Origin: Podarcis filfolensis
Lineage: Eukaryota
Reading direction: 5' to 3' (one strand)
Length of the DNA stretch: 64,000 bases
NCBI GenBank assembly: GCA_964270895.1
Contig: OZ185437.1
The notes beneath the pieces are model-generated. The model was not told where the DNA came from, ran no database searches, and saw only the letters and a list, made by a program, of their open reading frames with translations. A program made the translations under genes and the position numbers. Below, one piece after another: positions 1 through 64,000 of this stretch (position 1 is its first letter; every line of letters begins with the position of its first letter).

Positions 1-3000
1 AGAGTACTGTACTAAAATTAACCCATCACCAGGAAACATGCATCTCTAGTTTCTAGGCAAAAAAGGAAGCGCAAACTATAGAAATTTCAAGGAGTACAAA
101 ATGAGACAGAAGCAGGAAAAGTGCATTAAGGACAAAGTGAAAAGAGTGGATCCTAAGGACCCAGGGATCTCTATCACCTGGCATTCAAACTCCTTAATAA
201 CCTCTCTGACTTCACTTATTGTCTTAAACACTGAAAGATGGGAGCAGCCAGGTTGGCTCATATCACATAAATTGCTTAGAAGGGTGCCTGCAGAATTTGC
301 TTCATAACTTTCCAGCAGGGATCAATTGTACCTTTCCCCCCCAAAAAAAGACAACTCAGACTAGCTTGTGTTCCCACTTCTGAACGTTCACAAATGTTAA
401 TGGCATAGGAGTTCTCTCCTTGAATGCAAGACTAGAGAATCATTTTTTGTCTGTCACGGTCACATTCCCACAAAGATAATCTTTGTGATGGTGAGTGGCA
501 CCAAAGCCAGTGGTGGAAAGTTTGCAGTGTTATAGAGTGTTGTGTGTTTGTTTTTGCCCTAATCCCTCCACCTCATTTTCTCCCTTGCCACAAGTCTGAG
601 CTGATTACTTGCAGAGGATTTCCCCTCCTCCTTTCCTCCCACTTTTGCTCCCTCGCTCTTTCCCCACTGTGGGCCCCCCCCCAGCCTACATGAAGGAGGG
701 CTGGCGTTTGTGTTTCTTAGGGTTCATTCTTGCTCCTCAAGAAAGCTTGCATTCCTTAGACCAGGAAAATAAAAAGTCACCCAGATACTTTCTCTCTCAG
801 TTTAGAGTATTATTAAAACTGGGGACATCAGTAGTAGCCTAAAATCACAAGCCTTACATGGTTTATTATAACCAGCAAATTTGTATTAACCGTTTAAAGA
901 AAGTACAGTATTGCAACAAGTGATACATACCCATCGAGGCAAGCAGTTTCAGGAATTTCCAACCAGGTACTTTAACAGTGTATTATTTATTCTAAAATCT
1001 ATTTACTGTCACAAAGGTGGTGTGCAAGTCCAGGCCAATTCTTATTACTAACATTGATTCAATAGAAAAGGTGACTCTGTAATTTTTTTAAAAAACCTGT
1101 AAAGGTATCTATACTGAACCTTTGCCACAACGCACAGAAACATCAAAGTGTGCCACAAGCTATGATTTCAAAGCTACATTATGACAAACACATTTAAACT
1201 GTAGATATGACAAAGATAAATTTAGAATTGGACCAATAATACCACAGAAGATCTAGACATTGTTTCAAAGTACAGTAGATTCCTCCTGAGAGAACTCACC
1301 CTCCCCAGTGTTGGTCCCGCTTGAAGACATCAGCAGAGAAGCCGCCAAGAGGGCAGAGAAGGGCATGTTGCAAGATGCCATCACAACCGAAGTTTCCTCA
1401 AAGAGCACCAGCCAGGAACTTGAACAGAGACTTCCCGCCCTTTCAACTTTGTCTCTTGGATGAGGGTTTGGATGAGGGTGTGGTGTAAATGGTTCCTCAC
1501 AGCTTTTACCCTGTGGTGTCCCCCCCTCCCTTTCTAAACTTGAATGCCTCCTGCCTGAAGACGCAAGGGCGTTCTGGGTCCAACAATAGGATTCCACAGA
1601 GATAGCCACTGGAGACCATGATTACTCACGCCAAAGTCACCACCTATTTTAGAGCTGAATTCTCCCCAAGAAGAAAACCCTTCCCCCCACCTCACATTTT
1701 TGTCTTTACTATAGCAGCCGCTTAGCACATCCTTTATCTGGGAGGAGGAGGAGGACCTCCCTCAACTCCCTTTGGGATTCTCCCTCTGGGTGTTTTATAT
1801 GCTTCCATTCTGCTCTGCAGAAGGGCAGTAAATGATTTACAGCTCCTTGTTTATTTATGCATTCATTTACGTTGTTGTTGTTTCTTGGGAATAAAGGCAC
1901 AAAATAACAGAAGACACTAACACCATCACCACAGAAGACAAAGCATGAATTGGAAATAATGTCCTAATTTTCTCGATGGGCAATGTAAATAAATAAATGC
2001 CTTTCTAAAAGAGGCGAGACTTTTCTCAGAGGAAAAAAGCAGCATCACTTTCAAAATGATGCTATTAACCTGAAAGAATGTGTACTTCTCTCAAGTCACT
2101 GTTTTCCATTATTTTCAGGCAATGACCCCAACCATTTCTATGGGAAGAATTTCAGCGGGAAATACAGCGGCTATAGCTGTCTGTAGAATATGAGGGAGAC
2201 AAACCTAAAGTTTTAACGGGCCCAATATAATGTTGGATTGTCAAGAGTTGCCAAGCTGCTTTTTGAATTGTCTGTTGCAGCCCATGGAATTGTATTGGAT
2301 CTAACAACTGTTGGTGTTTTATGTTAATGAGTTTTAGAGGGCAGGTGTTCACCCACAGCAGTAGTATGAGGTAAAAGGATTTTGGAAGATTATCAGTAGA
2401 GAATGATGCCAAAATATCATTCAGGATCCAAATGATGGTGAAACAAGTTCCGAGAGACCCTAGATTCTCACACCCAATTCTGCAAATCAAACTGCTTTTG
2501 AATCTGAGTTTTCAGAAGATGCTTGCAATTTAATGTTTGGAAAGGAGGTGACCAGTTGTTCAAAAGAGAGGGGGGAAATCCACAGTTAGTGCAACTCAGA
2601 ATGTTAAAAAAAAAAATCAATGTCAGTTGGACCACTCAAGGGCAAGTAATACACTAATAATTTTATTGAGTACATAGTTATGTGTAATGCTTTAGCGCTG
2701 AATGCTGTAGGAATAGCAATAAAGGTTGCAACCCCATAAACACTTATTTTGGACTAAGCTCCCTTGACCTCAGTGGTGCTTACTTCTGAGTAAACATGAA
2801 GATTAGGGTTTAAAGCAAATAAAGAAGATTTAGCAAGAAAATCCACTACCATTAGTTGATCAAATTTTGGATTAATTCAGTGGGAACATTCCTCCCAATA
2901 CAAATAGCAGCAATGGAAGGAGGAGAATCATGGTGAGATCATGGTGGCAGCGTGCGTGTGAGAGTATGTAATTAATGTATTTGTATTTAATGTCACATTG

Positions 3001-4057
3001 ATAGTTTGGCCCTTTTACTGCTAGTCTTGGGTTCAAGACTAAACATGTGCAGTTAACAATTTCTTGCGCTCCCTGCATCTCATTGGTACTCAAATACGGC
3101 AAATTATTAGCTTTCTCTGACCGTAGTCTTTACTTGCAGGCACAACATACTCTTAATTCAACTGGGAAAAGGAAGAATTAAAAGCCTTGTTTGTGTTTTA
3201 ATCTAGGCAAACTTCCTCCTTTTGTCAGCAGGAGGAATCCCTCAGTTAACCTAGCCAGGAATGGCAACTCCAGACATTACGATCACAGTAACTAGGTTAC
3301 AAAGTTAGTAACAGAAAGGCTATTCCCAGGAGCAATGGTTCCAAACTGAACTCTGGAACCACTTTCATTATAGAACTCTAAGGAATGTAAATCTTCAAAC
3401 TTTCAAACCCTCTCCTTTCTTCAGTGTACTATATAATTTAAACTCAGCAATGGACCAAATTAAATATGATGCTTTGGATGCTCCAAACAAAAGAGCTAGC
3501 ATTCAACCTGGGTCCATTAGTGGTTTATAAGATAAGCCACCTCTTTCTTGATTATATTGACTGATGGGAAAGATGAGGCATCTTCACAGTCAACAGTCTG
3601 CCTGACACTTTAATGTGAACACATATGTTTAGGTTTATTCGATTTCTTAGGCACCCTTTTTTGAAAAAAAAAGGGGAAAAGATTCAAGGCATGTTACAGT
3701 AAATAAAATACATGAAAGTAAAAACAAGAACAGTACAACACCCAGAACGTACGAAAACCACACTATCTCCCCATCCCCAAGTGAGAAATTACCGGGAATA
3801 ATCCAGTCAGAGTTCTGGATTGCTGCCTAAAACATTTTAAAACTGGCTTATGTTATGGCTCAAGGAGGATAAAAATAACTTGCTTAGATTGTCACTTGTC
3901 TGAAGTATGACCTTGCCTACAAAGGTAGGCAGGGCCCAATGAAAGACTGAACAGAAATCAGTGGTGTTTCCATCTTACAGCAGTGGACAAAATTGTGACC
4001 CACAACAATTTATTCCAAATCCTCAACAAATCACGCATGAAGAAGCCATTTCAGGTT

Positions 4058-4790
4058 CATGAGGACCAGGTGTGCAACCTGGGGGTCATTTTGGATTCAC
4101 AGCTGCCCATGGAGGCACAGGTTAATTCCGTGTCCAGGGCAGCTGTCTACCAGCTCTACCTGTTACACAGGCTGAGACCCTACCTGCCTGCGCACTGTCA
4201 TGCCAGAGTGGTGCATGCTCAGGTTATCTCCCGCTTGGACTACTGCAATGCGCTCTATGTGAGGCTATCTTTGAAGGTGACTCGGAAACTACAACTAATC
4301 CAGAATATGGCAGCTAGACTGGTGACTGGGAGCAGCCACTAGGACCATATAACACCAGTCCTAAAGGATCTACGCTGGCTTCCGGCACATTTCCAAGCAC
4401 AATTCAAAGTGTTGGCACTGACCTTTAAAGCCCCAAATGACCTTGGTTATGTATACCCAAATGAGCACGCTCACCCCCATCATTCAGCCCGGACACTGAG
4501 GTCCAGCTTCAAGGGCCTTCTGGCAGTTTCCTCATTGCAAGAAGTGAGGTTACAGGGAACCGGGCAGCGGGCCCCTGGTAGTGGGCTCATACTGTGGAAC
4601 ACCTTCTCATCAAATGTTTAGATAAATAACTATACAACTTGTAGAAGACATCTGAAGGCAGCCCTGTATAGGGAAGCTTTTTATGTTTGATGTATCTGTT
4701 TTCATATCTGTTGGAAGCTGCCCAGAGTGGCTGGGGCAACTCAGTCAAATGGGTATAGTACAAATAATAAAATTATTATCATTATTATTA
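4058..4790 (+). mobile_element. L2-type LINE 3' fragment (degraded RT C-terminus + tail)
   Basis: NLGVILDSQL...SRLDYCNALY...LQLIQNMAARLVTG followed by stops, then an (ATT)n-like tail at ~4765-4790. Confidence 0.85.
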
Positions 4791-6633
4791 GGGAAACCTC
4801 TATTGACCGTTGAAAGCACAAGTTCTGTTAGAGTATAATTTCTACAGTACATACTCCGATTGTGAATTTCTAAAACAAGCAGTTTTGTTACTAATCTTCC
4901 TGCTTGATAAGCAGTATTATTATTTTGGAAACAACACTCTTATTAAAGCACAAAAGGGGGTATGAAATTGTTTTCTGAAATGGTTGTGTTTGCTCCTTAA
5001 TTCACTGTGGGTATCATCTGCTGTATCACACAAGTATTTTTAAAAGATGGATACAGTATTCAGCTGAAAGGCTCTTTGACCCAGTGAAGCTTTTTAGCAG
5101 AACAGGGATCATAGGGATTTCTTCTTCCCCTGCCTGCCCCTTTAGAACAGCGTGAGGAGCTGCAGGAGAGAGCGGGAAATCACCAATCATTGCCTGCATA
5201 CTTGCTCCACTGAATCAATAGCCTCTTGTCAGAGGACCCCCAAATCGATATATTCAGATCCCTTTCCCCCTTATAAGCATGTGACTTGATTTCTTGTGAT
5301 GTATGCAATTGCAGCTGTGATGCTGTGAAACAGGGTACCTTCATTTTGAGAGGCAGGTTTTGTTCAAGTCACCACTTCAACAATGGAATTTCTTGTTTTA
5401 ATGAGAAACAAATGCAATTACCATGGTTAATTACCCTTGTTTAATTTGGGAAGCCGCAGGCAAGTAAATTATTATATTTAAAACTCCAATTCTCATTCAA
5501 ACTGCGGGTTCCTGTTTCATGGGGCTGCAGAACTTGTGAAGCAGTGCGGATGGGTATTATAGGTGTGATAAACAGGAACATTTTCCATGCACCTAGGCCA
5601 ACGAGAGTAGCCAGTTGGCATTTTTCACCATACTGAAGCTCGGTCAGCTTTTAAAAGGACAGAAATTCCCAGAATAGTGTTGCTGAGTGAATAACTTCTC
5701 AAAAGTGGCTTGGCTTTCCTACAATGTTAGTTCTAAAACACACTTTTCATTGCAGCCAATTTATAGATTGTGACTCATCTGCCCTAATGTCATTGACCAG
5801 ACACAATCTTTGTCAGACTGAGCAAACGAGGGGGGTTGGGAGCAAGCAAGTAATTTCCTTGGCTTCCTTTTTCTCCCAGCGTGGGATCTTTTTTTCAAGC
5901 CTACGTTTATAGTACATGACCATTCTCGTAAACAACTTTTATGTTCCAGGCAACCAAAAAAGGAAGAAAAAGGCTGGTTGTACCAACGGATGCTTTGCAG
6001 GCCAAGTCCAGCTCCTTGAAACAGTTGAAACTCTTGTTGTGACTGAACCAGCAGCTTAGAGCTTAGACAAACACACACATGTATTGCTTATTTGTACTAT
6101 GTTTTAGCTCAGATTTTCTTTGCCTTATGAGTAACGATGTTAGAAAAAGTTGCTTAAACAGAAATAAACATGATCTTAAAAATCTGTAAAGAAGTCTAAA
6201 GCAGCTTAAAGATAGCTACATCCATCACCCCAATAAAGTGAGGCATCCATGTTTACATGCCATCCATGCACAAGCTTTAGCTCTAGCAACCTAAGGGAAA
6301 CTGCCAAGCCTCTGAGCCTCAGGGAGGACTAGCACTAAATCAAGGGCAACAATCATAAAACAACTCAGAATACATCCCCAAAGTCTGCTTTGGAAAGATT
6401 AAGTGGCATGGGATCTGCCAAATGGATTTATAATCCAGCGTTTTCGTCACAGAAAACCCATGCGTTACAGCACAATCCTTTACTTGTGTACTCAGAAGCC
6501 ATTGAGTTCAATGGGGCTTTCTCTTAGATAGGTATATGATTACATCCTTAAGTAACTTATCCCCATTTTACAAGGGAAGAATCACAATCTGCAATATTTA
6601 ATAAAATAATAAGATACTAAATACAGACAAATA

Positions 6634-7984
6634 CCGTATTTTTCGCACCATAGGACGCACTTTTTCCCCTCCAAAAATGAAGGGGAAATGTGTGTGCGTC
6701 CTATGGTGCGAATGCAGGCTTTCGCTGAAGCCTGGAGAGTGAGAGAGGTTGGTGCGCACCGACCCCTCACGCTCTCCAGGCTTCGCACACCTCTCTGCAA
6801 GCAGCGGGAGCCCAGCGCTGGGCTCCCGCTGCTTGCGGAGACTTGCCTGCATGCCGAAGCCTGTGCGCGCTGAACTCAGCGCGTCCAGGCTTCGCGGACC
6901 TCTCCGCAAGCAGTGAGAGCGCTCCCGCTGCTTGCGGAGAGTTGCCAGCATGCGGAAGCCTGCGCGCGCTGAGATCAGCGCGCCCAGGCTTCGCGGACCT
7001 CTCCGCAAACAGCGGGAGCGCTCCCGCTGCTTGCGGAGAGTTGCCTGCATGCCGAAGCCTGTGCGCGCTGAACTCAGCGCGTCCAGGCTTCGCGGACCTC
7101 TCCGCAAGCAGTGAGAGCGCTCCCGCTGCTTGCGGAGAGTTGCCAGCATGCGGAAGCCTGCGCGCGCTGAGATCAGCGCGCCCAGGCTTCGCGGACCTCT
7201 CCGCAAACAGCGGGAGCGCTCCCGCTGCTTGCGGAGAGTTGCCAGCATGCAGAAGCCTGCGCGCGCTGAGATCAGCGCGCCCAGGCTTCGCGGACCTCTC
7301 CGCAAACAGCGGGAGCGCTCCCGCTGCTTGCGGAGAGTTGCCAGCATGCCGAAGCCTGTGCGCGCTGAGATCAGCGCGCCCAGGCTTCGCGGACCTCTCC
7401 GCAAACAGCGGGAGCGGTCCCGCTGCTTGCGGAGAGTTGCCAGCATGCAGAAGCCTGCGCGCGCTGAGATCAGCGCGCCCAGGCTTCGCGGACCTCTCCG
7501 CAAACAGCGGGAGCGCTCCCGCTGCTTGCGGAGAGTTGCCAGCATGCCGAAGCCTGCGCGCGCTGAGATCAGCGCGCCCAGGCTTCGCGGACCTCTCCGC
7601 AAACAGCGGGAGCGCTCCCGCTGCTTGCGGAGAGTTGCCAGCATGCCGAAGCCTGCGCGCGCTGAGATCAGCGCGCCCAGGCTTCGCGGACCTCTCCGCA
7701 AACAGCGGGAGCGGTCCCGCTGCTTGCAGAGAGTTGCCAGCATGCCGAAGCCTGCGCGCGCCGAGATCAGCACGTCCAGGCTTCGCGGACCTCTCCGCAA
7801 GCAGTGGGAGCGCTCCCACGGCTTGCAGAGAGCTGCCTGTTTGGGGGCTGGGGTCGGGGGAAGCTCGAGCTTCCCCCGCCCCAGCCCCGCGCCTGGGGGG
7901 GAAATAATTTTCCCCCTTTATTTCCCCCCCAAAAAACTGGGTGCGCCCTATGGTCTGGTGCGCCCTATGGTGCGAAAAATACGG
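6634..7984. mobile_element. Non-autonomous TcMar/Tc2-like DNA transposon (MITE) with internal minisatellite
   Basis: 27-bp TIRs CCGTATTTTTCGCACCATAGG(A/G)CGCAC (26/27 identical), TA on both flanks (6632-33, 7985-86), subterminal GTGCG(C/T)CCTATGGT repeats; CCGTA termini typify Tc2/Kanga-like elements. Confidence 0.88.
6780..7837. repeat. 99-bp GC/CpG-rich tandem minisatellite, ~10.5 copies
   Basis: GCTTCGC unit starts at 6780, 6889, 6988, 7087, 7186, 7285, 7384, 7483, 7582, 7681, 7780; first unit is 109 bp. Confidence 0.97.
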
Positions 7985-10087
7985 TAACATCTGTAAATTT
8001 AAAAGAGCAGATCAATCACCAGAATCTATTCTACAGGGGTGGCTAACATAAGAGTAATCAAGATTCCTAAGCCTAACAGCTCCATACAAAAACAAACAAA
8101 CTCATATAGCTGATAAACACAGCACCCACCTCAATTATGTCTGTTCTGGGACCCTGCTCTCAATCTTTGGGCATTCCCAATAATCCCTGCTAACACTGTT
8201 TCTAGAGAAAGGGCATGGCTAAATGATGATTCATCTCCACTTTCCTAACAAACCCCAGTTCCATGGAACCAATGTTAAGAATTTTCAGGATAGGTTCATA
8301 TGCTATCACAGTATTCTGCGATGGTATGTTGGTTTTGGTTAGGTCAGGGGTGGAGAACCTTTTTTAGTTCAAGGACCACAATCACTTTGGGGTGGGGGGA
8401 AGGACATGAGAGTGATGAATGGGTCCAAATGCAAAAGTAGGTGTAGCAATGCATGCAAATTTTAACTTTGTGCAGTACACACACTCACACACCTCTTTCT
8501 ATCCTCCATCCACGGCAAGCAAAAGGCAGCTCAAAGATATGCATACCAGCAAGTAAAAACACTCAAGGGGTGTGGCCAGAATGTACTTGTGTTGTGTGGA
8601 GAGACCTTGAAGAGCCAGCCAATGAGACTTGGAGAGTTGTATTTGGTCCCCAGGACTGAAGTTAAGCGCTATTTGCAGGGAAATGAAGTTGGAATTGAGC
8701 CCTGTGTAAAAATATTATTCCTTCCACATGTGGGTTCCACTTCAACCATCTTTCTGCTTAATAAGAGACCTCCAAGGTAGCAAATGATGAGTAAAGATTA
8801 AGGACACACAAACACCTCCCACACACTCCAAAAGACAGTTGTGATTGATGGTAGCTCAGATGCTGCAGGAAGATGAGTATGCAAAATACCCATTTGAGAG
8901 GTGTACTTGAAAGTGATGGCCCAAGCAAGCCAGGAGGATGTTACTTCTAATATGCATTCCCATGTGAAGACATACTATGAAAAATTCCCTCTTAACAGGA
9001 GTATTTGTCTTCTCCACGAAGCTCTTATTGAATCTCAGTGTTTCAACAATTTAATTTTTCAGTGTTGAAAACACATCTGTTAGCATTAACATTTGCCCTG
9101 TGATGTAATTCTGATAAGCTGCTAAACTGATTAATAGATATCAAGTGAGCTACACAAGAGGAAGCTTTACCAGTTTAATAGGATACAAGAATCCAAAATT
9201 TAAACAAGAATGTAAGAATGTTTAAAAATCTATCAAACAGATGTTTTCAGCTATTATTTCAAGACAAAAGATCATACAAAAGACATAATTTATCAAGAGA
9301 AGAGCAGACATTAACAGCAAACATTTAAATATAAACAAGCAAATTATTTTCAGATTTCTATAACATAATATCACAGCATAAATAACTAGAAAATGATTAC
9401 AAATGCCAAAGTGGTGTCTAAAAATAAGTAGCTAGGATTAACTGGTAAAACTTGCATGATAATATGTCAGCACCGCTAGAAGCCCTTTCTGAAAAAAGAT
9501 TTGCTTACTCACTAACTTATTTTAGTAATTAATTCTAGGAATAAAATGAAGGCAAAAGAATTGCTTCATGATTTTCACACTCTTTTCTGCCATGCAAAGC
9601 TTTCTTTCCTCAATGTCTAGTCAAACACCTTGAGCAAACAAGTCTCATGTTGGTTTAGGAATGTCAGGGATAACTCAGATGTACATCAGAGTATGGATAC
9701 TATATACCCATACTCCTTGCTTTCAATGGCATGTGAATCCCCATCCATTTTCTGGCACAACTAGTCATACATTAAAAAAAGAAAATCACAAAACAAAAGC
9801 TGTACTGGGGTGTTCATGTTCTTTGGAAGTGCAAAGCTATACTTAATGTAGTGCTTGTGTAAAGTGCAAGTTTTCTTCTTAACAGAAATGTGCTGGAGAA
9901 ATCCACAACCACATAACTTAGTGGAAACTGTTAAAAAGACTTATCAGTTCATGGAAGCCTAATAAGGGTGGGTGTTTAGTGACATCTACAGGAACCTCTG
10001 AACAGTTAGCTATTTCTGTTGTGTTGCTTAGAAAACAAGTAGGTTATGGCCCTCTTCTGGTCTCAAAAGAGCATGAAATCCATTGCT

Positions 10088-10184
10088 TCATTCAAGTTCT
10101 TCAGTTTCTGCTGAGAAAAGGTCTGCGAGATCAGCTACTGTTAACACAGAGGCCTCCGACTGCTTCATGGAAGAACTAGAGTGG
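10088..10184 (-). CDS. SHPRH: SHPRH exon 30 (last coding exon, TGA at 10090-10088; 3' UTR continues leftwards, end not determined)
   Basis: [31 protein letters not shown]. Confidence 0.94.
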
Positions 10185-13100
10185 CTTTGGGGGATGAGGG
10201 AACATCGGAGGGGAGAAGGGAAAAATACATTTTAAAATATGAGAAATATAGCTCACATCTACATTCATTAAATACAAGAGGCAGCTCTACTAAAGAGGTT
10301 GCAATGATCATGGTTGAAAAGGAGAGTCTCAAAAGCACAGCACTGGGTTTTAAAGGTGGACTAAGCTGTCTATTTACCTGAAGAAAATAGTCAAAAGTAG
10401 GTTTGCAAGGACAAGCTGCTGTGAGCTGTTTTCTTTCTAAGCCAGTGTTTTGCTTTAGTCATTTTTGCATTATCAAGGTTCACAAAATTAAGTTGTGAAA
10501 GTTGCTAGGATTTTATATGCAAAAGAATTTTATATTTTTATTGAAACAGCTTTTGTGTATTTAAAGAACCTTGTTATCAACATGCTATGTTACCTACAAA
10601 AGATGGTAAAAAACCAACTTAGATTGCTCTATTATCGTAAAAGCAGACTTACAGAAAAGGCCAATTTGTGCTTGTGAATGGTAAACAGGTATATAGTTCT
10701 CCACCTGTAACAACCTGCGTTGATTTTTGTGCACACTGCTTTGCATGTTACCTGACAATCTGGGCTCACTATGAATATCAGACAATACAAAATTTCAAAG
10801 TAAATTCACTCTGTCTTAATTTTGTTTGGAAAAATGTCCCCAAGCTCTTCAGTTCCAGTAGCCTGAAAATAATGCCAATGAGGAGTCAAGTTTGAACGTA
10901 TGTGATGGCAAACCACCTCACTAGTTTTGATTATAGGGCTTTCTACATACATGAAAGATCTGGAAATACATACAAATCAAAAGGACAAAGAGAACCATTA
11001 CCATAGGATGAGTTTATATCTAAGTGTGCATGCAGTTACTTACTGCCTAGGACTCAAATGTTTGATCCTTAGGGGAACTCTTCTGCTGTAGGGGTTTGAT
11101 TTCCACAATACTTCAAAGGGCTTTATTTTGCTTGGGGAAAGCAATATTCTTTGGGCAACAAGCCCACTTGTTGCATTTGTGAGTACTGTGTAGAAATTCA
11201 TAATCATTTGTGACTGCAGAAATATCACTTGCATAATGCCTCCCCTTGCACCATAATACATTTTTCTTAACATTTTTTTCTGGCTTCTAACACCATGCAT
11301 ATCTACTCAGAAGTAAGTCCTACTGAGTTCACTAGGACTTACTTACATAGCAGTAAGTGTCTAGGATTTCAGTTTCTATGTCTGGGGTAGCTGCCCTTGC
11401 AAATTTGAATACAAATTTGAAAAATGAAATATTGTATAGACAGGCTTTACTTACCTCCTTTCTACAGTTTTCAGCATTGTCTGCATTCTTTCTTCAATTG
11501 TTGCTTTGATTAAGAATCTATGAACAATTGTGGGCCTGAATTTTTTTTTCGGGAAAGAAAAGACTATTCAGCACACGTTGTTATACTTATAGGGATATCC
11601 CTTACAAGTTTATGCAGTAGATCACTTTGTTCAATGGGCTTACTCCCTAGAAAGGGAGTTTAGGATTACAGCCTTCATAGTCTTTATTGTTTACTCTATA
11701 ATAGCTCCAACAACAAGCATGTGATGTGTATTATAAACCACTTATGTTTCAGAAAATGCTAGAATTATAATGTAGCTTTAGGACAATACTGGCTACAGAA
11801 ATTTTGACAGGTGTTGACCAGCCAATGTCATTATGAGATTATTAGCAAGTGGTTGGTTCTGCTGGTACTTCCTGTTTCTACTGACCTGCCACTTACTCTC
11901 AATTTATTGCTGTAAGCTATGTGTAATCCTAATGCTGCATTTATTTAGTTAATTTATTTCATAGAATTTATATACCACTTAACTGTAGAAAACCTCAGAG
12001 TGGTTATACATACACTGCATTCAGTGGCAGTTAGGTGAGCCCAAAACAGTTTTGATCCTTACTTAGTTTGCCCAATGCGATGCACTCTGCCAATGGCCTG
12101 TAGCTCATGTGCTGGATTCAAGATAGGTTCTACTAGGAGGACATGTGTTGCCTCAATAATATTCAATCCATTCGAGCCAGTATGGAGAGGCAATAACAAT
12201 ATGTTGATCTTGGGATCATACTTAAATGCAGATAGATTTTCCTGAAAGGCAAAATAAAGAATAATATTCAAAACTTCACCAGCTCCCTGTATATTTAAGA
12301 ACAAATTCAGTTGCTATAAAGTGTGACAGACCAGTGACACTTGAATCCTAAATTCTTTACAGAGTGGACCTGAGAGGTAATGGATCACACATAACTCGAG
12401 AATACTTAGGGCTGGTGCACATACATCAATAACTCTCTCCTGTTAACAATGACTATAACTATTCCTTCCCTTGCAGATCTGGAAGAATAATTTTCCCTCC
12501 TCACTTCCCTGCGGTTAAGCAGCTCATCACCACTGCAGCAAAGGACCTGAAGCTAGTCAGAAGGGGTTTCAAAGCTTGCATGAAATGGAACCCTTAGCCA
12601 CTGTTAACTTCACAGCAGCAATGAACATGAACAATGGGTGATTAAATTTTAATCCCACGTTATAAATCAAAATTGGCTCCCCAAGCAAACACATGACTAA
12701 TTAAAATCACTGTAAATAATTAAAACACAATAAACAGTCTTAGGCTAGATGTGATGTGAGAGTGTTGAGACAGAGAGAGCAGGTGTGCACTACACCTGAG
12801 CACAGGTATGCGGGAAGGGTGCCTGGGCATGAAGTACAGCTGCAGATGTATTCAGGCATGATAGAGGGTTGCCTGGCTGCTGCCTCCTTTCTTTCTGATG
12901 ACCTCAGAGATTAAATGTGCTAGGTGGGCATGAGGGGGCTTTTCAGATGGAGCTTGGTCCAGACACAATTTGGGGGGAGGGTGTTTACATGCACATTCCT
13001 GAGTTATTTTGACTTGCTTAGCTGCAATTAACAGGGAGTGGGCATTATCTTTCTAGTAGCTCTGAAATTAGCCTAGCTCTCTGACAGTTTAATTCTTTTT

Positions 13101-15567
13101 ATTTTTGCGCCAAGCAAGTGCTAGGTGCTATCAGCTCAAATACAATGTCACATTCTTCTGATTATTCCTTCAGCACAAGCATTTCAGCTTGCCAGATGGA
13201 ACAATCTTCCCTGTTCTCCCTACCTCCTAGTCCTGGGAATTTGCCTGCCCCCCCAATTTTGGGGGCATAGGAGGAAGCTCCACTGTGCAAGCAGAAACCC
13301 TTGAGCAGGGCTTCTGCTAATGGGACTTGTTAGGTGAATCCTGTCTCAATATATTCCGGCAGACGTCTGTCCTCTGAAATCCTCATAATGATACTCTCAA
13401 GACAAAGCAAAGGATTAGATTACAATCAGTGAGCAGTTGAAGAAACATACCTGAAATTTGTTAATTCCATTGATTTGAGCAAACTCCATGCTATTATCAT
13501 ATAGCGCTTTTGCAATGATATCGAGCACATCTTGCCACTATAAAATAAAAAAGATATTTCCATATTACAAACAAGATGGTACTTATCAGAGCACCCAGCA
13601 TCTAAAATAGGTGGGAAGAAAACTAGAAGATACACTTTCCCATGTATCCTAATTTCATCTTAACTTAAAATTATCTTCATTAGCTATACCATCACCCAAT
13701 CCAAACAGCTTTGAGGTTTGTGTGTGTGCATTTACAATTGAGCAGTAAACAAAATGTATGAAATAAACAATCTAGCTATATACCACCTTTTGAATAATGT
13801 ACGTTTTAATTATTAAAACTTTTAGATATACCGTTGAGAAAACTAGGGATTTGGCTCCTGGATCTTTGAACTGGATTTTCTTTAGAGTCCTGACCACAGC
13901 TTCCACTTTGGTGGAGTGACTTCCCTTTGAAAAAGAAGAAATTGAAGATTATGTTTCCTTTATATAGTTCACATCTGATTAAAGTCATTCAGTAACACTG
14001 TGTGTTGATATGTTTGTTTACATAAATATATACAGTGAAATTTGCCATAAATGATTTCCATAAAGAAATCTATCCTATTTTTAAAAGTTATGTATAAACA
14101 TTGTAAGCATTTCGCAAAAATGTTATTCAAATAGAAGTTCCTCCATGTGATTTTTTTTTTTAATTAAAAGTAATTAGTTGCGGACTGAGGTGCAGTGGAG
14201 CACAAGGTGTGAGTGGAGTGGGCACACGTAAAGTAACACAGAATAAGACACAGGACAGCAGTACTGGGATTAAATGAGACCACAACTTTTAATGACTACA
14301 GATGTAAGAAGGTTTTGGTGTAGGCATTGGGTGTGTATATTGAAATCCATTCAGCCCAATGGCTGGTTGATGGTTGGAGGGTATTTGGGGCTTGGCACTA
14401 TAAATATCAACAGATTAATCAGTATGTTCTGCTATCTAAAGAACTATAAACTTCACAAAATCAAATTCAACTACCAGCAAGTTCCAACTGCCCATAAATA
14501 AAATCTCAGTGATTAAAAGGGTTGTTTTTTTAAAAAAACAGACGGCTGCCATTTATTTATTCAGAACATTTGTTGAAAGTTTGAAGTCCTTGGGTGGTTT
14601 ACAGAAAACTCAGTTCAAACATAATCATACTAAAACATTAAAAATCAGTCATTTGGTTTCCCTCCTAAAAATCTAGGTTTGTTGCCAGTCAGCATGGCAT
14701 CTAAACTTTCTTCCAAGTAAGAAAAATGTAAATACTCTTACAGGATGATTAGAAACTTGTATCAATATAAAAAGTTCCCATCTGTATGACAGTTTACCTT
14801 CACAGGTATATCATCTTCTTGGTTTGCTGCCTCTGCAGTGAAGACATAGGAGATTTCTTTATGTGATGTTGTTTGTCTGCAGATGGCACACTTGATTGAA
14901 CTTCTGCGGGTGCCAACACTGTACTGTTCTATAATAATAGCTATACACTCATTGCAGAAGCAATGTCCACATGTCAACACTGCCCACTAGAGGGAGAAAT
15001 AACAGCAAGTAAGTGCAAAGACATATGTGATGTTGGAGTTCACATGCAAACATGACAATGCATTAGAACTAAGTAGAAATTTGTAATTTTTAAACATTCG
15101 AATTTAAATTCCATGAAGAAATCCATCTACAATGCTGGTTGCAATTAATATGTACACATTACTTAAGGATACTAAAGGCATGAATCAGGGAAGGAGCCAT
15201 TAGTGATGTTGCTACCCCATACTGTATACTGATCTCTGGAATAATCAGAAAAATCTCTCATATCTCTCTATCTATCTCTATAAATCTATATACAGTTCTA
15301 CTTTGGTTGTCAAACGGCTTGGCTACCGAACAAATCAGCTCCCGAATGCCACAAACCCGGAAGTGAGTGTTCCGGTTTGCAAACGTTTTTTGGAAGCCAA
15401 ACATCCAACACAGCTTCTGCGGCTTTTGATTGAGTGCAGGAAGCTCCTGCAGCCAATCAGAAGCCACACCTTAGTTTCTGAACCATTCTGGGAGTCAAAC
15501 AGACTGCTGGAATGTATTAAGTTTGACAACCAAGGCACCACTGTATCTGTATCTCTATCTACATCCA

Positions 15568-15609
<42 letters not shown>

Positions 15610-16402
15610 CCTATCTACCTACCTACCTACCTACCTACCTACACACACACAAGGAGCTTTTGATTATAAGGTCAAAAGAAAGGTAAAAAACAAGGAGTTA
15701 GTGAAATGGATATAATTACAAATAGAGCATAAAAACACAACTTAAACCAATCTGGACCCTGTCAGGTGTCTCTTCCGAAAGAAGTCCAGAGGGTGGCAAC
15801 ACAAGAACGGGCCTTTTTTGTGGTGGTTCTCTGTGGAGTGCTCTCCCCAGGGAAGTTTGGTTGGCACTAACTTTAAAAATATGAAATCTTAAGATCCTCT
15901 ACAGAAAAATCCATAGGTGAACTTCTTACCTGTTTTCCCAGTTGCCGTGCACAAATTGGACATGGCTCTGGATTCACTCCTCCAGTTGTTTTATCCTGAG
16001 ACTATGGAAGTATTAAAGAAAACATTTTGGGTGAGCGAGTAAAAGTAAATTAATACTTAAAGTAATCTTACAAATGATTTGAAGCTGGAACAACTTTAAA
16101 GCCTGGTAAGTTTGGCAATTCATTATATAGGACCTGTTTGTAAGTATGTTAAAAATAAATCAATACCTGGAAAAATAAAAGCAATAGCTTGGATTCAAAG
16201 ACTCATGTGTGTGTTAGTGCTATCCAGGTGTTCTTGTGCAAGCTTGTGGAAGACATCTTGCAGTGCAGTACCACAATTTACTTGGGATTACATTATTACA
16301 GTATAAGAAACATACAATACAAGCTGTAGCATACAAACTCCATTAATAAACTTGTGCAAAAAGAAAAATCTTTCCTGAATTGGGGTTACTTTCTCATGCT
16401 AT

Positions 16403-16447
<45 letters not shown>

Positions 16448-19400
16448 CAACAGCCCTTCTGTAACCAGAAGGGCATATTTGGATTCAAGCCAGTATTTTT
16501 CAGGAGTTATAAAACTAAGAGAGAAAATGCTGTCTGAGATTCAGTGATCCGCTTTAGGATTTCTATGAGAGATATTGCTTAAAAAGAATTGTTTAAAGCA
16601 CTATGGTTGATGAATGCAAACAACTCCATGGAAAACTTCCAAGAGGCAAACGGGGGGCGGGGGTAATTCTGAGTCATGATTTTAAAACACAATCCAGACA
16701 ATTTTAGGTGTGTCCAAGAGCTTGTACAAGCCCAGTGGGACTTCTGTCTTTTTTATCATTTAGGCAACAGCCTGCGTCAGTATTTCAAACTGGTTTTGAA
16801 ACTTCCCTGAGAATTAGCTAGCTATGTAGTATGGTAAGTTCATGTATATAAGAGAGGGAGAGAATGAATTCATTTTGTGCAAAAAATGGCTTGCATAGTT
16901 CTCATAACTATGATCTAAAAATTACAAAGCTGGCATTTAAGGAAGAATGAGATTTTTCCTTTTGTTTAATTAGCGCAGTTTGCAGTGATTCAAATCAGCA
17001 GAAAGTCCCAATTATGTGAAGGTTAGCAACTTGTATACAGTGGACGCTCGGGTTATATTACCTTCGGGTAACGTAACTTTCGGATTGTGAACGCGGCAAA
17101 CCCGGAAGTGTATACTTCCGGGTTTTGCTGCACGCACATGTGCAGAAGCGCTCTACGCACCTTGCGCATGCACAGAAGCACTCTGTGTGCCTCACACATG
17201 CACAGAAGTGCTTAACTGCGCCGCACGCGTGCACAGAAATGGTGCATCTACTTAAGTAATTTTCGGGGTGCGAACAGACACCCGGAACAAATTAAGTTTG
17301 TGTCCGGAGGGTCCACTGTATTATTTAGAGCTATGAAGCACAGTCTGGAAGGTATCCTGCATCTTGACATAGCTATACAAACATCTGCAACAGGTATCTA
17401 CAGCTATTTAAGGAGTCATAGTTTTGAGTCTATCCTGTTCCCTTTATATCCATACTGGACATACTTGAAAGAATGAGGTAAAATCTGCAGAACCTCAGCA
17501 CAGCTTTTCTTGTCTCGGCTCCAAGAATCTCTTTGAGGATAATGCCAATGCAAAGTAGGAATCCCTGTTCCCTCATTTCTTTCTTTTAGATATTCAAACA
17601 ATACGAGGGAAGATTCAAGAGAAAATCCTATCTACAAGGTAATAGAGAGTTACACATGAATGTAATTTGGAAATGGTGCAAGTCAACCTTACCTTTTCCA
17701 AATTAGTGAGGTAGAGGAGCTGGCCCAGTTTCTTCTGAAGCTGTGATTTGGCAACTGCTTTGTCGTTCAGGAGTTTCACTCGATTTTGTTCTACCTAGAA
17801 AAGAAATGTAACCATTCAGTGATCATTAAGGCAATCTCTAGATATAATACAATAAACATATAATCCTGGTGTGCAAGTTATATCTAGTCCCAAAACAATG
17901 AAGAGATGCTACAAAAAGAACATTCAACAAACAGCAGGACTGAGGTTTTAAAGTCCTGTTTAGTGGCAAGCAGCAGTCCCAAATGGTGGCTTAATCAGCA
18001 CTACTGTATTTCGGATACAATGCAATCTTGTCACCTCATGCGGCTCAATTATGTGAAGAACAGGGTGGTTGGGTTTTGGCTCTTCCGGATGACGCACTCT
18101 AAATCGTTCTGTAGCCATGGCAAGCTCATCAATGGCAGACACGTGATCTCGGAGGACCATCCAATATTCATGAAGCAGCTGAAGGGAAAATAAAAAGATA
18201 ATCAGCAGCAGCACGGTAGGCTATGGTTAACAAATAATTCTGTGTCCCAGCACTAAGGATTTCAAAATAACACCAACAGAAAAAAATCTAATGGAAAATT
18301 ACAGCTTTGCACTGTAAAATTACTGTACTTTGTAGTGCAAAACATATGCATACCCACCCACACAGGTACACAGAAGAAAGTTACAGTAAACTAGAAATTC
18401 TGTGATAGCTATGAGTGGGAAAACCAGCTATTTTCGCAAAACTAAGCACACTTCAGTATGCACAATTCCTGGTTGTTATTCCTTTTAAAGGGTCCAAAGA
18501 CAGAATAAAAAGCCTGCTTTCACAAAATAACTTGAAACATAGCCAAACTAGAGAAAATTTAAGTCAATATTTTAAAGGTACAGTACTCTTACCACATATA
18601 TCATGTATATATCATTACAATGACCTAGGGAAGTAAGCCTGTATTATTATCATCCCCAAACTGCAGCTACGGATCCAATGCTGTGACACTACCTCTTGCC
18701 TAAAGACTACTTAATTTCTGCCTAAAATGAGACTTAACCTACAGCTTCCTAGTTTACAATTCATTCTCTTAGCCAACAGCTATAGTTTGAGGAATAAAGA
18801 ACTATATCAACTTAAAAATGCCTTCACAGGAATCAATTTTCAGTTTTTAAATGCTGCTGCCATGCAGCACAGAATACGAGGCCTTGGTAGAGTTACCAGG
18901 TACAGTACTGCAGAGACTACATAGCCAATTGAAAGTTTACTAGTACTGGACAGATGGAAGATACAAATGCACAGCCTTTTTTTGTCACTGGTAACAGGTC
19001 TCCATATGTGTCCTCAAAGCAACCATATGTGAAGAGACAATTTGTTCCCCACTAGCAACACTAGAAGGACATTAATGTCATAAATGGCTGATTAGCACCA
19101 GTAATTTAACTGCCTGTATGACAAAGCCTCCATCCAGCACTTAAGGGTTGAGACATGAGCAATGAAGAGCTGGGAATGGCATTTCAAAACAAGCCTTTTA
19201 GTTTAGAGAAAACTGCTTTGGGAACATCTATAACAAAGAGCTCTGTGGTACATTAACCATTTTGTTGTGGCATACCCTTTCATTATTCAGAGCAGAACCT
19301 TTTGAGTATATGTTACCCAACATATTTGGTTACGTATTTGCGCACTGAGACCATTTACATTATGTGCATCTCCACCCACCCAAAAGAAAACAACTGTGAA

Positions 19401-22400
19401 CAGTGAAATCAAAAGATTATGAAATGCAAGGGGTCATGGTGGCCTGTGACAATTGCCTAACACAGCGATAAGAATATACATACTGATCACACAGATGAAA
19501 TGTTGTGGTTGTATGTGCTATGTATTATTACCATCCTTATTCTTTATTGAATGAATTATCATTGTATGAAATGATTATCTGTTAGGTAAAAGGCAAAGGT
19601 AAAGGACCCCTGGATGGTATGCTTTGGAACTGCTAGGTTGGGAGAAGCTGAGACAGAGCAATGGGAGCTCACCCCGTCGCACAGATTCGAACCGCCAACC
19701 TTCCGATCAGCCAGCCCAAGAGGCTCAGTGGTTTAGACCACAGCACCACCATTATATATTGCTGTTTTATGACTCTTGTCATTATAATTCTTGTAAGCAG
19801 CTTTAAGCATGTTTTTGTGGAAAGGAGGTTTACAAATAAATCAATCACTATGACTGTTACGCATGAGTTGTCTAGATGCCTATCAACCAAGCAACTCAAA
19901 ATGCTCCTTATGTTCTGAACTTTTCACCATGATTTCTTCTGACTGTTGTACCTTATATTCCTTTTTCCATGCTTCAAAAAGTTCCAAGAAGATGCTGCCC
20001 TCTTCAATTGCCTTGGCATCTATTCGATGAGCTTTGGCAAAAGACAGTATAGCTTTCAAAGAGCGCTCAGTTTCACTTGCTGCCCAGAGACCTCTGCTTG
20101 TGGTAGGTAAGCGGTCATCAACCAGACCGTCTTCATCTTCTATCATTTCTTCAAAGATTGCCATCTGTCCCTTTACACTTAAATAATGTAGAAGAATTAG
20201 AGTAGTCATCATATCTGAAGTCCGTATGAATCTTAATGAAATCAAAGATAATAGGCAAACAAACGCTACAGTGCTTGATATAGTGACCTTATTTTAAAAC
20301 TTATACCAATTCTCCTCACAAGAACACAGTGAAAGAGAACATAATTCACCTGAGTTTCACACTCCCAAGAGGTGGAGCAGCTCTCAAAGAGAAGGAACCT
20401 TGTTTCTATCCAGAAAGGATATGGAAGGTCACAGCAGAAACTGCTTTCTGATCAATGAAAGAAGTTTGCTTTCATCACAAGTGCACAAAAAGGGAGAAAA
20501 TCACTTACGTATGGGAGAAGAGCTTTGACTCATATTCTGTGAACAATTCATCAGCCTTACAGAAGACACAGCTGGAATACAAGATATTACAAAGAGAACC
20601 ATTTAGAAGATCAATAAACAATTAAATTTTCCAAAGTTTGGTATCAGTATTCTTTCAATTAATAAAAAGATTTGGAAACTAACCCCACTGAGATGCCTAA
20701 TAAGAAATATAACATGAGAATCAGAAAAATATATTTAGGTTTTTAAAAACTCAACAGGATCCATGCACACACAGTTGTGGGATGTGTCTCATTATTAGAA
20801 GAAATGCTAATTGGAATCTCAGTGACAGAGGTGTAGGTGTTTTCACACCTACTTGTTTAGGGGCAACCTCACAGGGCGCAGATGGCAGATAGTGGCAGCC
20901 TCGATAACCTCTTTGGAAGGAGGGCCCTCCAGTTTTTTCACAGCCTCTCTCACACGTTTCTGGAATTTCTTTACTTCTTCCATTTGAGTTGTGAGCAGGT
21001 ACTGAAGGCCTCTGCAGTCACGGAATCTAGCAAAAACAGGAAAAGTCAAAACTTTATTTTGAAATCACTGGATTGACTCACGGCCCATATACTGTATGCA
21101 ACTTCTTCTGGCTGAATGGCATGAGGATGCAAACCTTACTTCAAATTTTTATCAGGGGAACATTCAGAACTGGCTGTGTGGCTAACAGCTTGCAAACCAT
21201 TTCTGCTTTTGACTTTTGGCAGAATGCAGAGCGATCTCTGTGAGTAGCCTATAAGTGAGGTAATGTGCCTATACAAGACAATTGCAGTTTTCTGAAAAGG
21301 CAAGTCAATGTAGAGCATACACCAATATACCAAGCTGATATTTTAAAATATGCATACAATTCTACTTATTCCTAGAAAATGGTGCTTTAAGAGTGAAATG
21401 ATGTAATTTTTTAAAAAATAATGTTACACTCCAGAGCAAAAATAATTGCTAAAGAGATTAATGAATCCATAGACTATTATCTCAAACATAAAAATACACC
21501 TAATGCACAACTAAGATTTAAATCAACATAAAAGGGAACAGAAGACTTACATTTTTGAAAACCAAAGTTGTATTTGGATACATACATCGCTTGAAGCATT
21601 TTCAAATTTTAAATGATAGCCCAGATGTTTGCAAGCAAGCAGTGCCTGGGGCATGGTGTATGAGCTGTCACAAACTGAGTAAAACTTGAGAATTATGATA
21701 AGGAACATTACTTTGTAGCTGCTGACTTACTTGTCTGCCATAGAGAGTTTATTAGTTTGTTGTTTGTAATTGCTAGTAAGATCATTTTGCACCCGTTGAA
21801 CAAGCTCCTCATCAATAGCATATTGTATTGCTGACTGGATCACATCCAACCACCAAGGTGAATTGGAGCGCATCTAGGTGCAGAAAATAGGCCCATAAAT
21901 ACATGTGCCACATCTTGTGTGATAAAAAGACATGCCTGAGAAACACACACTTTCTTGTGACTAAATACAAGACCAGCAGCTTTTCCCCAGGTAAATTTTG
22001 ACACACTGCAGTCATCTTAGATAATTTCAAAACTGATTTTTAAATATAAACAATTGTTTAAGTATTTTCTCTTACTCTGTTTACTTATTTTTTGTTGCAT
22101 TTAAGACAGCAAGAGACAAATCAGTAGCTAGATTTAACAATGAAAAATAAATGAGGAATATTTGAAACTGTGGAAACAGTGCAATTAGGTGAGCATATCT
22201 CTTTAATGACATGAGTACTTCCCCCCTTTCTTCATATGTTACACCCCAAAATGAGGCTTAGAAAGGCCTATTGTAGTGAATTATTTCCTAAGATCTTCCT
22301 TGAGGAGCTACGTGTTAAAAACTGACATATTCTTGCCTTAAAGTTATTTTGCTTCTTAGAGAGAAAAGCAAGTCTCATCTGGAGAACTGCTTTTTATTAG

Positions 22401-25400
22401 TTTTAGAGAAACAAAGCATCTCCAAGTGAAACACTATTTGTTTAAGGATTACAGAAATGACAATACCCTTGATCTTGCTGTTCCACACCTGGTATAAGCG
22501 ACTGCTCAACTTACATTTGAAGAAACGAATGCAAATGTGATTCATTGAGGAAGTCACAGTGGATGCGTTTGGATGTTAAAATAAACCTTGGTTTAGAGTG
22601 TTGTGAATGAGCATACGTAAGCCTCAGAAACTCGTACTCTCCCCTCCAATGCAAAGAGGAGGAAAGAGCTGGCTTCTTTTAAACTAGCAACTTGTCAGTT
22701 TGAATTAAACAAGATGCCAGGGATAAGCAAAAAGGGAAGTGAAACCTTCTGAACTCCTTGTGGCCATGCCAAGGCAGAAGAGGAATTGTGTGCAAGCCCC
22801 AGGCTCATTCACATCACAGTTACAGAAAGGTAGCCGTGTTGGTCTGCCATACTCAAAACAAACAAACAAACAAACAAATTTTCGTGCATGCACACGAAAG
22901 CTCATACCAAGAACTAACTTAGTTGGTCTTTAAGGTGCTACTGGAAAGAAATTTGTTTGTTTGTTTGTTTCACATCACAGTGTTATGCCTGAACATAGCC
23001 ATCAGTGTTCATTATCATCCCAGCACACAATGTGTCTCGTAGAGTGCAGCAGCAGAGTGTCAGACTAGACTCAGAAGGATCAGCCATGAGCTTCAGCCAA
23101 TCATGCTCTTTTGTCCATTGTCAAGTGTGAAGTAAATTAGCCTAAGATGGAATGAGCTCCTTGGAGGAACAGAAAAAATCTGTGATAAAGAAAATTTGCT
23201 TTATCTATTTTATTTGGGCAGGTCCAAAGTTTTATAACGTTTGCACGTACTGAAGCTGTTAACTTGTATATTCACAGGTCAATTCATGCATCTTAAATGT
23301 TTACGGACAGGAGTGAGGCAGAGAGAAACGTGAACATACATTATTCCGTAGAAACTCTGTGGAAGAACAATGCATTGGTTGTATCTAAAACTGGCATGCA
23401 CATTTTAATTCACATAACAGGACTTTGCCTTACTCTCCTCCCTCCCTCCCTGCACCCACAAAAATCTGCTCTGGAGCAGACTTCTGAAGACATGAGTGGG
23501 GCTGCAGGGAGCAGGAGAACCACAGAGAGTCCTGTTGTATGGGCAGAAATTCACCTGCACTGTGGAAGTCTGTTGCATTAATGGAACTGCAGCATTGGAT
23601 ATAACCCACTGAAGGCCAATTTTCTAGAACTCCATTTCTGATCCACCTTGTTGCAGTAGGGAATCTTTTCATGGGCACATTTTTAGAGATATACAGTGGT
23701 ACCTCAGGTTACATATGCTTCAGGTTACAGACTCCGCTAACCCAGAAATATTACCTCGGGTTAAGTACTTTGCTTCAGGATGAGAACAGAAATCGTGCTC
23801 CAGCAGCGCGGCGGCAGCAGGAGGCCCCATTAGCTAAAGTGGTGCTTCAGGTTAAGAACAATTTCAGGTTAAGTACGGACCTCCAGAACGAATTAAGTAC
23901 TTAACCTGAGGTACCACTGTATACAAATCCCACATATCTCACATATCATCAAAAAGTAAGTCAAAAATATTACTAAAATCTTACTTTCTTCTGGAGTTCA
24001 TGGATTGTCTGTAGCACTGGTTGTAAAGCCTGGTGGGCTTCAGAAACTTCTGCATTTGATTTGCTCATATAATGTTGACGGAGTTGCTCACACTGTTTTT
24101 TAAATGATAGAGAAAGACACCAAACACTGAAATACTTACAACATTGTTAGTTAATAGTTGATACATTATTATCAGTGAATGTAGATGAAATAGAATACTA
24201 TGTTTTTTAGAAGAGTGTTAGGCCATTTTTAATTACTTTCACTCTCCAGAAAGGCCACAACATAAATTGCTATACCAAGCTAGAATCACATATGAACACA
24301 GCTGCTACCTACAACAAAATCTACAGAAGGACTCAAGAGACATTTGTGTTGAGATTCCTGCATCACAGGGGGGTTGGACTAGATGACCCTCAGGGTACCT
24401 TCCAACTCTATGATTCTATGGGCAACCCACAGTAAGTAAGACCAACCAACCATAGGGAATATTTTCTTTGAAAGTCATATTTCAGTCAGGACTGCCCTTA
24501 TCCCTAGAACATAGAGAAACTTACACAGCTTTTCTAATCAGAACGGATATTCATGTTTATCTGGAATATTGCAAGTTTATTTGAATATCATCAACAACAG
24601 ACATAACTTACCAGTTCTGGACAACAATGAAATATTACTTTGCCCATAACACTTATCTGGATAATTACCTTTAACATTGTGAATTTCAACTCTGGGCAGA
24701 GATTCTGTCTATCACCTTGTTAGTGCTAGTATATATTAAGCATTAGATGTTTTAATGGCATCAGCAAAATAAACTGATACTAAGGTATTGCCACTAATTT
24801 CCACTCTGTGTTCCAATTCTACAGTTTGTTCTTCATTAAATGTCACATCCTTGTTTTCATCATCTGTGAAAAGTTACTTGGTCAGCATCAAAACATCTGA
24901 TCTATTGGTATTCATTCTTGCCTTGCTAGTTTTTCAGCTTCAGTTATCCCAGCCAAACTTTTCCTAAAGGCAGTCCTTTAAAAGTACCGATCAATTCAAT
25001 TAGCTTCAACTTCACAACCATAAACTCTTTCTATTATTATTAATAGCCTAGCACAGTTAGTGGAGGTTTGAGAAGAACTGCATTAACTCTACAACAATAG
25101 CCAGGATAAGGTTATGAAGAAGTTAAGCACAGCAGTCTCCATAAGGAAACTATTCATTTGTTCTTGCAGCTTGTTACTGACAGTTGTGACCTTGAAAGTG
25201 TACTACAGCTGCATCTGGAAAGATATGGCAAACATGGAATTTCCTTACATTTGACCTTAGGATTGTAAGCATTTCTGTAAGAGGCCTCAAAGCTATCCTG
25301 TAACAAATTACATTCTTTTATAAATTCTTTTGCAGGAAGTATTCCTAAACACACTGAAGTGCACACAGTGTACAATCACCTCTTCTTGAAGCCTGCTATC

Positions 25401-28400
25401 GCGCAAAGTGGGTGATATCCCAGGATGCTTTCCTGCCAGAAGCTCCATCAGGTTGTGCGTAGAATGAAGTCTCTGCGTTTGTCAATACACAAGGCAGCAG
25501 TGATTAAGTTTGACGTATGGTGACAATTACGAACAAAAAGCAGTTTAAATTGGCAGTAGAATCCCCACAGAAACATGAATACACTACCACACAGAACTAT
25601 CGTATATACTCGTGTATAAGCTGACTTTTTCAGCACATTTTTTAATGCTGAAAAAGCCCCCCATGGCTTATACTCAAGTGAGGGTCCCACCCGAGTGCAT
25701 TTATGACAGTGGCAAAAGTGGAGGAGCACCCTAGGTAGGCAGGGGTACGGGAGGGGCTGGGGGGGAGAGTTTGTGGTGTGGTGAACCAACTTATACTCGA
25801 GTCAATACGTTTCCCCAGTTTTTGAGGTAAAATAAGGTCCCTCGGCTTATATTCGGGTCGGCTTATACTCGTGTATATACGGTAAATAATCTTCTACCCA
25901 TATCTCAAAGTTATGGCAGTATACACTTATTCATGTTATACAAAAAAGAACAGTACAGGTGACTCCCCATTTATGTGGGGGTTACATTCCGAACCCCAGT
26001 GCACATACGTGAAATTGTGTAAGCAGCCTTCAAAGATTTTAAAAACAGCTGAGTGTCATGTCTTGTACAGTACTTTGAAAAGCTCTCTGCAAAATCTGTA
26101 TGTGGGCAAGTAGGGTCAAAAACATTCTGAAATTATGTGTTTGGCTGGTGGGCATCTCTGTCCCACTGTTAAACTTGGTCCACTGGCCAGATCCTGTTCT
26201 CTACTCCTGTAATAGTGTAATAAACTGACTCCTGTACCTTATAGAACTATAGGTGCCCACAGGTATTCCATAGTGAGGCTTTAAAAAAACAACACCATCA
26301 CCAGCTGAAAGGCCTAGCTCACTGTTTACATTGTTCATCTGGTACCATAGATTGAGTATTACTGTTCACAATATTTATATCCTGGTCTTCCATACTTCCA
26401 GAATAGCACCTGCCTATTCATATGTGAAGTTGGATGTAACACTATTTCAAAGAGGAATTAGTTTTCCTCTTATGGATAGATTGAACTAAACTGATGCAAA
26501 ATATAAGCTGGTTCCTAAATATCAGAATATATGCCTGGTGACAATGATGATTTTTGAAAGTTGACAACATTACCAGGTCTCTCTTTGCAAAAGAGGTTGG
26601 TACTTGATGGCTGATCAGGTGATCAATCTTTTAGCTCATGAACAGACATAAAAGCCAAGAAAAAGGCAAAAAAAGTTCCACAAAATTTCTGTACTAGTTT
26701 AAAGAGTGCCTTCAGAGATTATGCACATACTTGCAATGAATCTGTTTTGAGCTTCTCTTTGTGCTCTTCAGAGGAACGCAGCACCTCTCGATACATGTCT
26801 GCTGCCAATGCATATTCACCTGAAAAATTAGCATATTTCAGACTGGAGTATTGGGATTTCTGTCTTTCAAATGTCTAATTACCTACAACCGTACACGCAG
26901 TGCCATCAGGATTTCTTAGTAAGCACTTTAATTAGAGGCATCTATGCTGAATAAACAAATTATAACTGAAAAGGAGTTGGAAAATAAATTTCCAACTGTG
27001 AAAACAAAGCTAAAACACAGAATTCTACTACTACCACCGTTATTTTTCATTCCAGGGAAGTAGAAGCAATGAGAACCCTCTACCCACCCTGGAAATGGAA
27101 GATACAGACACTTTCTATGTCTGTTCCCAAACAGAAATAATTCCCTATTTCCAACACTTAGAAACATTACTGTAAAGTATTATATTAAATTGTTTGGCTA
27201 TTTACATATGGAAGCTTGACAGAGACAGACCGGCAAACATATTGTAGCATTAAGATCAAAACAGTAAAATTGTGTATGCAGCCACTGATAAAGTTAGCAT
27301 ATTTTTAAAATGTTGTAAAAAATATTTTTTGAGATAAGAAATATAAAATAAAACTGTATATAGTCACTATTCCCTGTTAGATTCAAGTACTTCTTATGCT
27401 GATCCAGAGTTGTGTGCTGGGTCACCAGACTTTTGAGTGGGCCTGTAAAACTGCCCTCCTCTTTTCTGACTGCTTGAAAAAGGCATGCAAGTATTTCCTC
27501 AAGTGCCATCTTAATTTCTGATTAAATTTCTCTTCCTGCATCTTGGTGTACCAAGTCTACCTTGAAGTAATATTTCAGCGACTTACACCTCCTAACCTTC
27601 CACAGACTTACAATTCTGCAGCTTTGCTTGCAGCTATAGTACAAATGTCATTTCTTGAGTATCCTGAACATACACATTTTCCTTTAGGATTTACCAGTAA
27701 CTCTACTAAAAAAATGCCTAAACACCTGGGCTGGTACTTAACTATTTAAGAAACAACCAACAGATTCCACAGCTAGCCCAATTTAGTTTGGTGCTCAGAG
27801 CCAAGGGATATTCGTAGTTAGTAAGTGGCTAGATTACAGAGGCTTATATTTTGATTAGAGGAAACTGAGGCAAAACAAATCAGCCCTTTGGATTTAGTCT
27901 GAATTAACCAAATAGTAAAGATCTCCCCCCCTCTCTCTCAATAAAAATAAAATATATGAGTGCTACTGCACTCATAAGAACTACACCAAACTATTATGAG
28001 CCAATTTTACCTTTAATAATATGAATACCAGCTAATCCATTCAAAGCACACACCAGTTGCCTATGGACTTCCTCACATTCTGTTCGACATTTTTTCTGTA
28101 GTGATGTTAGAAGCTCCTCCATTGTCATTGTGCTAGAACAGAGACCCAAAGCATGAAGTGCAGGCATTCAATATGCATCAGAGGTCATAAGCCCACCTTT
28201 TCAAGAATGTACTTTTTATAACAATAATAAACCGAAAGGGCTAGCAACTGGTATGATTCAAATATGATGCTGTTCTACTGCTATTATTTAATATTTTTAT
28301 TAAATATATTCCATTTAATATACAGAAAAAATGATACAATCCTTGCCTAGATGCCTTGTAATCCACATTATATGCAAAAGTGTGGTGAGAGACTATAATG

Positions 28401-31400
28401 ACTGACTTGACATGACCAAGTGACATGACCTTAGTGACACAACAAATAGTGGAATAGCACTGCTAGCCTACAGGAGAGGGGGACAAGTAACTGCAGTTGG
28501 GATTGTTTCCCTGAAGAAGGGTCTCCTCCTTTTCCCCCAGTCCATGTTGCTCAAGGTCTCATGATGTCATTGGCCAAGCCAAATAATCTTCATTATTTGA
28601 CACACAGCCCCAAACTCTCCACTGGACCTGCTATGCCGGCCCATGGAAAAGGGAGAAACACTTTAAAAACATTCCAGTCTGGGCTTGTTGATGGTGACAA
28701 CATTCAACTCAGCTGCTTGCTTTAAAAAAAAAAATTAAAATGGTGTGGACAGTACACTGCTATCTCATAATCTGATGAAAAGTGGAATGAGAAGGAACAG
28801 AAACCTGCAGAAGGCTTCCAGGGGGAAGCACCCTAACAGAGAAGCAGAGAGTTCTAAGAATATAAGATGAGCCCATCTGGACCAGAGCAAAGGCTATCTA
28901 GTCTCGCATTCTGTTCTCACCGAGCCAGCCAGATTATGAAGTCCAAAAGCAGGATATGAGCGCAACAGTACTCTCATGTTCACATTCCCCAGGCTCAATA
29001 CAGGACCAGAGTGGGAGAAACAGAGAAAGTAGGCATTGTTCACTGTCAGGTTCAAATTGTAAAATAAAAAATAAATGCTGATTTCTAAAAGACATGCTGT
29101 GAGGAAAAGGATATATATTGAACAACAGGCAAAGAAACCTGATGTCATTCTATATCTAAACCAAGAGGCTATTATGTGGATAAAAGACAACCTGGGACCC
29201 CCAGCTTCACAGAGGGCAGGATAGAAAAGCAACCGTGAACTAGCTTGCTAACCTGACAGAGACGATGGGTTCATTGTTTCTATTATTCAGAAGCTCTAGC
29301 ACTGTGTCATGGACACAGAAGTAAAAGGATACCCACATGTAATTTCAACCATTTGTTGTAAAAATGGACTATTGCTCTCAGACAAAAAGAGCTTAGAAAC
29401 AGATCCTTTTTCTGCGGTCCTTTTTATGGGAGCTACTTTTTTGTTACTGTACTCCTCCTTTACTGAAGTGCCTATGTTGTTGCTACGCATGAACATTCCA
29501 CTGAATATAGGTTGCTAGGACAGATAAAACCCTTCAGTTAAAATTAAAGCTGCTTTATTTCACTGACACATTTCCTGAACTTGCTGCATCAACTTAAACA
29601 GTAAAAAGTTAGTTTCAATATTCTGTTCCCAATACAAGCTAGTATTTCGAGGCTGTGATAGTATGAATAGTCAACATCAGTTGCCATACTATTATGCTAT
29701 TTCTTCTCACAGCAGAGTATAGAAACATGTAATCTGCAGAGTTGAAAAGGATTAATCAATCAGTACTATTACTTGTTGGTTGCAGATCAAAATGTGAATT
29801 TCAATTGGTGGTGTGTGCAGTGAAATATTCTTCAGCACTGTTCGATTTATGGTAAACAAATAGTCTTGAGTCAAGAGCGAAGACCAAACAGGTCAATGGA
29901 TCCCAACTACAGTTAGGCTAAACCTATCTGCATGGTTTAGACCTATTTATTTCTTTGCTCGGCTAGTTGTCTCAGAATACTATAAGTTAAAGATAATTAA
30001 AATTAAAAGATTTGATATCTTTACATTCATAGCCTTGGATCAAAAGCTGCTCTTTTGCAAGCAAAGGGCACCTCTGCTTCCTTCCTCTCTTTCCACTAAT
30101 TTCCCCTTCCTACTCCAACATCACTTGCACTTTACTGATGCAAGTCACAATGATTAAAAACATGGAGTGGGATCTTAGTTTTGCATATTATCTGACATTT
30201 GAACTTCAACAACTATCTTTTATGTTCCATCTGATGAGGTAACAAGACCACAGCAGGTTGCACACATGTATGTATGTCTTGCTCTGTATGCAGAATATAC
30301 AGGGTATTTTCAAACGCTGTCTTATAAGTATAAATTCAACTTCACAAGTACTCTGCTATTTCTAGAGTCACTGCCTGGAATACGAAGTCCAAATGAATAA
30401 CAAATGGCTTTCTGTTTCATATACCAAACTGGTGAATTACACTCACCAACTGACTTTAGAGTAACTACAGAAAAAGCCCAACCTTCACATTTCAATATTG
30501 TAAATCTACCCAGAAATAAGCCCCACCGACCCAGGTACATCAGTATAAGAGTCCCGTTATTATGAGAGGTCTAGAGTCACTTTAAGAATAAATGAAATTA
30601 ACCTTTTCTGCAGTGGGAGGAATTCTCCACGTACAGCTTGCGGGTGACAGCAGGCCTGCCTCAAGCGCAACAAAGGGTACAGAATGGAAGCAACTGTCCT
30701 CCGATCCAAGCTGCTAAGTTTGAGGGACCAATCAGAAATCTTCCTGAGTTTTGCCAGAGCATCCTGGCAGCAGACCTCATGCTGGCGATGATAAAAGTGT
30801 CTCTCCACAGGAGAAAAATAGAGCCAGTGTGTATCTTCTGTCTGAGCAGGGATCTGAATCTAATAATAAAATGAAACGACAAATGAGTAACTCAAGTATT
30901 GGGTGAAAAATGTTGTCTATGAACATATTCTTAGAACTTGTGTGTTTACTTGGTCAATCACGTCCTTCTTTGCTGACCTCCACATTATCTTGGCTATGAA
31001 GTTGTAGAGAGGCTGTGTGTTTTTCCTGCAGTATGGTCGATACAGAAGCTGATCCCACCAGTATTTGACCCAGTAAGGATCAGCTCCAAGGAACAGTACT
31101 AATCCATATAAATCTATGACAAAGGAACAGCACATTTTACTGCAAGCAAGAATTTTTTTAAAAAAAGCTTATACACAATGCAACTTAGCTAAGCCTGACA
31201 AGTAAAATTTCTTCACGCTTGCTTTCTTTGGGGAGGAGAGATGGAACTTGGGTGCTGCGTATACAACCAAATCTTTGTGAAAGCTTAAAATAAGCAGTAC
31301 ATCCCCTTATAAGCATCACACAGAGTCCACCAGCAATTTCAAAGCACTGACATTTTTCAAGATCTGGGCTTCAATCACAAATGTAAATTTTATATGGAAG

Positions 31401-32517
31401 TTCATGGAAGGATAGTTTCCAGTTTCCTCCTAATTCTTAGGAGGCTTTCCTGAACAAGGATTACTGCATGGTGGCAATGATAGAGGGTAGAAAACTTTCC
31501 AGTGCTTAAAAAAATATTTTTGTTGTTGCCGTTTCTTAAGTTTATTACTAAAAACGAATAGATGCCAATTGTAAATGCAATTATTAGGTGCTCATAATCC
31601 AGTGTTGACAGAAGATTAGCTATACTATTCACCTTCCAGTCCTCGTTGCACTGGTGTGCCACTGACACACCAGCGATTGATTCCACTCAAACGGAGAGCC
31701 ATTTCTGCAGCCTAATAAAATATTATAGAAAATATAATTAAAGCCCATGACTACTAGGAACAACCTCATGCTTAGCCCAAAAATATTAAGCAATACTAAG
31801 GGTCCACCTGTCACCACGCTTTCTAAATGTACTTTCTACATGACTTGAATGGCAAGGATGACTACCACAATGGTAAGTGAAGACTAACTGCTTTAGGAAA
31901 CTGACGAGATGGTAGTTCCCCACCTTTCTATTTCATCCCCCTGTAGAGACCAACCAGTAGAAAGAGTCCTAGTGAAAAATGCTCAGCTGGAATATCCCAA
32001 CAATCTACACAGTCCACACTGCTATAACTCAGTTTTGTGAACAGGGAAGGGATGAAATAGGCTGAACATTTGAGCAATGTAAACTGAAGTATTGAGACAG
32101 CATTCCATTTCTATTTTCCTACTCAGGTGAGTTCCTGGCCTGCCATCATTACTGCATCTTGCCATCAGAACAAAGCCCCTTATATTCACAGACATGGTGT
32201 GAATACTTTTCCATAGCTTCTCGTTTCTTCAAACTGTAACACTTTTACACATTGTTCCAATTTCCTACACTCCATATCACTGCAATTCAGCCTCCCCTTC
32301 CTTTCTTCAGCAAGCCCGCTTCTGGAACCCATTCCCCTCATTCCCACTGTCGTCTGGGTTCTTTCCGTCACTCTACTTTACAGATGTCTATTCATTTGTA
32401 CACATGGCGGTCCTCAGTAAAACTGAACAGCTATCTGATCTGTATGAGGATACACCTATTGTGGGTGTGTTCCAACATCTCTCTCTCTCATTCCGATCAA
32501 TACACAACACCTACCCA

Positions 32518-32554
<37 letters not shown>

Positions 32555-35500
32555 TGAGAATATCACATTGTTACTGTTCAAAGGATTATCTGTTCAAATA
32601 TGCAATGTCATCCACCAAGAAATTCCTTTACTGGAGGTGAGCAGGTACTCACAGCAGTATCGCTTTGCAAATAGCTGAAATGGTCCTGTTTAATATTTCT
32701 TAATGTCAATAAAGACCGTTTTACAGCTTCTAGACCCAAGGGCAGACCCTCTGCCTGTTTAGATAGGCACTGAAACAGACTAACATCTTGCTTTCAACTA
32801 TCAAGCAGTGTAATATACATGATGACCTAGTTCTTTAAACTGTCAGAATACATTGTGTTAAGAGATTAAATAATAAAAAAGTACTAAGCTTCATAGCAAG
32901 TCAAACCTCTGGCAGATAAAACATTTAGTAACACCTCCAAGGGAAACTATATTAGTCACTTCAGAAGAATAAATGTCAAGGTCAAATTTATATGCCTGCG
33001 TGTTAAAAGGGTATACAAGTAGGCTCTTTCATTTGATTTTATGTTGTACATGTTCAACAGGGTCATACCCAAGCAACTCATGTTCATTCTCACCTTTGCA
33101 GTGGTGCATTCTACCATCTGTGCTTCATCCAGGCAAATTCTCCACCACTCCACAGCTACCAAGGGACTTGGGATAGCCATGTAACGCTTCTGGTTCCTGA
33201 AACGGCGTCCATCTTCACTATTACTGTGAGGAATGTCCACATAGTTCAGTTCACTACGAAGGACATCATATGTGGTGATCACTACTTCCTGCTCTGCCAA
33301 GATGTGAGGCTGCAAGAAACCATGCTTCTTCACTCCTTGATAAACCTGCATAAATTTGGGCACAATGCACATGAGAGAAAGCATGGACAATTAAATTGAG
33401 GGAGGGGGAGAGACACAGAACACTGAGAAGCTGAAAATTTCCTGCTTTGTAGGATTTTAACACTATGATGACAGCTTTACTCACAGTTAAGCATGCTGTG
33501 GTTAAAAAAAAGTAGGTTCTCTATAATTTGGCTCTCAAGTTTCATGACAGAAATGATTGCTAAATCAAGAACTGACTACTTTAGAAACCAAGATTTACAA
33601 GAAATAATCTTTTTCAGAAGATAAGAGGAAGTTCTGTGACAAAAGGAGAAGTATTTGCATGAACAATTTTGTTGGATACAGCCCTTGATTTACATTGGCA
33701 TTTTTTTCCTTGTTGATTTTAAATCACTGATTTAAATTGTCTTAATATAAATCAATCTATCCTGCAAAAATAAAATCTTAAGGATTACTACCAATATAAA
33801 AATGTACTGAAATGCTGGACATTTATTTTAACAACTATCCAGGAGTGAAAATATTTTCATTCTACTCACTTAATAACTGCATTTGCTACACTCTGCCTCA
33901 ACATAGTATACTTCCCCTATTGGTTGCTGTGAAACAACACCTTTTCTTACCAACACTCGAAGAGAAGATGATCTCACGTGCCTGTTAATCTCATCAACCC
34001 ACTGGTGGCAGATAGAACTTGGAGAGATTATCAGAGTAGCTCCTGTTGGAACTGGTTTCATTGCTACAAGGCAATGGGGACAGTAAAAGGGTTTGATCTT
34101 TAGATTTTCTTCTTTGTAGTTCACACACTCAGCATGCTGCCACAGGTGGCAGTTCAGGCACTGCACACGGGCCTTATAGTCAACCAAGCCAAGCTCACCA
34201 CATATGCATTCAAAGCGATAATCAGAGGTATTGAATGGAAAAATAGAACCAGGATGTGGTACAAAAATGCTAGTGTGTTCTTGAGAGGCTGGAGACTGGC
34301 CTTCTGAGTTGTCTTGCTGCTCTTCAGCTTCATCATCTTTTTTAGAAATGTCAGTAGAATACGTTTTGTTTTTTGAAATAGGCCTATTTTCTTGCAAGTC
34401 AGAAGTTCTATACAGAGAATCTTCTTGCATTATCCAGCCCTTAGGATCCATTTCTGATTTTGTATTATCTTTGCTTCTTGTACAGTAATCATGCTCTTCT
34501 GCTGTGATGTCTACTGCCTGAGATAGTTTAAGACCATTTGGATAGCACGTGCCCTCATCTCCCAATTCTTTGGTTTCATTCTTATTTTCTGGTGAATTTT
34601 TCTTCTGAACCCTAGCTGAAGTTTTTATTTTCTAAAACAAACAAACAAAATAAAATAAACTTATTTTGCTTTTTCAGCTTCATAAAAACACTCTGGATTA
34701 AATCAAACACTTGATTAGGAGGCACAAGGGAAGGGGAGCTGGAAAAGTCCCAAAGTGCATGCTGCATTCTGTGGATGTTTGGAACAAAATACACTTTCAG
34801 GATACTGAGTAGACTTTTACAAGACTTTTTAAAGGGAGTTCCAAACAAAGAAACACACACACACTCTTACTAGGGGTTGCCACCCCTGCTCTGTTCACCA
34901 ACCCCTTTGCCCTTCCCACACACCTAACCAACCCCACCGCCCTTTTATATCTCAACCCTTACCTGCCCAACTACTGTGTGAAGGGCTTTCCCCATTAAAC
35001 TCTGCTACAGCATCCCACCCCTTCCAATAAACAGCTCACTGATAGGTTGCCTATCAGTGGCCATGCAAATTGCAGAGTGTTGACATCTTACATTTTAATG
35101 CATATAGGAATATATATATAAATATGTGTGCGTTATACATTTTCAGTTCTTTTTGTCCTCTAATTTAGCACTGCAGTTTAACACTGAGAAACTACACCCC
35201 AAACTACAATGCAACACATCTGTAATTCATTAAACAGTGTAATAGCATTACACCCAAGAGATCTACTGCACATTATAAGTACATTCATCCTCATTATCAG
35301 CCATTGGGATTCATACCCAGTTCTCCCTGGCCTAAATTACATGCAATTATTTCAACCCATTAAAATGTTCAGGGATTGATATGAAGATATCTCACAACAA
35401 CTTTTGAGACTACTGTCATTAAAGCAGATGGCGGAAAATATCCAATGGCAAATCCAGATAAGATTTCCTACACAGCGATTACCCCCTGAATTCTATCAAC

Positions 35501-38500
35501 TCTTGTTCAAACTGACTTAGCTGATCTGTTCTCATTTGCTCCCATTCCCAAAACTACTATAATGGACATGTATCAAAACACTTAAACAGAAATTATTCCC
35601 TCCATGGATTAAAAAAAAACTCCCAGGTTACCTCTTTTTTGAATTTATTACAAAATTTCTGTTCCTTGTAGTTTCTGCCCAGCTTGAAAGAACCAGCAAG
35701 ACCATGACCTTTGACCTGTTCCACTACCTTCTCTGCAATTAATTTTTCCAGAGTCCTTTTAAGAATGCGACGGTTTCTGTGTGTGTCGTACTTGTATATG
35801 GCATGGACATACTTAAAAATTGCCACAATAGATGCTCCCTTCTTCACATTCATTTCTTTTATAGCTGTTAAGAGCATCACTCGCAAACCTATTGTGAAGG
35901 CATAAATATCTATGATAAGGAGTTGTGCAAAAAGAGGTCACAAAATAATGTTAAGATTTTAACAGTATTTATGTATTTATTTAGGAATCACTTTCTATAA
36001 AAATATCTCAAAGTAATGGACAATTTCAAATCCAATCCAATACTAATGCAGCACTGACTATTCTTTTTTTATTGATGTAACATTAATTTTCATCTATAAT
36101 CAATTCTGCAAAACTAGTTATTAGGAAAAGTTAACAAAATCAAAGGAACCTATTGCAGTATTTAAAATAATTTTTTGGGGAAAACCCTTAAACATAATTA
36201 TTCAATTGCATGCAATCAATTTAGGACCTGATGTGAAAAGCATCATTATCATATACTAAAAACTCAATAAATAAAGATAAATTTGGGGGGCTTGGTAGTA
36301 AATGCTTTATTCATTACATATATGCTACAAATGATTTTCATGTTAAAAGGTTTTTATTTTTTTTTGAAAGACCACAACCCATTTTTCCTTCGATCTCATG
36401 CGAGCCTCAACAACTACTCAACAGTGTTCCCTAATGTATGCTTGAGACATCTGAATGAGTCCTCCTACTGATATGGGAACCATGTCTGCATCTGTGTATC
36501 AAAGTAAAATGTAACACATGCAATGCTAATACATGGACTTTGGCTCTTCTGTAATATACAGAAATCTGAAATATGTCCTGCAGTACTGATCTGTCAGTTA
36601 TTTTATATTATATTATCAATCTCTGCAATCATTTTTATGCAGCAATAAATGTAGCTGCAAATATGTTGCACCAAATTGGTACAAAGAATAGTAGGAAACA
36701 AAGGCAGAATGTATATACACATAGTGTATAATGGCAAATAAATATTGGCCTGGCTGTGCTGTAAGGCTTTTAAATATTTTGTATTCAACAAAGTTCTACC
36801 ACTCTTTGCCCACAAATTCAAAGTAGTCTAGTTAGATGTTTCTGCAGAAAGGAGCCTTTAGACCCAGTACCAACTCTACTGTGAATGGTACATATTTCTT
36901 ATTATTGCTTCTGGCAAATTAAACCTACTGAAGAACACTTACTAGGATAGTGCACTTTTTCCTTCAATTTAAGTTCCATTTTCTTTATGCTTTTCTTTTT
37001 GCTTCCTTCACTAGGTTGAGGCGGAACAAAGAAGTTTACCAAAAAACCCTAAGAGATAATTTTAACAATATCAGATTTATGTTCAGCTACCATGCTGTCC
37101 TGCTTCACAAAATTAACATTTGCATCACTGAGTCTGACGAACAATTAATGTATCTTAAACAAGCATGCCAAGAATATTTGAATATTAACTACTGACTCTC
37201 CAGTTTTGAAAACACATAGAAAAACTAAGGCTGGGGATGTAATGCTTGCTGTGACAATGCAATGGCAAACAGTAACAATTCACTAAAAATATGGTTAAGA
37301 TTGGTGATATCAAACAGATATCCCAGCTGAAGTGAAAAACTAATATTTAAAGGTATTTAAAAATTTGGTGGTGGGCAGGAGGAGAGAAGAGGGGAAATTC
37401 CACCAGATAAGCAGAAGTCTTTGTACAAAAGGAACGACATCATGGGACAAAATGAGAGTTTGATAATGACCAACATAAAATAGTAAAAGAAAAAGTTAAT
37501 AATAAATTGACTGGGCACAGAGAAAATATTAATTTGCTATTACCAGATTGGCCCTAGTATATAGAATATGAGCTACAGCAATGCACAGGTATGAGGCAAG
37601 GTCTTCAAAACATAGAAAAAAACAAATAAGGTTGTACATTGACCTGAAATTTGTTATTCTAGTAATTTACAAATAAAGATCATCTCTCAATAAGCTTAGC
37701 CTAGTGAATGCTGTATATTTTGCTTGGCCCTAGGAGAAGTACATAAATTTTGTCAACAAAAACAATTTTCCTGACTTTCATGAACCCTATTCTGTGAAAC
37801 TTGGTGCTTCTGGTATCTTCTAAAATTGTCTAATACTAAATTTATTATGCTCAACCAGATTATGTAGGTTGTATATCAATTTGTTCAATTCAGGAGGTTC
37901 AATTCTGGACCAATTTGGCATTTGGTTCTAGATGGTAACCGGTAATCTATTGTATAATAGTAAGAACTTCAGTCGAAAAAAATGAGGCATGTCGAAAAAT
38001 AAGCATGCAGTCTGGTCCAACATAAATCCGAGACTGAGTGGTAAATTCTTGCTCAATTTATACAAAGATTTTAAAGTTGTATTTATTAATGCTGAAGATA
38101 CACTGTTAAGCAACCAGTCCCATGTTTGTTTTTGTATAAATATGCTTAAACTCCCTAGAACTCCCCCCCCCCCTATTTTTAATAAAATGGGATTTGATTA
38201 TGGATGGACATGAAACTAAAGACTTGTGGAAATGAAAAAAATGAATAATTTATTATGAACATAAACATAAAAGAGCAGTTCTAATAAACCCCTAGCTCAA
38301 TGTTCTGCTACCAAGAATGGTCTCTTCTCCCCTCACCACCTACCCCGGCAAGGCCCAAAACACTTCTCGAGTATTGGAACCATTTGCTTCATTCCCACAC
38401 CTACTACAAATTTCTCACCTCAGGTAACATCAGAGCATCCTGTTTAACATCCTTTCGAGTGTGTGTCAGGATAAGGGACAATACTTCTACTGTTTTTCCA

Positions 38501-41500
38501 AGGCCCATCTCATCTGCCAATATTCCTCCAGGCCACTGAGGCCCAGCAACTGGGCGTTCACGAATAATGCTGAAGACCAAAGATTCATCCTAGTTAAGAA
38601 CATGTTATGTGTATGTATAATTTCTGATCACAAATTTAACAGAAGTAAATGACTACATTGGCATTTTCTGAAGTAGGTAACATTCTAGAAGTACGTGCAT
38701 TTGGAGGAGGATCGTGGACAACCCAATCTCTAATATTTAAGATATACACATAACAAAATCCATCATAAGAGTTGCTTTAATCCTAGTACCTACACATTTT
38801 TTTAAGAACAGAAAGGAAACGATATATATTTCATTATCAATCAAGCACAGAATTAAATAAAACTGCTCATTTGCAAAACGAAGCAGGATCCAATATGCTT
38901 TCAAATTGGATGGGGAACCATGTGTTGAGATTTCTGTGTTGCAGGGGGTTGGTCTACATGACCCTCAGGGTCCCTTTCAAGTTACAATTCTATGGGTCTA
39001 TGAACTCACACTAACAGTTTTAATTCCTTTCCCAATCTCTGTCATATTTTCCTTTCTCATCTTCAGAAGTATTCAAAAGATATTTATATAATTTCTTATT
39101 GTTTAAATCTAGGAAATAGTCACATTAAGGCATTTTCATAAAACAAGAGCTGGAGTGATATTTATAGCATTAAACACAATTACTTAAATTGTATGCACTT
39201 TGGCTGTAATAATAAGACCAATAATCCTTACCAGCCAGTAAAAGGATTATAGTACAGTTTTAGTCCATCTAAAGTAATAAACTCTCTCCATAAGAAGTGG
39301 AGTGCATTTTCTACTGAGAGAAAGAAGAAAACAATGAGATTCATACAAATGCTACTCATATGATTTAAATTTATTTTGACTGCTTCTTCGCTTATCTTCA
39401 AAGTTGAAAGTACAGAAACTGAAGCTCCGAGGAATCTTATTTGATCATTCCACAATCCCTCGAGCCCTATGTTCTGTTACAGACCAATGCCCCTTCAGCT
39501 TCTATAAGATTAAATGAACCCAGTACAAATAAGTTACAAGACCCTTAAATGACCAGATTGTAAATCTGGATAACACCACCTCTTAGTACTTTATAGTGTT
39601 TTATGTACACAAATCCTTACAGTAATCCCATAAAGTAAACCAGCATTATTAAGCCCAGTTTTACAGATCAAGAAGCTTGAAAGACAACTTGTCCAAGTAC
39701 ATGCCTAAGACCAACTAGTGGGTTTATGATCATGATTAGATATGAACCAGAGACTTTCTGACCCACAGCTTACTCTCTTAGCTAGTGTGCTATGGTAGGT
39801 CTATTTTATTCCTTCTCAAGATAATCGTGTAAATTAAATAGGAACTATGAATCACAGGTAATCTACAGAAACCAATTCTCAGAGCTCATAAGGTTTCCAG
39901 CATTTAAGCCATCCCCAGATCCCAGTTGCCCTAAATGGAAATTTACATGGAGTACCTACTATATTCCAGACAGAATAATCTAAGATTCAGGTTACATACA
40001 TTTCCTGGCTACAGCATCAAGGAAATAAGCAATAACTAGGAAGGAAATTGCCAAAAATATAAATATGGGAGAGGGGAAATGAAATTTCCCTAAAGGGGGT
40101 TCTATTCATAATTAGCCACTTCTGAACCAAGTGATGCATATTAATGCCACACCTGCTATGTTAGAAACACAAACAACCCTTATGTTGTGTATAAACTAAG
40201 TGCTGATGTATGCAATATGAACATGTCTCAGATCAGCAATTCAGGATGCACAATGGGTTGTATTCATTGGCAACTTTGCCTTAGCAGAAAGCAGTTCTAT
40301 TCACACAAGCAGGGCATCAAATTTTTGCTACTTGAGGTGGGGGAATTATGTGCGACTTTCTTATAACGAATACATTATCATGAATTTCTATCAGTATCAA
40401 CGTAATCAAGATATATATTTATGTTGCCTTTTTCTAGATACTTGCCATTGGTTGGTACATTTTTGAAGTTCTCACGTTGCAGCATCCAGTTTACAGCCTC
40501 AGTTTGGTATGGCCTCAATACAGGAATCAGTGCAGTGTGCTGTACGTTCTCCTTCAAAAACTGAATTTCTTTTTGGTGTGTATGCCTCACATAGTCATAA
40601 AGCTCTTCAATATTTTGCCGCTCTATATCTCTATCGGATTCCTCCTCATCTTCCTCCAGAATATCTAAAAGAACCGTATGGCACTGATTCACAGTCAGTA
40701 ATGTTTGCAATACCTTAAACATACTGCAATGAAGTAACAAAACAAATGGGTAAAAATAGTACCCCTGTACTAAGAAATATTAATCCAGTACCATGTTGTT
40801 GCCAATCTTAGGTACAATACCAAATAGTTCTTGGAGGGGAAGAAGAGAACTTGGGTCTCTTTTAAGATCAAAAACATGACCAATAAATAATACTAGGAAC
40901 TGGCTAGAATACAATTTTTAAAGTACTGAGTTTGTTTTAAGAAATTATAATTTATTTCCATTATTTAAAAAGCTTACAGTACCAACATCAGTTCGCAATT
41001 TTTAAAAACAAAATCTTGATTTCATTCACAACATTTTCCTTGTACTTGGTGAACAGTGAAGGTGATAATATTATAATTAATGTGTTGATTAAATTTGCTA
41101 CTGATGAACAAATCCTCTTGCAGCAGCTGTGATGCAGAAAACCAGATGCTATCCTTTAATAGCCAACCACTTCCCACCCTCACTATATGAAGTAAGAAAA
41201 ATAAGTGGAGTGACTATGAACAGGGATAGGGTTGAGCAGAAGGAAGAGGAACATGTAAGGGCTTGAGCAAATGATGAAGGGAGAGAATGAAGAATCAAAA
41301 GACATTTAAAAATGCAAGGCCAAGTTATTTTTCTTCCACTCTCCTCTGCCATTTTGTGTGGGTCTCCACTGGTAATAATGTGCAACTTATGCATTGATTC
41401 ACTATACTCAATCATCACTTTTTTTTCAACTTTACAAGCGAATTGTGACTATTTTACACATTATGTGCACTTTACACATTATGAGCCAAGAATACATATA

Positions 41501-44135
41501 TTTAACTAAAGATAGACATCTAAAAATGCACAAAACAGAGTTGTCGGTTTCATTTACTCAGCACAATTTCACCAATTTCAAAAGAAAGCATGCCAATTTA
41601 CATGACACATCTCTAGCAATATTGTGCAACCATTGACCATTTGGGTACAGTAGTTCGGACTGATGTTCTCTACAGAGTCTGGAGGTCAAAACATTATCTT
41701 TCTAATAAAGTTATTGCTTATTTGCATATGAATAAATATTATTAGCATAGATTTGACTAACATAGCACAGGTATTGCCTAGAGTCCTAGACCAACAATTG
41801 AATGATAGTGCAGGACATATAGGGATATATTTCTACATGATTCTGAATCATACCTATTTTGCTCTTTATATAAAGGCACACCCAACTCTAGGCCACGTTT
41901 CCATATACCTTTATGTCATTTGGCAGGCATTTCATTTCTTTATTATCTCCAGAAACCTCACCCCTGAGCTGAATGAAGTATGTCCTGTTACTTTGCTGTA
42001 CCAGAGAATGTTCTGTGTATGTGTGCAGTTTACGCAAGTTAAAAGTATCAAAAGTCAAATAATTTATGCTCTGCTTCCCACACATTAAGAGAAGCTAAGA
42101 CCTTCTTTACTCCAGAAACAGTATTTAGAAGATAAATTAAGGTCACCTAAATGTAACACCAAGATAAGAACATTTCCTCCAAAACTCATATATGTGTTTT
42201 AATGGTATAACTAATATGTGTCAATATTATCAAATGAGATTACCTGGAATTATGAAGTGGTAGAATTTTTCCATCAGTTTTTGAATAAGTTGATTAGCTT
42301 TTTTTATTCTGCCACCACCATCACTAAGGAATTCTAGCTTGCTTAAGCCAACTTCAAGAAGATACATTCCAACCTGTGAATGTAATTTTTAGATGAATTT
42401 TGGAACGTGCAAGAAAAGGAGAAAAAATGTGAGAAAAAGATCATAAGCTTATTGGTGACTAAACTGGAATTCTAAACTTGCTTACCCATGAGCAACCCCC
42501 CCACTGAATTTAATAGGACTTACTTCCAAGTAAACAGGGCTAGAATTGCAGGGTTCATAGGTGACCACTTTGGCAACTTGTGGCTGAAGGACCAAATGAT
42601 ATGTTTGTGGGAGATCCATTATTAGATTTTCCATTATAATTATTTTCCCATAAGCACAGCCATGGATCAAAGCAACAATACCCAAGGAAAAACAGTCTAC
42701 CCAATCCCCAGATGCCTTATTTTATTTTTTGCTTGCTTGCTTTTATGTCCCACCTTTCCTCCAAGAAGCTCAGTGGTTCTCCATCTCTCCATTTTATCCT
42801 TATAACAACCCTGTGAAGTAGGCTAGGCTGAGAGACATTGACTGGCCCAAGGTCCCCTAGTGAGCTTCATGGCTAGAACCCTGGTCTCTCAGCTCTTAGT
42901 CAAAAACTGTAACCAATAAATCCTTCAGCCAACTGCTGTTTGAATTATGCCCAAAATCTAGATAGCAGACAGTGCAAATAAGTGACATTTAGAACTCTGA
43001 AAATAATCCTACTTCCCTAATAACATAAACCTTCAGGTGTGAAATGCCAATGCTCTCTGTGGGAGCCCAAAGTCCATCAGATGTAAGCCTTAGTCAAGCA
43101 TAAATTGAGGATTCTACATGTAATCCTGATTATAATGTAAACTACAGCTTCCTGGATACTAGGATATGCTAAACTAAATCTTACCAAAAAAACTACCTAT
43201 AATGTTCATGTTGCAGGCAAGCATTTGGCTTATTTTTAATATTCATTGGACCAATCTTACATTGCAATCCTACACATATTTAGGATTATGTGCATAATGA
43301 ACTCAATGGAATTTAATTCTGAATAAAGATGCATGACAATATCGTTAATGTAAATAGAGACAATTCTCTGAAAATCAAACAGAAAGGGTACTGTTTGAAT
43401 CATATTATGGTGCTGCCAGATGTTCACGTAATATGTTAATTCCAAGTACGAAATAAATGGCTTATTCTTAGCAGTTAGGAAGTCTTATTAATTAGGTAAA
43501 TCAAGTACCTTTAAGCACTGGCCATCTCCGGATCTTTGACAAAGTACAATTACTCTCTTCTTTTGCAGCCACATCAAGTCTTCTAACATTTCATTATTTA
43601 AAGATGATTCAACTAACACGTCTTCTTGGTAAGTGTTCTGTAATGATTCTTCCCTCTCATCGTTCTTTGCATGAATACAGATTCGCAAATGATCACTAGG
43701 TTCTGCTCTCATCAATGTAAAACTCTTTTTATGGACATTCTCACTTAGTTGTTGACCAGGAAGAGGTTGCAGAATGAATTCTCCAAGTAAGGTTTTCCAG
43801 TTAGAATCAGAAATATAAGGAAAAATCACAATATTTAGCTGTATGGATATAGAAGTCAAGAGATGGCAGGAATCTTCTGCTTCATCCAAAATGGTTGAAA
43901 TGCTCAATGATTTTAGGTTGTTTACTTTGAGCGTCGAAACTTCATCAGTGCTATCATCATTTATAACAACATGTGTTGTAAAAGATGAGCTTGTACCTGC
44001 AAGAGGTTGGTCTTCATCCACTGCATCCAAATCTATCACTTCATTTTTACAGTCATCATGCATATTCCAGCAGAGCTGCTTCTTTTTCTCATCATTCATC
44101 CTCGATGGAGGAGCACGCTTTCGACGGCCACTCAT
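10088..44135 (-). CDS. SHPRH: SHPRH, SNF2 histone-linker PHD RING helicase (E3 ubiquitin ligase); spliced CDS of 29 coding exons
   Basis: Exon translations match recalled human SHPRH from MSxRRKRAPP to ADLFxxETEELE*. All intron phases are compatible and exon lengths sum to 5067 nt (1688 aa + TGA; 1687 if the distal NAGNAG acceptor of exon 5 is used). Motifs: [22 protein letters not shown]15, PHD, C3HC4-type [15 protein letters not shown]. Head-to-head with GRM1 as in mammals. Confidence 0.97.
11288..11372. repeat. ~80-bp imperfect-palindromic interspersed repeat; relatives at ~2725-2815, 6470-6550, 11590-11680, 42480-42560, 55700-55790
   Basis: 12-bp stem aagtaagtccta/taggacttactt around a 10-nt loop; recurring tactcagaagtaag..taggatt motif. 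Confidence 0.6.
11455..11535 (-). CDS. SHPRH: SHPRH exon 29
   Basis: [26 protein letters not shown], 81 nt. Confidence 0.94.
12063..12241 (-). CDS. SHPRH: SHPRH exon 28 (helicase motifs V-VI)
   Basis: [34 protein letters not shown]...[12 protein letters not shown](K), 179 nt. Confidence 0.95.
13451..13537 (-). CDS. SHPRH: SHPRH exon 27
   Basis: [29 protein letters not shown], 87 nt. Confidence 0.94.
13832..13924 (-). CDS. SHPRH: SHPRH exon 26
   Basis: [31 protein letters not shown], 93 nt. Confidence 0.94.
14798..14986 (-). CDS. SHPRH: SHPRH exon 25 (RING)
   Basis: [18 protein letters not shown]...CAICRQ...DIPVK, 189 nt. Confidence 0.95.
15293..15543. mobile_element. Tigger/pogo-like MITE
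   Basis: TA|CAGT...ACTG|TA ends; imperfect TIR cagttctactttggttgtcaaac / gtttgacaaccaaggcaccactg. Confidence 0.75.
15567..15640. repeat. (TATC)n/(TACC)n compound microsatellite
   Basis: Read directly from sequence. Confidence 0.95.
15750..15870 (+). mobile_element. Short degraded L2 3'-end fragment
   Basis: Resembles the L2 3' segment at ~4540-4610 (acaagaacgggcctttt..gtggt..tctctgtggagtgctctcccc). Confidence 0.45.
15930..16001 (-). CDS. SHPRH: SHPRH exon 24 (RING start)
   Basis: [24 protein letters not shown], 72 nt. Confidence 0.94.
16404..16444. repeat. (CT)n microsatellite
   Basis: Read directly from sequence. Confidence 0.97.
17038..17318. mobile_element. Tigger/pogo-like MITE with internal 30-bp tandem repeat
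   Basis: TA|CAGTGGAC...GTCCACTG|TA; internal palindrome aaacccggaagt-gtat-acttccgggttt; 30-bp units at 17131, 17161, 17191, 17221. Confidence 0.8.
17693..17794 (-). CDS. SHPRH: SHPRH exon 23
   Basis: [34 protein letters not shown], 102 nt. Confidence 0.94.
18035..18178 (-). CDS. SHPRH: SHPRH exon 22
   Basis: [29 protein letters not shown]...IIEPHE, 144 nt. Confidence 0.94.
19583..19750 (-). mobile_element. Internally deleted Sauria SINE
   Basis: ggtaaagg tail joined directly to the tRNA-derived head (gagctcaccccgtcgc..ttcgaaccgcc..ggtttagaccacagc). Confidence 0.8.
19952..20177 (-). CDS. SHPRH: SHPRH exon 21
   Basis: [24 protein letters not shown]...FEAWKKEYK, 226 nt, aag acceptor. Confidence 0.92.
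20509..20571 (-). CDS. SHPRH: SHPRH exon 20
   Basis: [20 protein letters not shown](T), 63 nt. Confidence 0.93.
20853..21026 (-). CDS. SHPRH: SHPRH exon 19
   Basis: [17 protein letters not shown]...[11 protein letters not shown], 174 nt. Confidence 0.94.
21731..21873 (-). CDS. SHPRH: SHPRH exon 18
   Basis: [47 protein letters not shown](K), 143 nt. Confidence 0.93.
22821..22968. mobile_element. Penelope-like element remnant, internally inverted, with 13-bp TSD
   Basis: ttcacatcacagt at 22808-22820 and 22969-22981; (AAAC)n and (GTTT)n arms in opposite orientation; ggtagccgtgttggtctg and agtagcaccttaaagaccaac segments recalled as squamate PLE termini. Confidence 0.7.
23694..23919. mobile_element. 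Tigger-like MITE
   Basis: Perfect 18-bp TIR CAGTGGTACCTCAGGTTA, TA flanks at 23692-93 and 23920-21. Confidence 0.9.
23985..24092 (-). CDS. SHPRH: SHPRH exon 17
   Basis: [36 protein letters not shown], 108 nt. Confidence 0.93.
24350..24420 (+). mobile_element. CR1 LINE extreme 3' end
   Basis: gggggttggactagatgaccctcaggg..ccttccaactctatgattctatg, same as the tail at 45450-45506. Confidence 0.8.
25380..25472 (-). CDS. SHPRH: SHPRH exon 16
   Basis: [31 protein letters not shown], 93 nt. Confidence 0.94.
25600..25882. mobile_element. Second Tc2-like MITE family
   Basis: TA|(t/c)CGTATATAC..GTATAAGC...GCTTATACTCGTGTATATACGG|TA; repeated GCTTATACTC subterminal motifs. Confidence 0.85.
26731..26819 (-). 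CDS. SHPRH: SHPRH exon 15
   Basis: [30 protein letters not shown], 89 nt. Confidence 0.94.
28011..28132 (-). CDS. SHPRH: SHPRH exon 14
   Basis: [40 protein letters not shown], 122 nt. Confidence 0.94.
30603..30859 (-). CDS. SHPRH: SHPRH exon 13
   Basis: [31 protein letters not shown]...[22 protein letters not shown], 257 nt; weak donor AAG|gttaat. Confidence 0.92.
30950..31113 (-). CDS. SHPRH: SHPRH exon 12
   Basis: [28 protein letters not shown]...KKDVIDQ, 164 nt. Confidence 0.94.
31633..31711 (-). CDS. SHPRH: SHPRH exon 11 (motif III)
   Basis: [26 protein letters not shown], 79 nt. Confidence 0.94.
32521..32549. repeat. (AG)n microsatellite
   Basis: Read directly from sequence. Confidence 0.95.
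33094..33345 (-). CDS. SHPRH: SHPRH exon 10 (motif II DEAQ)
   Basis: [13 protein letters not shown]...[18 protein letters not shown], 252 nt. Confidence 0.95.
33951..34631 (-). CDS. SHPRH: SHPRH exon 9 (linker + PHD finger + motif Ia)
   Basis: KIKTSARVQ...FECICGE...[13 protein letters not shown]...CPHC...[20 protein letters not shown]...RVL, 681 nt, tttag|..|gtaaga. Confidence 0.94.
35632..35888 (-). CDS. SHPRH: SHPRH exon 8 (H15 linker-histone domain)
   Basis: [27 protein letters not shown]...[11 protein letters not shown]...KKE, 257 nt. Confidence 0.94.
36943..37048 (-). CDS. SHPRH: SHPRH exon 7
   Basis: [35 protein letters not shown], 106 nt, tag|..|gtaagt; phases fit both neighbours. 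Confidence 0.88.
38419..38569 (-). CDS. SHPRH: SHPRH exon 6 (helicase motif I)
   Basis: [50 protein letters not shown], 151 nt, cag|..|gtgaga. Confidence 0.95.
38925..38998 (+). mobile_element. Degraded CR1 3' end
   Basis: gggggttggtctacatgaccctcagggtccctttcaagttacaattctatg. Confidence 0.7.
39232..39313 (-). CDS. SHPRH: SHPRH exon 5 (start 39313, or 39310 via CAG/TAG tandem acceptor)
   Basis: (V)[26 protein letters not shown], donor TG|gtaagg. Confidence 0.9.
40446..40664 (-). CDS. SHPRH: SHPRH exon 4 (Q-motif LRPYQ), ends in GC donor
   Basis: [10 protein letters not shown]...[16 protein letters not shown]...VPTN, 219 nt; the only phase-compatible donor is G|gcaagt. Confidence 0.9.
42244..42373 (-). 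CDS. SHPRH: SHPRH exon 3
   Basis: [43 protein letters not shown], 130 nt, cag|..|gtaatc; not in ORF track. Confidence 0.93.
43509..44135 (-). CDS. SHPRH: SHPRH exon 2 (first coding exon; exon starts at 44147 after ctgctag acceptor)
   Basis: [10 protein letters not shown]...GQCLK, 627 nt, donor AAG|gtactt. Confidence 0.95.
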
Positions 44136-44732
44136 TTTTATGTTTCACTAGCAGTGTTTAATCTCTGTAATACAGATTGACATCCATTTACATTTCTGCA
44201 TGGATTAGTATACTTTGGTTTATTAACAATAAAGGCCCGATCCAAATGTATAGGTAAGAATCCATAGTTTATTGAACAGAGAATGAGTGCTGTGTCCCAT
44301 CTCCCCTCTCTCTCTCTCACCCACCCACGAAAAAATATTCTGGGGTTTGATCAGAAACTGTGGTTTAATCTCTAACTGCAAATGGTTTCAAGGCAAGAAT
44401 GATAAATAGTAGCATGTGAAGGAGCCACAACACTTGTCAAAATTATATCTAAAATGTAAGTCCTGAGTAAAAAGTAAATATATCTTAATCAGTTTATGCT
44501 TACAACAACAATATTTTCACAAGATAAATATTCTTCCCTCCAAATTTGTTTTCTAATTCTAAATATAATTCAAAACATTACTATCTCTAAAGGGTGAATT
44601 CACCAGTGGATCTGTACCCTTCATCTCGAAATATAAGACTAGTTAATTATGAAATGGTGTTATTTAAAAATAGGCATGCGATTACAAATGGATGGAGACC
44701 ATGCACCCAAGATATAGTCTAAATCCCAAGAG

Positions 44733-45506
44733 GTACTCATTTATGGTTCCTCGTCATCCTGGAAAAAAGTGACGAGTGGTTCTGTTCTGGGCCCGTTGTT
44801 GTTCAACATCTTTATAGGATGAAGGAATTGAGGGGATGCTCATCAAATTTGCAGATGACATCAAACTGGGAGGAGTAGCTAATGCCGCAGAATCAAAATT
44901 CAAAATAACTTTAACAGATTGGAGAACTGGGCACAAGCTAACAAAATGAATTTCAATAGGACGGGGGGCACCTGGCTTTTTAGCAGTGCATGAGAAAAGG
45001 ATCTTACTCAGACCATACTTGACATACTGTGTCCAATTCTGGGCACTACAATTTAAGATGGATGTTGACAAGCTGGAACATGTGCAGAAGGGGGCACCCA
45101 AGATGATCAAGGGTCTGGAAACTAAACCTTATGAGGAGCACTTGAAGGACTTAGGTATCTTTAGCCTGTAAAAAAGGAGACAGAGGATATATGATAGTTA
45201 TCTTCAAATATCTTAAGGGGTGTCACATGGTGGAGGAAGCATGCTTGTTTTCTCCTGCTCTGGAGGGTAGGACTTGAACCAATGGCTTCAGGTTACAAGA
45301 AAGGAGATTCCAAATAAACATTCGGAAAAGCTTTCTGACAGGAAGAGCTGTTCAGCAGTAGAGAGATGGTGGACTCTCCTTCCTTGGAGGTTTTTAAACA
45401 GAGGTTGGACGGCCATCTGTCATGGATGCTTTAGCTGAGATTCCTGCACTGCAAGGGGTTGGACTAGATGACCCTTGGGATCCCTTCCAACTCTAAGATT
45501 CTATGA
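44733..45506 (+). mobile_element. CR1 LINE 3' fragment in SHPRH intron 1 (antisense to SHPRH), with internal deletions
   Basis: Translates to LIKFADDIKLGG and [19 protein letters not shown]; ends with GATTCTATG tail. Confidence 0.9.
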
Positions 45507-45874
45507 ACATGAGAGACTTGCTTTAATCACCAAGTTAATATGACAACAAGGACACATGAATACCTGCTGATTAACAACTTAAAAAAACACAACCCTGTTC
45601 CTCAGAAAGCTTATATCTGGGCATTCATTCAGAATTTGCCTTATGCCACCTTATACGACAACACACCCTCATTGCCTTAAAGCTAAAATATTTGGACAGA
45701 TGAGGGATGGAGGCAGAGATGAGGGATGCAGGCAGTATTTTTAACTCTTCGTGAAAGGACTATTAATGTTGGTAGCACATGACATTTTGTCTCAAGGAGG
45801 AAATCAGCCACACAATCAAACTTATTCCAAAGGGGTAGTTGTGTTACTCTCTTGGAGCAAAACACACCAAAAGC

Positions 45875-45966
45875 CTTATGGCATCTTAAAAGATTAACAA
45901 ATTAATTACAGCATAAACATTTATAGACCACCATAATAAATTTGACGGTCTTTAAGGTGCCACAAG
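45875..45966. mobile_element. Old Penelope-like inverted-repeat remnant
   Basis: Imperfect inverted arms tggca(t/c)cttaaa..aaatt(a/t)atta, similar to the 22.9-kb element. Confidence 0.4.
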
Positions 45967-46559
45967 ACTCTTTGTTGCATATACTATCAACCATATTTGC
46001 ACTTAACAAATGAAAGCCATGATTAATACATGTACATCAAAGAAGTTATGCCACAGATACAAACAAAACTTGATACATATTTATTTGCATTAAGAACTCT
46101 GGGACCCATCTGTTACTCAGGTCATTTAATCTACATCAGCTGACAGGAAGTGAAATAGGCAAAGAATTCTTATGTGCGCATTCAAAACCATGTAATCTGG
46201 ATTCCTTACTAAACTACAGTTTAGTAACTACTGCTACCATATTTCAAAGTGGAGTAGACACTGGGCAAAGACAGTGGGGTATTCCCCTCCTTCCACCTCA
46301 CTGTATGCTTATAAACAAAGATGCTACGAATATTCTACGATTGTTTCCAACTACATTATCAGATAAATCACGAATATAATAAGCTCTGGCTGTACATGCA
46401 CGTGACATACCAGAAAAAGATTTTTTGTTTTTTGAAGGAGAGAGAAGATTAGCGTGCTCCTCCCAACAACTTATAAGAGGGGCTGTTGGGGGGTGGGGAG
46501 AGTGAGATACAAAACCGCAAGAGAATTATTCATTATATTGTGCATATTATAAGAATATG

Positions 46560-47210
46560 CAGATAATAGGGATACCAACAAGGCCAAGGCGCCGGTAACA
46601 ACGCCCCCCCCATTAAGGCCTATTGCAAGTCATAGACCAACGAAGTAGCTGTCTCTCCCTCTATATATAAAACTATAAACACACACATGTGTGTGTAAGT
46701 GTGTAAGCGACAGGTGGGGGCGAAGCCACTAACTGCAACCTCCCACCCGCTGCTTCTTCTCAGCCTGACGCACCTGAGAGGGTTGGAATCAGCTCCTGGG
46801 GGCTCCTCTCCGGCTTCCCCTTCTGGGCCCTGCGGCGGCGGCGAGGCTGGAAGAAGAGACGAGCTCCTGAGCAGCTCCAAGGAGCGCAGCGACCATCCTT
46901 GAACCAGGAAGAGGAAGACGAAGCGAAGGGAGGGTTGGGGGAGGGGAAAGCCAAACAACAACAAGAAGATTCTCCCCTCAAAGTTCACCCGCCGGACGGA
47001 GGAAGGAGGCGGAAGCCGAGAGTGACGCGAAGGCCCCGCCCACTGCCCCTCTCGCGCTAGCACGCGCCTGCCCCCCCCTCCCACAACGGCGGGGAAGCGC
47101 TGGCGAATGTGCGCGTGCGCGGTGCCTTCTTTTTTCTAAGCCGTGTTTCTGCGGGGAGGACAAACGGAGACGGTTGCGGAACAGGTGCGCTGTAGGACCC
47201 GGTCCACACA
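46560..47210 (-). promoter_or_regulatory. SHPRH: CpG island: SHPRH promoter and non-coding exon 1 (donor CAG|gtgcgt, exon ends at 46774; TSS probably ~47000-47050)
   Basis: Abrupt rise in GC and CpG. GC box ccccgccc at ~47034-47041, ETS-like cggaag at ~47010, NRF1-like gcgcgtgcgc at ~47111. Lies 2.6 kb upstream of the exon 2 acceptor. Confidence 0.8.
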
Positions 47211-47359
47211 GATTAGGTTGCAGTGATGGGTTTAACCAGGATTATTTAGGTTGGTCTTGAGGTTCTGCGAAGGTCTTGAGCCTTATTTTAAAATTATTAT
47301 TTTTACAAAAACCCAACCCCTGTCTTTTCGACTTAAGTTAGATGCAACTTTTTAAAGAT

Positions 47360-47520
47360 CTTGTAGTGCGGCGAGCACTTTGGAACTCCTTGCCTATTGA
47401 AACCAGGCAGGTGCCTTCACTGAACTCTTTTCGGCACCTGCTGCTAAAGACATTCTTGTTTAGGCGAGCCTACCCATGCATTGTGTGCTTTTATATTATT
47501 AGTGCTTTTAATTGTCTTAA
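47360..47520 (+). mobile_element. L2-type 3' end fragment
   Basis: ctttggaactccttgcct..aggcaggtgccttcactg..ttttcggcacctgctgctaaagacattcttgtttagg resembles the tail at 4590-4680. Confidence 0.55.
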
Positions 47521-48289
47521 TTGTTCTTACCAATAATGTTTTTTTTTATTTGTTTTGGGAAATGTTTAGGATTTTTTTTAAAACAACAACAGCAGCAGCA
47601 GCAGCAATGAATCTATATAGAAATTTTATGAAACATATAAATAAATAAATAAAATTGGGGTTCCACAGCAAAATGGATCCAACAAGCCAGAAGTTTGCCC
47701 ACCTTGGTTCATAAGAGGAAGAGAAAGCAGGTCAGCTGGCAGAAATAGCTCTTCCTTTTGCCTGTTTCTGGCTCCCTGCTGCTGAACCAAATCCCTGCTG
47801 CTGCACCACCCAAAGAGAAAGGCCAAGCAAACAAAGGGAAGCAGCAGAAACCATCCCTGGCTGAGGGATCCTAAGGAGGCAATGGCTGCTGCTGCCCTGA
47901 ACCTAGAAAGGAGGTGGGTAGAAGGCTGAGGACGGCAGGGAAGCATGCAGGCAGGCTCCTGCCTCTTCTCTCTTGCCCACCCTTGCTGGTGCCCACCTGT
48001 AAGTCATGTGGTATCATCACAACAAGCTGAATAATGTTTTTGCAGAACTGAAACTGCAGTGGAATGGAAGCAGTGCCGCATGCACTGGATACAGAGCAAA
48101 ATGGAAGATGATGGATTATCACAAGTAGACGCACATCCAGCAACAGATCTAGGAGAAGTTCCAATAGTAAAGTGTCTGTGCAAATGCAACCTTGGTAGAA
48201 CATCAAGGGAACATTGCAGGAATATTACGGTGGGGTTGCAGGTGGACATGATGTCACAAGTACTATGACCACCTTGCTGCATTCAGTAA

Positions 48290-48575
48290 GCTTCACTAGT
48301 TAGGAACATAGCCTTATACTGAGTCAAACCATTGGTCCATCTCGCTCAGTATTGTCTGCCTCATCCCTGGCCATTGGCCATGCTGGCTGGGGCTGATGGA
48401 GTCCAACAATATCCGAAGGGCCAGATGTTAACCCCCTCTGATCTGCACTTACTGGCAGTAACTGTCCAAAGGTTCAGACAGGGAATATTCCCAGTTTTAT
48501 TTAGAAATGGTAGGGAATCTTGGGTTTCTGCCATACAAACCAGAAGCTCTGTTGCTAAGCTACAACCCTTTCTGC
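48290..48575 (-). mobile_element. Degraded tRNA-derived SINE (Squam3-like) interrupted by a palindromic short repeat (~48361-48435)
   Basis: Reverse complement contains gacaatactgag..gatggaccaatggtttgactcagtataaggc..atgttcc tail, and a tRNA-like head at ~48540-48575. Confidence 0.5.
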
Positions 48576-49666
48576 AGTTACTGAATAGGAACCATTAATT
48601 TTACAAGTTGAATTCAACTTTTAATAATTTCTTTTTTAAAACAACAACACCTTAATGAAAGATTAGAAGACAAATACAGCTAGTTAATGTTGACACTACA
48701 TAACTGCAGTGACCCAACACACTCAGTCCCCCCCCCCAAGAAGGCGTTTAATAACATCTACTGTCTGCTTCAGTAGAACAGCTTTGACACCTTTCAAGGC
48801 TCACAGGGATATGGCGATAATTATTTAATTAAAGTGTGCAAAAGCTTGTGAAGATTTGCCGACAAGAACATAGCCCAGCATAAATGAGATGTTTTACTAC
48901 AGCAGACTATAAAACTATTCAAGCATAAAGTTGCTGTACTTAAGTTTCAGATCAGTGAAGAGATCAACTTTATATAACCCAGTGGGGAAATTACCTCCAG
49001 AGGATTTTACACCTTCATTTCCTTCCTCCAGTTTAATTGTTTATGTTGTATACTAACACGCCAAACATCACAGAGGATTTCCGGCAATGTTCATAATGTT
49101 CTTTTACACTAAGTAATGATCCTGTATGGCTGGTCTGAGAGTGAAAGATCCAGATTATTTGGGGCAATGTTACTTAGTGGGACACTTAAGGCTTTTCAAG
49201 ATGACCCTAAATGTGGGTGTATTGCTGTGATAACACAGAGTAATATACACTGATGGAGCTAAACTTGGTAGGGTGGTAGGGCATGTCTGCTTTGTGGCTT
49301 TTCAGTACCCATCTCATTATATATAAATATTTCAAAGTATATCGGGGTGAGGAACCTGTCACCATCCAGATGTTATTGGACTCCAACTCCCATCAGCCCC
49401 AGACAATATGGCCAGTGGTCAGGGATGATGTGAATTGTAGTACAACAACATCTAGAAGACCATAAATTTCCTATCCCTCGTATAGAGGATTTCACTGGTA
49501 GTTGACTCTGTGATGAACAGAGGCCAAAATTCTTTCAGATACACAGACAATCAACACATGTGCCCATGCTACACTGAATTTCTATCCCTTATTTGAAATG
49601 TCTTTGCATAATGTTATTAATACAGAATTTCACTGTGGTAGCTGCTGACAGGCAATAGCTCTGTCT

Positions 49667-50018
49667 TAAAGGTAAAGGGACCCCTGACCATTAGGTCCAG
49701 TCGTGACCGACTCTGGGGTTGCAGCACTCATCTCGCTTTATTGGCCAAGGGAGCCAGCGTACAGCTTCCAGGTCATGTGGCCAGCATGACTAAGCTGCTT
49801 ATGGCGAACCAGAGCAGTGCACAGAAACACCGTTTACCTTCCCACCGGAGCGGTACCTATTTATCTACTTGCACTTTGACGTGCTTTCGAATTGCTAGGT
49901 TGGCAGGAGCAGGGACCGAGCAACGGGAGCTCACCCCGTCGCGGGGATTCGAACCACCGACCTTCTGATCGGCAAGTCCTAGGCTCTGTGGTTTAACCCA
50001 CAGCGCCACCCGCGTCCC
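49667..50018 (-). mobile_element. Full-length Sauria SINE (lacertid type)
   Basis: Minus strand gggacgcgggTGGCGCTGTGG...GGTTCGAATCC (pol III A/B boxes), body, and (accttt)n tail. Confidence 0.93.
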
Positions 50019-51121
50019 TAGCTACTAATTTGTCTTTTAATGCTGGTGAAATGCCATATGCTATGACAATAGGGGAGTTCAGATAAACATTAAAAGAACA
50101 TGTGAGGACCTTGTGGACAAGATAGGCCTGATGTCAACACACCCAGTGGCTCCATCCTCACCACCCGCATGTCCTACATGTGTGAGAAGAAGCTCTCTGT
50201 GTAACCAGTATATGCATGCAGAGAGGCTACACACATGGTGATCCAAATGGGCCCAGGATTTTACTCCCAGATTATCCTTAATAAACTGCATGGCTGACAT
50301 CCGCAATCGTGGGATCCGCTGTTCACCATGGCGGCAGCACCGGAAGTGATTCCTATGAATATTTGAACCCCATAATGGTGCTATTACGATTAGGATAAAA
50401 ATTCCATCCTTCAGTCTGAAAGTTTTGGTTTAAAAATGAATTCACTTTGAGCTAAGTGAAAAAGAAAGAGTACTTTAAAGGAAGGCCTTATATCTAATTA
50501 AGTGGTCCTATTTCATTTCTGAAATAGCAATCATGATTTCATTAGGTGAAGAGTTAACTATCTCTTAAGCAGTGTGTGTGTTTTATGCTCAAGAGCATTT
50601 TGGCTTTAGATAACTGAAATACTAAGCCAGTCCATAAAGTGCCGCTGGAAAGCATTTTATACCCCTGAAAATGTGGCTGCAAAGCCAATTTAAATTCTCT
50701 GGAGTCCGTGGCTGCTCAGTATACATGTCACTGTTGTGAAGGGAGCAATATATTATTCCAGTAGCTGCCAATTTGGAACACCCTAAGGAGGGTGTAGTAT
50801 ATTATTCTGCTAGCTGTCAGTTGGGAATACCCCAGAGACAGAGAGGGTCTGCTTCAGATTGCGAAGGAAGATACCATTTTTAAATGTTCCTTAATATTTT
50901 TTAAAAAATGATACCTTCACCTGCATTTTGAAGTGGTACAGTCCATTCTATTACCCCAGAGTTTTACCACTGAATTCTGCTGCATAAACCAGGCTAGATA
51001 ATTGTCCCTTAATGGTGGTTTCTCTGGACAATGATCAATTTTCTCCTCACCTCCACCTATCCCTGAACACTAAAACAAAATTCTTCAACTTCCTAAACTT
51101 ACTCGCTAAATGGGTCAAAAA

Positions 51122-51787
51122 TGTTATGGTGTCATGTGACTCAGGGTTTCTCAGGGACTGAGACTGTGGATACAGAGGATACCTTCGACTGTGAGAAGGA
51201 TTTCCCCTCAGAACCAGTCTTGGTTGTTCCTGTCTCCTCAGGTGTTACATCACCAGAGGAGCAGGTGATGCCTGCACTTCTCCAGTCCCAAGAGGTCACA
51301 CTGCCTTTCTCAGACTCTGAGGGTGACAGCTCAGAGATCATAGAAGAATCATGGGCTGCTCTGAGCTGCCAGAGTCAATGGCTCCCAAACAAGATTCCAA
51401 CCACCAGGGGCGAGGCTGGCTACACGGTGGAAGCTGCAGTCCAGTTAAGGCTAAATCTGACTTTGCTGATTGTTGGAGCAGCATTCAAGACCGTCTTGTC
51501 AAACTTCCAATCTATGTGACGTGGAGCTGTCCAAGGTGCTAACTGCCTTTGCCTTGACCCCTTATCTGCTTTTGCCTGATATTGCTTATCTGTACTTAAC
51601 TGCCTCTGCTTTGTCTGACTTTGAATTGGCAGATTTCTGCTTGACCTCAGTGAAGGACCATCAGTGAGAAACAGTGTGAACATCTCCCAGGGTGAGAAAC
51701 TGGGAGAGAAAAGGAAAGCTCCCAGGCGAAAGCTCAGAGTGTCTGTCGTTTTCTGTGTGGGGCTGGGATTAAGAGCTACTTTGGACA
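51122..51787 (+). mobile_element. Probable solo LTR (Gypsy-like)
   Basis: TG...CA-bounded ~670-bp block of higher GC than the flanks, with an acidic/Ser-rich pseudo-ORF and a C/T-rich segment; no TSD found. Confidence 0.45.
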
Positions 51788-52070
51788 GAGAGACAATTGT
51801 GAATTTGTGCACTATTTTTGTATTTTAGATACCTGGCTGATGATGTTCTCCTTCCTTTTCGTTTGTGCTGTTGCTGTTATGAGTATCTGTATTTTATCTT
51901 TTTTAAAAAAATCTATATTCCATTACGTATTTTTTACGACAATTGTAACCATTTTGATTTTTATATTGTACAGATATTATGTTATGTATTGACATTTGTG
52001 TTCTGTGTTTTAAACTACCTTGTGCTCTTTCATCGAAGGGTGGTATATAAAATACACATAATAAGGGCGA

Positions 52071-52093
52071 TGTGTGTGTGTGTGTGTGTGTGT
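52071..52093. repeat. (TG)n microsatellite
   Basis: Read directly from sequence. Confidence 0.95.
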
Positions 52094-54599
52094 ATAAAAC
52101 AATACTAATAATATCAACATCAATAGCAAAATAACAATAATATAGTATATATTTGAACTGGCTTCTCCCATCCTAGCATGACACCACACCACACTGATGC
52201 TATGTATGGGTTGTGCCCATAATTAATCTTAAATGCATAAAAACATTGTGTGAGTTAGCTAAGCTCGTATTTTTCCATCTCCACTGTGGTACTAAATTCG
52301 TTTTCTCTCAAAAAAATTCTCTTCGGCTCTGTACAGGCACCACACAGGTGTCTTAACATATTTTTCATGTACAATAAAAATGTGAACAGACTGAGTTTCT
52401 CTTCGGCTGTCAACACAGCACTGTGCATTCTGTGTTAATGTCCAAAACACTTCCTCCGCAGCACCACCCCATGATTCTCTTTCAGGAACATGACATGAAA
52501 ACATCATGTCTGCATGACATGAAAACATCACAAGTCTGTACATACTCCCTGGATGGGATTGAAAGGATTTATTTAGGTATGTTTTAAAGCTTCCATTTGG
52601 TGCTTCAGACAATTGTAGATGGAAGATTATATTCAGTGTAAGAGGCACCAAAGGCCACTGGGAGGCTCCTAGGAAGAACCTTGTGGCAAGGGGGTGGCCA
52701 GCCTGGCCCCATCCGCTGGCCACAGAAGGAGCTTGCTTTCTCCTCCATGCCAGAAAGAACACTCCGCTCCAACTTCCAGTCTGCTTTAGTATTGCAGAAG
52801 CAAAATGAGAGGACGTTCTGGCCCCATCCATTGTGAGCCATCAACTGCTATTCAAGCAAGAACACTGGCCAGCGAAGATCAACTATAAATTGATGACTAT
52901 AAACAGGTGACTATAAATGCCTGGTTATGGCCCACTGCTTCAGTCTGGCCTTAAGGAGTTGATGTTCCATTTCTCTGCTTTTCCATCCACTTCTTTTCCC
53001 TTGTGGGTCTTTGTGTGCCTGATGGCAGTGCTCCTCTACTCTTTTAAATTGATGCAAGCTGCTTTGGGAGAGAATAATTGCCTGAAAAAGAGGTGGGTAG
53101 GTTAAAAATATGGTTAAATAAATAAGCAAACTGTTTTGAATGCCACTGAATCAGCGAGTCTATGAGTGAACGTCAAACAATAGAGATTAAATGTGATATG
53201 AGAGGATACTATTTTGTTGAATTGCTGCTGGGAAGAAAACGACCTAAACTGCTATAGCTAATGCAAGAAATGTATGGTCTAATGAAGCCCCAGTATAAAG
53301 TATACATTAATATTCCTTTTAGGTAGTCAAATGTCATGAGGGCCAATGTCAGTGAGTAAAACAGGATACTGCCTCATAGCAGATCAGCTGCAAGGGAAAA
53401 AAGTGGGGGGGGGTGATCATAAAACTATACATGAATTTTTCATGTACAGTTAGATAGTTTGTTATTTTAAGTTCTTCTAGCTTTCTTTGTATTCCCATAA
53501 TATCTGATTTAATCTTAACAGGTAAATTTTAAAAGCTAGGGTTCAATTTCTCAAATAGTCATGAAGAGAGGTAACAGCTCTGCAAAATACCAAGAGAAAG
53601 ATGAAGTTACTAAAAACAAAACCCCACTATTTCTTTAAATATTGGCTTAAAAAAAATAAAACCTCTCCAAAAATACTGGAGAATTCTCAAAAACAAACAA
53701 ACATAGGTACAGTACATTTTCCTCAGTGCATGGAAATGAGACACAGTTTTCTCCAATAATAAGTGCTTTGCAATTTGAAAAGTGTAGCTATTTCAGTTGT
53801 ATTCATGAGGCAATTACCGTATTAATGACCACTAAACAAAATGAACCAAGGAAGCACAGGGTTCTCTCCTGCTTTTTCATACTGTGAACTTTCTGAAGGC
53901 TCATATTTTAAATGCATATCTAAAACACATAGATTTAATCAAAACTTTAATTCATTTTCCAAACTGGGCTACCAGGTTACAAATAGAGCAGCTCTGCTTT
54001 ATTTGTTATGCTGCTCAAGATTGAATGAGGCGCCTTAGACTTTCGCAACCTCATTTTTCAAAAATAATGGGAGTACTGGATGGTCTGCACTGGAATGTCT
54101 GATATAATTTACTGTCACGGCCTTGGAAAGGGGATCTTAACAGAGCAGCCCCTGGGTGGCAACATGTGGACAGATGTGTCACCCACCAACACAAACCCAT
54201 GAGCCTGTCTTGATTGTGATGACTGCAGATTACCAAGAATTTATTTAGCAAGATTAGTTAAAGAAAGGAATATAACTTTGATTTCTCAGCAGATGGGATA
54301 TATCATTTAGGAAATGCTGGATCCTTGCTTTCTTTAGTGGACTTGCTTCATGCTGTGTGATAGGATACAGGGAGGACAGAAGTATCTCTGCACTAGTAGT
54401 GGCAGGCCATTAGTGGCCTGTTTTGGCTTTGACTTGGGGAGACTGATCTCCTCCTTTGCTGAGTTGGTCAGGTTAAGAGTATAAAAAGAGTCCTGCTGGA
54501 TCAGACCAGTGTCTCATTTAGTTTGGCCAACCAGATGCCTATGGGAATCCCACAATCAAGACCTGGTTAAGTTCTTAAGGGAGGAGTTGGACAGATCTA

Positions 54600-54750
54600 G
54601 AGAGAGAACTTCTCCAGACCTAGAGAGACTTGGCATCTCCAAGTAGGGTTGAGACATTCTCCTGCCTGGTACCTGGCCTGGAGAGCCACTGCCAGTCAGA
54701 GTAGACAATACTGAAGTAAGGAGACCAACAGTATGACTTGATAAAAGGTT
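54600..54750 (+). mobile_element. Degraded Squam3-like SINE body/tail
   Basis: ggcatctcca..tagggttg..cctggagagccactgccagtcagagtagacaatactga. Confidence 0.5.
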
Positions 54751-57394
54751 TTAGCAGACCCAACCATTGTTTTCATGCCCTGTTGCCTTGCTACTGCTAA
54801 GCTAGAATAAAGCAAGTTGTGACCGACTTCTCCCCTTCTGCCATCAAGGATGTCCTGTGTAATTTCTTTCCTCCATCTAGCTACTCTCCTCTTTGCCATT
54901 GTACAAATAACAATATGGGTGAATCGAGGGGATATTTGAGCCAGTTCAAATATTTGTTTGTTTTCCCCATTTTCCAGCCTACAGGCATCTATTTATGTAT
55001 TAAACATGTTGTTACCAAGGGGATGCAGTACAAACCTTACATACCCCCTGAAAATGCAAGGGAGGGGGGTTGCTTGGTTGAATGCATTTCCACACTCAAG
55101 CTTCCCATTATATGTAAGACTAATATATATCAGGCAGAAGGCTTCCAGTCTAGCTTTCCCTCTAATGCCTTAGCTTTACAAATAAGGGACATTTTTGCAT
55201 AGGCACATTAATTCAAGTATGTGGTTCTCTTCTACCTCATAAAAAACTAGTGTTATCTTGTGCACCTTCAAGATTGCTGTGATCTAAGCTCTACCAGTGT
55301 GAGCCAACCAGCCTTATCTATCCAAGCTTCTCTCTGTTGGATATTGTAAGAACACTATGAGCCTAAGATTTAAGTGTGCATTGAAAAACCCTCCCTTTAG
55401 CTACCAAACTTGGATCTTAACTAGTCCTCTGCTAATGAAAGGGCTGCTTACATTCATGGAGGGAGCTGGTATCTAGCAGAGTATGGGGTGGTATGACATT
55501 TTCTTTGCTCATCTCTCCTTTCCCCAGCAGCTGCCCAATGCTGCTGTGGAGCACCATTCATAACTCTCTGCGGCAGATTGGCAAGGGGAAAAGGGAGGTT
55601 ACTGAAAGTCACTTCTCCACTTCCATTAGTGAGAGAGTCTCATGATCAGAATTCCACTCACATGACATTCCCACCTGCAGAAGCTTGCTTAGGCTGCACT
55701 CCAAATCCCACTTACCTGCAAATAAGCCCCTTTAATTTAAAGAGCACTTCTTTCTGAGTAGACATCGTTAGGGTTGCAACCTTAGGATCTAAGTCAATGA
55801 TTTGTGAGCAGAGCAAGGTGCTTCAGGAGGTGGCGCATGATTGCATGGTCCATGATTAGCCAGAACTCCCAAGGAAGTTGGTGTTCAGTTCACATATGAT
55901 CCAAGACAGACCTATCTGAGACTTTTCCATATTAAGCTCAGAGTGGAGTTATGTTAGATGGTCGAGGTACATTCCACAAGTGAAGATGAAGGACTTTTAA
56001 TGGGGTTATGCTGTTCATATCAGTCACAATTCCAACATGTCAACGTGCTTTTTTCTCATAACCCTTTCTAAATTCCCAATATTTTATTTTGTTTGTTTTG
56101 CCTTTTAAATCAGCACTTAAACAACAACAACATAAGCCTTTTTAAATTGTAGGAGACAATAGGGGAATGTAGGGAATGTAGGGAAATTGGATGACCCTTT
56201 CTGACTTTTGTGATTCTGCTAAGATACATTTGTGCAATATATAGAAATGAAAAACTAGATATGGCAGGATACTGAGGGGTGCAAAGAGCAGCTGCTAAAT
56301 ATTTGATGCAGGCATTCTCTTCTGTGCTAAAGTTACTCATTGGTTGGGGATAGGAGGGGGAATAAGTCCTAACTTTTGCAGCAAATGGGGTTTTGTTCTT
56401 CGATGTCAACAATATGGAACGAGGGACTTTGATAACTAGTCCCAGATATATTTCATGGCAGGTTGCCAGAAGAGAGAGTGGCTGGCCTGATCTCTATTGC
56501 CGCTTGAGTGTCATCATTGCTAATGGCCAGAAGGCAGTTCTGTAGATATTTAGTCAGCAGAGGTAAGGTGACATAAGGGGCCAATGTTGATTCCAAATGG
56601 CACTTTAAAAAGCCTCTGATTCCGCTTTGACAACCCTTCCTTTGGGTAAAAATCAAGCTTTCTTCAGACTCTTCCTACAGGCTTTGCTGGCTTTCAGCTC
56701 CCAATCCACCCACCTGTCAGCCCAGCTATGCACTAATTCGCTTGGCTGCCAGCTTTATCCATGAGCTTTATTGCACCTTCTCCAGACTGCCAGTGCCAAT
56801 ATTTGTAAAAAAAGATAACAGGCTGTGTGGAGTGCACCACCCGTGATCCTCCAGCTGCTGCTGAACTACAACTTATATCAGCCCTAGTCAGCATGGCCAA
56901 TGGTCAGAGATGATGGGAGTTGTACTTCAGCAACAGCTAGAGGGCTGTGGCTTAGCCACCCCTCTTATTGTCATTAATGCAAATATATTAAATGAAACCT
57001 GTGGCAAACTTCCACACCTCCTTACACATGGAAAATTTAATCAATTTCAGTGGCATTATTAGAACTGCAGCCTTATTTTAAAATGCTCGCATGGCTTCCA
57101 ATAACTCATCGAGTTCTGTGTTCATTTCAGAGCATCGTATCTTCATGGTTTGTTGGGCTACCTTTGCACTTAGCAGTAAAGCTTAGTAGCATACAGTATA
57201 TATTAGTTGTGATTCTCAAATTGGCAGCCCTTTGGATAGTCTCATATGCCCAGGGCAGAATATCATCCACACCAGGCTCTTGGTTTAAAGTGAAATTACC
57301 CTTAATGATGAAAGTAACTTGGGTTTTGAAAGAAGCTCAGGATTCTGTCACATTCATTAAATGAACCACAGGAGACACATCTCAGAATGGGCAA

Positions 57395-58045
57395 ATTGGA
57401 ATCAAAATGCTAGCACCTGTCAGCAACCTGGCTGCAGCATTTTGTCCCAAATGCAGTTTCTGAACACTTTTCAAGGGTAGTCCCACACAGTAATCCAGTG
57501 TAGAGGATGAGAGTACATCAGTACCAATATAGTGCCCTCTGGATGTCGTTGGACTCCAACTCCCATCATCCCTGACTATTGAACATGCTGCCAGGGGCTG
57601 ATGGGAGTTGGAGTCCAACAACAGAACATAATAATCTGCCTCAAACCAAGTCAGATTAACAGTCAAACTGGCCTAGTTGGTTTTTTTTACACTAATTAGT
57701 GGCAGCTCTCCAGGGTTTCAGGGTGAGGTCTTTCCTGGCCTACCTTAACATTCTGGAAATTCAAGGTGGGACCTGTGTGCCTAGCAGATGCTCTACTACA
57801 GAGCTATGACCCTTCTGCATACACCTAGAAGGTACCACATTGGCTTCCCTTTCACTAGTGCATGAATGACTGTGGCAAGGAAAGTTCTTAGTTGGCAAAC
57901 TAGCCAAAGATGGGACAAGGCACTCTTCACAACCAATGCTACCTGCCTATCCGACAGGAGCAATGCATCAAGGAATACTCCTAAACTAAGTACCTGATCT
58001 TTCACAGGAATCGCAACTCCATCCAAGACAGACTGCAAACTCAAA
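57395..58045 (-). mobile_element. L2 fragment split by nested short repeats
   Basis: DQVLSLGVFLD...TVIHALV (57836-58045) and LDYCVGLPLKSVQKL..QNAAARLLTG (57395-57510), separated by a hairpin repeat and a tRNA-like SINE. Confidence 0.7.
57548..57619. repeat. Short foldback repeat with perfect 21-bp arms; degraded relatives at ~48361-48410, 49373-49450, 56875-56935
   Basis: gttggactccaactcccatca (57548-68) / tgatgggagttggagtccaac (57599-619). Confidence 0.85.
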
Positions 58046-59179
58046 CACGAATCATCAACAATTTCTGTTTAATCTGGATTGAACCTCTACCACATCTAGT
58101 CCTTCACACTCGGGGGCTGGCATATAGATACAGGTATGGATAAAATACTGTGACGAATGCAGGTAATTCCCGAGGTAGTACGTTTGGATGAACATAAACT
58201 ATGCATTGCTTGAGAGAGACTAAAGCCCCTGAAGAGCATTGAAAACACACAATGTGTCTCAAGGTGCCGGATTATGCATTAAGATATATTTCACATTTGA
58301 AGATGCTTGAAACCACCATGAGATGAAAACTCCCTATTGGCTGAATCTCTGGGGAAGTCTGTGTGATTTGCTTACTTTAAAAAGGGTATATGGAATTCAT
58401 TATGCTAATGAAACAACACCATGGAATTTATATTTCAGTTGGAGATAATATGTGAGGTCATTCAGCCTTCCTGTATTGCTGCAGAGATGTGTTTTAAAAC
58501 TTCTATTTATCAATAATCTTTCTGGAGGAAGCTACAATAACTCTTACTTGTTTTGCCTTAAGGATATCCCTATCTCTCCAAACCATGCTAGAGGCTCCCA
58601 TATTAATCTTAAAGCTGCTGCTCATCCTCATGAGTTTTGCTGGACTTCCAGGAGTCTACATGCTCTATGCATACTGCAGTTTATTATAATACTTTTATAT
58701 GTTCACAGATATATCCTTTGGAATTGAGTTAGTAATGCAGATTGGCCATATCCCAGAAACACCAGATTGTTTCTAAGTAATAGTTGATCTGGCAGTTCTG
58801 CCTCTCAATCTCAGCAAAATGGTTCAGTCTATTGTGAAGATGGGAAACAACTATCCATATTTGGCTCTGTAAAAGCTATGTCGTGGTCTTGGAGTGTTAT
58901 CAAGCTGTGTGTGAGGGAGGTGATCCCACTTTTAGCAGGGAGTGGAGGGATGAGACAGGACTCAGAATTGAAGCTGTGTAGATCAAATGGGTATCCTGTC
59001 CAAGTTGGTGAAATGGGGTATGTTAGCAGCATCCTATGGCTCCTGAGCCATCCTCCTAAGGAGCAGAAGCTTATCCCCTCAGGTATTAAAGGTGCTTTTG
59101 TTGTTCTGCAAATCATGGATGTTCTAGAAAGCATCCTTTATTGGGTATTAAAATTGGGTTGTTGCATGCCTATCAGTTT

Positions 59180-59540
59180 GGGACGCGGGTGGCGCTGTGG
59201 GTAAAACCTCAGCGCCTAGGACTTGCCGATCGTCAGGTCGGTGGTTCGAATCCCCGCGGCGGGGTGCGCTCCCGTTGCTCGGTCCCAGCGCCTGCCAACC
59301 TAGCAGTTCGAAAGCACCCCCGGGTGCAAGTAGATAAATAGGGACCGCTTACTAGCGGGAAGGTAAATGGCGTTTCCGTGTGCTGCTCTGGCTCGCCAGA
59401 TGCAGCTTGTCACGCTGGCCACGTGACCCGGAAGTGTCTGCGGACAGCGCTGGCTCCCGGCCTCTAGAGTGAGATGAGTGCACAACCCTAGAGTCTGTCA
59501 AGACTGGCCCGTACGGGCAGGGGTACCTTTACCTTTACCT
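59180..59540 (+). mobile_element. Full-length Sauria SINE (second subfamily) with 14-bp TSD
   Basis: A box from ~59190, B box 59243-59253, (accttt)n tail; atgcctatca(g/a)ttt at 59166-79 and 59541-54. Confidence 0.95.
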
Positions 59541-61299
59541 ATGCCTATCAATTTAGACGTCAAATAAGGCCACTCAGAAGTATGTTGCTATGGTATGACT
59601 TTTACCTACTCAGGTGACTCCATATGTCTATAGATGTGTAGGTGTGAGCTTCTATGAGCTGAGAACTGCCAGAACCTATGGAATGCTGATGTCAAAAGCA
59701 TAAGATGTATGTGTGTAATTGACCTACTTGCAATATATATATTTTAAAACAACACAGGTACTGTATGACAACAACAACAAATTTCAAAAAGAGATTAAAA
59801 ATACTAGATTATTTCCACCTCATTGGCTAGAGATGTTTGACTTCATAGTCAAAGACAGAAATTCTCGCCTTTGCTGCTAACATTTGTTTGAGAGGGGAGC
59901 ATAGCTGTCCAATCCTGGATTTCTTCATTTCTTTTATTAAGCAACTCTCACTTCTTCCTCAGGGGAGAATTTCCCTCTCTTAAAATAAGTTCCCAAAGAT
60001 AAAGCATAAACCAATCTGAAACTCTATCCACATACATCTTAATCCCATTATGTGGGAAACAATTAACTCATAAGCCACCATTCATGTGTTGGTTCTGCAA
60101 AAGATTGATTCACTGTCCCCTCTTGTAGCTTCATGGTCTCTCTTGATTTCATAAATGAATTTGATCTTACCTCTGGGAATGTCTTCTCACATATGAACCC
60201 TGTTCTTTGAGATAAGCTGGTGAGACCTTACACTAGGCTTCCTTCCTGAAATGACACTGTGGGGCTTGAGGCAAGAATGCTCCCACAGGTGGCATTGCAG
60301 CTCTGGAGTCTGATTCTCAGTAAGAGATGTCAGGCCACATCAGTGATGGGATTTAGACTTAGAATGGATTTTAAAAACACATTTCCTTGCATTGCAAATG
60401 GTTATGCACCTATTTTAGCCATGACCTTTCATCAGTTACTTTAAATCCCATTGTTTTAATTGTTGAGTTGGCTTCTATGGGATGCACATTACCCTGGGTG
60501 TCCTTCAGGCAGAAGGAAGATTATCCTTTTTTACCGAAAACATACCATAAAGCTCACATGTCCACAGGTTTTGTTTTTTAAAAAGTAATACTGGAACTAA
60601 TGTAAACACAATGTAACACATAAATGAACTGTGTAAAGGCAACAGAGATCACACAGGTAGAAAACCATGGCAAATAAGCCCACATAAAATGGTCCTTGGA
60701 TTCTTGCAGTCGTCTCTTTGCACAAGGTGTCTTTGCCTTTTCAGAAGTAGGGCAACTATCAGCCCTGAAAGCGTCTAGCATTCCCAGTGGGGTCTTATTC
60801 TAACTTTAACTTTCATATAATAAACTAAAACACTAGAGTCCTTTAATTCAGTCTGTGTAGCAAGCGGGTCAATTGCCTTTTTCAGCCTGGTATTATTTTA
60901 ATCTTACATGCCTCTTAGCATGCAAGCTTTAGATTCAGCTGGGAAAAATATTCCATTCTAGACAATTCATGGGATTTTGCTTTGTTCTGGCAGGGTTTTA
61001 ATGCAATAGTAATTGGAAAATTAAATCTTCAAATGCAGTGTTAGAAATCTTCACAGCAGGATGCAAATGTGCATGTCTGTCTATACCTCTGAAACCAGTC
61101 TCTCGCCTGTTTCTTATACTTGCTTGTGTGACTGGGAAGTAACGAATTTAAGGCATTGAAATACAGTCCAAACCAACATATATATGCATATATATGGAGA
61201 GGGAGGGGGGCTGAGAGCTGGTTGAAGAAGGGGAAAGAATGACTGATCTTTATGCATGAGATAATAGATGAGCCTGGAATGACCTGTTTCCACACACCC

Positions 61300-62350
61300 C
61301 TCCCCTTTCCCTCCTTCATGCGGTAAAACAGCGTTGAAGAAAGAGGGCAGTCGCGTACAGCCCATCTCCTTCGATTCGCCTGTACCAGACTGTGGCAAAG
61401 GGAAATGTGAACAGGAGAACTGGCAATGAACGCCTCGGACACGGAAAGGAACGACCAGCCTCACCGATTCGGATTCAGGTAGGTCTTGAGTTTCATCCTC
61501 CAAAAGGGACCGGCGCGAACCATAACGTTGCAGGCAAGAGAGCCAGACAAAAAGACCTTCCTTCTCCATTAGATTTCAAACGGATTCGGCTTCCTGTGAC
61601 CAGTTTCTCTGGATTCCGTAGATGTGTGTGTTTTTGTGCGTGCGCAGGGAGAATCGGCACTTGCTACAGACAGTACGGTCCTTCTGCCCGCTTTCATCTC
61701 TCGCCTTTCTCCCCTCTCCTGTCCTTCAGAGATAATGGGGAGAAAGACCGAAGGAAGGTGGGTGGGGGGAGGTGGCAACTAGAAATCTGGCTTGCTTCAT
61801 AGAAACCCACCAGCAGCGCTTCATTCCATTAAAAGCCTTTCAGAGAGAGGGTGGGGAGAAGAGGCTGCTGCAACTGGAATTCTCTGTATGTATTTCTACT
61901 ATGTGTTTTCGGGGACTGGATAGTAGTGTGTGGGTGGGTCGGTGGGTGCAAAAGACCAAAGCAACGGGTGCAAGAAGTTATTGGGGCAAAGAGCGCGGCA
62001 TGGCTGCAGATTCTGTTGCACCGAACGAAGGAACTCGCTAGGGATCGGGTTGCCGTGGACGTTGTCCAGGGTGCTGAAATCCATAGCAATCCCTGCCCGT
62101 GCAACAGGGAGCCAAGGCAGCCTAGCGAAGCGAAGCATACCCGACTTTCCAATCAGCAATTATCTCCAACGAGCGGCCGATCGCCTTTTAAATCGCATTA
62201 AACTACTTAAACTCTAGCCTCCTGGCTTGTCACCTCTCCTGCCCAAAGTCTGCATGAAAAGCAAGCGGTGCCAGAAAAGCACATCAGGACTTTGCCTGCG
62301 GTTGCCTTAGTAACTAATATGTATTTCCCACAGCTTGCATAGTTGTCTCT
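61300..62350 (+). promoter_or_regulatory. GRM1: GRM1 promoter / 5' non-coding exon region (moderately CpG-enriched; CCAAT box 62149-62153)
   Basis: Local CpG enrichment 1-2 kb upstream of the first coding exon; ccaatcag motif; candidate donors CAG|gtaggt (61478) and CAG|gtaaca (62648). Confidence 0.6.
62058..62078 (-). promoter_or_regulatory. RE1/NRSE (REST-binding site)
   Basis: Minus strand TTCAGCACCCTGGACAACGTC vs consensus TTCAGCACCACGGACAGCGCC: left half TTCAGCACC and GGACA intact, canonical 2-nt spacer; upstream of a neuronal gene. Confidence 0.85.
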
Positions 62351-62808
62351 TTTGTCGAACTACAGCTTCCCTCCTTTCAAAACCCAAAGATTAATCTAGC
62401 TGGGAAAGGCTGTATCTTGTAAGGGTTTTTAAGAATTCTGTCTTGACCTTTAAATGACATTTTCTTTTCTGAAGATTCTACACAGAAGCGCACACACCCC
62501 GTCTTTCTCAAGATGTTTAAACTAGCATAGTTTTCTTGTTCTCGACTTAATAATGAAGGGTTTTTGTTTTTTTTTAAATCTAATTAAAGACACAAGGAAG
62601 TTCTTAAACTTGTAAAGGCTTTTCTTTGCTTTAAGTGTCAGAATGCAGGTAACAGCATTTTGCCTTAGTAGATAAGGGATACCAATTTCTGCACATGGAG
62701 GTGGTTAGGTATAAATGAATATATCAAGTCACACACTGCACTCTGTTTATAAATGCAAGATTCTTCATATATTACATATGCATGCATGCAACAAGGCACC
62801 ACTACTTT

Positions 62809-62810
<2 letters not shown>

Positions 62811-62840
<30 letters not shown>
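62811..62840. repeat. (TG)15 microsatellite upstream of the GRM1 coding exon
   Basis: Read directly from sequence. Confidence 0.95.
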
Positions 62841-62843
<3 letters not shown>

Positions 62844-63182
62844 ACACCCACACCCACACCTATGCAGTGTTGGTCTCAGTAGTATAACTGTGCCTTGTTA
62901 CTCTCTCCCTGCTTTCTTTCCTTGAGATCTGGAATCGAAAGACACCTGCTATTTGGAGCCATTTGATCTGGTGTCTGCTAATATTCCAGGCAGGTGGGGA
63001 GAGATGTTCATGAAGAAAATGACCTTTACTGAGCTCTGCTTTGACATATTTTCAGTTGATCAATGTGTTCTGTTCTTTCTTCCTATGTCAACAGGCTACA
63101 ATTCACTCCTAGGATGACTTCTTTGCCACCTCCAGGCGATTTGCTTTAAGGGCACATTGTAATGGGTTTTGGAGGCACTTGA

Positions 63183-63998
<816 letters not shown>

Positions 63999-64000
63999 TA

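What the first reader, a model, noticed from the sequence alone, without database searches (positions are those of the whole stretch)
6634..7984. A Tc2-like MITE carrying an amplified 99-bp minisatellite as cargo
Seen: near-perfect 27-bp TIRs and TA flanks enclose ~10.5 copies of a 99-bp unit, about 1.05 of the 1.35 kb. Established: tandem repeats riding inside MITEs are described in other animals (e.g. Xstir in Xenopus MITEs) and can seed satellite families. Inference: this is a young insertion in which a small internal module expanded locally, so it is a candidate transposon-dispersed satellite family and a presence/absence plus copy-number polymorphism ~2.1 kb from the SHPRH stop codon. I cannot tell whether it is already catalogued.
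Basis: partly seen in the sequence, partly recalled or inferred. Interest (0 to 1): 0.72.

Follow-up and report, generated by a model that had tools for sequence, protein, structure and literature searches.

The report
Lizard MITE with amplified hairpin repeat
A small non-coding jumping gene of an abundant wall-lizard family inserted, in this lineage only, 2.1 kb past the end of a helicase gene, and one of its own hairpin modules has multiplied to about ten tandem copies; this kind of element is already known in frogs and clams.

Summary
At 6634-7984 there is a 1351-bp element with 27-bp terminal inverted repeats (26/27) and TA on both sides. It encloses a 99-bp tandem array of 10.3 copies (6822-7837, 94% matches).

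Public reads show three things:
- The ends belong to a family of several thousand copies in a related species, and those copies all stop exactly at the TA.
- The site is filled in the window's species (organism A). It is empty in single contigs of two related species (B, C) whose flanks differ by about 2.5-3%.
- Other family copies lack about 800-1200 bp of this interior. The average is roughly one 99-bp unit per close relative.

The unit is not foreign cargo. It is a near-perfect palindrome and is homologous to the element's own module at 6713-6821.

So this is a lineage-specific insertion of a TA-targeting, Tc1/mariner-superfamily MITE whose internal hairpin module was amplified. Three points stay untested:
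- the "Tc2" label;
- polymorphism within the species;
- whether the growth happened at this locus or in the donor copy.

Tandem-repeat-bearing MITEs are a known kind (Xstir, miDNA4, DTC84). This scan has already noted similar array-bearing MITEs elsewhere in this genome. Modest interest; a side point is its CpG-island-like composition.

The parts
6632..6633 (.). Left TA target-site duplication
   Evidence: Seen in the sequence. In one search, 1627 raw reads from other copies align from 6632 onward and then run into unrelated AT-rich flanks (agreement 0.32).
6634..6660 (+). Left 27-bp terminal inverted repeat
   Evidence: exact pattern match with 0 expected by chance; 26/27 against the right TIR.
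6642..6714 (.). Left-end hairpin: the TIR core pairs with an inward inverted copy of the 16-mer GCACCATAGGRCGCAC (6694-6709)
   Evidence: four copies of the 16-mer against 0.01 expected.: -30.8 kcal/mol, z -9.3. This 87-bp end is the most abundant part of the family (depth about 4950 against about 1 in the flanks).
6713..6821 (.). Pre-array module: two hairpins homologous to the 99-bp unit, with a core about 18 nt longer. In effect it is a diverged founding unit.
   Evidence: alignment; fold (-54.8 kcal/mol, z -8.9). Raw-read depth about 1230 in the bin 6722-6807.
6822..7837 (.). 99-bp tandem array, 10.3 units. Units 1-2 and 3-4 form a 198-bp duplicate, units 5-9 are nearly identical, and unit 10 is a diverged edge unit.
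   Evidence: TRF; unit table and distance matrix; unit folds at -45.2 kcal/mol, z -8.4; the unit is about 86% identical to its own reverse complement.
7838..7940 (.). Right internal region: a G/C-run palindrome (about 7845-7888) and a G-run/C-run stem
   Evidence: fold (-49.9 kcal/mol, z -8.4). Depth about 760 in raw reads.
7941..7956 (-). Inner copy of the 16-mer (2 mismatches), in direct orientation next to the TIR copy
7958..7984 (-). Right 27-bp terminal inverted repeat
7985..7986 (.). Right TA target-site duplication
   Evidence: In one search, contigs from other copies (X15, X2, X17) align up to 7986 and then run into unrelated sequence.

Best explanation
[quoted passage not shown] The family belongs to the TA-targeting (Tc1/mariner) superfamily. 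A transposase encoded elsewhere is presumed to have moved the copy by cut-and-paste. That enzyme probably recognises the 27-bp TIR and the 16-mer that occurs twice at each end (inferred). The basic element is about 360-460 bp and holds zero or one 99-bp unit. Here one internal module made of two hairpins was amplified to about ten tandem units. The likely mechanism is replication slippage or unequal exchange, helped by the hairpin- or cruciform-forming palindromes. Amplification went in steps: a 198-bp two-unit duplication, then a run of nearly identical units. The evidence does not decide whether this happened at this locus after insertion (my estimate 55%) or in the donor copy before transposition. 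No function is indicated. The element happens to bring 1.35 kb of CpG-island-like DNA to the gene's 3' side.
For: Shown:
- TIR 26/27, TA on both sides, and a unique pair in the window.
- Precise family-wide ends at the TA. Depth is about 4950 over 6636-6721 against about 0.6-1.3 in the flanks, in raw reads of organism C.
- One contig each of organisms B and C joins 6627 to 7985, skipping 1357 bp. Contigs of organism A run from the flanks into both TIRs with 1 mismatch each.
- Other copies skip 780-1200 bp of this interior, for example 6812->7812, 7047->7842 and 6739->7940.
- Summed array depth of about 89 kb of reads, against about 760-1230 copies of the adjoining parts, gives about 0.7-1.2 units per close relative.
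- Units 1/3 differ at 1 site, units 2/4 at 0 sites, and units 5-9 at 0-3 sites.
- The unit is a near-palindrome and is homologous to 6713-6821.
- There is no transposase domain in the long array ORFs and no Rfam family at threshold.

Inferred: mobilisation in trans, the transposase binding sites, and the slippage mechanism. A stem-loop model for MITE-borne repeats is reviewed in PMC12628747.
Against: - The unit count rests on the assembly alone. Short-read contigs cannot span the array.
- No autonomous partner was found, so the transposase family is inferred only from the TA duplication and the TIRs.
- At the empty sites of B and C there are 8 letters between 6627 and 7985, where a simple empty site predicts 4. 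The tool did not print these letters, so an old insertion followed by excision with a footprint is not strictly excluded.
- Only 19 and 17 bases of the TIRs are bridged by the flank contigs of organism A, fewer than the 31 that the tool advises.
Confidence: 0.85

Rival explanations
1. The long array was already present in the donor copy. A long-array subfamily transposes as such, and nothing expanded at this locus.
For: Both unit variants of this array also occur in organism C, which lacks this locus (depth over both kinds of unit). Other notes of this scan report MITEs of 386-794 bp with arrays of GC-rich palindromes in the same genome. Array growth is therefore recurrent and may precede transposition.
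Against: Average unit content per close relative is only about one. The joints seen are all of the short form. Near-identity of units 5-9 and of the 198-bp duplicate points to very recent growth, but does not say where it took place.
Confidence: 0.4
2. The insertion is old and shared. Organisms B and C lost it by transposase-mediated excision, which left a short footprint.
For: At the empty sites, 8 letters lie between 6627 and 7985, where 4 are expected. Tc1/mariner excision is known to leave footprints of a few bases (established knowledge).
Against: B and C show the same 8-letter state. The alignment stops at 6627, not at 6633, which argues for a flank difference rather than a retained TA plus element termini. 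The TIRs are 26/27 and CpG o/e is 0.96 in a genome at 0.29. The flanks carry other small indels between the species.
Confidence: 0.1
3. The length of the array is an assembly artefact, by over-expansion or mis-joining of a shorter repeat.
For: There is no independent spanning read. The best run of the same species holds only 73% of the sampled words of the stretch.
Against: The array has an ordered, non-random pattern of variants: a two-unit duplicate, private variants in units 5, 6 and 7, and diverged edge units, with no indels. This is what a real array resolved by long reads looks like. Both junctions are confirmed in another data set of the species.
Confidence: 0.07
4. The element is functional for the host. 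It could be a transposon-delivered CpG island or promoter-like cassette, a source of hairpin small RNAs, or a modifier of 3'-end formation of the neighbouring gene.
For: It is the largest CpG-island-like stretch in the window (GC 0.66-0.70, o/e 0.92-1.07). Its hairpins are very stable. It contains a poly(A)-signal hexamer on the gene's strand at 7917.
Against: It is absent from two related species, so nothing conserved depends on it. All Rfam hits are below threshold. Four of 15 unit variants are CpG transitions, which suggests ordinary methylation decay. No expression or methylation data were available.
Confidence: 0.06

Closest known systems
miDNA4 of Xenopus (Scalvenzi and Pollet), as reviewed in PMC12628747
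   Same: It is a Tc1/mariner-type MITE whose interior is a satellite-like unit, present as a single monomer or as an array of variable copy number. It is proposed as a route from MITE to satellite DNA.
   Different: In miDNA4 the repeat is thought to be a captured, pre-existing tandem repeat flanked by AT-rich microhomologies. Here the unit is GC-rich, is itself a palindrome, and is homologous to the element's own neighbouring module. Sequence relatedness was not tested.
Xstir MITEs of Xenopus (Hikosaka and Kawahara 2004), as reviewed in PMC12628747
   Same: Tandem repeats derive from internal MITE sequence, and a stem-loop model explains their growth. MITE, composite and array forms coexist.
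   Different: Xstir also occurs as free tandem arrays; none was looked for here. The host and the sequence are different.
DTC84 of the clam Donax trunculus (PMC3879986)
   Same: It is a high-copy composite MITE with a central region of a variable number of tandem units (abstract listed).
   Different: It is a bivalve element with a different architecture and up to about five units. It has no palindromic unit as far as the abstract tells.
Tc2 group of the Tc1/mariner superfamily
   Same: TA target-site duplication and short perfect TIRs (my recollection of the group). Anolis has non-autonomous TcMar families with ends like the Tc2-related DNA5_Xt of frog (PMC3014272).
   Different: No Tc2 consensus or transposase was available for comparison, so the label is unverified.

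Membership tests
Tc1/mariner-superfamily non-autonomous element (MITE) | 2-bp TA target-site duplication | tested here: met
   TA lies at 6632-33 and 7985-86. A 3-bp duplication is excluded (ATA against TAA). Family-wide, read alignments start at the T of the TA (1627 reads), and only 463 extend one base further.
Tc1/mariner-superfamily non-autonomous element (MITE) | Terminal inverted repeats | tested here: met
   27 bp, 26/27 identical.
Tc1/mariner-superfamily non-autonomous element (MITE) | No transposase coding capacity; small size | tested here: met
   The long ORFs are open only because 99 = 3 x 33, and they give only repeat-driven Pfam hits with no DDE or HTH transposase domain. The inferred basic element is about 360-460 bp (joints). 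This copy is 1351 bp only because of the array.
Tc1/mariner-superfamily non-autonomous element (MITE) | Many dispersed copies with identical precise ends; evidence of mobility (empty site) | tested here: met
   Depth is about 4950 at the left end against about 1 in the flanks in organism C. Empty orthologous sites occur in single contigs of organisms B and C.
Tc1/mariner-superfamily non-autonomous element (MITE) | Cognate autonomous element with the same TIRs encoding a DD(E/D) transposase | not testable with these tools
   There is no other copy in the window. Pattern scans gave one truncated end in a metagenome contig (L001) and nothing in the viral or prokaryotic collections.
Tc2 group | TIR or sequence similarity to a Tc2-group consensus, or a Tc2-clade transposase partner | not testable with these tools
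   Dfam and Repbase are not available. The TIR strings occur in no held paper.
Tandem-repeat-containing MITEs (Xstir / miDNA4 / DTC84 type) | Tandem array lying between the MITE termini | tested here: met
Tandem-repeat-containing MITEs (Xstir / miDNA4 / DTC84 type) | Unit number varies among copies of the family | tested here: met
   Joints in other copies skip 780-1200 bp of this interior in organisms A, B and C. The mean is about one unit per close relative. Exact counts per copy could not be tabulated.
Tandem-repeat-containing MITEs (Xstir / miDNA4 / DTC84 type) | Free-standing satellite arrays of the same unit without MITE ends | not tested
   This needs the whole assembly or long reads.
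CpG island (compositional definition) | More than 500 bp with GC >= 0.55 and CpG o/e >= 0.65 | tested here: met
   All 500-bp windows from 6601 to 8100 qualify (GC 0.59-0.70, o/e 0.84-1.07). The window overall has GC 0.40 and o/e 0.29. The unmethylated state was not testable.

The most novel reading that the evidence does not exclude
A recently active Tc1/mariner MITE family of wall lizards repeatedly grows cruciform-prone, CpG-island-like minisatellites from its own hairpin module and drops them at new loci. That would be the birth of a transposon-dispersed satellite caught in progress in a squamate, with species-specific copies that could alter chromatin or 3'-end processing of nearby genes such as this helicase gene.
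Probability: 0.12. Interest if true: 0.6.

Novelty: new member of a known kind. Interest (0 to 1): 0.3.

Why it matters
It gives a clean, datable example in a reptile of a MITE whose internal hairpin module amplifies into a minisatellite. The orthologous sites are empty in two related species. The same route from transposon to satellite DNA is described for Xenopus and for bivalves. In practice it is a ready presence/absence and length marker for wall-lizard population work. It also shows how a transposon can place 1.35 kb of CpG-island-like, hairpin-forming DNA next to a gene. Nothing here suggests a host function, and the family is probably already in automated repeat libraries.

Tried and rejected
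- Other copies in the window: none.
- Earlier scan notes by sequence: blank.
- Literature: nothing on Podarcis MITEs. TcMar-Tc2 together with MITE returned only a ciliate paper. The TIR strings and related strings occur in no held paper. The Zootoca Tc1/mariner fragment (PMC10058329) is a different, Mariner-N5_PM-like element. The Podarcis cretensis genome paper gives only class totals.
- TIR pattern scans for an autonomous partner: one truncated end in a metagenome contig and none in the viral or prokaryotic genome collections.
- Rfam: only sub-threshold miRNA-like hairpin matches; rejected as a known RNA.
- Coding repeat: rejected. Long ORFs are open in several frames on both strands, and Pfam gives only composition- or repeat-driven hits.
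- Contig word-depths as copy numbers: rejected. They exceed the raw-read estimate about 15-20-fold, so only raw-read depth was used.
- The large protein searches were not used, because no protein question was at stake.

Full report
**1. The observation**

The stretch 6634-7984 (1351 bp) begins and ends with a 27-bp inverted repeat. The two arms agree at 26 of 27 positions. With up to 3 mismatches allowed, this is the only pair in the 64-kb window, and none is expected by chance. TA lies directly outside both ends, at 6632-6633 and 7985-7986. A 3-bp duplication does not fit, since the flanks read ATA and TAA.

Tandem Repeats Finder reports one array inside the element: 6822-7837, period 99, 10.3 copies, 94% matches, no indels, score 1794. 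It is the only large array in the window.

The distance to the gene is also right. On the - strand, an exon at 12062-12313 carries Pfam Helicase_C (protein atlas). The last coding stretch ends at 10091, with the stop at 10088-10090. That puts the stop 2104 bp from the element, which lies downstream of it in the gene's sense. I did not test the name SHPRH beyond this.

**2. Anatomy**

- **Repeated 16-mer.** A 16-mer from the TIR core occurs twice at each end, four copies against 0.01 expected. On the left, the inner copy is inverted and forms a strong hairpin with the TIR (6634-6720, -30.8 kcal/mol, z -9.3). On the right, the two copies are direct neighbours.
- **The 99-bp unit is a palindrome.** It is about 86% identical to its own reverse complement, apart from a 7-nt asymmetric bulge. 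As single-stranded DNA it folds at -45.2 kcal/mol (z -8.4).
- **The unit is not foreign.** The module just left of the array (6713-6821) has the same two-hairpin design and the same hairpin borders, with a core about 18 nt longer. The array is an amplification of the element's own interior, not captured cargo.
- **Order within the array.** Units 1 and 3 differ at 1 site and units 2 and 4 at none, which marks a 198-bp two-unit duplication. Units 5-9 differ at 0-3 sites. Unit 10 is a diverged edge unit. This pattern is usual for recent stepwise growth by slippage or unequal exchange.
- **Composition.** The element has GC 0.66 and CpG o/e 0.96, against 0.40 and 0.29 for the window. It is the largest stretch in the window that meets compositional CpG-island criteria. 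Of 15 variant sites among the units, 4 are CpG transitions, so ordinary CpG decay seems to act on it.
- **Coding and RNA.** The long ORFs in the array are a by-product of 99 = 3 x 33 and a lack of stop codons. They are open in several frames on both strands and give no transposase domain. Rfam gives only sub-threshold miRNA-like hairpin matches.

**3. Evidence from public reads**

I laid contigs of organisms A, B and C (names coded) and raw Hi-C reads of organism C on 6034-8584.

- **Organism A.** Single-copy contigs match the flanks with one mismatch each and run into both TIRs (6034-6652 and 7968-8584). The site is filled in this data set. It differs from the window at 6374 and 8265, so it is not simply the same sequence. 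The contigs reach only 19 and 17 bases into the repeat.
- **Organisms B and C.** One contig in each species carries both flanks and joins 6627 to 7985, skipping 1357 bp. The flanks differ from the window by about 2.5-3% and share a 10-bp insertion behind 6402. The orthologous site is empty in two related species.
- **A caveat on the empty site.** There are 8 letters between the two sides, where a plain empty site predicts 4, and the tool did not print them. A small flank indel is the simplest reading. An excision footprint is not strictly excluded.
- **Copy number in organism C.** In the raw reads the flanks have a depth of about 0.6-1.3. The left 87 bp has about 4950. The segment 6722-6807 has about 1230, and the right end about 750. 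These figures mean several thousand ends of a broader family and of the order of a thousand close relatives.
- **Ends and interiors of other copies.** Read alignments from other copies begin at the T of the TA and end at the A of the other TA, then run into unrelated AT-rich sequence. This confirms the exact ends and the TA duplication for the whole family. Most copies diverge after 6720 into a different interior (1785 reads with a common continuation).
- **Units genome-wide.** Over the array, the summed depth amounts to about 89 kb of reads, or roughly 700-1500 units per genome of organism C. That is about 0.7-1.2 units per close relative.
- **Shorter copies.** Joints in contigs and reads of other copies skip 780-1200 bp of this interior (6812->7812, 6784->7809, 7047->7842, 6739->7940). 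Copies with zero to two units therefore exist in all three species. From the 6812->7812 joint the basic element is about 360 bp.

**4. What it is and how it works**

This is a lineage-specific insertion of a non-autonomous DNA transposon of the TA-targeting Tc1/mariner superfamily. The features shown here are the TIRs, the TA duplication, the precise family-wide ends, the high copy number, the empty sites and the lack of coding capacity.

Mobilisation in trans by a transposase that binds the TIR and the repeated 16-mer is inferred. The internal hairpin module was amplified about ten-fold over the family average. The likely mechanism is replication slippage or unequal sister-chromatid exchange, favoured by hairpin or cruciform formation. 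This agrees with the stem-loop model proposed for Xstir (PMC12628747).

The data do not say whether the growth took place at this locus or in the donor copy. I put it at roughly 55:40, with the remainder for an assembly artefact.

**5. Comparison with what is known**

Tandem-repeat-bearing MITEs are well described:
- Xstir and the Tc1/mariner MITE miDNA4 in Xenopus (PMC12628747);
- DTC84 in a clam (PMC3879986).

The present element works like these and fits the defining features I could test. It differs from miDNA4 in that its unit is a GC-rich palindrome derived from the element itself.

The 'Tc2' label could not be tested. Dfam and Repbase are not available, no autonomous partner was found, and no held paper contains the TIR strings. 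The Anolis DNA-transposon survey only mentions a TcMar family with ends like a Tc2-related frog element (PMC3014272). I found no paper on MITEs of wall lizards.

One metagenome contig from an unidentified, AT-rich, ORF-poor source carries TA plus a TIR that is 25/27 identical, followed by subterminal copies of the same motif and an otherwise unrelated interior. The contig ends there (L001). This suggests that the TIR type is used outside lizards.

**6. Earlier notes of this scan**

The same stretch was also noted as a chain of palindromes (s1-302416), which I confirm. Elsewhere in this genome the scan noted MITEs of 386-794 bp filled with GC-rich palindrome arrays (s1-302373, s1-307139, s1-287825) and a CpG-rich MITE family (s1-287844). 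One follow-up called them the internal repeat of an abundant wall-lizard transposon. The scan has thus found this kind of element before on other DNA of this genome. I could not compare sequences, so I cannot say whether they belong to the same family.

**7. Verdict**

Still untested are the Tc2 label, growth at this locus as opposed to the donor copy, polymorphism within the species, and free satellite arrays. It is a new member of a known kind, of modest interest. The CpG-island-like composition and the clean filled and empty sites are the most useful points.

Noticed in passing
L001:6288-6403: A metagenome contig (GC 0.38, CpG o/e 0.86, no long ORFs; source organism unknown) ends in TA plus a TIR 25/27 identical to the lizard TIR. 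Subterminal copies of the same motif follow, and the interior is otherwise unrelated. The TIR type seems to be shared with a distant eukaryote.
   Followed up: partly
window 46601-47300 and 59001-59500: These are the only other stretches in the window that meet compositional CpG-island criteria (GC 0.55-0.64, o/e 0.68-0.86). Both are weaker and shorter than the MITE. The first could be the promoter of the helicase gene on the - strand.
   Followed up: no
window 6402-6412: Organisms B and C share a 10-bp insertion behind 6402 that repeats the following 10 bases of the window. It is either a tandem duplication in them or a deletion in the window's species.
   Followed up: no
window 6627-6633 / 7985: The empty sites of organisms B and C have 8 letters where 4 are expected. 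The letters were not printed, so a flank indel and an excision footprint cannot be told apart.
   Followed up: partly
window 9050, 9174, 7917, 6597 (- strand): Poly(A)-signal hexamers lie downstream of the helicase gene's stop codon. Two are about 0.9-1.0 kb after the stop, one is inside the MITE, and one is just beyond it. Whether the 3' UTR reaches the element is unknown.
   Followed up: no
window 8442-8527 and 6464-6549: Depth is raised in contigs and raw reads of all species (about 5-25 times the flank level). Other moderately repeated sequences probably sit next to the insertion site.
   Followed up: no
window 3983-4342 (+): A 119-aa ORF lies in a locally GC-richer block (GC 0.50) and has no Pfam match. 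It looks to me like a retroposon-derived tail, but this was not tested.
   Followed up: partly
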